A stretch of 60,996 nucleotides of DNA, counting the filler, from Hausera hauseri (taxonomy: Eukaryota), in NCBI GenBank assembly GCA_046269625.1. It is 11 parts of 11 records of this genome, joined end to end, with 100 filler letters (N's around TTAATTAATTAA, not from the genome) between each part and the next. Parts side by side here need not be neighbours in the genome. Positions count along the whole stretch, not along the records: positions 22,077 to 26,060 come from JBJURY010840302.1; 10 more parts are not named here. The stretch is one strand, 5' to 3'. The notes under the pieces are model-generated. The model searched no databases and was not told where the DNA came from. It was given only the letters and a program-made list of their open reading frames with translations. How positions within the stretch are numbered: the first letter of the stretch is position 1; each line of letters opens with the position of its first letter. Both the position numbers and the translations under genes were made by a program. This document shows, piece by piece, positions 1 through 60,996 of the stretch.

Positions 1-169
1 TTACTTAAGTCACCATTTGGCGGCCATTGTTGTCATGGTTAACAGACTGAAATTTATACTAACACGTGTGGCTTGATCCATATATTTCAGTGTTATAATC
101 AGCTGTTTATTTGTGTTTTAGTTGATTAAAATAAATACTTTAGTGTTTAAAATACTTAAATCAATAACC

Positions 170-1914
170 ATGGTTAATAAAAAAGTGTGCAGGTCGTCCT
201 AAGAAAAGAACATTTCATGGTAGTAGATGGCAGCTAGTGTTCCCACAGCTAAAACAGAAAGCACTGATCCAAGTACTAGTGCTACTTCACAAAGCCTTAA
301 CAGTTTCACTTCTACAGACACTGTGCTTAATAATTCAGGCAACAGAAAATCTTCTGCATTTGATAAATTATCAAGAAACTCTAACTATGCAGATGAATTT
401 CAGGGTCAAAAAAGTATGAGTGGATTCAGACTTTTTGACATTCAGCAGTTCATTTCATTCATTCAGCAGTTGCCATGTCCACAGTGTTATACTCATACAG
501 ATAATGCATTTACAGTGTCAGAAAAATTAACTGGCATTAGTTCTGAATTGCACTTTCAGTGCACCATTTGCAAACATAAACTGACATTTAAAAATGAGGA
601 AAACATTAATTTGCGATTCCAGTTTGCCATGTATGGCATTGGTTGTCATGATCAGAAGAGTCGCCGCTTTTTAACTGCCATGAATATGCCACCACCAGTT
701 TCAAGTGTTCGATCAGCAGTTTACAAGGACCGTATTCTTCTTGCAACAAGGTCTGTAGCAGCGTCAAGTATGAGAAAAGCAGCATCTGAACTGAAAGACG
801 CAGAACAGTCAGATGAAGTGACAGTTTCCTGTGATGGAACTTGGCAGCGAAGGGGATTTTCCAGCAAAAATGGAATTTCAACATGCATGTCTGTTAGTCT
901 AAAAGCACCATCAAAAGTCATTGATGTTGAGGTCTTGACTAATTACTGTAACGCATGTGCACAAATGAACAAGAAAACACCTGACATCTTATTGGAATGG
1001 AAAGAACGGCACAAAGATGTTTGCAAGAAAAATCATGTTGGTTGTGCAGGCAACATGGAACCAGTAGGCCTGAAAAGAATCTTTCAAAGATCTATCAATG
1101 AATATGGCCTAACATACACTGGTTATTTAGGAGATGGAGATTCCAAAAGCTACAAAGAAATTGCAGAATCAGAACNNNNNNNNNNNNNNNNNNNNNNNNN
1201 NNNNNNNNNNNNNNNNNNNNNNNNNNNNNNNNNNNNNNNNNNNNNNNNNNNNNNNNNNNNNNNNNNNNNNNNNNNGTTGCTGCAAATAAAAGCAAATCAT
1301 TTATTGAAAATGGCAGAAAATATAAAGGAATTGGAGGAGTTGGAAGACTGACCAAAATAGCAATAAAAAGAATTCAGTATCATTATGGAGGGGCAATTCG
1401 ATCAAACGTGGAAAATTTAGACGCTAAGAAAAAGGCAGTATGGGCAATCTGGGAACACAGAAAAGGTATCCATGTCAATTGAGGAAGATGGTGGTATGGA
1501 AAAATTACAAATAAGCTACCAGACTTTGTTATGGAAATAATAAAACCTGTGTTTGAAGAGCTAAAAGTGATAATTTGTTACAAAAGTGTTTGCATGGTGG
1601 AACGCAAAATGCTAATGAAGCTGGGATAGATGCCCTAAACCACATTTGTTGGAAGAGACAGACTAGAAATACCTGTAAATGATGCTGTTATTGTATATAA
1701 TGAAGGGGAACTAGGTAGGACTGAAGTACTTAAGAAATTAGGACAAAGCTGAGGGTACCATACTATTTTAGGATTTCAGCATTTTGATCAAGCGCGAATA
1801 AGAGCAGCTGAAGAAGCAAATAAAGTGAATAAAATTATCAGGAGAGCAAGAAAGAGTGTTCAGACAGCTGAGGAATACCCTAAAGATGATTCCTATGGAG
1901 CAGGAGCTCACTAA
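170..1914 (+). pseudogene. Mutator-like/Kolobok-type DDE transposase (decayed), copy 1
   Basis: N-terminal CxxC motifs, DGTWQRRGFSSKNG, YLGDGDSKSY, HGGTQNANE, ends SYGAGAH* at 1914; frameshifts and stops plus a 100-N gap at 1176-1275. Superfamily (MULE vs Kolobok) not resolved by eye. Confidence 0.8.
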
Positions 1915-3299
1915 GCAAAGAATTATTTCTGAAACTAACATGGTAAGTACATTTTTTGCCTTTTTCTCAAAATTTGAATTTTTAACCAGTTTTATTCACT
2001 CTTTTAAGAATATTTCAAAAGATTCTCTATGTATTGTCTCCAAAATTGGAACATTTATAGGAGTGTTTCACATAAATGAGTATAACTTTTGAATAGTACA
2101 TATAACCCAAAAGATTTTAGTTAAGCCTATGTAAAACATAATGTCCTAATGGCATGTTAAATTTCATTAAGCTCTGAGTTTTTGTTTGTGAAATATTTTA
2201 GAATGTTGCTGAATATAAATTACGCTTTTTTCCGCATAAATTATCACATATTCAGTAAATGTTCTCCATAATATGCTGATTTTAGCCCCAAAAGTTATTT
2301 TTTCTTTAATAATTAACATGTATGTACATAATAAAATCAATGGTTTCAACAGATACAATCAAAATAAATTTGGGGGTTACAGCTGTTCTCAAGCACACTA
2401 GTAAGATATTTCCCCATTGTTCATATTTTTGTGTCTGTTTAGACAAGTAAAGTTTCTCTTCAGTGTAAATTCTTTTTATTTTTATTATTTTTTAAACTTT
2501 CAGCTATTATGTATAACCCAGTCGATTCATCATATGTTTTATCATAAATTCCCTCTCTCTCTTTCACTGCAACTTTAGCCCCTATGACATATGGAACTGC
2601 TATTGAGAAGAGACTTATAAAACTGTTGATCCTTTGATTCTTTTCTGGTTGTGCCCCAAGCCAGACTATTATCCAACATTCCTGGTCCAAATTAGAATTT
2701 AATTTTTTAACTGCACCAACTGCTTTATCTCTTATACAATTTTATTTTATTTTCACAACTGAATATTTAACGCATACATTTTTGAGATTATATTCATTTT
2801 TTTTTTAAATTTTTTTTTCTTAATTAAAATTAGTTAATATTTAGTTGATAAAAATGTAATTTTTAAAGCATTAAGGACTCAGTGCTTTAATGTAATCTCC
2901 CTTTGACTAGTACTCTGGGACACTGAGACTTGATCTCGTCAGGGCCAGGAACCAACATACTGGCCAAGACCTTTCAACTCTTCTATGCAGTGCATCCTGG
3001 AAACAGAAGCAATTCTGGCCAATGTTGGGGGATCGCCCATGGTCCCCATTTGAGAGGTGGATCACTTCTAGGAGGCCAAGCATTTCACTAAAGCCTGGAG
3101 GACCCCAGTCTACCCTACTAAACTCCACTGGAACAGCATGAATGCTCAATACAACTACTCCCGAGTCCTTCTTATGACTAGAGCCCTTATCAGAGCTCAT
3201 CCAGAAGAGCTGACGCTTGGTGATGAGGAGATCAAACAAGAACAAGAAAAAGCCTAGTACTCCAAGAGGTGTTTTGGAGCTGGAGATTAGTAATGATCA

Positions 3300-4126
3300 A
3301 GTAAACGATTTTTACAAGCGTGTCTCTTTTGTGCTCATTTAGATGACCACTAAGTGTCAATCTTTTACAACATACATCACACATGTAACATTTCTTCCCA
3401 GTTATGTTTTTTTTTGTGTGCTTGTTTAGATCAGACTTATCTGCAAACCTGACACAACAAACATGACACTTGTAAGGTTTCTCTCACATGTTTATTGTTT
3501 TATGAGTATTTATATGACTAGTGTTTATAAACACTTTACCACTGACATCACACTTGTAAGGTTTTCACCCCAGTGTAAATTCTTTTATGTGTCTTTAGAT
3601 TGCCATTAAGTATAAATCTTTTACCACAAACACCACACTTGTGAGGTTTCTCTCCAGTGTGTATTCTTTTATGATCATTTATATGACAACATTTTATAAA
3701 TCCTTTACCACAGACATCACATTTGTAAGGTTTTTCCCTAGTGTGATATCTTTTATTTGTCTTTAGCTCACCATTTTGTATAAATCTTTTACCACATACA
3801 TCACACTCAAACGATTTCTCGCCAGTGTGTATTCTTTTGTGATAATTTCGACTACCACTTTGTACAAATTCTTTACCACAAACATCACATTTGTAAAGTT
3901 TGTCCCCAGTATGAATTCTTTTGTGTTCATTCAGATGAAAACTTTGTGTGAAGACATTATCACACAAATCACACTTGAAAGAATCTACTGGTAGTTTACT
4001 AGTCTCAACATTCATTTCTCTTAATGAAAGTGACATTTTTTCTGTCTTGCACAATTCAGTGGGATCTTCATGTGTGTCGTAATTACTTGCTGTATTTTCA
4101 AGACAGACACCAGCACATGTTGACAC
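3300..4126 (-). pseudogene. Tandem C2H2 zinc-finger gene, frameshifted
   Basis: ORF 3548-4126 has 5 CxxC-x12-HxxxH units (two with a substituted His) and HTGEKPYKCDVCGK linkers; further degenerate fingers continue out of frame to ~3300. Confidence 0.85.
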
Positions 4127-4749
4127 ATTATTTTCAGTATTTCTTGTCTCATAATCAATGTCTTTTGTGATTTGTCCAGTAATGATATTAGTTTTCTTGT
4201 AATCATTTTTAGCTGGGTAGAATTTCTTGTCTTCAGGTACATCTGAAAATATACAGAATTTATAAACTTTAAGTTAGTGCTCATAATGCACTTAGCTGCT
4301 ATTGAGAAGAGACTTAAAAAGTTATTAATCCTTTGCTTTTTTCCTGGACACACCCCATGCTGGATCCGTAGCTGATCTTCCTGGTCCAAGCTACAATTTC
4401 CATTTTTTAACTTATTCAGAAATCATGAGAATGTTTTTCAAAAAGACTGGAGGCATTTATCTCATTTTGTTTTGAAACAATGTGGAACTGAAGCTTAATA
4501 ATTCCAGAGCATCTGAAAATCTGTCTGACACACATACAGTGACAAATCCACTTGTGTTTACATTCTCAAATCAAACTACTTCATTACTTCCATGGAAATA
4601 ACGTTTCTAATTTTAAAATGTCAGAAGTCATGAGAATCTTTTTTTAAAACCGGGTGCATCTATCTCATCTTATTTTGAAATGATGTGCATTTGAGGTTCA
4701 AGTAATTTTGGTGCACATGAGACCATGTCCGACACACCTATGATCCCCT

Positions 4750-5930
4750 GCCCCTACTAATTACTGTCTTCCAGAATAGAATAAAGTTAAACCCAAAAGA
4801 AAGCTGAAATGGAATTATGACAGAGCTAACTGGAAAGACAACAGAATACTATCAAACCAACTTCCTGGTGAAACAGATATTAATGCAGATAAAAACATCA
4901 ATACTGTTAATGATCAGATCATAACAGCTATAATGAAGGCAGCCAAACAAACAATTCCACAAGGCAATCACAGAAAATACACTGTTTTTTGGAATCCACA
5001 ACTAGAACGTCTAGTCCACCTAAGGCGTAAGGCAAGGAATGTAGCACAACTAAATCCAAGTCCAGAAAACAAAACAGGCTTAGTGCACAGATCAAACTAA
5101 CAAGCAGAACTGCAAAACTAGAGGCATGGAAGACAAAGTGTGATGACCTAGACCACAGGAAAGATGGTAGGAAAGCATGGAAACACCTTGATGGCACGGC
5201 GGGGACCTCGCAGAGAAAAATCCTACATGTATGCAGTTCCCAAACAACAACACAGCCAACACAGACAAACAGAAAGGCCAAGCATTGAACACATTCTTTG
5301 CTGATGTTAATAAGAAATTTAAAAGACCCAAGCTGGACAATGCCTTCAGAACTCTGACCAAACATAGATGAAAACACAGCACAGCAACAGCACTTTTTAT
5401 GAAGAATTCACTACATCTGTATTTAAGTCCAGTCTTGACAAGAAGGAACTCAAAGCACCAGAGCCAGACCATATCACCACTGAAATGCTACTCAAACTTG
5501 GTAAAGAAGGATCACAGACAATCCTAAATTTTATCAACAAAACATGCAGACAAGGCACTGTACCTTTAGGATGGAAAACAACAAACATCATACCCATCCT
5601 CAAAAGAGACAAATCACCTAGTGAAATGAACAGCTACTGGCCTATATCTCTTACACCCAGCATTGTGAAAATTTCTGAAGGTATGAAAAACACATGGCTT
5701 TACACATGGTTGGAGAAAGAGAATATCCTCCACCCCAACCAAGTGGGTTTTAGAAGAGGAAAGCAGACCAGTGACCAGCTGATGTCTGGTACAGAACATC
5801 ACTGACGCTTTTCAAAAGAAAAATCATATTGCAGCAGTATTTGTAGATCTGAAACAGGTATATGAAACAGTCTGGAGAGATGGCCTCTCCTACAAGTTGC
5901 AGAAGATGAGACAAATCTTTCATATTTTGT
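4750..5930 (+). mobile_element. Non-LTR retrotransposon (LINE, I/Jockey-like) ORF2 fragment
   Basis: WNYDRANWK after endonuclease, PEPDHITTEML, WKTTNIIPILK, YWPISLT, QVGFRRGK, AVFVDLKQVYETVW (RT N-terminal motifs); frameshifted and 3'-truncated. Confidence 0.85.
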
Positions 5931-5964
5931 TTTGGTGGTGCTTGGTGGTGCTAAATGGCTCAAA

Positions 5965-6890
5965 GACAGTGTGCATAATAATTCAGGCAACAGAAGATCT
6001 TCTGCATTTGATAAATTATCAAGAAACTCTAACTATGCAGATAAATTTCAGGGTCAAAATAGTATGAGTGGATTCAGTATTCGGACTTTTTTATATGCAG
6101 CAGTTCATTTCATTCATTCAGCAGTTGCCATGTCCACAGTGTTATACTCATACAGACAATGCATTTACAGTGTCTGAAAAATTAACTGGCTTTAGTTCTG
6201 AATTGCACTTTCAATGTACCATTTGCAAACATAAACTGACATTTAAAAATGAAGAAATCATTAATTTGCGATTCCAGTTGCATGGAAGTGTCACCGCTTG
6301 TTAACTGCCATGAATATGCCACCACCAGTTTCAACATGGAACCAGTAGGTCTGAAAAAAATATTTAAAAGATCTATCAGTGAATATGGCCTAACATACAC
6401 TGGTTATTTAGGAGATGGAGATTCCAAAAGCTACAAAGAAATTGCAGAATCAGAACCTCCCATCTATGCTGGTAAAGCAATTAGGAAACTAGAATGTTGT
6501 GACCATGTTCAGAAGAGGATGGGAAAAAGACTTTTAGATAAAGTTGCTGCAAATAAAAGCAAATCATTTATTGAAAATGGCAGAAAATATAAAGGAATTG
6601 GAGGAGTTGGAAGACTGACTAAAACAGCAATAAAAAGAATTCAGGGTCATTATGGAGGGGCAATTCGATCAAACGTGGGAAATTTAGACGCTATGAAGAA
6701 GGCAGTATGGGCAATCTGGGAACACAGAAAAGGTATCCATGTCAATTGTGGAAGATGGTGCCATGGGCAAATTACAAATAAGCTACCAGACTTTGTTATG
6801 GAAATAATAAAACCTGTGTTTGAAGAGCTTTCAAGTGATAATTTGTTACAAAAGTGTTTGCATGGCGGAACGCAAAATGCTAATGAAGCA
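5965..6890 (+). pseudogene. Mutator-like/Kolobok-type transposase copy 2, internally deleted
   Basis: Near-identical to 320-1620; YLGDGDSKSY, KLECCDHVQKRMG, HGGTQNANE; lacks the ~350-bp segment containing DGTW. Confidence 0.85.
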
Positions 6891-6990
6891 NNNNNNNNNN
6901 NNNNNNNNNNNNNNNNNNNNNNNNNNNNNNNNNNTTAATTAATTAANNNNNNNNNNNNNNNNNNNNNNNNNNNNNNNNNNNNNNNNNNNN
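6891..6990. other. Artificial contig spacer N44-TTAATTAATTAA-N44 (also 12325-12424, 17137-17236, 21977-22076, 26061-26160, 31253-31352, 39436-39535, 45245-45344, 49720-49819, 54009-54108)
   Basis: Identical 100-bp spacer with a six-frame stop 12-mer, present ten times. Confidence 0.99.
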
Positions 6991-7859
6991 CGATTGGCAC
7001 ATATGCAAATTGATTTATCGATTCGCACACCCGGGAGAGGTGATACAAACTTCCCATTTTCTACCTAGTAAACGGCTGTTGATAATTTTTACGCCAGCAA
7101 TCGTAAGTTGAAGAATAAAAACAAAACCCACAATTGGAACCGGCTTGAATGCAGAACAACTGTTGCCATTTTGATGAGGACACGAGTTGTGTCCGTGGCA
7201 CTACAGCTTTGGTACTGCAAGCAACTTTACAACATCAAGATCGGAGACTAGTAGACGTCACACTTTTTACAGAAAGATGACACAGATAGGTCTTCCATGA
7301 TCTTACACTCTCAATGTAACATCAATTGAACATTTGGAGTAAACGTGTCTTTGATCTTTTTGGCTCATAACTAACGACTTTTAATCCATGCTCGACGGAT
7401 AAAACTGTAACTTTTAGCCAGATTAACAACGGCACTATCTGTGGTTCCCACATTGGCCCACCAAAAAATGGCAAAGTATTTTTGAATTATATAGTCACGA
7501 TTTTTTTTGTTTAAATATGCGTGACGGCAACTATTGCAAATTTATGAAAAAATAAAAAATTATGGCGTTTCATTTTGAAAATTTGTGAAAAGTTTGTATC
7601 TGCAATTATTTTTTTATTTCAACCTTAAAATTGGTTTAATTAATTATCACGTTTGATCATTTTCTATATGTAAATAGCAAGCGATAAATTTTCTAAACGG
7701 TAACATTACAGTTTCATTAGCCGAAAATCAAAAGTTTCGATTGATTCCCAAATCTGGATTGAATAATGTCGTTAATTTTCGAGACGAAAATTCTCAACTA
7801 CTGATCGATTTCTAGTGCAATCAACAAAACTCGTTGAGTACACCAACGATGTCGATGAA

Positions 7860-8894
7860 TGGATTTAACTTAAACGATGACGGAATACATTTGATAAACA
7901 GTACGAGAGATAATTCTAGTGAATTTAGAATATTAAAAGCTATCAATACCGAAAATCACAGATATCACGGGTAGATACATTAGATTATCACGTTTGACAG
8001 CATTATACCTGTTATTTTCCGGACAAATTGGAAGGAGTAGCGGTATACGTAATCCATCGACCAAATTGGGTTTGGCGAGGTTTGTGTAAAAATACATTCG
8101 ATGCAGTACATTTTTCAGTTTTGTTTTAAGCGTTGTAACATGCGTCTTATTCGGCTCAAACCACTGTTCTTCAAAACCCATTACCATAGCCAAAGCGTTG
8201 TCCAACGAAATTTCGACTACTTCCTTATTCAGTTCAAATGTGATGTATCCATTTGTATCTGACATGAACACTTTAAATATATATTTGTACTTTTTATCGG
8301 AAATGTGTCGAGAGATCCGCCACAGATTTACAGTAGACGTTATCATCAATTAGTATACCTGAATCAAACCCATTTATATATTTTTTCCGCTAAGGGCAAT
8401 GTTCACAGTTGTTTCTAGGTTTGTATTTTGTACAATGAGATAATCAACAGAAATACTTTTACCTTTGATTTCTGTAGTTTCGAATCCAAATTTTTTTGAC
8501 ACTTCAAGGGAATTGAAGCGGACAGTAAATTCATTTTTGTACTCAAACTGTACTTTTCTATTTTTTAATATAACGCGTATTTGTCTTCTTTTTTACTCTT
8601 ATTAAAGTCGGTCGAACAAACATAATAGATTCTGGTCCACAATTTTTCATTTTCAAATAGTAGTTAACATGGTTTATTTGCCTTGATCCGATGAGTTGTG
8701 CTGTACTGTATTTTCATATTGCCTTTATATGTCACCAGTGCGTAGGGAAAGTTAAATTCCGTCAGTGCAACCTCCCATCGTTCGGATAATTCTATCGGAT
8801 TGTCCCAATCTTCAACGTATTCACTGACCGAATTGTTCCGACGAGTCGTCGGATAACTGTTTCTTGGTAACATTATGTAAAGACTCATATTCAC
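7860..8894 (-). pseudogene. Polinton/adintovirus penton (minor capsid) gene 1
   Basis: N-term SLYIMLPRNS..NNSVSEYVEDWDNPIELSERWEVALTEFNFP and C-term MYFYTNLAKPNLVDGLRIPLL..MYLPV resemble the Polinton penton pattern (FYITLPSN..EWEVGL; YCDLVEPQLVGD..PLL). Confidence 0.75.
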
Positions 8895-8954
8895 ACTGAT
8901 GATTGTAGTGATGCTGATGATGATGATGATTATGATGATAGTGCAGTTTGTTTA

Positions 8955-9480
8955 TTATCGACGACGAAAATGTAGCCTCAAATGTGTCGTTGACCCGAAC
9001 AGAAATTTAATTTGTTTCTAAAATTAATCTAGCATGTGCACTGCAATACTGTGCACAACACTGTGAGATAACGATACATACATGGATCTGATGATAGAAA
9101 CGTGAGCAGTTTCACTCTGTCTTTTGTACGTGTCAGAATCCAGTGTAATAGAAATCAATAATTGTTTACGTTATCCACTAACAAATACAAGTTCGGTTAA
9201 ATCCGTTAAAATGTTGATTTGATGAAATTCACCATACAGTCGTGGTTTGTATTTCGCAACAATAGCTCTACCGCAGCCGGTTTGACCGAATTCTCATTTC
9301 GTAAAGTCCAGATTCCGTGCTAATAGTTCGTCAAAGGCAAAATATGTAATATTTTCATGTAATATAAACGAAATACAACCATCAGCGTTTAATTCAAATG
9401 TCTTTAGTGCCAATTTTACCACTTCCCTGATGGCGACACACAATTTTGTTTCCGATTCTAACTGGCTCAATTGATTGGAT
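8955..9480 (-). pseudogene. Second penton-like gene, C-terminal half
   Basis: FDELLARNLDF..PRLYGEFHQINILTDLTELVFVSG..QLL..MYVSL..IKFLFGSTTHLRLHFRRR*; the LHFRR end is typical of pentons. Confidence 0.65.
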
Positions 9481-9489
9481 GATCGTTTG

Positions 9490-12324
9490 AGACACAACAG
9501 CCTTTGATTGTCCTTCTCCTCCGTCTTCTCCTCCTTCATAGACACGGAGATAATCACCGCGGTTTATTTCCGTCTGTGCCAACTGAACTTCTTTTGCATG
9601 CATTTTCATTCCACAGTCCGTCAGAAGACTGTAGTACTTTGGGTGTAAAAATGTCCATTCCCAATACTAAACCCGACCTTCGCTTTCATCCTTGAAACAG
9701 CCGATTTTGTTTGTGATGGCGTTGCTGTACAATAGATAATTCTGCAGGTAATTGAATGTGTCGAGAAATCTATTTGCCATTATTTTCCGCAGTAGGTTGT
9801 TTGTAATTGACGTTTTTAAGTTTCAAGAAGAAACTATATGTGTCACCGGCAATTAGATTGACCTTGTATACACCAGAAATTTGCCGGTAACGTGCCAAAC
9901 CGCGATACTGCAACTTATACATTCGTAATTTACTAAGGTCAAATACCACATGTCCTATATAGCTTAGCCGGTCCAGTACGACTTCTTCCCTATTTAAAAG
10001 TACGGCAATCCACCGGAAATATGCATTGACCGCCTGAACTGAGCATATTGGTGTACGTGACCAACCGCTTTTCGCTATTGCATTTGACCAGCCGCTTTCT
10101 CAAATTCTTTACTGTTTTACCGTAGAGTGAATTGTTTTTCATCTTGTTATAGTCCTTTTCAAACTTTCTACAAGCTACATCTTGTTTCTCCGATTGCCGA
10201 CTGATGTATGCCTTGAATATCGAAATCTGATTGAATCGGATTGCGCGATGAAATTGTGTGACGCGTACACCCAGTTGCATGTAAAATTGCAACAGACCCC
10301 AATGAATAATATAATTTGATTTGGGTTCATTCGTCATAAGCAGCTTCTTCACTTTCGAGTCGGACGGACATTGGCTAATTGGTGCGACCGATAATTCATC
10401 CAGAAAGACATGCAGCTCATCTGGTACCACAAGATGGACTTCCATCAGGTATCCAATTGAGCTGTTCTCTGTCGTGTCTGTCCTAGGTAGATTTTCCATT
10501 ATGTCGTCTAGATATTGTCTGTAGACTATCCATTCGAATGAACCGTACAGCAAGGGTTGTGAAAGCGCCCAGTCATATAGGTTATTAATATCAATGTATA
10601 ACAGTGATGTGGTGTCATCACTGGTAGCAGCAGCACTAACATAGTGCTTGTTGACAAATGGCATGCCGCCACGAATACCAACATCAAATGGTCTGTAAAT
10701 TTCTGGGTCTTGCAACAGTTCGGTATCCCGATCCAGTGACATCAGGGCTGACGCCCAACTCATTCCCGGTATGGAATAAAAGTTGAGTGGCTCCTACCTA
10801 TCTTCTGTCAACGCTTTAGCTCGAAATGTCTAAAACACATACGCTAATAAGTACACGTCCAGTTTCAGATACTGAAGCATATACCCCAACAGGTTTCTGC
10901 ACCCGTGCTTTCTGCCAATCATCCTCTGTGGTACAGAACAATTGCGATGGCAAGTTTTCTGTTGTCTGAAGTCGCTCGTACAATGCCTCATAGTCGTATG
11001 AAAATATGCCTTTGCTATGTGAAATATGTGTGGAGAACTGTGTCAATGTTAGCGGCACATCTAGTAAGGCATTTACTAACTTTGTTAATGATTCATTCAG
11101 AAATTTCAATAAATTGGGAAAGCGTACCTGGAACCGGTTTATACGATCAGACAAGGATAGGTATTTCTCCATCGTTGTCGGAATTATGGGTTGTTCCCAG
11201 TGCGGAAATCCATTTGTCGCTCATTTTAAAACATGATGACAATGATAACCCCTGAAATTATGAAAGACCACTAATAGGAATGGTCGCACACGCTTTGCCA
11301 AATTGCATGAATTACATGCCGCTCCTAGATGTCGGCCGCTAAAATGATCGTGATCCGGTACTAGCTGCTCCTTTGCATCGAACGGTACTCTTTTGTGCGC
11401 AGGTAACATTTATCGGTGGCTGCAAACATCGCTATTACTTTGATACCACGGTGTGATTTCCGTTTCTACTATTGTTTAAAACTGATGTAGGAAATCGCGT
11501 ACGCAGTCCCAACTGTGGAAAACGTAGTACTGCGGTTGGCCAGTGGCTTCTATTGAGACAACCAACATACCAACAGCGATTGGAATGTGCTTTTGGTCAC
11601 ATACGTTGTGCTGTGGTAACATAACTTCAATATCAGTATATATCACATATTCCAGACTGCCCATTTTTGACCAGTCACTGAATCTAGGTCTCTTTTTAAC
11701 GGACATGACGTATATTGCTGTTTCCGTTGAATTCTGCTTACATAGTGTGAAACGTTTCTCCACGTTGTTTCTGACCTGAAATCATGCAGACATATGGGAC
11801 ACAATTTACACCGTATTTATTTTTGGATGAAGTGATCATGCGCCATGTTCAATAGTCTGTTAAAATTTGTCACGGCCACACAATAAAATTTTCCCTCCTG
11901 CTCTAACAGCAACAAGTTTACTGACTGCCTACTTGGGTTCAGACTTCGATAAACTATGTCAACATGGAAGTTCTTGTAAATTTCTTCATCTGCCGGTATT
12001 TCTACTATTGTACTGTACCGGAAAACGTTAACGGGCAGTGTCGGACTACGCCGATCAAAAGCCAGAATGGTTTTCAGTTTCATCGGCATCCAACTTTCAT
12101 CGAAATCCAATTCGGAAAAATACTGCCGATACTGACTTTGACAATATGCACTATGTCTGTCTATTTCGTCATATGTCAATACCGCCAGAATACTGTAAAG
12201 TAAACTTTATTCATCGTTCGTGTTTTGCACATTCACTACCGCATAATAGTGCTTTAGAGCTTCAGGTGTCCGTATGAATGACCGTCCGGACAGGTAAATT
12301 ATGTCACTCGACTTTGTTATTATA
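9490..12324 (-). pseudogene. Protein-primed family B DNA polymerase (Polinton/adintovirus type)
   Basis: DHDHFSG..GAACNSCNL, FHNFRGYH, GIRGG, YIDINNLY.WALSQPL, KMKNNSLYGKT, IAGDTYSFF, IGCFKDE, HPKYYSL; many frameshifts. Confidence 0.9.
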
Positions 12325-12424
12325 NNNNNNNNNNNNNNNNNNNNNNNNNNNNNNNNNNNNNNNNNNNNTTAATTAATTAANNNNNNNNNNNNNNNNNNNN
12401 NNNNNNNNNNNNNNNNNNNNNNNN

Positions 12425-15400
12425 GGATCATATGCTTTCTTTTTTAAACTGATTGTCATGAACTGGTGGTGTTTAGTCCCAATTCGCTCCTGGTTCACCT
12501 CGGTGCTATAACCGGTTTCATAAGCCTGTATGTAGCTTTCGAATTGCAAGTTTGACTGCTTGAGTTGATCCCTTTGCATTTGAGGACTGGTGTGCATTGG
12601 GTTTTGAGGGCATCGAATTTCGGTCGTAGGAAAATTGCCTCTTGATACTGAACGCTTTCATTACTCTAGTCTTTAAATTTTCCTATTACAGGTGCGAAAC
12701 GAATCGAGTACAGCGGATCACTTTTATCATAGTTTGAAGTGTTCAACTGCTCGTTTGCTACCATTGCAGGTAAACGTTGTGATCTGAAATCAACACCACA
12801 GTATTCGATGAAAAAACTGTCTGTTTCACCGGCAACGATATTAAGTTCACAATCAAACTGTTGCCTATGTCTCAAACTCGTTATAATTCAGCTCATACAT
12901 GCACAACTTGGATAGATCAAGTACGGCCTGTCCTATGTATGAGGGCCTATCTAATGTAACCATATCTTTATCGAGGAAAACGAAAACCAGGTCATTATCT
13001 ATAATACTCTCCTTAAACTGTGGCTTGCTGGCGTATGTAATAAGCTTCTTAGCATTATTGCATGGTCTCAAGTTGGACCTTTTTAGAAGATTCTCAACAG
13101 TCTTACCATATAAGTTGTTGTTTTTAAGCTTAAAAAATCCTTCTCAAAAGCAATAATCGCTGCAGCTCTCTTAGCAGTATTTAAACCAATATAATGCTTA
13201 AATACATGACCCTGATCAAACTCAACAGCTCGATGAACCTTTTCAACTACAGCCTCTAACTCGATGTACAACTGTAATAGCCGATAGTGAATAACATAAT
13301 TGTACTGACGCTCGTGTCAGAAACAATCTCTTCACTTTGGAACCGAGGGGACATTAATTTATTGGAGCTAAAGGCAGTTGGTCTAATTCATCGTGCTTGT
13401 CCGATGGGACTATTTAATTGTCCCTTATCATAAATCCAAGTCAAATCCCAAATGGCAAAGGTTGAGATAAAGCCCAGCCGTACAAATCATTTACATCTAT
13501 ATACAAGAAAGTAGTGTTTTCATCAGTTATAACCCTAGGCTTATTTACAAAAGTCATACTACCGCGAATACCAGATTGAAAGAACTGATACATTTCAGGA
13601 TCCTGAATGAGCTCAATCTTACAAGGACTTGTTTTCAATGCTGTTGCCCAACCTAAACTTGGAATGGAGACAAAGTTAGTAGCCTCTAAACCATCCTGCA
13701 ACCTAACCTCCTTTCTAAACCGTTCAAAAACATCTAACAAGTATACGTCGAGCTTCATGTATACCAACATATAATCTAAAAAACAGTTACAACAGTATTT
13801 TGACCAAACCAGTTGTGCTTCCGCATAATCGTTATCAATAACACCATCCAATTTGGCTACGGTATATGGAAAAATACCTTTGCCCTTAATAATATCAGAA
13901 GGAAAAGCCGATTCAGTAAATGCGTAGCTATCTAAGTTGGAAGTTAAAATCTTCACTGAAACTGGTAAAAACTGCAATGAGTCTAGAAACTTAACAGAAA
14001 CTGACTTTTTATATGAACCCTGTATATTTGCCTGCATAGTCAGGAATTTTTCAGTAGTTTGAAGGATGACACTCTGGTTCCAAGTACTGAATTTACTTAG
14101 TGCGGGTTTTAAAATATGATGTAGGTGATAACCACGCAAGTTGTGAAACATGACTAGTAAATTATACCTGATTTTGCGAGCCAAATTACATTTGTTGCAA
14201 ACAGGGCCTAAGATTTACCCATAACGTGACAGTGATCTCGAACAAAATCCGACCCGTTTTCATGACAAAGATAACAAGCAGTGGCATGTTTAAAGTAATA
14301 CCATTCAGTTGGTGTTAACGGGATTGTTTTTTCGCATTTTCATGCCATGGGAAAGCATGTTTCTTAACAATTTCCTCCAAGCATGCCATAAACTCAACGA
14401 TAGAATTTTCACGTACAAATTGCCTATATTCAATACCTGTTGCAGACCCTAACAAGAGTCCGGCTGCATCAGGCAAATGAATATGCTTGACTTTGTCGTA
14501 AGGACACAGAATAGATTCAAAGTGAGCATATACGACGAAATATGGACTTATTGACTTTGCCCAATCCTTAAATTCACAAAACTTATTTTCGGGCATTTTT
14601 TGCAACGTAACGCATTTGGAGTTAGACATACACATTGGGAAGTGTTTTGCAAAAGCAGTATCGTACTAAAAGCCATGCAAACATTTCTCACACCAATGTT
14701 TACATTGAATACGGATTTTCGTACTGTTCATATTCAATAGTCGATTAAGATTGGGAACAGCTACGTAGTGAGTTATCATTAATCTTCAAAATCAATAAGT
14801 TAACTACAACACCATTTGGATTTTTGCTGCGATACCAAATATCAACGAATGGATTTTTTGCAATATCCTCATCAAAGTCAACATCATCCTCATCGTTAAA
14901 CAAAAAGACATTAATTGACAACTGCGGATTCTGCCTCTCAAATTTACCTATATTGCACATTTTTATCGGCATATTATTTAAAGAATATTTTAATTCACCT
15001 AAGTATGGGGTGTAATTGCTAACTCTATTTCTATTCCTATGAGTTTCAAAACGTGAATATTTCGTCACTGCAAGAATCGAATATAAGAAACACAAATTGT
15101 CCTCATTCTGCATGTTAATAACGGCCATTGCATTTTTTAAAGCGTCAGGTGTTGCAATTTACGACTTACCAGAGGAGTAGGGTAGTGAGCTTGTTTTGAC
15201 TATATGAAAACAGTATTTCAAGATCGTAACTATCTTCCATCCACTACCCATTTCAGCAAAATTCTCAATTTGCCCCTGCAAGTTATCAGCAAAAGATTGG
15301 GAATAGGCGTGCTCATAAGGGACAGCTCTGTGAAATATAAGACGGCTTAGTATCACTCTCAACATTCTCAAACAGAATCTCAAGACCGTACTGAACCTTA

Positions 15401-15482
15401 CAGGATGGAAACTGAGACGTGTACAGATGTAATGTGGTCAGTATTTCATCAGACGGTCGAATATAAGTCAGTTGGTCAGGCT
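12425..15482 (-). pseudogene. pPolB copy C1 (nearly complete, decayed)
   Basis: GSGWK, AVINMQNEDNLCFLYSI, RDHCH, FHNLRGYH, FLDSLQFL, KGIFPY, GIRG, YIDVNDLYGWALSQPLP, AGETDSFF, IGKFKD. Confidence 0.92.
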
Positions 15483-17136
15483 TCGCTCCTGATCCACCAT
15501 GGTGCTGCAACCGATTTCATAAGCCTGTATGTAGCTGTCGAACTGCAGATATGTTTGTTTGAGATTTACACCCTTGCATTTGAGCACTGGTTTGTTTTGG
15601 GTTTTGAGTGCACAGGATTTCGGCCGTAGGAAAATCGCCTCTTGATACTGAACGCAGCCCTTGTTCTCGTTTTTAAATTTGCCTATTGCAGCTGTGAAAC
15701 GAGTCTAGTACAGCGGAGAACTTTTGTCGTAGTTTGACGTATCTAACTGCTCGTTTGCTATCATTGCCGGTAACAGTTGTGATCTCAAATCAACACGACG
15801 TTTGATGAAAAAATTGTCTGTGTCACCGGCAACGATATTAAGTTCACACTGAAACTGGTGCCTATACGTCTCCAAGTCGATATAATTCAGCTCATATTCG
15901 TAACTTAGATAGATCAAGTACGACCTGACCGATGTATGAGGTCCTATCTAAGGTGACTGTCTTTATCGAGGAGAACGGCTGTATTAATGCTCTCTTTAAA
16001 CTGGGCCTTACTAGCATATGTATCTAGCTTTTTAGCGTTATTACACAGTCTCAGATTTGATCTATTCCGCAAGTTTCAATAGTTTTTCCGTATAAGCTGT
16101 TATTTCTAAGCTTAAAATTCTTTTTCAAAAGGATTATTTGCTGCAGCCCTCTTTGCAGTTTTTAGATCGATATAATCCTTAAAGACATAACCCTTATCAA
16201 ACTCAACGGCTCGATGTACCTTTTCAACTACATTGTCTAACTCGATGTACAACTGTAAGAGCCGATAGTGAATAACATAATTGGACATACGATCATCTGT
16301 AAGCAGCAATTTCTTAACTTTTGAACCAGGGGGACATTGATTAATTGGGGCTAGAGGCAATTGGTCCAACATATCATGTTTGTCAGCTGGAATGCTTAAG
16401 TCGACTTCAAAGACTAAGCTTCGTTTTTCCGTGACACAGTCAATATAGGGCAATTGTTCAATTAAACTGTTTAACTTATTCTTATCATATATTCATACCA
16501 AATTTGCAAATGGCAGTGGTTGCGATAAAGCCCAGCCGTACAATTTATTTACATCTATATACAACAGACTGGTGCTTTTATCGGGGACAACTCTATGCTT
16601 ATTTACGAAAGTCATACCACCGCGAATACCCGATTGAAAGAAATGATACATCTCAGAGTCCTGAATTAGTTCAATACGGCACGGGCTTGTTTTCAGTGCC
16701 TTTGCCCAAGATAAACCTGGAATAGAAAGGAAATTAACGGCCTCTAAATCATCCTGCATCTTAACCTCCTTTCTAAACCGTTCAAAGACATCGCCTAACA
16801 AGTATACGTCGAGCTTTATATATACCAACATGTAATCCAAAAGACAGCTCCAACTGTATTTCAGCCCAGCCGTTTGCGCTTCCTCATAATGGCTGTAACT
16901 AACATCATCCCATTTCGGTGGCAACTCTTTAATAGACTGCAAGTCACTGAAAGATTTGGCTGCAGTATATGGAAAAATACCTTTTCCTCTAATAATGTCA
17001 GGAGGAAAAGCTTACTCAATAAATGGATAGCTATCTAAGTTCGAAGCTAATGTTTTGAGTGAAGCCGGTAGAAACTGTAACGAGTCGAGAAATCGAATAG
17101 ATACAGGCTTTCTAGCTGAACACGTATCATTGCCTG
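15483..17136 (-). pseudogene. pPolB copy C2 (C-terminal portion), head-to-tail with C1
   Basis: FLDSLQFL, KGIFPY, GIRGGMTF, YIDVNKLYGWALSQPLP, AGDTDNFF, FLRPK, KCKGV; clearly homologous to C1. Confidence 0.92.
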
Positions 17137-17236
17137 NNNNNNNNNNNNNNNNNNNNNNNNNNNNNNNNNNNNNNNNNNNNTTAATTAATTAANNNNNNNN
17201 NNNNNNNNNNNNNNNNNNNNNNNNNNNNNNNNNNNN

Positions 17237-17900
17237 TTTCGAAGTGCCTATTAAAATCTTGTGCAGATGAGCTTCTGGCTTCTTCACTTGTAGTGATGTA
17301 GTCTGTTTTGTATGGAGCATGAAGATTTGAGTCTGTTGTGCTGTTTAGCTCTAGGATGGGATCTTTGCAATAGTTGCTGCCTGTGTTTAGGTGCCATATA
17401 TCATATAACTCCATATCTTGTTTTTTTGTCTGGATATGTGTCTTTGCACTCTGCTTCTTTAAATGGAACTGTTATTTATGGGCACCAGTTTTTGCCATTT
17501 TGACAGCTGCCTCTTTTCCTTGTATACCACAGTGTGCACGAATCCATTGCAGTTGTGATACTGTTGTTTGTAGACTATAGTTGGTTCAGATCCTGTACTA
17601 GTCAACTACTTTTTTTGTTATCAGATATTTGGATCATCATGGCCTGGAGAACTTACAGCCAGTCACACAGGAAAACAATGCTTGCCTATGTTTGTTCCAC
17701 CAGCACTCGTGAATCTTCAAAGACTGATGTAGTTTGTAGAAAGTTCTCCTGTGGTGACAGACAGTTCTGTTTTCCTGGCATCAGTATTTGGATTCCTGCT
17801 CCTCTTATTCGTGCTTCTGAAAATCCATCAGTAACAGCATATATCCACTATCCTTTCTAGGATATCGAATGTCAAAGAAGCCTAGTGTTTTTGTTTTTAG
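17237..17900 (-). mobile_element. Probable LINE ORF2 inter-domain fragment
   Basis: Degenerate K/Q/T-rich coding-like sequence resembling the endonuclease-RT linker; no catalytic motif seen. Confidence 0.4.
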
Positions 17901-18743
17901 GATGGGATGTGTGTCTGTATTTTTATTCTGTGCTGTGGGTAGATTATATGATAGTATTTATGTTATACATGTGGAGCCTTTTCTATTCTTTTATATTTTT
18001 TAAAAGTATTTCTTTATTGGCAACCATGATTTGTTTTGACACTCCGCTGCTAGGATAACGGAAAAGCTATTCTGTACTTTAACAAATCTCAATAAATTTA
18101 AGAAATTGCAATAACACATTATTATATTTAATCATTGTAAATATCAAAAAAATAAAATGTAATGACTACAAAGTTTTACCAAACTTTTCTTTTACGTCTT
18201 TTAATCAACAAACGAAAAAATAATGTCTAGAATTAGTTTCTAACTTAATTCACTAGAGAATATGCCAAAGTAGTCAGAAATTGATTTTATTTCGTGGAAT
18301 ACTCAATACTGTTTACAAAAGCAAAAATTGGTTTAAAATGTCTGATAATTCTATGAGATACGAATTGACAAAACCCAATCGTTTATTTTTAGAAAAATGC
18401 AAATACGTTAAAATGAGACCCGAAACGATATTCACAGTGTGTATTATTGAGTTATTTTCAATAATCTTGCAGAGAGAAAATACCACAACTTGATCAACTA
18501 CTGAACAATTTCTAGTGAAGAAATTTTCACTATCGAACGAAATGAATTTAATTTTCAATAGTCAATTGAGAAAACTGAAAATTCCATGATTAATACATAT
18601 AACAACTGCATATTCGATCATTCAGTTTTAATAAAAAAATAATTATACTTGTCTAAAATGATAAAATAGAACGAAATCAGAACAACATGGATCATAAAAT
18701 ACTCTAAGTACGAAACAAAAAATTCAAATTTAGACAGCAATAT

Positions 18744-20700
18744 TAGGGTGATTCAAAAAAATTTGTTTTATTTTTAACTATGCTCTCGAATGATCATGTT
18801 ACGTATCGTAAAATGACCACAGCTGAGTCATTCAGTACTGTGAGTGATTCAACAACTTTCTTAGCATGTTTATAGGTATCAAGATGTGACCACAGGTCTG
18901 CAAAAATAGACAGGAATGATGTTAAAACGCAGCACACGAAGCAGGAACATCGATGTCTCTCACGAAATAATCTAGCGGCATATTTCATATTTCTTTTCAG
19001 GCATATTTCACAGATCTTTCGAAAAGCCGATCAACTTGCTCTAAAAGTGTGACACTTGAGGCCATTTTCGACTTGATATCTGCAGGAACGAGATCTGAGA
19101 ACAGTCCAAGTGAAGCAAGTTATAGAAATAAATACCGAAGACGTCGTTTGAGAGTGCTGATTGGAGCTTCTTCAATAACCAGCAATGTGGCTCTGTAATT
19201 GGTTACATTTTGAATGAGCTGCAAATCATTGACAGGAGCATCAAATGATGATGTGCATGACATCCAAGCCTTGACATAAACCAGTACGACGAACAGTCCA
19301 AACTCCAAGCATGCTGAACCTTCATGTCTACTGAGATGAAACTGAAGCTTGGACATCCATCGGGCATGATGAAATGCCCCTGGTACACGAAACCAAATTC
19401 CCCGTGCTGGCATCTCCCAAAGAATGAGTGTCAATTCCATCAGTTCTCGGTAATTTTCCCTTGGGATAGGTCCTCTGTTTCCAGCCAAAATTTCATGACA
19501 GAAGACAACTGTCTCGCTTCAGAGATGCAAGATTTTCATTTATATGGTCGTCACTGCATGATTTATGTGCTGTCTGATTTATTTTTGGCCAATAATCTTT
19601 AAATCTGAGGAACAGAGTTACATTTGATCCTGATGTTGGGCCAAATACCTTCTTGAACACATTTCCACACAGGACTTTGGGGACATAATGCGGACAAGCC
19701 AACCACAGCAGTTCTTTGCCAAGTTTTTATTCTAGAAGTATGCACACTCCATTTAGATGACCTGTATTTGCAGCTGTAGTACCGAAGAACATGGCGACGA
19801 TGTTATTGACTAGATTCCAGTCACGTATCGTTTTCGTAGCTGCACTGGCTATCTTTAAACCAGTGCCTTGTGCTACTTTAGAATAGCCAGACGTTTTTCA
19901 GTAGTCAAACTAGTCACTATGATCGCTACAAGATTTCCCTCTTCTGGTCCACCAGCAATAGATTGAAGTAGCTTGCCGTCCAAATGTATTACCATCAAAC
20001 CGTCACTTACAAATGATACTTTAGCTTCAGCAGCTGCAAATTCACGATGGAGTGATATACGTCTTCTAATTTTGCTGACAGACAAGGATATACGTGATGC
20101 ATTTTGACCGTAATTCTTGGCTGCTGCTGCATGGAAGATGAATGATGTATTTCGATTTCCAACACGTGTGATCTAATTCTTCAGCAACTTCATGGCTTAC
20201 TGCTTCCATTGCTGATACTTTTGTACGCTTTGTCTGTCCGTGCTGTTACATTTCTGATGATTTATGTTGGACATCTGGAACGTAGTTGCAATTAGAGACG
20301 GTGTCTTCACAACTGTGTTCATTTTCTTCACAATCATGATCAAAATCGTTGTTCTCTGGAGCTACTACAGCATCTGCTTGTCTCTTCTTTTATTTCTCTG
20401 TAGCGCAGTCCGTCTTTGCATTCTAGATGCTAGTCTGTCTTCTATGGGCTCTAATTGCTTGTCTATTTTACTTAATACATACATTCTGCATGTTCGATGA
20501 TCAGTCAAAAATACTTTGTCTTCTTCTATTTTTATAATGACCATGGCTTCATGATGAGCAATTTTAAATAGCTGATTCATTTCTGTTTCAAAATTTCATT
20601 CCCCAGCCATCTGAGCTAAACTACTACGATTCTTATTACGACAGATGTTCCTGTACTTCTCCAATAGAACCCAGAAAGTCAAGTAATTATTTAGCGCTCC
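18744..20700 (-). mobile_element. hATm-type DNA transposon, decayed transposase and one terminus
   Basis: TAGGGTG terminus at 18744; LFKIAH, IHLDGKLL, FGTTAANTG, LACPH, PGAFHHARWMSK, VLNDSA. Confidence 0.75.
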
Positions 20701-20879
20701 ATTTCAATTCCACGTTCTTTCATCGCGAGATCTTAGTCACACCAAGTCAAATTTCTTTGTGAATTTCTTATCATAACTGTTATAGTAAATAGTAAATTAC
20801 GCTACCCTTATCTTTGCACGTTTTCCCCATATTTAAATGTATTCTACTGTGTTGCAAGTTTTACTTAATGTGTTGATAA

Positions 20880-21380
20880 TTTTGTGCTGGTTTTGATAGA
20901 AAATAATTTCGCTAAAATTACATATCTGTCTGTCACACTTACGGGTAACTGTTGGTAACTTTGTCATAATTTTCTGTAGTCTTAATTCGCAAGTATCTGA
21001 GTCAGCTAACGAATTGTAGTAATCATCAAACAGATCCTTCATTCTATAGTTACTTTCTGACGTCTTGGTCATCTTGAGACATTACCCAGAATTAAACATT
21101 TTACCTAAACTACCAATAATCATTTTTCGTTCATTTTTCTGATCCTGTAAAAAATTCTATCCAGCCAGTAAAAATGGTAAAGTTAGCACACCTGCATGCA
21201 GCAGTATCAAATAAATGTAAACTTTCTATTTACGAACGTAATATTGTATTATCCTTTAATATACCTTATTTTCGCATTAGATTTTTGAGCTTTTGATGCT
21301 GATATTCAATTTGTTGTCTAACTCTTGTTGCAGTTACAGTAGACATGCTTACTTTAAGCCACACCTCCATTGAAGGTCTC
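20880..21380 (-). mobile_element. Second hATm-like transposase N-terminal fragment
   Basis: FDTAACRC..EFLQDQKNERKMIIGS and LPTVTRKCDR motifs. Confidence 0.55.
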
Positions 21381-21394
21381 GCAACTTGTGCCAG

Positions 21395-21610
21395 CCACAG
21401 CTCGAGTCATTCACAGCTCGTGTCGAAGTCATTGATACAACATTTTAAAAAATTAATTAGAAACAAATTATTGGTTAAGGTTAGGGTTGGGGTTTAAGGT
21501 TGGGATTTAGAATTAGGCTTTAGGGTTAAAGTTAGGATTATTTCTAAATCACTTTTGAAATATATTTAATAAATAATTTGGACACAAATTGTGAATGGCT
21601 CGAGTTGTAG
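21395..21610. repeat. MITE-like element with ~30-bp imperfect inverted repeats enclosing TTAGGG-like repeats
   Basis: 21395-21424 CCACAGCTCGAGTCATTCACAGCTCGTGTC vs reverse complement of 21581-21610 CTACAACTCGAGCCATTCACAATTTGTGTC; degenerate telomere-like tract at ~21473-21538. Confidence 0.6.
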
Positions 21611-22080
21611 ACGACTCACTTCTATTAGTTTTGCTGCAATTTGAGAAATAATATCCATTTAGCTTGTTTTGTTTAACAAACCATTTTTCACAAACGCATT
21701 CAACCGCTAACGCCAATAGTAGTAGGAAGTTTATTTGCAATACTTTACACAGAACATGTTATCGTCATTTTAAGTTTTCTAACGATAATGAACTACAATC
21801 AGTAACCCAATTACTCTAAAACTGATTGTTAGTAGATCGCGTATCTACCATTCCGACCTCAACGTCATTCGATGATTGTAAGACTGAATTAAGCATTAAA
21901 AATTTATTATAAAAGTTGGTATAACAATTAGCTCATTCACTCATTAAATGAGTCTTGTTTTCATCCTTTTTGGAATNNNNNNNNNNNNNNNNNNNNNNNN
22001 NNNNNNNNNNNNNNNNNNNNTTAATTAATTAANNNNNNNNNNNNNNNNNNNNNNNNNNNNNNNNNNNNNNNNNNNNGGAA

Positions 22081-24014
22081 ATGCAATGTCAGAACGAGCA
22101 GTTATTACGTACGTACATTTTTTGCGTTATTTTTATATACTTTGAGTAATTTTAGGTGAAATTACACAACTGCGCGAAAGGATAAACAGGGGTAACATGA
22201 TCCCTTGCAACGAAATCAAACAGCATCAGAAAGATACATTATTTCGCGTAGATCTGGAAGATATCGTGAATTCACTGCAATCCAAATACGTGAAATCTGT
22301 TAAAGACTTCCCTATACNNNNNNNNNNTTGTTTTAGAAACCAGAACGTCATGCAAATTGCCGAAACTACATGGCAGTTTTTCCGTGAGATCTTATAATAT
22401 TTGGTAACCCTTGGTATTACGTGAATAAAATGTGTGACGTGTTTGAAGCACGTACTACGTACGTTCGATTGCAGGAAGAGGTAAATCCCAAGGGGTTTCA
22501 CCGTTTGCATCTCATCCATCTGAAAATTCCAATCAGGCTACATACCTTCTGTAATGCATTTCGTGCAAGATACGCAATACCAATCAACGATAATTTATAT
22601 GAAGTAATCATTTTTTTAATTTAATCAATTTTATTGTTTCTATATTTACCGCAACAACTTGAAAAAGACGTTTGATGGAGCGACTGTCCCTCAATGGGGC
22701 GTTTGCCCCATTAATATAATGAAGGATAAAACGTTTAAGAAGGCGATGAATCGGCAATTCACCGATGCGCCTTCTTATGACGATGCGCTGGGCACTATCT
22801 TTCAAGGTATTATTTTCTGAATTTTGTTAACCGATTTAATTAATTTTAGCTGACAGGCAAAAATATGTTATCAAGCATAATCAACTAAAGTTTCCTGCAT
22901 GGACAGTTCCAAAACGAAGTGGTGGTCCATTCCAGAACGCAAGTTCCTGATTGACCCAATTCCGTTCGATTGTAGCATCAATCGAAATACTGGCTTATTG
23001 TTCGGTGCTAGTGGAATTGGTAGATTTTTGTCAGATTGATTAATTAGGTTAGTTTAATTTTAGGAAAATCAGCTTTCGCCAAGTCCTATGGAAGTGCCCG
23101 AAGGTGATGCATAACCTATCAGATCTACCTGAAACATGGGATCGAAAGTGTGATATACTCATTATGGACGATATTGGATTCTACAACGTAAATCCTGATT
23201 TGTTCCTAAGTATCCGCCATTCTGAGGATAATGAACATCATTCGTTTGGAGTAAGATGTAGTTATTACTTAATATGAGTTTAATTGTTTTAGGCCTGTTT
23301 AAATTTGTCCAAATCCCACGGGACGTGCCAATGATCATCACTTACAATGAAGAATCTACCTTTTGGCCTTCTGGCATGGGATCAGTGTAGCGGGAAGCAG
23401 TAAAGCGCCGCTGCTTCTATTATAATCCTGGCACTGTAAGATTACTTTGATTATTTTAGTTAATTAACTTTGGTTTAGCATGCGGTTTAAATCGGATCGT
23501 CTACGGAATGCTTGTCTCACTGATAATTGTATCGATTTTGAGAAAACCACTCGTGAGAAAGCTGCCAGGAAAGCCGAAACTGCGGCAGCTGCAGCAGCTA
23601 TTTAAGCTCAGGATGAGGCAGAGTTACTATCTCTGCAAGAGACTCGTGTACTAGCTAAGTGGTCGAGGATGTACTCCATTGGCGGCCGCCTGCTATCGAG
23701 TATACACCAATCAGCCAATTCAGCCAACAGTCACTCCCGGCTTTGCCCTACCAGGACCCGGAGTACAAGCGTCGTAAGCTTGAGCTCCAAGCTTTTAATT
23801 TTGATGTACCGCCGCAAAATGACGCTTTTGAGCTCAGTCAGCATGATGTTGACGATAAATTGGAATTGTATATTTTTTTCACTTTAATCAACTATTTTTA
23901 GAACTGAAATTGTACTGATAGCGTTGATCTGGACGCTGATATAAATGGCATTCATCTATCAGATTTAGACATTACCTCTTTAGATTTACAGTATATTGAT
24001 ATACTGCCGTTGTA
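22081..24014 (+). pseudogene. rep: Spliced CRESS/geminivirus-like Rep (HUH endonuclease + SF3 helicase), ~9 exons
   Basis: Motif I-like RNYMAVFP, motif II-like GFHRLHLIHL, degenerate motif III (NIMKD), Walker A GASGIGKS restored by removing intron 23020-23063, Walker B ILIMDD, B'/C VQIPRDVPMIITYN, Arg-finger AVKRRC; a few stops and frameshifts. Confidence 0.85.
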
Positions 24015-24130
24015 ATTTTTTATATAAATAATTGTATAATTTTTGTATATTATTTCTTGTTACCGCCTTGTAATTTAGTTCTAATATGATTTTTTAGACT
24101 ATATTGTTACGCGCCTATGTAATACTTTTA

Positions 24131-24835
24131 TTATGAAAAACCATGATAACTTTTGTTGTATAGAAACATCCACTCCATCAACGCAGTTTCACTAAAGTTA
24201 TTCGGTCCGATTGATTTAGGAATATTTCTTTGCTTTTTATTCCAATTCCGTGTTGCTTACTGTTCGTTGCGTATCTGCATCAGAGCTACACCACGAGATT
24301 TTCTTTTCCATTTAGCAGTCAAACTTACTATTAAGCACTGATCTTTCGGCTTGTTATCATTTGGTATAGGATAAAACGGAGTATCATCATTGTTTTCTAA
24401 GTTGAGATTATATGTAACTTTTGAATTATTTAATACCTGTAACAATTTGTGAGTCTGCTATCATACTCTCAAAATTACTTGGAATATTTGCACATTATAC
24501 GCATGGATTGTACCTGTCCATATAGCAGTGGACCAGTCTATCTCCTAATACGGCATTGAACGTTGAACCACCGAGCATGTGCTAGTACTCCTGTTTGAGA
24601 TTGGATTAGTATTTCATCCATTGGATCCGACTGAAATATTCCTGTTGACATTGTAATTTGTGTTAGCTTGTCTTCGATGTTGTATTTGACTGCCATTTCG
24701 GCGTATATTTTAGGACGTTTCGTATTAATAATGTACAATCATCCAATGTTTTAAAAGAAACAAAATGTGGCTCAAAATTCAAATTTTTACACCTACCTAA
24801 GAACCATGCAGTACGCCTGCTTGTATGTATCACTT
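24131..24835 (-). pseudogene. Spliced unknown gene convergent with rep (capsid candidate)
   Basis: 42-nt GT-AG intron 24437-24478 joins ..HAYNVQIFQ to VLNNSKVTY.. in frame; stop at 24131-24133 overlaps AATAAA. Confidence 0.5.
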
Positions 24836-25003
24836 ATGTAACTGTCATCCATCTCCGCCCTATTAACCGTGTATGTGCATCGTTTTTCTACCCCGTGACT
24901 CATTCCGAACCACTTCTTTTCCTTCCGTCCCTGGGAGAGGGAGGTTGGCGAGATGTGCTCCCTTCTATCTGCTCATGTCTGATAATAAAGTTGATTGATT
25001 AAT
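24825..25003 (+). mobile_element. Probable 3' end of a 5'-truncated L2/CR1-like LINE
   Basis: Hairpin GAGGGAG..CTCCCTTC followed by AATAAAGTTGATTGATT tail. Confidence 0.4.
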
Positions 25004-25009
25004 CAGGAC

Positions 25010-26060
25010 CGATATAATCTTAAAAAGAAATTTTTTTCTCCAATGTAGCTCGTTGAACATCTTTAGCCCGTTTCTCTATTTCTCCATCAACAACAAGGGC
25101 ATACATTTTTGGTCGAAGTCCGACATAGGCAGTAATAATCTTGCTGTTAACTTCATCATTAAATTTTCCTAAAACTTTTTTATTTGACAAGGAAAAGTTC
25201 TTATGGTCTCTCGGATAATCTGATGTATCAAAGAAATTTGCCAAATTATAAAAATCATTGAATATATCATCAGACCTAATACGATATATGAATGAATCGG
25301 TATCTACATACATTAATTGAATGTCTGGAAATTTGACTTCTTGATATTATAGTGAAAGTCGAACATGGATGTTTTTAACAAATGAAGTATCGACATACCA
25401 ACATAAATCGGCTTGCTATTTTTCAGAATCGTGTTTGGCATTTTGATACTAGCAAAATTTTCGAAATACAGAGTGCTATGTAAGAAATTAGGCTTTTGCA
25501 TTAACTTTTTCGCTCTTGTCCAGTTGTTGACCAACTCAATTGACAGCCTGTTTATTATATTCACTATAGATTTTCCAAAAACTGAGTTGCTGTATAATTT
25601 GAATTGATCTTTTTCAAATTTGTTTGTTGCATTTGCTCGAAGATCTGTGTTGAATTTAATAAGGTTGAAGACATTTGAATTGACTGAACTGCAAAGCCCT
25701 ATGCACTTTGGTGACAATGAGACCATTACGAATAGCCTGCTGCAAATTTATGTAATGTACTACATGTCGTTTCATTTCACCCAAATGTGTTAATAATTTC
25801 CTGAATTTTCCGCCAGGTGGTTTTCCCTTTCCATAGGAAAGGCAACTAATCATGTTCTACATGTTGAAGCCAATCACGGTGAATATCTATCTCAAAGATA
25901 TATCCCGTTTCAGCGTCATCAGTAATGCTCATAATATCCATACTATCCGTATGATCTACCTATTTAAAATTATCGTATTGGAGGCTGAGACTCATTGCCC
26001 AACCGTACAAGTTGTTTGCATCCAGATATGTGATTAAAGATAATGGTTTTGTTTCATCCT
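25010..26060 (-). pseudogene. pPolB fragment (Maverick/Polinton type, distinct from the contig B and C copies)
   Basis: NNLYGWAMS..LQY, KLYSNSVFGKS, PIYVGMSIL, YVDTDSFIY, FDTSDYP, GKFNDE, GLRPKMYA. Confidence 0.92.
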
Positions 26061-26160
26061 NNNNNNNNNNNNNNNNNNNNNNNNNNNNNNNNNNNNNNNN
26101 NNNNTTAATTAATTAANNNNNNNNNNNNNNNNNNNNNNNNNNNNNNNNNNNNNNNNNNNN

Positions 26161-26371
26161 ATGGTGGTGGTTTTGATAGCGTAGTTGGTTGCATGTTTGA
26201 AGTTCCTTTTAAACGCCGTTCGTTAACTTATTAAAATAGGCAACATGTCCAATTTGTAAAATTTTCAAGGTAGGGAATCGGGCCCAACTATGAGACCGAC
26301 ACGGCGGCGACGGACGCCCGGCCGTGTCCAACCTAACGAGTCAGAGGTAACCGGACGCTGCGGTCACCACA
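26161..26371 (-). repeat. 3' LTR of the Gypsy element
   Basis: Starts TG right after the PPT; contains AATAAA; similar to 37047-37165. Confidence 0.7.
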
Positions 26372-29300
26372 TCCCCCCGTGACAAAGTGAAAACTATAAA
26401 TATTAGAACAGACAGAAAGAAACAAGTGCTAAACGAAAAAGTGTATGTCAGTTGGTCTTAGTGTGAACAATACGTTGGGTGCCTTCTACTGATTTTTTCC
26501 TGCTATACATTCTGAATGTGACTGCGTGTTTTGTCTCTATACTGTGTTTGCTTGAAGAGGTTGAAGTTGGGGAAAAAATTATCAGAATTTGTAAGTGTTG
26601 TGTCATGCAAAGACGAGCCAGAAAGAAGAGAAGAAGAAAAAGGCGAAGTAGGGAGAGAGACTGTGGGCGATGGAAGGTTAAAAGTGTTTAAGAGAGTGTT
26701 TGAAGACGAAAGAATGATGAAAGATTTAGTGGCGCATAAAGGCAGCGAGAAAAAGTTGGAGTAGAAGCTGGAATTGAATTGTGTGAAAGAGTGGAAGTGG
26801 GAGATGAAACAGAGGTATTGGTAGAGAGAAGAAGACAGATAGGGATAGAAGTAAAGAGAGGAGGGAGTTGCGAAGCGGAAATCAAAGTGGTAAAGGACGA
26901 TGTGTGAGGAGAAGGGGAAAAAGAACATGCCGAAGACGAGGAAGGTGTGGAAGGAGAAAAAGAGAAGACGGCGAAAAGGGACAAAACTGAAGAGAGCAAG
27001 AAGATGGAGAAGGCGAAGGAAAGTAGTTAGAAGGTGGTATGCAAGAGGTTAGAATGATGAAATGGGTAGATGGAGAGATTGGTGAAGTCGCAGTGGTGTT
27101 TGGCGGAGGTAGTGTTGTAAAAGGAGAAAGCAGGTTGTCATAAGGGGATGAAAGAGATGTGAAAAGGCTTGAAGGTGCAAAAGCGGATGGGGAAGAAGAG
27201 GATGACTTGTCAAAACAAATTGAAGTAGACGTCTTGGGAGAAAATGTATGTAAAAGTGGATGAAGAAATTGAGCAGAGATGGAAGGTGAATTGTTGGATT
27301 GCTGCGCGTCATGTAAAGATGTTGGTGGAGAAGTGGCTTCGATGGGAGGCGTATCGTCAATGAAAAAAGCCGGTTTAGCGTTGTTGATGTAGACTGTTAC
27401 TTCTTTGTCGTGCTTGAGAATGATGATGTTGTGAGAGTGTAAACGAATTATTTTGTAAGGACCAACATATTGAGGTTGAAAACCACACTGCGTCTGATTT
27501 TTTGGCCATACAAACTTGGCAGTGTATAAATCTTCGGGTGTGTAAGGTTTATTTCCGTGCAATAGTCTACAAAATGAGTCTTTGCTGACCTCAACGAAGT
27601 GTCTCTGTGCCGCTTGTATAGTTTCGCCTGTAGGAATATTGTCCAGCTTAGTCAGCTCGAATAATGATCTTATGGAAGTGACAAATAATGCTTCTGCATG
27701 TGAACAGCCTATAGAAGTGGATGGTGTGTTCCGCCAGCCAAGCAGAACGTACGGAAGGAGTGTAGTTCAACTGCGATTAGACTCAGCAAGGATTTTTGAG
27801 AGACGTATTCATCGTTCGGTGAAAGTGTTCGAGAAGGCCATTCGATTGAGAATGATATGGTGACGTGTGAATGTGGTTAATTTCCAATCGTTTAACAAGA
27901 GCTTTAAACAGGTTAGATTCGAATTGTGAACCTTGGTCCGAAATGATGTGGCGAGGTGATCCAAACCTGCTGATCTAAATGCGGATGAAAACGTCTGTGA
28001 TTGTTTCTGTTTTTGTGCTCCGAAGCGGGATAGCCTCGAGCCATCGCGAGAAACGGTCCATCATTGTAAGGATGAACTGATGGCCGTTGTCTAAGGGTAG
28101 TTGGCTTACAATGTCAATGTGAACAGATTCAAAACGAGACGTGCAGGGAAAATGATATAGTGGTGGTTTTAAGTGCTTAGTAACTTTGTATTTTTGGCAT
28201 GCCACACACTGCCTAGCCCATGCCTGCACGTCCGATCGCATCGACGGTCATACTACTTGGCGTTGTAAGCGTCGAAAAGTGGCCTTGGCACCGGGTTGAT
28301 ACAACGAATGGATACTGTTGAATGCTTCTTTTTGAAGCGATTCAGAAAGGATGACTTTAGGATTATTACGTTTGGAGGTGTCAAAGGCCTCATCGTCGAT
28401 GGTTTTGCACGATTTGAAATATTTAAGGATGTTAGGAGGTGGCTGGTTTTGTTGACGTTTGGATTGATGGAAAATTGGTCTAAAATTAATCGAGATGACC
28501 GATGGGGACAAAAAGTGAGTTACTAAATTGTCGACTTCGTTTAAATGCTAAATTTCAAAATTAAATGTGGACAAATATGATATTTGCCTTTATTGACGTG
28601 AAGGCGATTTTATGGTGAGAATATGAAGCAAGAGCTTGTGATCCGTTTGTATTGTAAAAGTTCGTGCAGTTAGCAAATGTTTAAAGTGTTTTACGGCAAA
28701 GACCATTGCAAGCAACTCTCTGTCAAAAGTGCAATATCTTTGTTCTTGTGCTGTGAATTTTCGACAGAAGATTCTAATGGTTCATGGGATCCACTTTTGA
28801 CTTGACGGAGGACAGCACCTGCAGCTGTTGTGGATGCATTCATGGTTAAGAAGAGTTTTGCATGGGAGTCGGGATAGGCCAGAATTTCTACGGTTTTTAG
28901 ATTATCTTTGAGGTGATCGAAAGCGTTGACTAGTTTGGCGGTCCACTGAATAAGCTGTTTTTTCTTGCCAGAACTTAATTATGCAAATGCGCTCTGGCTT
29001 AGGTAAATGTCCGGAGGAGCTAATAACATGTCCTAGGAAGTTGACCTTATGTTGAAAGAAGGAGCATTTGGCGAAATTAATTTGCAAATTGTTTTGGTGC
29101 AAGCGCTGGAAGATTAGACGTAATTGTTCGGAGTGTTGCTTCGAGGAAGATGATGCAATTAGGATATCATCAATATAGGGATAAGCAAAGTCTAAACCTG
29201 AGAGAACTGTATCAATATGCCTTTGGAAGGTCTGGGAAGCGCTGCGGAGTCTAAAAGACATAAAAAGTATTCAAAAAGGCCAAAAGGTGTAATGACAGCC

Positions 29301-31252
29301 GTTTTCGGAATGTCTGCTGGGGCCACTGGAATTTGGTGGTATGCTTTGTGCAAATCAATGAAGGAAAAGATAGTCGAACCATGGAGCCCGTGAAGAATAT
29401 AGTTGATTAATGGTAGCGGGTAGGCATCCATTGTTGTTATGATGTTGAGTTGGCGGTAATTACCGTATGGGCAAAAGGTAACATCATTTATTGGAACCAC
29501 ATGTAGTGGTGAAGACCAAAGTAATTTGGATCTTCTGATTATTCATGATTTTTCCAGTTTGAGAAACTCAACCTCCACTGCCTAACTGCTGCGACGCGAT
29601 AGAGAGCGGACCTTTTGCCGTATTTGTCTTTGATGTGTTGTTACTATGTGATAAAAGGTGGATTTAGGTGGTACGAATGATTTGTCCTTTTGCAAAAGAC
29701 GCGTTTAGAAAGACGAAATATATTGTTGTAAGTCAGAGAGTAACAATGAAAAAATTTTCAGATGGTGTCAATGCATCGTGACTGGATGCAGTTGAGGTAT
29801 GAGTTGTGGACGAGGTGTTGTGACAAAGTGGTATCAGGTGCAGGATGTTTGTGTTGAAGATGATGTTGGCAGCTGTACTATCAGTAATAGGTGCCACGCA
29901 GTTGGCAATATCGTGTTTGTTGACGTAATAGAAATTTCTATATAGTTAATGATTATAAAAATAATTCAAATCGGAAGTCGTTTTCTTTAGTATTGACTTA
30001 CTGGAAGCAATGGCCCGGGTGGTCACCGAAATTATCCTAATTTAATTATAAATATTTCCGCTCTTTAAGGAACATCGTTTGCAGTCTGCAGGTAAATTAT
30101 AGCGGAACAGAAAGTCTGAACCCAATATAGGTGTGCGTACATTGGCTACTGTAAATTTCCATGTGAATGTGTTTGGGAAATTTGGAAGGGTAAAAGTTAA
30201 TTTAGTAACACAAAAAATATGTAAGGGTTTACCGGATGCAGTAAACAGTTGCTTTTTTGAAGTGAAATTATTTTGGATGTGTTGTGTTGGTGGCAGTAAA
30301 GAGATTGCTGCACCGGTGTCTGTAAGAAAATTAATGCTTTGCTTTGTTGGATTGACGACGGCTACTTCCAACGTGAATACAGCAAAAGAAATGTGTCGGC
30401 TATCTTTTTGTACGTTGTTGACTTTGCTAGAATTTGCCGTGTGTCCTAGCTCGAAATCAGTTTTTTTGTAGCTGGTGAGTTTGGCATACTATTTTGTGTG
30501 GGTTTAATAGTGTTGATTTTATTGTGCGTGTTGTAGTTGCAACCAGGTAGGAATTTTTGTGCTTTACTTCCAAATTTTGAGTGATAGATGCAAACGATGT
30601 TGCTTGTATTAAAATCGGGTGAGTAAAATTTACAACCGATGCAGCATTTCTGAGCACTATTATCAAATTTGTTATGGTAATAACAAATAGACGACCGCAC
30701 GGGTGAAGGCGACCGTCTTTGACGTTGATGAAATACATTAGGGGAAGCAGCCCTCGAAAACCTCGTCGAGGCAGCGTTAAATCATTTAATTTCTCGTTTA
30801 TGTTATTATTGTTTTTTGCAAAATTTCGTTGTCTGTGCGTAATTGCGCAATTTGTTGCTTCAGCATTGCATTTTGTTGTTGGTGTTTGTTGTTAATGCCG
30901 CAGAGACAGTTGGTGCTGTGTGTTTTTGCAGCACTTCTTAAACTTTGTCCGCCAGTTTAGCTATCTTTTCCAGTGCCTTGGAGTCTTTGTCCACCATTAA
31001 AAGTGCTCATATTTAAAGGGGCAATGAGTTTAAAAAGTAACGACGAAAAAGTTTTGGACTATGCTTAGATGTTACGCCAAGGGCATTGAGATGAGACAAA
31101 GATGTGCGCAAGAATACAGAAAGCTTCTGAAGGCTTATGGCCTTGTCATTGAAGAACCTTTGAATGATAGAGTCAATTGACGGCTCAGTGAGCTTAAGAA
31201 CGGCATTATAAAGTTGAGCATATGGATCGGTGTGGTGAAGGATGTCGATGAT
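26161..31252 (-). mobile_element. Gypsy/Ty3 LTR retrotransposon (gag-PR-RT-RH-IN, 3' LTR), decayed
   Basis: FLTDTGAAIS protease, PYIDDILI RT, RNase H, integrase (HIDIV, MDRFSRWLEA); G-rich PPT at 26372-26378 followed by LTR starting TGTGGTGACC. Confidence 0.95.
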
Positions 31253-31625
31253 NNNNNNNNNNNNNNNNNNNNNNNNNNNNNNNNNNNNNNNNNNNNTTAA
31301 TTAATTAANNNNNNNNNNNNNNNNNNNNNNNNNNNNNNNNNNNNNNNNNNNNCGAATGCTATTTTACTGTATTGATTGAATTGACTCGAATCGAGGGTAT
31401 CAAGAATATTGAATTAATTGCCGCACAGCTTCTTGATATTGCTATCCGAGTTCCTACTGTTTGAGAATTCACTGTGAAACAAATGGCAAATCTGCTGCAC
31501 ACATTTGGCAATTTATTAACTAATGCTAAGCAGTCTGGTATCTGCGAAATTGGTGGTCGAAGGATACACAACTGGTGCCAGGTAACATTTCTTGCAACTA
31601 TCATTACACAACTATTACTTTATAA

Positions 31626-32645
31626 ATGCTTTCCGTCTAAAGTCGTTTTCATACATATCGGTCAGTTTGGTGTGCAGCGCGCCAGTGCACTGTGGGAATT
31701 ATTGTGTCTTGAACACATTAATGATCCAGATGGACTAAAAGCATTAAAAGATAATGATTTAACTGACGAACTTGACCAAACGACAGCATTATCACAACCA
31801 GTAAACCACTATAAGTTGAATCCAAGAGCAATACTTGGCGATTCAGAGCCCATATGCATAAATAATTTTAAGATTAGTGCATGTGGAAATATTTCTAGTA
31901 GAGAATTAATGATTACTAAATGTGAAGATTCCGGTAGCAATTTTGCTCAACGAAGTCTCAATTTTGGTGTACGATTAATAAGATTGTTTCCACCGCGGCT
32001 ATTTAAACTAGCTGAAATAACGAATAATTGGGATGAATTTATCGTCATAAACAGTATGAGTGGTGGTACAAGGTCTAGAATTGGTGCGTTGATAATGCCG
32101 CAATTAGCCGTTGATTAACCCAAAACAAACCGAATGCAAATGGCATTATTCCCCAACCCGATAATGTCTACGGCGACTGTTGAACCATACAATAGCGTTT
32201 TCCATAGTCATACAACACTAGATAAGTGTGATTTGTCTATACCTTTTAATAATGAGGCTCTTTATGACGTTTGTAAATATCTATTGTTCAGGAATTCACC
32301 ATATTATTCTAATCTCAATCGAATAATACCTCTAATGCTTAGCTCATCTACAGCATCAGCGCAATTTGAAACAACGATAAATTATTTTTTGAAAGAAATA
32401 CATACAAATTCAATACCGTATCAAAGGATACACCACGCAATAATGAGACATTCTCCAATTCTGCACGAAACACGATTTAAGTATGCCAGTCCATCGGGCG
32501 AACAAATTATAAGGAGTCTCCTCGAAAGATCGCCCAACGATTAAAACCGACTTAAATAAAGAGAAATTCATATCGATTGTTATGAACTATCGAGGTGAAG
32601 TTAAGCCTAGAGATGTCATGATGGCAATTCAGAAATGCCGAGCAA
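31626..32645 (+). pseudogene. Highly divergent, intronless alpha-tubulin pseudogene
   Basis: IHIGQFGVQRASALWELLCLEH, PRAILGDSEP, EDSGSNFA, SMSGGTRS, STATVEPYNSV, NEALYDVC, YSNLNRII, YRGEVKPRDV; in-frame TAA at 32116-32118; truncated by the adjacent Gypsy. Confidence 0.9.
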
Positions 32646-32659
32646 CAATGGCCACACCT

Positions 32660-35600
32660 TTGAGGGGAAACTAGGCGACCCTGCATTTTGGTGCCTTTCG
32701 CGTCGGCCCAACACCACGCCCCAGGCGCATTACTTCTTCCCCCTATATTTCCATTTTCATAAATAACAAGCACATTTACACAATCACTACACTACATTTA
32801 CATATTGCAACTCTTCGTACCTACATTTCTTTCTTACTTAACTCTTCCGAATTTTATCTACCCATAACGGCGTTATAATACCTCGCACCGGAACCCTACT
32901 ATTTTTCTCGAGCCACACTTGTTTTCACATACATCCCCGTATCAGTGGTGGCATGAACTCTTCGCCAACCATTGACACCACGGATAAAACAACCACAAAA
33001 CCAAAATCTGTCATATTACTTAAAAACCCACTCCTAATCCTGCTAGCAACTTCCCATCCATTACCTCTTCCGCCCCTTTCCCTAACTGCACCGAATTTTT
33101 CATCGACAACCAAGGCTCCAGTAAAACTTGGTTTCAACTTTACCAACTTTAGCTGCAGGCAAATAACATTACCGACTCTTTAACTAAAGCACATAATCTT
33201 CTCTTTCTACTGCCTAATAACATCAAAACCCGCATTCACAACATCATCGAAATTTTCGAACTTCCAGACCCATATTCCCAACTTTCTAACGCAGTTTTTA
33301 AGATCACCGAACCTTCCATGGACACGATTATACAACGTTTCTTCCATGACAACGTTATAGGCACCCAAAGGCCATCAGAATTCATACGCACCTCTTTAGC
33401 ACATCTACATACCCTCGGCGTCACTCAAGAGCACAACCCAGAACTACTGCGCCACTATTTCCTCAATGCGTTACCTATCCAAATTCGGGCCCTACTTACC
33501 GTGGTGCAGGATTCCACACCGCTTAAGAAATTGGCCGAATTAGTCTATAGGACACACGATGTCCTAAACGTAAATTCTCCACCAGTTGTTTCAGCAGCAG
33601 TTGCCGCTAACGATAATACATCCATAGAACAACAATTTAATCAGCTACGTGCTGAAAATATTGCACTGCATACAACAATCAACAATATCAATAATAAATT
33701 AAACGAATTGTCTCTGCCTCGCCGAGGGGCTTTGTCGCTGACCGCACCCGTTCTACGTCTAGAAACCGCTCACCATCGCCTGCGCGTTCGTCGATCTGCT
33801 ATTACCACATCAGATTTAACACTAATGCTCAAAAGTGCTGCACAGGGTGCAAATTTTATAACATGAGTTTTTCCTCGGACACCGTTGTCTGTATCTACCA
33901 TGCAAGGTTCAAAAATCAGGCTCGTAAATGAATTCCAGGCTGTACTTTCAAATCAAATACAAACGATGGACGTACTACCTTTCCTTCTAATAATCGTCCT
34001 AGTTCACCCTTTCAAAAAAACTAAGTTCGCCGCCAGATGTCACGGCAAACTTTGGCAAAGGCACTACTTCACATTTTGAACGCCGACACGTCTTTTTTGC
34101 TGTCTTTACTCTAAAGGCGGCAATCACTGCTTCTACAACACAGTCTGTTGACCTCCTCATTGATACAGATGCAGCAATCTCTTTATTACTACAAACCTTT
34201 CCTGTACAAAATTCTCCATTCAAAATTAAGCCCTTATACACTGCTTCAGGCCAACCGCTACACATTTCTGGCACGGTTAAATTATCTTTCACATTACCAA
34301 ACTTTCCTTCATGCTTCCACTGGACGTTCACAGTCGCTAACGTCCAAACGGCAATTCTAGGATTCGACTTTCTCTCACATTATAATTTACTGGTTGACTG
34401 CAGTCAACGATGTTTGAGGAACGGCACCACTGGCGACATTTCTGGACATGAAAATATCATTTCAACTACCGCGCAGTCGACCGGAATGTGGAAGTCAATT
34501 TTAAAAAGGTTAATAAATAATTCCAATTTTCATAATAATAACTCTATTCGTAAGTTTTTAAATAATAATATTGATATACGATTGAGGTTCAATGTCGATA
34601 ATTGTGGTACTGCCACCAACGTTAATTTATTCCACAAAAATACTTCATCCAACACCATTTTCAATTCGATCATCTTATACTAAATACCACTTGACCACAC
34701 ACCACCTAAAAACTCACAAATTGCATCCGCTACTACTCAAGCTGTTTCACCACTTTCACCAAATCTTTCACAGTTACCTACAACTTTACAACAATTCGTC
34801 AACACATCATGTCCACGCGTACTTAAAAAAAACGTACGTTTACTTTCACAAACAGTACTTTACACCACATAGTCACACAGCATCAACGACCAATACGCCA
34901 AAAGGTACGGCCTCTGTCACCTCGCCGTAGACAGGCCGTAGAAGCCGAATTCCTCGAATTAGAATGTTCCGGCATAGTACGCCGTTCCAAATCTCTTTAG
35001 TCATCACCGTTACACGCTATACAAAAAAGAACGGTACTTTTAGGCTATGCGGTGACTGCCGACAGCTGAAGAACTTGACAATCATGGATTCGTGCCCTTT
35101 ACCACTCATCAAGGATGTCTTGCATCGTCTTAATTTAACCACCATCTATCCAACCATTGATTTAGCTAAAGCATACTATCAAATACCGGTGGCACCCGAA
35201 GATGTAGAAAAAACTGCCGTCACTAATCCTTTTGGTCTTTATAAATATTTGTTTATGCCATTCGGTTTGCAAAATGCCTCACAAACTTTTCAGCTGCACA
35301 TTGATTCAATTCTTTCTAATTTCCCATTTGCACACCCTTATATCGATGATATTCTAATCGTTTCACCTTCGGCCAGACAACACGAGGAACACCACCGCGC
35401 AATATTCCAACGTCTTAACCACCATAAGCTTTAAGTCAACTTCGACAAATGCCATTTTTTCAAAAAACACATTAACTTCTTAGGCCACGTTATTACACCT
35501 GACGGTCATTCTCCACAATCAGACCGAATCGAAGCTCTTAAAAACATCCAGTTGCCACGTACAACCACCGAAATGCGCAGCTTCCTTGGCACACTACACT

Positions 35601-37165
35601 TTTGTACATAAATATGTACCATATTGCTCCAAATTGACAGCACCATTCGCATACCTAAGCGGCGGCAAAAAACATCAGCGAATCCAGTGGACACTTGAAT
35701 TTATCGACAAATTTAATAAGCTACGCAAAGGAATCAAAACCACCGATATTTTAGCTTTTACCAAGCCTGATGCAGAATTTATCCTTACTACAGACGCGTC
35801 AACGTCTGCAGTAGGCGCTGTACTCCATCAGATCTACAAGGGAGGAAATCAACCACTAGAATTTTTCTCTTGCAAGCTAACAGCACTTGAAACCAGATAT
35901 TCCACGTTCGATCGAGAACTATTGGCCATCGTTCTCGCTTTAAAGCATTTCTCACACCTACTTATCGCTCGTCATTTTACTCTACAAACCGATGACAAGC
36001 CCTTACTTAACATCACGGCTATGAAACACCCTTCCACACGCCAAGAACGACAGATATCATACTTATCGACATTTAACTTCGATATTACAAATATTATCGA
36101 GGTTAACAATTTGGTTACTAATTTTTTATCTAGGTCAGTTAGTTCGATTAATTTTTCACCGATGTTTACGCAAGACCAACTTCAACAGAACCAGCCACCT
36201 CAGGACATGCTTAATTCTTTTAAATCTTGCACAATCATTGACGGCGTGTCTTTAGACACCTCCGAACCAGGCCATTTCGTAGTAATTCTAGCACCATCAT
36301 TGCAAAGGCAAGCATTTCATAGCTTGCATTCATTACACCATCCCAGTGCTAAAGCCACTTTTCGTCTACTACATCGACAAGCAATATGGCCGTCAAGGCG
36401 TTCTGATGTGCAGGCATGGGTTAAGGAGTGTGTGGCTTGCCAAAAATACAAAACAGCTAAGCATTTAAAGACACCACTGTTCCACTTTCCCTGCACATCG
36501 CGTTTCGAATTCGTACATATCGACATCGTTGACCATCTTCCTCCAGACAACGGACATCAATTCATCCTCACCATGATGGGCCGTTCCTCGCAATGGCCAG
36601 AAGCCATCTCTCTGCGGAGCACAAACACCGATACCATAGTTGACGTTTTCATTCGCATATGGATTAGCAGGTTTGGATCACCTCGCTTCATCACCATGGA
36701 TCAGGGTCCACAGTTTGAATCCAACCTGTTTAAATCCCTTGTTAACCGATTGGGGATCCATCACATACATACTACGCCTTATCACTCCCAATCGAATGGC
36801 CTTCTAGAACGTTTCCACCGAACATCAAAAACTTCCCTACGAATCCTCGCAGAGTCCAACACTAGTTGGAGAAATCTTCTTCCGTTTTTTCTGCTCGGCT
36901 GGCGGAACACTCCGTCCACTTCTACACGATGCTCACCCACTGCAGCCTTATTCGGAGCTCCTGTCCGATCATTATTCAAACAAACCGCCCTAGGCGACCC
37001 TCCCACGGATGGGACAATAAGGGCGGTGAAAATCACTTCGTCGAGGTGTGGTGCCCGCGTCGATCGTCGCCCTCCCGTCCATTAAGTTGGTCACGGCCGG
37101 GTCTTCCGCTGCCGGCGCGTCAAGCGCATATGCAGGCCCCAATTTTCTGCCACGAAATTTAAAAC
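32660..37165 (+). mobile_element. Gypsy/Ty3 LTR retrotransposon, same family as 26161-31252
   Basis: gag (33050-34000), LIDTDAAIS protease, PYIDDILI RT, TDAS RNase H, integrase; partial LTR from 37047. Confidence 0.95.
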
Positions 37166-37440
37166 CCCACACTACTGAGGAAGATCTTTTATTACCAGCT
37201 GTGAAGAAAGTCGTTGAAATTAGCAGTGACCCAAAGGAGACCGCAAAACCTAATGCTTTGCCATTGTCCAACAGTACCGTTCGAAGAAGGATTGACGATA
37301 TGTCGGCTGATGTTGTTGCCCACTAGTCTCTAGAATTTCAGTCTTCCAATATTTTTCAGTTTGATCAGTGGCTTTTGTCTGTTATAATTCGAGGAATGTT
37401 TTCTGTTCTGCAAACCGTTTCACACTCATGTCAATGCCAA
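37165..37440 (+). mobile_element. hAT (Buster/Charlie, ZBED5-like) transposase fragment
   Basis: KPHTTEEDLLLPA..LPLSNSTVRRRIDDMS and EECFLFCKP. Confidence 0.75.
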
Positions 37441-38624
37441 GATATGTTTGAGCTGCTTTATTTGTGTTGTTAAAAAAAGCTTGACTTATATTATTCGAAC
37501 GATTTCGAAAAATCTATCACAGTCCATTGCTGCCGTAACAACATCAAAAATAATTAACAGTTATACATCAATCATTTTGTACCAAACCATTTATTACATT
37601 ATACCGATGTTAACATCATAATCAAGTAAACAAGAAATGGACTTTTATGAAAATTTGAATCGTGTTGTCAAATTACAAATACAACTCAATTCAACTGCAT
37701 TTCAGAAATATATTGTCAGTCAAATAACAAAGTAAATTTATTATACCAGTTATACTCGTAACCTTTAGATCAACATGTAAATACGGTTTAATGTAAAATT
37801 ATATCATAGATCGTACTATTACAGCAAATTCGGGCGACTGAAAATGTACTTATGATGTAATTAGTAGTTGAAATTTAAACAGTTCTTAATTCAATTTTGT
37901 GTCATGAGAAAGTCAATTGGAAAAAAACATATGTAGAATTTGTAAAAAAATTACGAATTTAGACCATAGATAATTTTGATTTATGTTTTGTTTTATATTT
38001 ATGAAAATCGGGATTCTAAGAAAATTGTTGAAGAACAAAACTGGAGCCATTGAATAGCAATTCCGCGAAAAATCAATATTCAGTAGACACAGTCTCACTT
38101 GCTGTAGTGGCAGACCTAATATTAATGCCTCCGACGGTTCGATAATGTTCACAGACCCATATTTAATGTTTCTAATTTACGAGTATCAGCCAACCAATTA
38201 GACAGATCGACATTCGGTATTCATATCTCCAGACGGAAAGTCGATCTGGATAATTTCAAACTTTTGCCAAAATTCAACTCGTCAAAATACTATGAATTTA
38301 AATCAGAATTCATTTCTGAATTCGTGCAGTCACACAAAATGCAATGTTGTATTCTCACAATCATTTCCCGGTTTCCGATAACAGGAGTCTTTGTTGTTAT
38401 TGTTGCAACGCGATATCCCTTTTCTGTCACATTTTTTTGGTATCGCAATTTTGTCAATTCGATGCTTACTTACACTTGATTACAGTCAGTATTTCACAGT
38501 CTTCACAATATGTCCAAGACAGGACAAATCAAAAGTCATTAAGTCCTCTGACTTAATGCAAGCAGAAATTTACTCTTTACAGTTTATACGGAAAACTCTA
38601 CTTGCTTTAAGCCAGCAGGAAAAT

Positions 38625-38950
38625 CTTTGCCAGTTCTAAAAATTAGATGGAAAACTTGTCTGCTGGCTCCACAACTTAGTGGGGAATATCTCTGCCAGTT
38701 TTACAAGTTGGTACAAAAATTAGAAGGAAAATTCTAAGGCAGCTCTAGAACAAAATAAACTCTGCTTCACTGTCTCTGTCAACACCCTAAGTTAAACAGA
38801 AACCTCCTGTTGTTCTACAAGTTAGAAGGAAAACTCCCACAACTCTGTAATATAGAAGGAAAATTCACCGGCGACTCTATAGATTAGAAAGAAAAGTCAC
38901 ACAGCTCTACGAAAGAATTCTCCTGGAACACCACAAGCTAGAATGAAAGG
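38625..38950. repeat. Degenerate ~31-33-bp tandem repeat
   Basis: Recurring CTCTACAAGTTAGAAGGAAAA-like units. Confidence 0.55.
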
Positions 38951-39077
38951 CAGAAGTTGCTAAGAAAAAGGCTACACAAAGGGAAGCTTTACAGAACACT
39001 TGGCAAATCTGTTCAATAAATATATTTTCTTCTATTTGTTAATGGTTCATTATCCCTGCGCTTCGGACTTAATTGAT

Positions 39078-39405
39078 AAGTGATGCAATCTCCTTGGTAA
39101 TTGTCACTATAGGTCCAGTGAAGGTGATGCAATCTCCATGGTAATTGTCACTATAGGTCCAATAAGGGTGATTCTTCTTGCTAATCGTCATTATCAGAGG
39201 CCAGTAAAGGTGACGCAATCTCCTTGCTAATCATCATTATCAGTCCAGTAAAGGTGATGCAATCTCCTTTCTAATCATCATTACCAGTCCAGTAAAGGTG
39301 ATGCAGTCTCCTTGCTAATCATCATTACCAGTCCAGTAAAGGTGATGCAATCTCCTTGCTAATTATCATTATCAGTTCAGTAAAGGTGATGCAATCTCCT
39401 TGCTA
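39078..39405. repeat. 44-bp minisatellite, ~7.5 copies
   Basis: Unit AAGGTGATGCAATCTCCTTGCTAATCATCATTACCAGTCCAGTA. Confidence 0.95.
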
Positions 39406-39535
39406 AATCTGTGATGGGCGTTGAGGCATATTCATNNNNNNNNNNNNNNNNNNNNNNNNNNNNNNNNNNNNNNNNNNNNTTAATTAATTAANNNNNNNNN
39501 NNNNNNNNNNNNNNNNNNNNNNNNNNNNNNNNNNN

Positions 39536-42500
39536 CTCTTAGGAGAAGGTCGGGAACTCGTTCACGATCACCTATTAAAAAGGATGTAGAAAAGGAGGAA
39601 GACTTCACCATCACTTTAGGAGATGAAATAGAGTTAAATAGTCCTGTAATAACCGCAAGCATGCCGGAAACAACAAGTGTTTCGAATATCGATGAAATTA
39701 ATGAAATATGTCCGTTACCATTTATCGAATATGAATCAGAAGATGGAAAATCTATAAAGTTGGGGAAAATTAGAAAATCATGGAGAAACTCAAACGAACT
39801 AACCGAGACAAGAGACGCACTTAATGACCCCGAGAGGTTACAGGAGAGCTTGCAAAAACTCCAGCAGAAGAGCAAACAGTTGGATATTTCTGGAAAAGAA
39901 CAACAATTTATAGAAAAGTTATATGAAAAGCTTAAACCCGGTTCTCAGAAAAAGCAAAAAAACATACCTTACGAACGATAAGAAATACCGCGAGACTTGA
40001 TAGAAAGTTGGCAAAATAAATTAGAACTATGGACAAAGAGTGAGATCGATTTTACGAAAATATGGTGGAATAGAAATGAGCCATTTCCCGAGCAAATTAA
40101 TCAAGCGCAAGGACTATTAGACGCACTAAAAGGCAATCCAAAACTAAAACTGGTGAGGCGTAATTTAGAAGGATTGATGCATGAGATCGAATAAACGATA
40201 ATTTCTTACCTGCATAATAAGCCGGTATATGAACTGACTGATGCCTACTTAAAGATATTGGGTATAGACCAAGTCGACATTTCCTTTCTAATAGAAATGT
40301 GCAGCCTAACAAAGGATAACTCGGAATTACCCAGATTTAACAATACGTATTGAAAAAGAAAAAGAAATACGAGCCAAAATTAACGAATTAAGAATCGGTT
40401 TAGTTTACCTTGAAAAGGCAGAAATACAGAGAATAATACGTGCTTGTCTTCTCGAATTAGATGAGTATAGAGAAGAATTCAACTATCTGAAACATCATAG
40501 AATTTGTACGAGGACCAGACCATGAACTAAAAGAAGCTTTTGAGGCGTTGGACGAAATAATATGTTAAACCAGCAATATCTAAACAATTAAGAAAGTGGA
40601 TAGACTTGTTACCTTTCATAGCAGGGATAATAAACTAAAGATGGAGAAATTTCGCTGTGGTTGAACCTATAATGAGACGTTAATTGGAGGAAATGTTACT
40701 GGATATCGGTACAATGGAAGATGAAGCGAAATTACGAATTAAATTCGAATCATTCCGAGAACTTGAATTTATGAGCAAGGAGCAAGATCAAATAACATTA
40801 ACAGAAATATATAGTATGATAGAGGAAAAGGATTTCTACAGAAAAAGAAACAAGCTGAGTGAACTCCAGCCAAGTTTAGTAAAAATCCGTTGGGAAGGAA
40901 TACAGAACCTAATACAGAAACCGTTAAAGGAAATCTCCGTACAAGAAATAGAAACATTAGAAGTATGTAACGATCACCGAATTGCTCTGGCGCAGACACT
41001 ACAGTATTTACAGAATCCAGCAGAATGGACACCAGGATTCGACCTACATTGCCACACCGAACTAACGGAAATAAGGAAGGATCTCCAGTTAACGGGCGAT
41101 GAAGCCAAATTTATAGGCAGGTTAATGGATGCAATAGATTCAGACGCCGAAGTACTAAACCAAATGCACAAACTAATCTTACTATTAACAGAAATGACAA
41201 ATTGACGAAACAGTAGCCAAACGACTAACAAATCGAATACGGCTGATAAAAGAAACCCTGTTACGCTCCGAAAAAAGACAACGCGAGCTAAACGAATTAT
41301 TGAGGGAAAGAGAAATTTACAAAAACAAATATTCGCTTACAGAATCCGAAATGAACAATAAGACGGAATTTATACAGAGACAGAATCGCAGAAATGACTA
41401 GTTATCGGTAAAGAGCTCTGATTCAACCAGAAGAAATGTGCCGGTTAATAACATTGATACAAGCGTGCGGAAATGGAGACGGATTTAGACTATCCGTAAT
41501 GAAAACGTTGCAACCGCAGATAAGAGCATTGCGCGAAAGAGTCCAGGTCGGACATGCGACACTAATGAACTACGAATTACCTGACGCAGAGAATGATTCC
41601 GAGTGGGATGAATATCTACAAGGTTTAACCGATCAAAATCAAAGAACTCCAATACAAATTTACGAGTCACCTCCCGGTGCCTAGAAGACGAAATTTGACA
41701 TGCAAATGTTACTTGATCCTGTGCTAGCCGAAAAGGAATTGAGCGGTGTGTTGAAAATAAACATAAGTGAAGATAGGTTAAGGAAGTTGATTCCAACCTT
41801 GACTAAACTATCCAGCGAAAACACCGCATACAGCGTTGTACCCAAGCTTCTAATAAGGGAATATGCTAAACTATTAAAGGAGAAACCTGAAGCACAAATT
41901 AAAGTCAAAGTATCATCCGAATGGATGGACGACGAAGAATTCGAATGCACTACCTATACCACAGTGGGAGATATAAAACAGTGGATAATGGATAAAGATG
42001 GTAGAAGTTAATTATCGATTATATTTCAGAGGAAGGATACTAGACGAGCTAGAATCCTTAATAGACGTAGGGATTATACGTCACGAAGAAAATCGAATAA
42101 TAGCAATAATCGTTAGTGAGCAGACTAAAGACGAAGCTATGAGGAAAGCACATACAGAGCATTGCGTTGGAAAAATCATGGGAGTGCAGGATTCCGCAAT
42201 GTATTTCGAATATTTACAGACCGACGATGACAAACCGCAATACGATAAAAATGTGTTTCCTCTAAGCGAAACCGTACCACCAATAAAACCGAAACGACCG
42301 GTCGGAAGACCGAGAAAAACAAAAGAAATTGATTATAATGCAGACCTAATTAGGGAATTGAGACAATTATCGGTACCAAGCCCGAGCTCGGATAACGAAG
42401 AATTGATTGAATTAATGAGATATTTGATAAGGATAGTCAACTATACTGGACTTCAAGCGACATACTATCCGAGAAGGAAAAACTAATATGCAATATAGCC

Positions 42501-42764
42501 GGGACAATGAAAACTTCACGATTTAAATGATCTAAAAGCACTCTTCCAGACGAAATAGTAATTGATAGAATTATGATAGACAGCACGATGGAAGAATTAA
42601 GGAAAGTTTTGATACATTTAGCAGTGGGAACCAACCCTCTTCGGGAAAACGAATTTTACAAGGCAATTGGATTATCTAGAAAAGCTGCGAGAAAGATTTC
42701 CAAAGAAATAAAGTGGACTAAATTGTTTGAAAAAGTAAAAATGCAAAAGGGACTAATAAGTTAG
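39536..42764 (+). pseudogene. Long decayed ORF region of an env-bearing retroelement (ubiquitin-like domain, AT-hook)
   Basis: Chain of same-strand ORF fragments; Ubl-like TTVGDIKQWIMDKDG/YRLYFRGRILDELESLIDVGI at ~41890-42110; KRPVGRPRK at ~42290-42320. Confidence 0.6.
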
Positions 42765-42769
42765 AAGAT

Positions 42770-45244
42770 ATGATACGAAATATTTCTTTAAATAAAGGTA
42801 ATGAATCCAACTGGTTAGTCAATCTGATGACAATAATGATGTTAATAAAACAGCTAGGAGCAGTCACTATATACAACTGTGATAAATTCAAGATAAGTCA
42901 AAGATATTCTCTAATGAATCTGGAAGCGTGTGAATATGCAAGACCACACAAGTTAGAAATGAGGGAGAAAAATTACTTCTTGTACCAGCAACAAGATCTG
43001 ATATCGTTAGACGGAATGGAATGCATGTTGCAACGATTTTGCAGTATTTTTCACTGTGGATTAATGCACGGACATTCTTCGATAATCAAACCAACAACTC
43101 CCCAAATTCCCATGAAATTGGAACGGCAGCACTGCAAACAGGCTAAAGAGACTGGAAGAGTACAATGGGACAATATGGAATTAAAAATGCAAGCTGTAAA
43201 AATAATTAGGGCATACAAAGTAGTAGCCGGAAGGTTAAACATGCATAATGGACACTGTAGTGGAGCTGAATACGATACTGGTAAGGGCTTAGAACCAAAT
43301 GTAGTAGTTCTGGATTTCTACGAATCAGAAATGAGAACACAGAAATTAATGTTTCATAGCGTCAACAAGTTATATACGGAGAACCAGAAATGTCATTTAC
43401 AGGATGGAACCTGTGCCTTTAAGAGCTCAGTTATAATATGGGAACCTCCCTCAGGAAGAAGTTGTAATTTTATTAAAATCAAAGAACTAAAGTTTAATGA
43501 GACCACCGGGAAACGATACGTGCATAAATTGGATACCAATTCAAGGACGCGCGAGGATGTATTAGAACATTCTACGCCCACCATATTAATCTCCGATCAA
43601 CACGGACTAAAATTTATCAAGGAAGTGATGTCACGTTGTGATGTGGTAATGTTTGCTACTATCTACGAAGCATTCTTCGTAGCCGAAACTGAGATAAATG
43701 CAAGGACTTATAAGTTGGAAACACAAGATATCAGGATTGAGGACTATCTGAAGAGACGATTAGTTTTATTACAAAGAACAAACTGGAATAACTGAGTTAT
43801 ACCACAAAATGATAACGAACGACTGTAAATTTGATACTGAGATCATGAGGACAAAACTGGCTCTTATATATGCCAATCCAGAACTGGCTTTGCCAATAAT
43901 TCCTATGAGATAGGGAATCTTTTGTCGAGTTACAGGCGAAGTACTAATAACTTACGAATATGAAGAGATGTACCCATCAATGTAGAAGAGAAATGTTGCA
44001 TCCAGGAATTTCCTGTCATCTATCAGAACACTCCTAGACTAGCTATACCATTGACGAGAGTATTATTGGATAATGCAACCCAACCCACTATTTTAAGATT
44101 GTAAAGCGAGCTTAGGAGAGCCCATGTTTAGGCGTAGTGAGACAGACTGGGTCAGTTTACCGAATGGAGGTATTACTGCTACCCCAAACAAATTAACAGG
44201 GACATCTTGCGAAAGGAATTACGTACGATAAATTTCAGGATACTTCATCGAAAGGCATATATAGGCCTAAGGAGATTGAAGCCTTTAGATAATTCCTCGC
44301 TTTTCCACAACGAACGCATGAATTAAACCGAGCCATGGCTTCTGTAGTAGACGATACCCGATATCAGGCTAAGTGGGAATCTCTACTTCGCACTAATCAC
44401 TACCAAAGAGTAACTTCAGAAATATTGTATAAGATTTCGGGAAGATTTTTAATTTTCGGACAAGCTGTATTTGGATTCTTAGCCATCTACTTAGTTCAGT
44501 TATTTAAAGCAGTAATACAAGCTATCATCAACGGATACGAAATATTCACATTAACCGGATTCTCCTGTAAGATTTTAAGTGCAATTATTACACTTTGGGA
44601 TAATGCTCAAGGCCTACGAGGAAAATCGATGGAAAAATGATGTAGAACGCCATGTCGGATACTATAATCGCAAGCGACGAGGAAAACTTTCGATTTTGTA
44701 TAGACGGAAAAATAAGACAACAGTAACAACTAAGGATGATTCAAGTGATGACGAGCCTAAGGGAGAAGTGAATTCCAGAATGAAGATGCGCAAGATGTAT
44801 TCAGTAATTAACGCACTGTTACCTATCATGCCGCCAACAGCACCAATATATGAAGACTAACCGCAAATCAATCGTATCATGTCGGTCCGAGATCTATCAA
44901 AAACCGTTTAATTACGAAGATCCTTATGAAAAAACAAAACAATATGGAGTACTACGGAAAATGAATGTTATCCACCAAGGATCAACAGAAATCGACATGA
45001 TGCTTATGTACCTTTTATTTTACCCCAATGTCAATCATGGAAAAATTTATACTGGGCAAATGTCAGTAAACCCATCAGCCCCTCGGTATATGGAACATGG
45101 AGGGATGTATCTCACGTATCAAGTTTTGTAAATGAAACAGAATTACGAGGAAAATCCCATACCATAAAACTGCGAACCCACATGTAAAACGAGTAATAAG
45201 AATGGGCCCCAACCCTTTATGAAACCAGGTAAGTAGTAGGATTG
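42770..45244 (+). pseudogene. env: Chuvirus-like glycoprotein (env) with TM segments and cytoplasmic tail
   Basis: Signal-like WLVNLMTIMMLIKQLGA, then IYNC..YSL..C, HCGLMHGHSS, CHLQDGTC..IIWEP, RVTGEV, EFPV, PLTRVL; TM FLIFGQAVFGFLAIYLV. Confidence 0.75.
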
Positions 45245-45344
45245 NNNNNNNNNNNNNNNNNNNNNNNNNNNNNNNNNNNNNNNNNNNNTTAATTAATTAA
45301 NNNNNNNNNNNNNNNNNNNNNNNNNNNNNNNNNNNNNNNNNNNN

Positions 45345-48300
45345 TCATGAACTGACGTTCGATTGACGAAAACACATGCATTGATGTATTCGTCCCAGTC
45401 ATCTTGCCTAGTATTTACTACTGTTTGTAATTTTCCCTTCAAATCTCCAATATATCTCTCAACCATTCCATTATTCTCCGGATGTCCGGGCGTTGACCGC
45501 AACTTTAATATTTTCACAATATCATATATGGACTGCATCACTATTCCCGTCAAATTTGATGCTTGATCGGTCGAGAGGATTCTCGGAGCTCTATAATTGA
45601 ATACTATGCTTTCCACGAATCTTTTAGCAATTGTGTCTGCCTTCATGTCAGGCTTTGGTAAGGCAACCACCCATCCGGTGGAATAATCGATGAATACCAA
45701 TATATACTTATTTCCATTTTGTGTTAGTGGTAATGGTCCCGTTATATCCATAGCGGTAAACTCAAATGGTGCTGGAGGGTTGTCCCATACTTTTAATGGT
45801 GCTTTGAATTTCGATCCTGTGTTTTCCGTGTAGAAAACAGTTTACAGCTTTCACACAATTCCTGCACGTTTTTTGTTATCCGTGGCCAAAAATATTTTCG
45901 TTTTAATTTGCTTGATGTCTTATTAGCAGATTGATGTCCTCCAAGCAATCCATCGTGGTATTGCGTAAGCAGAACTGCCCTATTTTTCTTAGGAATTACT
46001 AATGCGGGTTTGTTTTGAGTAATAAAATATAAAAATCCTTCCTTCTCCTCGTATGCTTCGCTGAATTGAGGCAGGTGACGAGTTAACTCTCTATCAACTG
46101 GCACGGTCTTACCTTTTATATATTTCCTAATGGCTCTTGTTTTTTCATCTTCATTCTGATTTGCTTTAATTTTCTCAATTGATCCATCCATACTCCATAC
46201 GGCTGCAACTACTGCTTTCGTTTCAGTTTTGTCGGGTAATCTCGATAGGTAATCGGCATTGGCATTGCGCGTGACAGGCTTGTATTGAAAATTTAATGTA
46301 TACTGTTGTAGCTTCAGGGCCCATCGTAGTAATCTACTATTCGGGTTTTCATGCTGTTTTAGCCATTGCAGTGGTCTATGGTCCGTATAAATTACAAGCG
46401 GTTTATTTTCACTAATATACGGTAAAAACATTTCCAAGGCGAATATCACCGCTAATAACTCCTTTTCTGTTATAGCTTATTTCTTTTGATGTTTATTAAG
46501 TTTTCGTGAAGCATAGGCTACAGGATGTTCCTTCCCATCTTTACCCTTTTGTGACAATACTGCTCCTAATCCGTAATCACTTGCATCTGTTGCCAGAATA
46601 AATGGTTTGGTCATGTCTGGATATATCAATATAGGAGCCGTTAATAGTCTATCTTTTAAATATTCGAAAGTTTTCTGACATTCGGTAGTCCAAATAACCT
46701 TATCTAAATCTTCACGTAATAACTCATACAAAGGTTTTGCGATTTTACTAAAATCCTTTATAAATCTCCGGTAATAGTTGGCTAGTCCTAGGAACTGACG
46801 GAGTTCTCTCACTGTACCAGGCTTAGGAAAATCCTTTATTTTTCCTAAGAGCTTGTCCTGAGGTTTTACACCATGTCTATCTACTTTATGCCCGAGAAAA
46901 TCCACCTCTGATTGTGCAAACGAACACTTCTTGGGGTTTATCTTTAAGCCCATTATTTCACATCTATCGAAGAGATCTTGCAAATCCTTTAAATGTTGAT
47001 GAAAATCTGATGACGCTATTATTACGTCGTCTATATATACCATGACGTGTGGAGCGTCTAACAGCAGGAGTTCTGTTCCTCTCTGGAACGTTGGAGGTCC
47101 ATTCTTTAGTCCAAAGGGCATCCTATTGAACTCCCATAACCCTTGTCCAATTGAGAAGGCTGTCTTCGGCTTATCTTCTTTTTTAACTTCCACTTACCAA
47201 TAACCTTTTTATAGATCGATGGTTGTAAATATAGTTGATCCATGTAGTTTATCTAGTATCTCGTCGATTCTTGGTAATGGGTATGTATCTGTTTCCGTTA
47301 TTTCATTTAGGGCTCTGTAGTCTATGCAAAATCTCATACTTCCGTCTTTCTTTTTAACCATTACTACCGGCGCTGTCCATGGTGAGCAGCTTTGCCGAAT
47401 TATCTTATTCTCTCTCATCTCCTTTATTATTCTACGGGCTTCCTGTTTCTTGTCATATGCCAGCCGGTATGGTCTCTTCTTAATTGGTTTGTCTTGTCCA
47501 TCCTTCAATTTGATGACATGCTGAATTACCTTCATGGTACCAAGGTCATAATCGGTTTGTGCAAATCGACTGGCATTCTTTTCTAGTAATTTGACTAACA
47601 TTTCCTTTTCTTCCTTGCTTAAAATTTCGCATTTTTGCAACCTTTCATTCCAGTCAATATTCGTGGTTTTACTTTGTCTTTTATCCTCACTCATTTTCTT
47701 CAGTTTCTCTGTCATCATCTTTTCTATTTTATCTACGTCTGATATTACTGAATAGGTCTCATCTTTTATTATTTCTTCAGTTATCGTTACCTTTCCCAAT
47801 TTAGTATTTTTCCGTAATCGCTTTTCTCTATTTGTTGCATTGCAAATTCGTAAGTGGATTTTTCCTTCCCTTACTTTATCGACGTGCGGGGCAATTAAGA
47901 CTTCGTACTTTTCCATAACTTGTGGAAATGGTTCGAAATGAATAATTTCCGGTAGTGTTCGGCTTTGTATTTTTCCGGGTACTATTATCTCGGATCGTGG
48001 TGGGATCGTAATGTCCCTCGTTAATGAAACCATTCCTTCGTTACGATCTTCGCTGAACGTCTTCAGTTGACATGTTTTCATGTCTCTGTATGCGTCCTCC
48101 AATTGATTCAATACGTCACACCCGATTAGAATTTCATTAGTCAGATTATCGGCTATTCTTATCGTGTGTTTCAGGGTTTGTTCACCAATCTTAATCTTGG
48201 CATCTAGGACCATTTTGATTTCCTCTTCTGTACCAAATGCTCCTACATTTACCATTGTGATAGTTGGTTTTCTTAACTTCTTTCTTAACTCTTTTGGCAA

Positions 48301-48420
48301 TTGGCTCTTGCCCATTATTGTCGTTGTAGATCCTGTATCTAACAAAGCCATCATGGGGTATCCGTTCACTTCTATTTCTATTTCGGGTCGTATCGGTGGT
48401 GGTCGTTCGGTTTTATCATT
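45345..48420 (-). mobile_element. pol: Gypsy pol: PR, dUTPase-like-fold spacer, RT, RNase H, integrase
   Basis: [45 protein letters not shown] zinc motif, MDITGPLP, STDQASN. Confidence 0.97.
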
Positions 48421-49719
48421 AATTGTATATGTAGATTCACGCTTATGGGGGACTGCATTTTCGTACATACTTTGTTTCATCTGTTGCACTTGTTGTATAG
48501 GATACAGTTCTGCATGTCCTACATATTGGGGAGCTGAATAATTTATTAACGTTTGCTCGTTATATAGTTGCCCGTGGTATTCATCCGCAGGATCCAACTG
48601 AGGCAGGTCAGTTATTAATTTTTGTCTATACTTGGACTTTCGTGTCTTTAACATTAAGTGTTTAATGCTAGGTATTCGTTTCTTTACTTTCATTTGGCTA
48701 TACTCAGCATCATTATCATCCGGTATACTATATAAGGATTCTTTTATGTCTTTCCTCTTTAGTATCTTCCTCTTCCATCGTGCATCATGGTTTGCTAAGA
48801 AACAACTTGCTACTGCCGGTATTACCGCTATTAGAATTTTCCATGAGCATCCTACTGCGGCATGTATCCCATATGCTTTACCTAGTGCCGTAAATACTGT
48901 TCGAAGGGCACTAATTATAAAATATATCGCTAGAAAACCGGAAGCGGCTTGACCAAAATATAAGAACTTGCCCCACATCTTTTTCATTACGTTTTTCGTC
49001 ACCTTCTTTAAATAGTCCTTACCAATAAGGTTTTCCCACTATGGTGATCCTTCGCCATCCCACATAACTCTCCTTGTCAATTCCGTTATAACCCTCTGTC
49101 TATGCTGTGGAAACAGCAACATACGTCGATAGTCTTTTAGATTTTGCTGTGCGTAGATTTCTCCTTGCGATATTCCAGTCAACGGTTCAAATTTCTGATT
49201 CCGTTGTAAATTAATTAAACTCAATGTCTCTGGTTTGGATACTGATTCTATTTTTGGCATCCTGATCTATTTATCGTTATCAATCTTGAACATGGGTGAC
49301 ATATTAAAGGTACAATTATATAGAGACGTTGGCTTCACGTTATTATCTAATAATATTCTAGTTACTGGGATCACGTATCTTGGTTCCATATGGTACATCA
49401 CAAGTAATTCCATCGTGCATTCTTCTGTTGGCCTAATTGATACTTCCACTTTTGTACATTCTATTGTTATTAAAACTTCGCCCATTATTCTGCCGATAAT
49501 TCCATCAACGAAGGCATTACAGGCGCTACCATATCCGGGTTCGTTATTACCAGCGCCATTTTATTACGCATTATTTCGTAATTCAGCTTGCACTCTTTCA
49601 TTATTATTTCACGATATAGACCTCTAACTTCTTTTCTTACGTAATTGATTAAAAAATCAATCTTATTGTAGAAATATTGCGTCAGTTTTATCTTTCTTAT
49701 CTATTTTGGTTTTCGCCCC
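48421..49719 (-). pseudogene. env: Env C-terminal half, contiguous and in frame with PR-RT
   Basis: Homologous to 43750-45130 ([28 protein letters not shown]); single ORF 47209-49002 spans TM, tail, protease and start of RT. Confidence 0.85.
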
Positions 49720-49819
49720 NNNNNNNNNNNNNNNNNNNNNNNNNNNNNNNNNNNNNNNNNNNNTTAATTAATTAANNNNNNNNNNNNNNNNNNNNNNNNN
49801 NNNNNNNNNNNNNNNNNNN

Positions 49820-52800
49820 CTATGAACTTCTCCCTGCTGTAAGTACTAAACGTCACATGATGTGATCTGTTAGATGTTACTGGTGCTTGTGGAGTTGTTC
49901 GAGGGAGAGATACTGTAGATTTTGTGGTGTTTTGGAAGAATGCTTCATGAACAGGAGAGAGTTGAGAAGAAGCTGAAAAGGGAAAAGGATCACGCGCAGA
50001 AGACGAGACTGGAAATGGAAACGAATCGTGCGATAAAGGTAAAATGAGTAGTAGATGTGCAGGCAATGACGGAGAAGTTAATGTTGAAGGAGCAGTGGTT
50101 GCTGACGGAAGTGAAGAGAAGTGATTTCGACGCGAGACCGAATGCTGCGAAAGATTAAAATCGTCAAGGAAATTAGATGATGGCTCGAGGGTACAGGAGT
50201 TAGAGTTGGGATTTGAGACAAGGCTGTTATACTGGTCATCGTCAACGAAGGCTGGCTTAAGATTAGAGATGTGTACGTTTTGAGGTCTGTCCTTGCGTAA
50301 AATAGTGGCGGTGTGCGAAGAAAGGATCAGTAATTTGTAAGAGCCAACGTATTGGAGCCGAAAACCAGAAGATGACGGATCCTTCAGCCATACAAACTTA
50401 ACTGAGTATACGTCTTCTGGGATATAAGATTTGTCTTTATTTATAAGACGGAAGAAGGCATTTGAGTTGACATCAGCAAAGTGGGACTCTGCCACACGAA
50501 TAACTTCATCTGACGGACTTTCATCAACATTGGAGAGCTCAAATAGTGTACGAACTGGTGTCCCAAAGAGAGCCTCAGCTGGCATACAGCATGTGGTGGT
50601 GGATGGCGTGTTGCGCCAACCGAGTAGGACAAGAGGAAGAATTGAGGTCCAGTTATGATTGTTGTTTGCCAAGATTTTTAAGGAAATCTTCATGGTGCGA
50701 TGAAATTTCTCGAGAAGACCATTTGCTTGGGGATGGCACGGCGTCGTATGGAGATGGGCTATCCCCAAGTGCTTTACAAGAGATTTGAAAAGATCACCTT
50801 CAAATTGTGGACCCTGGTCCGTTATCATGTGACGTGGTGAGCCAAAAGGGCTGACCCATATCGTGATAAATGCATCTGCTACTAAGTCGGTGTTGGTTGA
50901 TCGAGGCGGAAGGGCTTCAGGCCAGCTGGAAGCACGATCCATCATGGATAAGATATATTAATAACCATTGTCGGAAGGTAGAGGACCCGCAAGATCTAAA
51001 TGCACTGTTTCAAAACGAGAAGTGCAAGGGAAGTGGTAAAGTGGTGGTTTGATGTGTTTGTGGATTTTATATTGCTGACATGCTACACATCTCTTGACCC
51101 AGATCTGTACATTGGTACGCATAGTTGGCCGTATAACGTGTAGTTGCAATAGATGAATTGTGGCTTTTGAACCCGGATGATGAAGAGAGTGAAAGTGATT
51201 GAAAGCTGTCTTTTGTAGCGATGGAGAAAGAATGATTTTCTTGTTGGTCGAGTTGAAAATGTCATAAGCGATGCAATCGATGATTTCAACAGATTTAAAG
51301 GCTTGGAGAATATCGGATGATGACTGATTGCCTCTCAGGATCTCAGAGGAGAAAATTATCTGAACTGTAATTGAGTTAACCGACCGCGAAAGGAAATCCG
51401 TTACTAAATTTTCGGTGCCTGAAATATATTTCATGGAAAAACTAAACGTCGAGAGATATGATATCTGTCGTTCTTGTTTGGGTGAGGGCTGTTTCAAAGT
51501 CATTATGTAAAGTAAAGGCTCATGGTCGGTTTGGATGGTAAATTGACGTGAAAGAAGCAAGTGCTTGAAATGCTTTACCGCTAGAACTACAGTCAAGAGT
51601 TCACGATCGAATGTTGAGTATCGGTTTCCGGTTGAGTAAGCTTTTGGGAATAGAATTCTAATGGTTCATCGACGCCATTGTATATTTGGTTTAATATCGC
51701 ACCAGTTGCTGTGGTTGAGGCATCGGTAGTTAATATTAGATCAGCGTTTGGCTTTGGAAAGGCCAAGATTTCCACAGTTATCATACCTTCACAAAGACGA
51801 TCAAATTGGTTTACTAGATCGGGAGTCCAATGGATTAACTGTTTTTTCTTCCCGGATGAGAGGTATGCGAAAGGTGCCGTTAGTTTGGCGCAGTGTGGCA
51901 CGTATTTGAATACGAAATGCAATGTCCCTAGAAAACTCCTCATATCGGTAGTAGCGGTTGGCAACGTCACATTTTTTAATTGTTGTAAGCGATCAGGCTG
52001 GGGCGAGTGCCCTTTGGGAGTAATTATGTGGCCTAAGAAGTTGACACGTTTCTGGAAGAAATTGCATTTGTCGAAATTAATTTGCAGGTTGCTTTGATGC
52101 TCATGATATTGTTTGATGGAGCTTAAAGCGACTGATATATCATCTATGTATGGGTGAGCAAAATCAAGATCAGAAAGAACGGTGTCAATGTGGCGCTGAA
52201 AGGCCTGAGATGCGCTACGAAGTCCGAAAGGCATTAAGATGTAATCATAAAAACCAAATGGTGTGATGACAGCAGTTTTTGGAATGTCATCAGGTGAAAC
52301 AGGAATTTGATGATAGGTCTTGCGCAGATCCATGGTAGAATAGGTATTGGTGGCATTGAGGCTATAAAGGATATCCTTAATGAGTGGTAGTGAATAGGCA
52401 TCTGTAATGGTCAGGTTGTTTAACTGACGATAATGGCCTATAAGTCCCATCTTTCTTTGCTACTACATGACGAAAAGACGCCCCAGGTGAATTCGATCTT
52501 CGAATGATGCCAGACTTTTCAGTTCATTAAATTCCTGCTTCACAACTTTTCGTCTGCGTGGTGACAAGGGTCTGACCTTTTGTTTGATAGGTCTCTGATG
52601 CTCAGTTACTATATGATGATAAGTTGAGGATGGAAGCTTGAAGTTGATGTACCTTTTATCTATGCGAAAGTAAGACGTTGTAATGTATGATTTAAGATCG
52701 GTGTCTAGAGATAAGAATGGTTGAGGCATATCATCTGAAAAACAGTTGCAGTAATTTGTGAAAGGCAACTGGCATCGCCACTGTCAACACCCAATCTGGA

Positions 52801-53300
52801 TTTTTGTTTTAAAATAGATTTGTGATTGTTATTCATAGTTGAAGGACTACCAACTTTATCGAAAGTTTTGTCAATAGTTGACGAGACGTTCAACATATTT
52901 ACAGAGGAGTGCAATGCATTGCTCACTAGATTGTCTGTGAGACATTTGATTGGATTTTCAATCGAGTTCTTGCACAGCAAAGCCGTATTTACAATCAATC
53001 AACAGATCGCGTGCGGCCAGGAAATCCGAACCAATTATTGGTGAATTTATGTTAGCGATGAAGAACTTCCAAACAAACTTGTCCAGTAAGTGATGGAAGG
53101 TAAAAGTTAGCCCTGTGGTGCCAACAATGCGCAAAGGCTGCTCACTGGCTGTGAAGAGTTGAGGCGAAGAAAAATTGTTGGACATTGGAGCGAAATATAG
53201 CGGTAAAAGGGAAAAGGCGGTTCCAAAGTCAATGAGAAAGTCTATATTTGATGAATTGCCAGAGAAGATTGCAGCTTTCAACAGAAAGACTGCAGAGGTG
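49820..53300 (-). mobile_element. Gypsy pol (PR-RT-RH-IN), third copy of the contig F/G family
   Basis: LIDFGTAFS, PYIDDI, TTDAS, TDHEPL, MDRASSWPEA, ITDQGPQFE; gag absent. Confidence 0.93.
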
Positions 53301-54579
53301 ATCTTAAGACGGTCAGAAGAATGCAATGTATTGCCTACACCAGAATGTACCGTGGAGTCTGGAGGCGTTATTAGTTTTCTGAAGGATATGTAGAAAAAGA
53401 AGAAAGGGAGAAAAAGGAGGTGAATAAAAGGAGGAATCGGAGAAGGTGTGGAAAAAGAGGAGAGTATGAAGAAGAGGAGAAAAGAAAGAGCGGAGGAAAA
53501 GGAGTAATACGAGAACAAAACGAAAAAGAAGCATATTTCTTAAAGTTTCAGGTCAAAATAAGGTTTTCTGCTTTAATTTTCGTTAACAATGCTCCAAAAT
53601 GTATTTGTGTCACGTCACATCTTCTTCCCGCATCTGCAGAGTCACACAAATCTACTCCGTTTAATACTTGTTAATCCTATCCATGTCTTCCTCGTCACAC
53701 ATTCCTATCATCACCTTCTTTATTCTATAACTATTCATCACGTCTCAATCCCCGTTTTTGTTACAGGTTCTCATTTCTTATCGTTTTTGGTCAGAATATT
53801 CGTTTGAGCTTTCTCAGAAAAAAAAAAAAAATATTTTGAAAGAAGTTAATTTCGTGTGATTTACTTTGTTACCTTACAACGATATTTTCCAAATAATAGC
53901 GCACTCAGAATGTTGCTCTCAAACATCCAAATCATAAAGCTCACACATAAAAACAAAAAAAAATCAAGCATAAGAAGTAATTAAAACTTTAAAATGTTCA
54001 TGTAGAAANNNNNNNNNNNNNNNNNNNNNNNNNNNNNNNNNNNNNNNNNNNNTTAATTAATTAANNNNNNNNNNNNNNNNNNNNNNNNNNNNNNNNNNNN
54101 NNNNNNNNATTTCGTATTTGTATATATTGCTGTTTTCTTGTTTTCTAACGACGGTTTATATACCGTCTTGGTGAGCAATTTTGAAATTATACTAGGATAA
54201 AATTGCGATAATTATGAAAATTCGTGCCCGAGTTTTGTTTAGCTTTTGGTTGCAATTGTAATTATGATAATTACACTGTCTGGAATTTCGTCGATGGCGG
54301 ACGGGATTTAGGAATTCGTATCTTCGCATAATTGGATTTAATTGTGGATATCGTAATTATTCTTTCTACAAGGCTCGAAATAATTGCTTTCAAAATAATT
54401 GAGGTTTTTCGGGAATTCAATTGGACATGATAAATTGTACTTTTGGTTTAATATTAATGCTATCGATCTGCAACTTGTTTAATTTAAATTTTGATTTAGT
54501 TTTTTTTTGGTGGCATGGGCATTTGTGCATTTCGTGTCGTATTTTGAGCATTAATTACTCAGCTAATAATTTGGGTTAA

Positions 54580-56170
54580 TTGATTACTGCCGATCTAAAT
54601 AACAATATTCTACAATTTACAGGGTTGGTAGAGATACCCACAAAGTGGTTTAACATGATCAAAAACAATAAGACATTTATTTATATGCAAGGGTTTATTA
54701 TGCACGAATATTCGCATAGTCATAGTCAATTGTTTGAATTTCAGAGATTTCGAATCACAAAATGTTTGTTTTGGCTCACAAAATAAATGTATATTCGTTT
54801 TTGTTTCTATTCGGAAATTCTGGATTCGGATTAAACTGTAATTTTTGGATTTAGTATTTTTATGGAAACTGTTATTACGGAACCATAATATTTCTCCCCC
54901 TTTGAAATAGGATTTGGTCGTCCGAATCAGCCTGGTGTTGTATCTGTGTAACTGAGAAATCTGGGTTTGATTGATAGTATAGCTTCATTAATCGAGTTGA
55001 TCGTCGTAGGTATAGGAGAAGTGATAATATACTGATCGTTGGCCGCAGTATGACCAGGATATATCATTGAAAGTATACGTTGGTTACGACTGATTGGTTG
55101 GGTTTTTAAATGAAGTACGATCGTAATTTGTTGAAGCATGTTGCACAGACGGCACGGTTACATTGCATTTGGTCAACCGTGATGTCGTATGAGAGGCAAT
55201 AGCGCACTCATGGGTAGGTAGGTTGGTATAAAGAATGAATCGAGGCTAGAAAATCATGACGGGGTTAGGTCGGCGATAAGCTAGGTTGAACATCGATTTA
55301 TAACTGGGAACCACTTTTGCTGTATTGAGAGGATATTGGAGGACTATATGATATTAATCGGATTGGTGATAATGGTAGCCCTATCAATGGGTTATCGATT
55401 TAATTAACTTGATAGCGGGGTGAGTATGAAGATGGTTTATGTAGTAGTAATGTAACATTTATGTGAGGCTGCGGAGTTCTAATTGTGATATGGTGTGGTC
55501 TCGTGATTGTTGTTTGGTGAAAACGATATATTGGGAATTCGATTTGAGGAAACGGTTGCTGTCTTGGTATGAAGTATCTTCTGGTGTGGGATCAGTGTAT
55601 TGGTAATGGAGAGGAGTGCTCCTTGAGATGATGGAAGTAGAGATATATGAACTTGGAATAGTAGTTACACAGGCTGCATATTAGGTTTTGATGTTAAGAT
55701 TCTCTTTGATAACAATGGGAACAATATTTGGCATTGCAATATCTAAAGTTTTAGACTGACCAATTGAGTTTGAAGCATAGACAACACGTATGGAATTGCG
55801 AAAGTGGAATTGAAAAAGAGGTTCTAGGATTCCACGTATAATAAAATGTAGCATAGTCACCTGGTTAAAAGTTTCAAAGATTGCATCATCATGTAGGAAT
55901 TGATGAGCGTCTGGCCGAGATGCAGCCTGGATTATACAATATTCGATTTAATAATCTCATGAAGGGCAATATATTATCAGGTCTGTCAAAGATCGAGCTC
56001 GATTTAGGCATTAAAGTCGTGTCATGTGGAGGGTAAGTCAGTGTACTTCATCGAGAATGAAGTCACAATTTATACAGTGAGGAAGATCTAAAAATAAAGA
56101 TGCTAACTTGAGATTTAATTCAATGATGTTAAGATCTATGTTATCATTAGTATCCTGCATGTAAGGATAT
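54580..56170 (-). mobile_element. Possible 3' region of an LTR element (PPT then LTR-like sequence) preceded by a decayed ORF
   Basis: AAAGGGGGAGAAA purine tract at ~54892-54903 on the minus strand followed by an AT-rich segment with AATAAA; RING-like remnant at 55040-55210. Confidence 0.35.
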
Positions 56171-56174
56171 CCAT

Positions 56175-59100
56175 GAGGGTGGTCCTTATGAAGGATGAAT
56201 TTTTTTGGAAATTTCTACCTCCCACCATTGCAAAATGTGCCTTTTAGTAACCATATAGTCTGTGCAAAATATTTCCCCAATCAGACGATGTTATGAGGTC
56301 GCCCATTGATGCCCAAGTCATCACAATTTTTAAATTATTCTGTCCGACAGCTTGTAATTTAAATATTAGTTTTCGTTTCAAATTACTATAACTTTTATTT
56401 CAAATACAAATATATGTGCAAGGATCAGTCATTACAATGTTTTTAAGTTTGCACTGGCAGTTTGGTATATTAAAGATTACATTTAGCATGATATGTCTCT
56501 GTTTAGCCTATTTGTCAGTGTCACTTTGTTACAGTTCCGTCAGTGTTGACTTGCGACAGTCCGGATAGCGACGCTGGTGATCATCCACAACTTGCAGAAG
56601 GAATTGGAATTGTTTCTCATTGTAGGTAGGGAGTGTGTTCAACTCCTGAGCAAGTGCTAAGCTTCGTTCAGCATTGTCATTTGTAACAGCAAGCTTGTTG
56701 ATGATCGCCCGGCCTTCGCTGTAGTCTTTTCTGTCTATCCATGTATCAGGGTTTACACATAGGAAATCAGAACAAATGTGCAACTTGTTAAGAAGATTGC
56801 ACTGCTTGAACTAATAAAATCTTCCAAGCTGTGCTGTAATACCTCAGTGGAACACATAGTGATTTGTTTTGAACCAGCTGATGTACGCTTAGTCTGATTA
56901 AACAGCAGTGCACTCGCCATTTTTCGTTTGGTCTCGGATGGCACATCCGGAAAAAAGAAAGCAAGACCCACTAAATCTTCTGACAGATACCACAGGTGGT
57001 GCTCAAACTTCTTGCAAGTTGCCTTTGAAATTGCTTCATTATACTGTCTTAACTGTGCAGGGTATGAAAGAAGCCAAGGTCAATGTATTGAGCACTAGCG
57101 TCTAGAGATGCAGTGAACTAAGCCTTCAGATAAACTACAACAGCAAAGATGCACATCCTGCATAGGCCCTTTTCTTCAGATGCTGTCATTTTGAAATGTG
57201 TCTGATACATTCAGACTTTCAGTGAGTAGATTACCTTTCATAATCATCTTGTTTGTGCATTGTGTCTGGTGCCATGAAGCGAATTACACGAGGTGGTGAA
57301 ACTCCCAGAAAAATAATTGAGAGTTCAGGGAATTCACCGTAGTCATCTCATACCGACTCATGCATCAACTGATGTTGAGAAAAGACCATTATTTCCTGCT
57401 TCACTGTGTTACAAATTCCACTCAAATTTGCACCAGTATGATACTGGGTTTGATCAACTAAGGACCACTGTTTTTGAAATTTTTTGAACAGCAGACGAGG
57501 GTCCTAGGCTTGCTGTGAATGCGGTACCTGCCACCAGCTCCATTACGTGGTGCCGACATGCCAAATGCAGGCGATCTCTCCCCATAATTGTCTTAAATTT
57601 AATGCATGCACCCGTTCTGATGCCCGTGTTCGCACTGGTTGTGTCAAAACACATTCCAACTACCCGTTCTTTGACGTTCCACTCATCGAGTGCTGAACTA
57701 GTACTGAAGCCTGACTTTACCCTGTTCCACTAGCATTCTGGCTTACCTTTAGCAGCTGACTGACAACAAAGCCAGTAAGTATAATTGGAAGGAGGTCAAC
57801 ATTCTCTTTCCCACATAGATCTGTCATCCGCTTTCTATCGCAATGCACAACCAATGGTATTTCACATGCTGTACCTTGTTTTAAAGCAGCTGCCATTTCC
57901 ATTCCATATCTTTCTCACTAACGCTTGATGGTACTACAGTTGATGCTGAAATCATTTGTCATATCCAAGGCTCTTTGTCGTTTCACAGATTACAAGGGCG
58001 CCTTCCTGTCACTTAACTTTGTGCTATTTAATGCAGCTGCTAGCCTCAGTGTTATGACTCATCCTTTAATTCATAGGAGTACAATTAGAAGACCCATACC
58101 ATTACTCAGGTTCATTGCTACGAATGATTATGATTTCTTCCACAAATGGGGAACTCCCTGAACTGGTAAATGCTTTTACCTTTGTCTGCAATAGCTGGCT
58201 GTGTGTCTTTACCCTCTCTATCCTTGTCCTTTCCAGCTCTTTCCGCTGTTCTGCGTTCCTCATTTGCTGCCATTGCTGAGTCAATGGCTCTCATATATCC
58301 TGGTCGACCAGGCTCACGTTGTGCTGCTAGAAATTCAAGGTCTTCTGGAATTTTAATCAGTTCTGTTGCATTAGCGTGAGCAATATCAAAGAGGTAATTC
58401 ATCTTATTACAAAATTTGGCTTCATTAGATTTATGCCTCTCTGACTTGCGTGTCTTGTGTTTCTTCAAACTTGACCATTCATTGTACAGCTGTTCCAACT
58501 TGATGATTGCATTGTCTTTGCGACAAGTAAAAATGCGGGCCATGTTCCAAACCACAATAACCTCATTTATCACACGTGCTGACGACTGGCATATTGGCAA
58601 ACCACTGGTGATGTGATGATATCAAAAAAGACCAAGTGCTTCACCATTTAATGACAGGCGAATGGTAGAATGAACTGTGTTTGACTCACCCGGAAGATAC
58701 CAGGCTGATTTGCTTCGTGTTGGTGCTGCCGCCATTGTTTGACTACAAATTACATATAAAAACACTAAATTCTATTATGAATTTATCTAATTTTTATTGT
58801 ATTATTTAAAGTTTCAATTTATATTGAATATTTCATGGCATGGGGCATTAAGCATGCAACTACCATGTGCTGAGTGAGTAAGTATTAGCAAACATACTTA
58901 ATGTGAAAATTTGGAGAATTCAAATGGAAACTCTAATATTACTTCAAAGTTCAAAAGAGTTACTTATTGTCATGTGTTTCTGGCACAACATAAGCAAAAA
59001 TACATTAAAGAATATTTAATCACTTAAGATATTGCATAATGATATTGGCTAAACACCTGGTATTACCAAAATTGCACAACAATATACCTGAAGTAATCAG

Positions 59101-59577
59101 ACTTGTTTTAAAAGCATATTTGAAAGCCTTCTCAGATAACCCAAAAATCACCAAATAAACCTTTGCTGGGCCCATATTATAAATTTAAATTCAAAAAGTC
59201 TAAACGATATATCTGTCTCATCAATCAGAATTAAATTTGTCTTATTTAGTAACTCTGCTAGAGAATTGGGCAAATACACCTCGGGATTTAGACACGCCTC
59301 CGATTAATTTGTTTAAATACTCATCGTTTCAAATTACCAATTGAGGATGCTGGAGAATATGGTTCTTCCAGTACCAAAATGTGAACTTGTGAAATTAAGC
59401 TTTTTTATATCGGCGTATATCCAGGATTGATTTCTCAAAAGGTTTTGATGTCTTCGGCGACCTCTAAATATTTCCCAATTTCAATAAAATTTTTACCAAA
59501 CCATTGTCTTCTATAATCGAACATTTTATGAGGTGGGAGGTATATATTTCAACTTTTCATTTTTAAGCACCACCCTA
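56175..59577 (-). mobile_element. hATm DNA transposon with both termini; transposase pseudogene 56529-58735
   Basis: Ends (G/T)AGGGTGGT.CTTA..GAAAT.T.TACCTCCCACC..AAAATGT form imperfect TIRs; LFDIAHA, CFDTTSANTG, LACRHH, VTNDNAER. Confidence 0.85.
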
Positions 59578-59650
59578 ATAAAAATATTAAATAAAGAAGC
59601 AGATATAAACAACGCCTAATCTTATAATAGTTTTAAAAACTTTCATCACA

Positions 59651-60030
59651 ATGACGAGCAATTTCGATGAATTAGCGCTGGGAAAACCAGATGAAAACGT
59701 TGAATCGGGAATGATAACTCTACTCAGAAAATTGATAAAATATGGTTCAATTGTTATTCAAGCTCATAATTTAAGAAATCACAAGTCGATTGTAAATAAG
59801 CTTGGCGTAGAAGCAGGGGAAGTCATAGAAGGAGAAGCTGAACAAGTCCCTTCTTCGAAACGCAAGAAAGTGGATGAAGAAAAAATAGGCTATGAAAAAT
59901 CAGACGATGAAAAATCGCAGGCAGGTATAATAATGTGTAATCATTTTAATATTTAAAAATATTGTAGGAAAACGACCATTCCACGGTTATACAATGAGTC
60001 TTTTACCCGTTCCTCAAATTATCTAGTTAC
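59651..60030 (+). CDS. Unknown small gene or gene fragment with a 43-nt intron
   Basis: ATG ORF with charged C-term and KRKK NLS-like motif; GT-AG intron 59925-59967 continues the frame (AG/KRPFHGY). Confidence 0.3.
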
Positions 60031-60304
60031 CAGATGCTGTGTTAGTTAAAAGGCGCAAAGACGGACACCATGTTACTGAAATGAACAATAACAAAAAATG
60101 AAATGAACAGTAACAGAGCAACAATGAATATATAACTGAAAACAAAAGGCAAAAGCTATTTACGTTCTGAAGGAGTAAAACTATATGATGTTATCGGCAG
60201 ATATTTAATATCTAAACCAATTGGCTATATAAGTGTGAAAATAAAAATTTGCTTTCAAGGAAGCAAGCAAAAAGATGGAATTATTGATCCAACTCTTGGG
60301 AACT

Positions 60305-60996
60305 CTTTTCCATAACGTTTCTTATTACTTTCTTTAGGTAATCCTTACCCATTAAATTTTCCCATTATGGTGATCCTTCACCGTCCCACATTACTCTCCT
60401 GGTTAGTTCTATTGTGACCCGTTGCCTTTGCTGTGGGAACAGCAACATTTGTCGGTAATCTTCTCAATTTTGTTGTGTATAGATTCCTCCTTGTGATATC
60501 CCTGTTAACGATTCGAATCTCTGATTCCTCTGTAAACTAATTAAGCTTAATGTTTCTTGTTTAGACACGGGTTCTCTTATTGGAATTCTAATCTATTTTT
60601 CATTATCAATCTTAAACATTGGCGACATACTAAAAGTACAGTTGTATAGCGAGGTAGGCTTCGTATTAACGTCTAACAGGATTCTTGTCACTGGCATCAT
60701 ATACCTTGGTTCTGTATGACAGACTACGGGTAATTCTGTTGTACATTCTTCTGTTGGCCTGATTCATACTTTCACCTTTCTGCATTCTATGGTTATCAAC
60801 ACTTCGCCCATCACCCTTCCAATAATTCTGTCGCCAAGGGCATGGCTGGCGCTACCATGTCGGGATTTGTTATCACCAGGACCATTTTATTTCGTATTAT
60901 TTTATAATTTAGTTTACATTCGTTTATTATTGTTTCTCGGTATAAATCTCTAATCTCTTTCCTTACATAACTGATTAAAAAATCGATCTTATTACC
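60305..60996 (-). pseudogene. env: Third env fragment, close relative of 48980-49670
   Basis: Colinear nucleotide homology with mostly third-position differences (GEVLITIEC, PVTRILL, PMFKID). Confidence 0.9.

Follow-up and report, generated by a model that had tools for sequence, protein, structure and literature searches.

Introduction

CRESS Reps are normally encoded by plain ORFs, and CRESS genomes have an ambisense layout. In the Reps of Geminiviridae and Genomoviridae a GRS motif lies between motifs II and III, and gemini- and genomovirus rep genes are not known to contain more than one intron. Copies of such genes are also found in host chromosomes. Endogenous multi-copy Reps are described in the accessible text of PMC3198968 with about 60 copies each in the salmon louse and in Varroa, and the word 'intron' is absent from its main text. 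In a parasitic flatworm, a CRESS virus was reported together with capsid-like sequences in the host genome (PMC10269781, as far as its accessible sections go). Replitrons, a further group of HUH elements linked to CRESS Reps, are described from plants, algae and protists in the part of PMC10288648 at hand. An intron-rich CRESS Rep was not found in the literature searched, which consisted largely of open-access articles.

Here we analysed a window of 60,996 nucleotides, filler included, from Hausera hauseri, in which an initial annotation had proposed a geminivirus-like CRESS Rep interrupted by about eight introns. Judged by its sequence, the gene represents one decayed member of an intron-rich family of CRESS-type Rep elements that occurs in many copies.

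Results

The window consists of 11 short contigs chained by N44-TTAATTAATTAA-N44 spacers, and contigs across a spacer are unlinked. The Rep-like gene occupies the 5′ half of contig 22077-26060 and begins at the first base of this contig, so that nothing upstream is linked to it (Table 1). On other contigs of the window, Pfam searches revealed a Mutator-like transposase, a tubulin, a Monjiviricetes-type fusion glycoprotein and polB, while C2H2 zinc-finger and Gypsy-like frames were read by eye. This content points to a repeat-rich animal genome as the probable host genome.

Several of these frames are features in their own right. Pieces of the Mutator-like transposase lie on the plus strand at 227-1482 (PF20700, E 3e-39) and 6240-6938. 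A divergent, intronless tubulin with an internal stop is located at 31465-32544 (+); a single search for it gave no homologue at E 1e-10. The fusion glycoprotein at 42731-43795 (+; PF24664, E 3e-18) shares its contig with a gag-like frame, and env-like frames related to it were read by eye at 47209-49560, beside a Gypsy pol. A degenerate TTAGGG-like run at 21470-21540 belongs to the neighbouring unlinked contig.

Table 1. Predicted features of contig 22077-26060. Depths are contig depths in sequencing run X1.
Feature	Position	Strand	Description
Exon 1	22078..22108	+	Contig 5′ end; ATG at 22081, putative start
Intron 1	22109..22155	+	47 nt, GT..TTTTAG
Exon 2	22156..22289	+	N-terminal extension, helical/coiled-coil-like by eye; open in 1/3 frames
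Intron 2	22290..22336	+	47 nt, contains 10 N
Exon 3	22337..22603	+	Putative HUH nuclease core including stretches like motifs I and II; stop 22385; weak profile match; relatives at depth 80-140
Intron 3	22604..22643	+	GT donor; non-canonical acceptor in this copy (end 22643 or 22649); spanned by a relative contig of depth 138
Exon 4	22644..22806	+	Motif III region with Tyr codon 22647-22649; middle oligomerisation-like domain starts here
Intron 4	22807..22849	+	43 nt
Exon 5	22850..23019	+	Remainder of middle domain, then Walker A (first half); internal frame change
Intron 5	23020..23063	+	44 nt, splits Walker A
Exon 6	23064..23257	+	Rest of Walker A, followed by Walker B; frame change near 23094
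Intron 6	23258..23292	+	35 nt
Exon 7	23293..23435	+	Motif B′/C and Arg finger; stop 23388
Intron 7	23436..23478	+	43 nt; out of phase in this copy
Exon 8	23479..23867	+	C-terminal extension with KRRK; stop 23603, frame change near 23676; mostly low depth
Intron 8	23868..23901	+	34 nt; out of phase in this copy
Exon 9	23902..24015	+	Acidic tail; stop 24013-24015
AT-rich gap	24015..24133		119 nt, GC 0.20, between two convergent 3′ ends; no notable hairpin
Second decayed frame	24134..24738	-	Convergent with Rep; 40-nt GT..AG intron (24436-24397); depth 16-121
Abundant repeat	24775..26060	-	Decayed protein-primed-type polB pieces; truncates second frame; depth 1e4-1e5; 44 loose ends at 24775

Seven bounded intron-like segments of 34-47 nt start with GT and end with AG, and their boundaries agree with those given in the initial annotation. 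Six of the seven end with TTTTAG, the segment 23436-23478 with GGTTTAG. GC content was 0.21 in the intron segments versus 0.43 in the exons. Between 22078 and 24014 seven GT..AG segments were counted on the plus strand and none on the minus strand. This number exceeds that of dinucleotide shuffles, which contained 0.30 segments on average and at most 3 (0/1000 reached 7), and that of 222 other tiles of the window (mean 0.23, maximum 4). The eighth segment, whose acceptor had been called unclear, indeed has a GT donor at 22604 and lacks a canonical acceptor; ends at 22643 and at 22649 are both frame-preserving. Its acceptor has been lost in this copy. Six of the eight introns are in phase with an open frame on both sides. 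Fair tests of phase are provided by introns 2, 4, 5 and 6, for which simple arithmetic gives a joint chance of ~1 in 81. An introner-like origin of the introns was rejected, as the 2 of 28 intron pairs below P 0.05 equal the chance expectation.

To characterize the encoded protein, profiles were built from natural IMG/VR Reps, comprising 107 nuclease and 50 helicase pieces of genomovirus-like type, 62 nuclease and 117 helicase pieces of circovirus-like type and 74 begomovirus-like Reps. The gene pieces compared with them carried X at every break. As anticipated in the annotation, which had named an SF3 profile search as a check, the helicase exons matched the genomovirus-type SF3 profile (hhalign probability 93.9, E 1.6e-7). 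The score of this half against the genomovirus profile (16 bits) was attained by 0/1000 shuffles, and with free choice of frame and one frame change the real DNA reached 24.3 bits versus at most 6.5 bits in 100 shuffled sets. The five best single matches among 411 Rep pieces were all genomovirus-like. The match to the circovirus-like profile was weaker (hhalign probability 43.6), with the Arg finger in register. In exon 6, a stop-rich wrong frame scored higher in the genomovirus profile than the Walker B frame (24.3 versus 15.6 bits), so this profile alone leaves the frame of exon 6 unfixed; the Walker B frame is favoured only by the circovirus-like profile (probability 40 versus 3) and by an indel in relatives. 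All motifs quoted in the annotation were found, among them the Walker A split by an intron, the acidic tail and KRRK, and the type of each helicase motif (both Walker motifs, motif C and Arg finger) is preserved. The C-terminal half, which has the two Walker motifs and motif C, is a predicted CRESS-type SF3 helicase.

The Arg finger had been taken for a geminiviral feature. An Arg finger is indeed present, and it aligns with that of the circovirus-like profile; geminiviral Reps, by contrast, have Asn at this place according to the accessible text of PMC8780604. The classification as a geminivirus-like Rep held for the SF3 half, which is gemini/genomovirus-like; the nuclease half reached 8 bits with the circovirus-like profile. 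A gemini/genomo-like helicase joined to an Arg finger is, as predicted here, a combination matching neither Geminiviridae nor Genomoviridae.

The N-terminal half gave lower scores. It obtained 8.0-8.4 bits with the circovirus-like nuclease profile, a value attained by 0/1000 shuffles in each run, and 2.3 bits with a pooled profile, which 5-9/1000 shuffles reached. No match was found to the genomovirus nuclease profile, where 205-311/1000 shuffles reached the score, or to the begomovirus nuclease profile, and by hhalign the probability for the nuclease half was 6 or less. The initial annotation had regarded motifs I and II as established. The motif I-like and II-like stretches are in register with 6 natural Reps in an alignment, which agrees with that view. 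In contrast, the failure to match the genomovirus and begomovirus nuclease profiles and the non-canonical residues of this copy do not: Val replaces the conserved Thr of motif I and Arg the conserved first His of motif II (for both conserved residues see the accessible part of PMC8780604). No GRS motif was seen between motifs II and III in the alignment with the 6 natural Reps.

The Tyr of motif III had been read as Asn. This assignment was not confirmed: relatives differ from this copy at the codon in question, but without Tyr, and an in-frame Tyr codon is located three codons upstream at 22647-22649. Taken as motif III, this Tyr would set the variable codon at the general-base position of the YxxK/YxxH motifs, as that position is given in the available sections of PMC8780604 and PMC6668415. 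The middle region resembled begomovirus Rep weakly (3.4 bits, 0/500 shuffles; hhalign E 0.0034, probability 9). This weak alignment was colinear over 179 columns, which start at the motif III region, cross the middle domain and run into the helicase.

One reading of these scores is that only the SF3 helicase is real, and that the N-terminal half is no working HUH nuclease, movement being due to another enzyme not on the contig. It would account for the low nuclease profile scores and goes along with a single-sequence fold of exon 3 that was uninformative (pLDDT 49) and an Atlas search with exon 3 that gave no usable match. However, motif I-like and II-like stretches, Tyr, middle domain and SF3 helicase follow each other in the order and spacing of a Rep, and no shuffle attained the score with the circovirus-like nuclease profile. 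We consider such a helicase-only gene very improbable and the N-terminal half a probable HUH nuclease.

Two public sequencing runs, X1 and X2, contain the stretch. Run X2 held a single 238-nt contig with 1 difference at depth 2.3, which is too little for use. In run X1 the copy's own contigs had depths of 4.9-8.1, whereas relatives of ~80-95% identity appeared as single contigs at depths of 79.6, 137, 138 and 167.5 and with a summed depth of up to 586; since contig depth is not copy number and cannot separate integrated copies from episomes, these values are read only as many close relatives. The annotation had made its proposal depend on intron segments being conserved in homologous copies. 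The relatives retain the introns: their contigs run unspliced across the donor at 22604, all of intron 3, the acceptor at 23292 and likewise the donor at 23436. None of the joints listed among relatives in run X1 skips an intron. At 80% identity, cover by the relatives falls off near introns 4-6, within part of exon 5 and beyond 23500, which indicates stronger conservation of the enzyme core than of the introns and the tail.

Of the 93 places at which relatives differ from this copy, 40 were listed; among these, 12 of the 20 in exon 7 are at codon position 3 (P 0.013). Across the 38 listed places in exons, position 2 is depleted (6/38, P 0.013), while the excess at position 3 (17/38) is not significant (P 0.095). 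The state of decay recognized in the annotation was confirmed. In addition to the stops at 22385, 23388 and 23603, this copy contains frame changes in exons 5, 6 and 8, and its introns 7 and 8 do not join in phase. Relatives differ from it at or within 2 nt of five breaks, namely 22385, the intron 3 acceptor, 23094, 23388 and 23434, the break at 23094 having been fixed from profile work before the difference in the relatives was seen. Accordingly, the frame model holds at these five places, where the breaks arose as this copy decayed.

Downstream of the AT-rich gap, the second decayed frame stands in the place that would be the capsid slot of an ambisense CRESS genome. Compared with 456 non-Rep ORFs of fetched CRESS loci it gave no convincing match; the best (E 0.025) was on the other strand. 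None of the 14 clusters of CRESS non-Rep ORFs tested, out of 21, matched it (best: 4/200 shuffles, hhalign probability under 1), and neither Pfam nor PDB contained a credible match. A nonanucleotide, an origin hairpin, element ends and target sites were not found on contig 22077-26060, whose 5′ intergenic side is missing.

This arrangement bears on the possibility that the gene derives from an intron-rich, capsid-encoding CRESS virus of the host, with the minus-strand frame as capsid gene, the high-depth relatives as episomes or repeated integrations and this copy as a fossil. Two frames converging on the short AT-rich gap are what an ambisense CRESS layout would produce. The intron of the second frame falls into the same size class as those of the Rep gene, the depth of this frame is that of a multi-copy sequence, and single relative contigs of depth up to 167 represent near-identical molecules. 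The parasitic flatworm mentioned above, as far as described in PMC10269781, offers a precedent. On the other hand, the second frame resembled none of the tested CRESS clusters and nothing credible in Pfam or PDB, the contig yielded no origin, and no relative was detected among the viral contigs of IMG/VR. We regard a capsid-encoding virus as unlikely, though worth keeping in view.

The second frame is truncated by the polB repeat, which probably lies outside the Rep element. As the copy adjoins this repeat at its very high depth, this Rep copy is chromosomal. Decayed protein-primed-type polB pieces were also observed at 9770-11220 and 12865-17011 on other parts of the window, and 9990-10793 matches Pfam DNA_pol_B_2.

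The same repeat has to be considered if a Rep-derived gene had been domesticated by the host, acquiring introns and terminal extensions, and had been passively multiplied, either by segmental duplication or as cargo of another mobile element. A polB-bearing repeat on the same contig would provide a vehicle, and eight introns, long N- and C-terminal extensions and the non-canonical residues in motifs I and II would suit a host gene. However, the repeat is 100-1000x deeper than the Rep part, and Rep is therefore not its regular cargo. Several high-depth lineages of 80-95% identity next to decayed low-depth copies form the pattern of a mobile-element subfamily; moreover, the Walker motifs, motif C and the Arg finger have stayed intact in type, and an annotated orthologue was absent among 1.84 billion representatives. 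Domestication appears rather improbable on these grounds.

Searches for relatives outside the run gave no close hits. Pfam searches with single exons and single-frame read-throughs returned no Rep family and no Helitron family, and an unspliced six-frame search with the genomovirus-type profiles had no match at the locus. A phmmer search of a 258-residue single-frame read-through against the 1.84 billion representatives yielded 0 matches at E 0.001, its sensitivity being limited by the short exons. Homologue searches and IMG/VR searches with exon 3 found none, PDB sequence searches gave no credible match, and neither a plasmid search nor comparison with one phytoplasma plasmid Rep produced a match. 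Three sets of candidates were discarded. The one IMG/VR match of exon 7 was a phage frame hit by chance, the 6 loci with an IMG/VR motif pattern lay on contigs of 9-46 kb and were judged chance from their size, and 3 of 298 metagenome contigs that passed were all chance matches in bacterial genes. Within the limited sensitivity of these searches, the protein, virus and contig collections searched yielded no close relative. As no exon exceeds about 130 codons and both six-frame profiles and Pfam are blind to the locus, elements of this kind would go unnoticed in standard screens for viruses and repeats.

Discussion

We give an even chance to the interpretation that the locus is the replication gene of a virus-derived element which used rolling-circle replication to multiply in a probable animal genome. 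In this scheme, the host spliceosome would remove the introns from the Rep transcript, and the Tyr of Rep would nick the origin of the element. Rep may form a ring through its middle domain, the SF3 motor would unwind the DNA for copying by a host polymerase, and new copies would be rejoined into chromosomes. Since such an element would be copied as DNA and not by reverse transcription, introns once gained would be kept and inherited.

More broadly, the gene may represent an undescribed animal rolling-circle group built on a CRESS Rep (Y1 HUH plus SF3) with gene-like intron density. It would then either add a third type to the eukaryotic HUH transposons, next to Replitrons and Helitrons, or be a lineage of host-adapted ssDNA viruses in which introns fragment both the Rep and the capsid gene so strongly that ORF-based virus searches overlook it. 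We hold this proposal tentatively, at somewhat less than even. If the family is mobile, it could supply a missing step from circular ssDNA viruses to rolling-circle transposons, with the SF3 helicase that Replitrons lack, and would serve as a test case for a compact viral gene gaining many introns. What is new here is one public run that holds this copy at low depth together with intron-keeping relatives of 80-95% identity at high depth.

Among known systems, the Reps of Geminiviridae and Genomoviridae are closest in the SF3 half, for which the genomovirus-type profile is the best match, and in the middle domain, which is weakly colinear with that of begomoviruses. Identity is ~20% over about 150 residues. 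The gene differs from both families in matching neither of their nuclease profiles, in lacking a GRS and in its long terminal extensions. Its eight introns compare with no more than one known in these families. Furthermore, RR aligned with the circovirus-like Arg finger occupies the place of their Asn (PMC8780604, accessible text). Arg finger and missing GRS argue that the gene is not a member of either family. Circovirus-like (Arfiviricetes) Reps share the alignable motif II region and the Arg finger; in contrast, the SF3 half matches them less well (probability 44), a WWDGY-type motif is absent here, and motif II ends with His instead of Gln.

Endogenous CRESS Reps of eukaryotes, including those of the Tuber geminivirus-like transposon, the salmon louse and Varroa, are likewise chromosomal, multi-copy and mostly decayed, as the available text of PMC3198968 describes them. 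According to the same text, however, the Tuber element owes its mobility to separate transposase ORFs and to terminal inverted repeats, neither of which was seen here. A link to the planarian PEVE element, which the annotation had suggested for comparison, found no support. PEVE and PIVE also have an SF3-type helicase, but are characterized in the accessible part of PMC3198968 as parvovirus/papillomavirus-like, not gemini-like, with terminal inverted repeats; by this description they would be set apart.

Helitrons are comparable in their rolling-circle copying within animal genomes, which for the present element is a prediction. They differ in using a Y2 Rep with an SF1B (Pif1-type) helicase, according to the portion of PMC10288648 at hand, whereas the helicase here is of SF3 type. 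Replitrons come nearer in organization. As far as that same source describes them, they are eukaryotic, intron-bearing HUH elements with a link to CRESS Reps, whose extensions cannot be aligned and which have an oligomerisation-like domain in the middle. Unlike the gene analysed here, they have no helicase and carry HUQ and GYxxK. The fused SF3 helicase predicted for this gene thus places it with neither Replitrons nor Helitrons.

Follow-up and report, generated by a model that had tools for sequence, protein, structure and literature searches.

We identified a decayed minus-strand gene that converges on a decayed, intron-rich rep gene of the CRESS type in the genome of Hausera hauseri. The pair sits in a ~4 kb contig (22077-26060) of the window, the 60,996-nucleotide stretch of joined contigs. 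Our best explanation, which we hold at about even confidence, is that the minus-strand partner was the capsid gene of an integrated, decayed and intron-rich CRESS-type virus, a role assigned by its position and size. This copy is defunct, and its assignment as a capsid gene is not proven. The preliminary description of the locus had proposed an endogenous two-gene, intron-containing ssDNA-virus-like unit in which the partner encodes the capsid. The helicase half of rep and the existence of a decayed minus-strand gene uphold the unit; the capsid identity received no direct support, as none of the capsids tested resembled the partner in sequence or by profile, and its fold was uninformative. That description had also overlooked the pseudogene state of both genes and the foreign-repeat origin of the 5' splice donor.

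Table 1. Coordinates of the rep-partner element and its flanks (window positions; rep introns are inferred from sequence).
Feature	Position	Strand	Remarks
Decayed CRESS-type rep	22077..24015	+	5' end at assembly gap; several stops and frame changes; Ala-rich and acidic C-terminal tail
Rep intron	22109..22155	+	47 nt, GT..AG
Putative nuclease exon	22337..22603	+	His-rich motif II-like stretch by eye; one in-frame stop
Rep intron	22807..22849	+	43 nt, GT..AG
SF3-type helicase exons	22850..23435	+	Intron-split Walker A, Walker B (MDD), motif C (IITYN), RR finger
Rep intron inside Walker A	23020..23063	+	44 nt
Rep intron	23251..23292	+	42 nt
Rep intron	23436..23478	+	43 nt
Rep intron candidate	23868..23901	+	34 nt
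Spacer between the two stops	24016..24130	.	115 bp, 79% AT
Partner gene, last exon	24131..24436	-	101 codons; one in-frame stop 24259-24257; final TAA overlaps AATAAA
Partner intron candidate	24437..24478	-	42 nt, GT..AG, phase 0, two adjacent stops
Partner gene, upstream exon	24479..24714	-	~78 codons; frame change near 24540; 5' end not found
Very high-copy repeat, outside the element	24775..26060	-	Holds GTAGGT 24796 and a decayed Polinton-type DNA polymerase B fragment

The decayed rep gene has an SF3-type helicase half and predicted short introns

The helicase half of rep scored 32.8-33.3 bits against a profile of eight viral Reps, compared with 4.9 for the best of 300 shuffles. A motif of this very rep gene had served to retrieve the eight Reps; the alignment nonetheless spans profile positions 113-291. 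Walker A, Walker B, motif C and the Arg finger, which mark the SF3 helicase of a Cressdnaviricota Rep, are all visible in it. The nuclease half gave no score against the same profile, and Pfam was blank on its short, decayed exon pieces. The putative HUH identity therefore rests on the His-rich stretch seen by eye, and inspection of the exon by eye found neither an intact HUH triplet nor a clear YxxK. On 12 pieces of rep and partner (31-93 aa), Pfam returned no match to Viral_Rep, Gemini_AL1, Circo_capsid or Gemini_coat, the domains looked for as marks of the Circoviridae, Geminiviridae or Genomoviridae; the shortness and decay of the pieces make this a weaker test.

Six complete GT..AG introns and two partial ones interrupt the gene. 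A pattern drawn from these introns has 12 matches in the window, six of them within 22109-23436, a count that is circular by design. Beyond the helicase, rep runs on (23480-24015) through an Ala-rich and then an acidic tail of ~170 codons, which could be a transactivation-like region and has no equivalent in the viral Reps fetched. The acidic stretch is closed by TAA 24013-24015; because the nearest splice does not lead directly into its frame, this stop is the likely, rather than certain, end of rep. Just beyond it, in the spacer, a T-rich stretch of 45 nt (24034-24078, plus strand) with GT..TTTAG ends fits the rep intron pattern, and may be an intron in the 3' UTR or a chance match.

The minus-strand partner is a truncated pseudogene

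The minus-strand stretch 24131..24714 is a decayed gene, beyond chance. Crossing 24714-24134 takes three events on the minus strand versus seven on the plus strand, and 15 of 1000 dinucleotide shuffles equalled the minus strand. Among the six frames, a codon-position model built from the rep exons ranked that of the partner first, a value reached by 38 of 2000 shuffles; the frames for these tests were picked by the analyst, which makes their significance slightly optimistic. As first described, the partner stop (TAA 24133-24131) overlaps an AATAAA and faces the rep-side TAA across a short AT-rich spacer.

An in-frame join of two exons across a phase-0 intron with a CTCAC branch-like motif had been proposed for this gene. 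The intron candidate itself survives inspection: the GT..AG ends, the phase and the CTCAC (at 24453) are present, and the reading frame is identical on its two sides. The clean spliced frame does not, since the frame changes near 24540, at stop 24540-24538, and a further in-frame stop follows in the last exon. These two breaks mean that an intact spliced product is absent from this copy. In length the stretch agrees with five of the six complete rep introns (42-47 nt), and we consider it probably an intron, spliced by the host. Its composition differs (31% T and 67% AT, versus 48-56% T and 77-83% AT in the six complete rep introns), and it lacks the TTTAG ending seen in them.

The 5' end of the gene is missing. 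An AT-rich tract without an AG precedes the upstream exon. The GTAGGT reported as another donor near 24796 is present in the sequence, but it belongs to other DNA, a repeat of very high copy number, and lacks a usable acceptor: down to 24700 a single AG follows it, 26 nt away at 24771. No Arg-rich N-terminus is seen in what remains. The partner is thus a 5'-truncated pseudogene of about 180 remaining codons, a length typical of the jelly-roll core when the basic arm is not counted.

Four peptides had been quoted from the partner as alternating, beta-strand-like segments. All four were found, but RWFNVQCRI is read in a separate frame from the other three, with the stop at 24540-24538 in between. 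The claimed alternation did not hold up, as the periodicity was not beyond chance (263 of 1000 shuffles) in a test of low power that just 2 of 12 putative capsids passed.

The spacer carries AAGTATTAC on the minus strand (24127-24119). We rejected this candidate as a replication origin: it forms no stable hairpin (z -0.83) and occurs at chance frequency, with 11 matches in the window versus 12 expected. The element lacks both of its 5' ends.

Related copies cover both genes, and a foreign repeat cuts off the partner

Summed contig depth in run X1, which is not equivalent to copy number, was 97-477 over parts of rep, 17-122 over the partner and 6-8 over the rep tail and spacer, a pattern that related copies of both coding parts would produce. 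Variant X1 contigs inside the partner carried an insertion at 24408 and a 94-base skip. One X1 contig spans 23619-24180 without differences (X1 has a share of 0.80 and may be the source sample); therefore, the rep-partner junction is real, and not an artefact of this assembly.

From ~24775 onward, the X1 depth exceeds 8,000, against 17-122 in the partner; at 24775 itself, the loose ends of 44 contigs coincide. The start of this very high-copy repeat (24775-24870), which is also found in run X2, cuts off the partner gene. Apart from one 238-base piece of rep, run X2 (share 0.09) contained mostly the high-copy repeat. The polymerase fragment in the repeat (~25020-26060) is one that we take, from its motifs, to be a Polinton-type DNA polymerase B. 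A Polinton- or bidnavirus-like unit that includes this adjacent polymerase was rejected on the jump in depth at 24775, from about 100 to >8,000, and on the 44 loose ends. The window holds four such decayed fragments on the minus strand (25020-26060, 9993-10793, 12880-13298 and 16078-16315), and similarity to rep or partner was absent at the other three.

The window as a whole consists of short contigs with N-padded linkers, packed with fragments that are, presumably and by their motifs, gypsy-type and Polinton-type, together with others. This content and the size of the introns suggest that the host is an invertebrate. At 45296-49038 (minus strand) and 42731-43792 (plus strand), gypsy-type pol pieces lie beside ORFs of 609 and 354 codons that, by eye, look envelope-like. 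On the plus strand, 31465-32541 carries divergent reading frames that, again by eye, resemble alpha-tubulin and include a stop; they are a probable pseudogene.

The partner resembles no known protein in the collections searched

Judged by sequence comparison, the partner is an orphan in the collections searched. Three partner pieces had no Pfam match below E 0.1, PHROGs and NCBIfam held nothing credible, and a PDB sequence search returned eight designed PPR repeats and no significant stretch. A word-index protein search, whose length windows did not take in exon-sized short proteins, yielded no real match among 11 candidates for the partner or three for a rep exon. When the first 66 partner codons were run with HMMER against 1.84 billion representatives, two matches appeared, both of them tandem-repeat artefacts. 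Peptide scans of viral contigs were equally empty for a partner piece (0/16 candidates) and a rep piece (0/29).

Direct comparison with capsids gave the same answer. Against three small capsid profiles, 80, 206 and 204 of 300 shuffles did as well as the partner in HMMER, as did 4, 59 and 7 of 60 in hhalign. None of 12 putative capsids was similar in pairwise comparison (best z 1.65), and 446 of 500 shuffles equalled the partner against a profile of four circovirus-type capsids. A scan for capsid motifs led to 15 loci, none with a CRESS capsid. The order of motifs, by eye, had suggested a likeness to circovirus-type capsids; this failed every statistical test and is retained as a lead only. A single-sequence model of the first 58 partner residues, with two helices (pLDDT 64, pTM 0.28), is unreliable and uninformative, and does not support a capsid.

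Viral and metagenome contigs with similar Reps

Motif scans led to 108 viral and 70 metagenome loci, and a Walker A scan to seven. Of 11 small viral contigs with a similar Rep and a second large ORF, nine are ambisense. Pfam confirmed a capsid in one of the five second ORFs tested; the remaining ones were called capsids by position and Arg-rich starts. The confirmed case, L073, is the best-scoring of the ambisense contigs, with a Gemini_AL1 Rep and a convergent Circo_capsid in Pfam. Its two genes (175-2002) pair a Gemini_AL1-type Rep with a circovirus-type capsid, making it a chimeric CRESS genome.

An intron-bearing Rep was found in one of the 70 metagenome loci, L160. This CRESS-type Rep (1726-3796, plus strand) scored 82 bits against the eight-Rep profile and contains, by eye, four intron-like GT..AG stretches. 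Upstream on the opposite strand (~700-1500) lies a stop-riddled, divergent gene, which showed no significant similarity to capsids. The word-index search with the L160 Rep returned its self match alone among 515 candidates, and peptide scans of viral contigs with it gave 0/16.

A candidate capsid gene and its alternatives

The ancestor of the element would have been a circle of ~3 kb from which host RNA polymerase II made transcripts off either strand. From each transcript the host spliceosome would remove introns of host size, and the two would receive their poly(A) tails within the AT-rich spacer that they share. Replication would be of the rolling-circle type, with Rep nicking and unwinding the circle, and the partner would form the capsid that encloses it. 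After integration, stops and frame changes would have piled up in both genes, and an unrelated high-copy repeat would have replaced the 5' end of the partner and any origin beyond it.

In favor of this explanation, we counted the helicase score, the gene-like minus strand, the convergent stops 115 bp apart with an AATAAA on that of the partner, the matching intron length, the ~180 codons, the 9/11 ambisense viral contigs, the X1 depth pattern and the difference-free junction contig. Against it, we counted the missing capsid, Pfam and protein relatives, the two-helix model of 58 residues, the lack of an Arg-rich N-terminus, the differing intron composition, the lack of an origin hairpin and the scoreless nuclease half.

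The partner could instead be a non-capsid accessory gene of a nuclear, capsid-less Rep replicon or rolling-circle transposon, a nuclear existence that would account for the many introns and multiple copies. Capsid similarity is absent in every test, the 6-8 introns and long tail are unlike the unspliced Reps retrieved, and run X1 contains related copies, all of which fit such a replicon. However, capsids often diverge past recognition, the convergent two-gene layout is usually viral, as the ambisense contigs attest, and neither terminal repeats nor a transposase were seen in the 22077-26060 contig. The accessible portion of Liu et al. 2011 (PMC3198968) lends this alternative precedent, proposing self-propagating Rep copies and describing Rep-bearing transposons. 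We consider it unlikely.

Another alternative, which we judge quite unlikely, takes the partner for a decayed gene without ties to rep, from the host or from another mobile element, that came to lie beside it by chance in a repeat graveyard. The window is densely filled with nested gypsy, Polinton-type and other fragments, the partner intron differs in composition from those of rep, and the spacer and rep tail match this copy alone in X1. Yet rep and partner have each kept their 3' end, the two being opposed across a neat, terminator-like spacer, and no host or transposon homolog was found in Pfam, the word index or the 1.84 billion representatives. The depth of the partner, about a thousandth of that of the adjacent polymerase repeat, places it outside the polymerase repeat family, and the other three polymerase fragments of the window have no such gene nearby. 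That there is no gene, and the open stretches arose by chance in AT-rich DNA, is very improbable: three breaks must be assumed, no search found a homolog and the significance is modest, but few shuffles attain the observed values, the stop lies within an AATAAA, and related copies cover the partner stretch and not the spacer.

Returning to the capsid gene, we tentatively extend the proposal, with rather more doubt, to an invertebrate lineage of circular ssDNA viruses whose rep and capsid genes alike contain many introns of host size and whose capsid is unrecognizably divergent. If true, ORF-based virus discovery would not see such an intron-rich lineage, of which L160 would stand as another, distant case. 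Searches for CRESS viruses look for long ORFs of Rep and capsid, and would pass over a lineage with 6-8 introns (42-47 nt) in rep and one in the second gene; in the large protein collections searched, neither the rep-partner element nor L160 has a relative. In the available part of Liu et al. 2011 (PMC3198968), endogenous Reps are common and capsid remnants rare (302 Rep versus 3 capsid sequences), and a preserved two-gene junction would tie the lineage to its host. Should the partner not be a capsid, the element suggests a Rep-helicase replicon that carries an uncharacterized accessory gene.

Comparison with known systems

The rep genes of mastreviruses and genomoviruses are spliced, with one intron per rep, and the host spliceosome builds Rep, as we propose here; by comparison, this rep has at least six introns, one in Walker A, and the second gene has one more. 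The planarian element PEVE also has introns. Unclassified CRESS-DNA viruses with a Gemini_AL1-type Rep (IMG/VR L073, L004, L021 and L024) share the order and spacing of the SF3 motifs and, mostly, the ambisense two-gene layout. Each of their genes is one intronless ORF of 290-380 aa, whereas the rep described here has 6-8 introns and a long tail, its nuclease half has no score and its partner matches none of their capsids. We take these viruses to be probable members of the CRESSV6-like group (Kazlauskas et al. 2019). The motif definitions and CRESSV6 are covered in the accessible part of PMC6668415.

L160 resembles the present element in having a CRESS-type Rep cut by intron-like stretches and a decayed gene on the opposite strand. 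It differs in that the helicases are 32% identical over 95 aa, the introns are longer and at other sites, and its partner lies upstream and divergent, whereas the one described here is convergent; the two have no detectable kinship (best blastp E 3.1).

Endogenous CRESS elements of invertebrates, as presented in the available portions of PMC3198968 and PMC6186406, are likewise integrated and degraded, with multi-copy rep and an occasional capsid remnant; a two-gene, multi-intron fossil of the present kind is not described in those portions. The word 'intron' is absent from the text seen of Liu et al. 2011 (PMC3198968), while the corresponding part of Rosario et al. 2018 (PMC6186406) flags intron-interrupted Reps and reports a tapeworm cyclovirus element with a partial capsid. 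In the literature searched, which took in few subscription journals, and main texts only, we found no account of a CRESS fossil with two genes and multiple introns. Replitrons (Craig 2023, PMC10288648), to judge from the accessible part of their description, are intron-containing eukaryotic elements with a CRESS-related Rep, and in both respects they resemble the element described here. Their Rep has no fused helicase; the helicase is present in this rep, which therefore falls outside the Replitrons.

Follow-up and report, generated by a model that had tools for sequence, protein, structure and literature searches.

Evidence for a decayed Burro-like Ty3/gypsy element with a class III-type env in frame upstream of Pol

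A 4.4-kb contig of Hausera hauseri (45345-49719, minus strand) very probably carries a dead Burro-like Ty3/gypsy element of high copy number, in which env, an aspartic protease (PR), a dUTPase-like domain, reverse transcriptase (RT), RNase H (RH), and the start of integrase (IN) lie in one frame, and whose family likely makes a single Gag-Env-Pol polyprotein that is predicted to cross the ER membrane twice, into the lumen and back out. The window, i.e. the whole stretch of 60,996 nucleotides that was analyzed, consists of 11 short repeat-rich contigs joined by artificial N/TTAATTAATTAA spacers. Judged from the sequence content, the host is an animal. On other contigs of the window, pieces of polinton-type DNA polymerase, transposase-like ORFs, a C2H2 zinc-finger array, and ordinary gypsy pol fragments were seen by eye. 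The CpG o/e ratio was 0.24 in the first contig compared to ~1.0 in the retroelement contigs.

The preliminary description of this locus had reported an uninterrupted 597-aa ORF leading from two hydrophobic segments through protease into RT. We found the frame open at 47209-49038 (minus strand) for 609 codons from stop to stop, with both hydrophobic segments and the LLDTGS motif in it; counting from a GTG at 49002 gives the 597 aa and counting from the first methionine 592 aa. Neither of the two is the real start, because the frame goes on upstream beyond an isolated stop. The ORF joins the env transmembrane (TM) helix to PR, with Pfam matches to PF24664 (Monjiviricetes_fusion) at residues 3-101 (E 1.9e-14) and to the RVP protease at residues 217-314 (E 7.5e-11). 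However, it takes in only the first ~50 residues of RVT_1, and the YIDD motif lies outside, beyond two stops.

With stops written as X, the sequence was read from the end of the contig as far as the zinc finger of integrase. This read-through of copy 1 is a single frame of 1308 codons with 11 stops compared to ~96 expected, while the other two frames over the same stretch contain 133 and 114 stops. Pfam domains follow each other as env (73-328, E 7e-44), PR (444-541), RT (788-946), RNase H (1035-1140), and IN zinc finger (1242-1300), so that env does lie upstream of and in frame with PR, as had been proposed. The integrase core is in a different frame from that running from env to the zinc finger. 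Copy 1 is dead, yet its frame is old and continuous. The pol order PR-RT-RH-IN together with gypsy-type RT and RNase H in Pfam is that of Ty3/gypsy elements, and the PF24664 match, accompanied by a weak match to BDV_G, identifies env as gB/chuvirus (class III) type. Pfam searches of ORFs and of the X read-through identified no Gag in the window, no LTRs were found on the env-Pol contigs, which are internal fragments, and the decayed upstream region of the short contigs gave no Pfam match to BCL2-like, MATH, BIR, or ankyrin domains. The features are as follows.

48736..49503, minus: C-terminal half of env, class III-type (gB/chuvirus-like), copy 1 (PF24664 E 7e-44, X read-through; N-terminal half lost at the contig end, 49719)
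48889..48963, minus: predicted env transmembrane helix (KD19 1.82; 1.92-2.41 in 8/8 natural relatives)
48793..48864, minus: second hydrophobic segment, predicted and likely a cytosolic membrane-surface helix (KD19 1.92; 1.01-1.58 in 8/8 relatives; conserved G, W, P)
48391..48735, minus: basic, variable linker from env tail to protease, open and in frame
48097..48390, minus: retroviral-type aspartic protease with LLDTGS (RVP E 7.5e-11)
47749..48063, minus: dUTPase-like beta domain between PR and RT, suggested by AF2 model and Foldseek
46882..47358, minus: reverse transcriptase with YIDD, two stops in copy 1 (RVT_1 E 4e-34)
46300..46617, minus: RNase H, one stop in copy 1 (RT_RNaseH E 1e-38)
45820..45996, minus: integrase zinc-binding domain, in the env frame (Integrase_H2C2 E 5e-15)
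45345..45841, minus: integrase core, in another frame and cut by the contig end (rve E 6e-9)
42731..44640, plus: copy 2 (diverged), with internal signal-like segment, env ectodomain, and TM region, stops and frameshifts (PF24664 E 3.4e-18 and 9.4e-13; hydropathy)
45036..45227, plus: end of the copy 2 linker, homologous to the sequence immediately preceding PR in copy 1 (tblastn 37.5%, E 2.8e-6)
60098..60988, minus: copy 3, an env fragment only, with similarity stopping around the TM region (tblastn 59% aa; blastn 77.5% over 690 nt)

Natural relatives were sought with HMMER among 1.84 billion representative proteins, and the best 150 matches were examined. Three of these best 150 representative matches carry this env, in all three upstream of PR/RT. 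P0154, P0155, and P0156 were obtained by searching with the env of one relative, P0005, and L001 and L002 by scanning metagenomes, where they were 2 of 73 pattern matches. All eight natural ORFs are stop-free from the env TM to the first PR motif, a distance of 128-208 residues compared to 209 in the window copy; seven of them go on to RT and six through integrase. P0003 and P0155 are close relatives and hence not independent among the eight. The relatives keep a full-length match to PF24664 (profile positions 4-650 of 653), and CCHC knuckles precede env in three of the eight (L002, P0005, and P0154). In L002, a frame of 3,703 aa has a Gag-Env-Pol layout with two CCHC knuckles, a weak ubiquitin match, env, PR, RT, RH, and IN. 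Two observations had been named in advance as speaking against the layout, namely a stop between env and PR in intact copies and an adjacency unique to the window copy. The first was not seen in any of the eight ORFs, and the second does not apply, as the order is found in copy 2 and the junction in eight database ORFs. LTR-like self-repeats were found in neither L001 nor L002. Word-index protein searches returned no longer homologue for the env tail (0/382 candidates) or the env N-half (0/974), and a first metagenome scan with an RT piece returned none (0/233); HMMER-type searches did find relatives.

The relatives differ in further details. Two or three tandem aspartic-protease domains lie between env and RT in L001, L002, P0003, P0154, P0155, and P0156, while the window copy, P0005, and P0016 have a single one; some relatives carry an extra aspartic protease after integrase. 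A separate ORF downstream in L002 (12085-13473) has a weak exonuclease match (RNase_T, E 0.0011), and the downstream ORF of L001 (10617-12107) is similar to it by eye. P0005 (HBK71150.1), with 2,627 aa and the order CCHC-Env-PR-RT-RH-IN, bears the label of a Flavobacteriaceae MAG protein; this record is likely a misbinned animal contig.

Two further copies lie in the window. Copy 2, on the contig 39536-45244 (plus strand), has an env N-half at 42731-43795 (PF24664 E 3.4e-18), a TM region at 44293-44640 (PF24664 E 9.4e-13), and at 45036-45227 a match to the pre-PR linker of copy 1 (37.5% over 64 aa, E 2.8e-6, tblastn). This bears out the earlier observation that the order of env and tail recurs in a diverged family member at 42770-45244. 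Since frameshifts interrupt this contig and its end falls at the expected beginning of PR, copy 2 provides the order, but not PR or the frame. Upstream of its env, ~3.2 kb of decayed coding sequence (39538-42730, plus strand) gave no confident Pfam match. Within it, 41989-42483 ranked first when 1415 pieces were searched with a profile built from L001/L002 segments, although the match is weak (E 0.07). The piece may be ubiquitin-like; searches with it returned nothing in Pfam or PDB and no usable Atlas match. The comparison of copies 1 and 3 is indel-free over 685 nt, with a dN/dS of 0.09 over 217 codons, and shows that their env diverged under purifying selection. Of 11 codon positions that bear a stop within the region compared, four do so in copy 1 as well as in copy 3. 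These common stops are unexplained, with recurrent hot spots or gene conversion as options.

How such a polyprotein would be placed in the membrane was assessed by hydropathy. A hydrophobic segment lies just before the conserved env start in copy 2 and in six relatives and may be read as an internal signal sequence. The first segment after the ectodomain has KD19 values of 1.82-2.41 in all ten sequences. Exactly four hydrophobic peaks are present in L002, P0005, P0003, and P0155, i.e. one pair around env and one after integrase, and P0156 has the signal/TM pair around env only. L001 and P0154 show no pre-env peak at threshold, and additional hydrophobic peaks, in an odd number at the threshold used, lie between the proteases of L001. 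Hydropathy hence predicts an internal signal and one TM, which would leave PR and Pol in the cytosol. Under this model, Gag and accessory domains would remain cytosolic, and the ectodomain of the glycoprotein would enter the lumen by way of the internal signal sequence, with its N-terminus released by signal peptidase of the host. The single TM helix would take the chain back to the cytosol, where a membrane-surface helix and then the basic linker would follow, and the aspartic protease would cleave itself and RT-RH-IN from the env tail. Since PR would release itself by cleavage, Pol would likely stay tethered to env for a short time only. Synthesis of Gag, fusogen, and enzymes would take place in a 1:1:1 ratio at the same site on the membrane, which might favor the budding of enveloped particles, with fusion predicted to follow a class III mechanism.

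The layout could also be real with env being vestigial or a mere membrane anchor, so that the element would undergo intracellular retrotransposition without infectious particles. We regard this as unlikely, though it is the alternative to be taken most seriously. The predicted 1:1:1 ratio of Gag, Env, and Pol is unlike retroviral stoichiometry, copy 1 is dead, and a literature search found neither particle or infectivity data nor a test of the processing or infectivity of a membrane-spanning Gag-Env-Pol polyprotein. The purifying selection on env between copies 1 and 3 argues against a loss of env function, as do the full-length PF24664 match and the internal signal-like segment kept in the relatives.

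A different topology would result if the second post-ectodomain segment crossed the membrane, since PR would then be lumenal. In such a hairpin, with two spans after the ectodomain, Pol would come from another message or start site. The KD19 values of this segment in copies 1 and 2 of the window (1.92 and 1.60, respectively) are in line with a second span, and a low-confidence single-sequence AF2 model of the 609-aa ORF (pLDDT 37) shows both segments as helices. Yet the values stay below 1.6 in all eight intact relatives (1.01-1.58), where the segment has internal Lys/Arg and a conserved Pro, and RT and IN require the cytosol, which makes the hairpin quite improbable.

Besides the predicted fusogen with a single TM helix and cytosolic Pol, some relatives have a signal/TM pair after IN, i.e. 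in a region outside the window contig (L001, L002, P0003, P0005, and P0155). P0026 and P0078 have just one hydrophobic peak after IN, and P0156 has none there. In the five ORFs with the pair, among them L001 (2-10279) and L002 (97-11205), a predicted second membrane protein made up of a signal-like segment, a beta-rich region, and a TM closes the ORF after integrase. L001 has a further predicted membrane protein between its proteases. It is conceivable, albeit doubtful at present, that the clade represents an enveloped reverse-transcribing virus, whose flavivirus-like single polyprotein would thread the ER to give Gag, a class III fusogen, Pol, and, after integrase, a second, separate surface protein of attachment-like type. 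No mention of a post-integrase membrane protein was found in the available portions of PMC6431247 and PMC13524379 or among the results of a literature search. This predicted second surface protein of the relatives is a lead of some value.

The window RT is 55-61% identical to that of the relatives. A FastTree phylogeny was built from 61 sequences (near-full RT was present in 100 of 155 proteins, of which the best 60 were kept; L001 and L002 were left out). In it, the window RT belongs to a clade of 11 members (support 0.966), which also contains every one of the five env-bearing RTs found among the 61 sequences. The remaining five members of the clade have no env within their ORF, considering ORFs only. 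All members of the tree are unnamed relatives, with no named Burro, Cer, Mag, or NERV sequence among them.

The junction was further examined in two public runs that contain the family, one of which (X1) may be the window's own source. At 85% likeness, 14,563 and 1,980 family contigs align on the stretch, with all 30 bins covered. Among the positions listed, more than 99% of the contig depth has another letter at the stops flanking the ORF (49039-41 and 47209-11) in both runs; these stops are therefore not family features. Across 48330-48860, comprising env tail and linker, 1516 and 226 contigs were aligned and no indel was listed at ≥2%; none of the 40 substitutions listed there creates a stop alone and 19 of the 40 are synonymous, with 125 further ones in addition to those listed. 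No single aligned contig bridges TM to PR, the listed pieces covering <200 nt on the stretch, and the depth of the family contigs dips within the linker. Parts of the linker are skipped at three joints of low depth, and for two of these the skipped length is not a multiple of 3. An accident, be it a chuvirus-like glycoprotein EVE or a nested element beside an unrelated gypsy pol, or a collapsed-repeat misassembly of a short contig, could appeal to the short repeat-rich contigs concatenated in the window, the very high copy number, the missing bridging record, and the dip in depth, but is scarcely credible in view of the single stop-free frame across the junction, the family contigs free of indels, the repeated order in the diverged copy 2, the same in-frame junction in eight ORFs of independent records, and the clustering of the window RT with env-bearing relatives. 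The natural ORFs already largely refute it, and the env-PR junction is not an artefact. Pfam, the family contigs, and the eight uninterrupted natural ORFs thus support the reading first proposed, a Ty3/gypsy Env-PR-RT-RH-IN polyprotein with a chuvirus/mononegavirus-type glycoprotein.

For the stretch between PR and RT, AF2 with a three-sequence alignment produced a beta model with a pLDDT of 79 (best of 5). Foldseek against PDB assigned it to dUTPases in all 25 matches listed (best E 1.5e-3, prob 1.00, TM ~0.5). At the level of the predicted fold, a dUTPase-like domain thus appears to sit between PR and RT, as in Burro. In sequence searches, phmmer returned no dUTPase among 18 matches, the best E value of a profile search was 0.37, and Pfam gave 0/3.

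While the observation of an env in frame before Pol and its reading as a polyprotein hold, the implied novelty does not. Burro (PMC6431247) and the GAG-ENV-POL elements known from three phyla (PMC13524379) have already been described with env upstream of pol, according to the portions of these papers available to us. With the layout in print since 2019, the discovery value is small. The present data add one further high-copy family and several intact relatives, and touch on the processing of a Gag-Env-Pol polyprotein that would span the membrane and on the possible infectivity of such elements; on both points, a dead, fragmentary copy is a poorer handle than the intact published Schmidtea families.

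Gypsy-type RVT_1, RT_RNaseH, and Integrase_H2C2 matches and the upstream position of env separate the window element from BEL/Pao elements of the Anakin type. In Anakin, env follows pol, while nematode NERVs are said to have a continuous gag-env-pro-pol ORF. As far as the accessible text goes, Anakin elements (Dezordi 2020, PMC7642597) share the glycoprotein class of the window env, and NERVs (Sacco et al. 2022, doi 10.1099/jgv.0.001739) are metaviruses with a captured RNA-virus glycoprotein before pol, as here. Judging from the env rows available, the nematode env differs from the window env by eye, and nematode and flatworm env-before-pol elements are stated to be non-monophyletic. Troyka, from what was accessible of PMC12440569, is not relevant as a comparison.

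Closer counterparts are the GAG-ENV-POL gB-type Ty3/gypsy elements of flatworms, nematodes, and bryozoans (Chary and Hayashi, eLife 2026, PMC13524379). In the portions of that paper at hand, these HSV/gB-type 'errantiviruses' agree with the window element in env before pol, a gB/chuvirus-type env, and the Ty3/gypsy pol order. They are intact, whereas copy 1 is dead; the gene order is given, and a discussion of in-frame fusion or processing was not found there. By eye, the cysteine spacing and short motifs of the env N-half in copy 2, P0003, L001, and L002 are nearer to the Platyhelminthes_C1a (Schmidtea) rows of the same source than to the nematode rows or the single bryozoan row compared.

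The closest likeness is to Burro/GYPSM1, giant gypsy-like elements of planarians, in which env lies in frame between gag and pol and PR is separated from RT by a dUTPase-like domain (Arkhipova and Yushenova 2019, PMC6431247). This comparison rests on the published description, as far as available to us, rather than on direct sequence comparison. Burro has a giant length, LTRs, Gag, and BCL2, MATH, BIR, and ankyrin domains, features that the window contigs are too short to show. It shares with the window family an env in frame upstream of PR in a single polyprotein, an env matching mononegavirus-type fusion glycoproteins, and a very high copy number with decayed fragments carrying stops and frameshifts; through the relative L002, the likeness may extend to CCHC knuckles and a weak ubiquitin match upstream of env. 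The window family works like Burro and has both Burro features that can be examined here, the in-frame env and, at the level of the modelled fold, the dUTPase-like domain.
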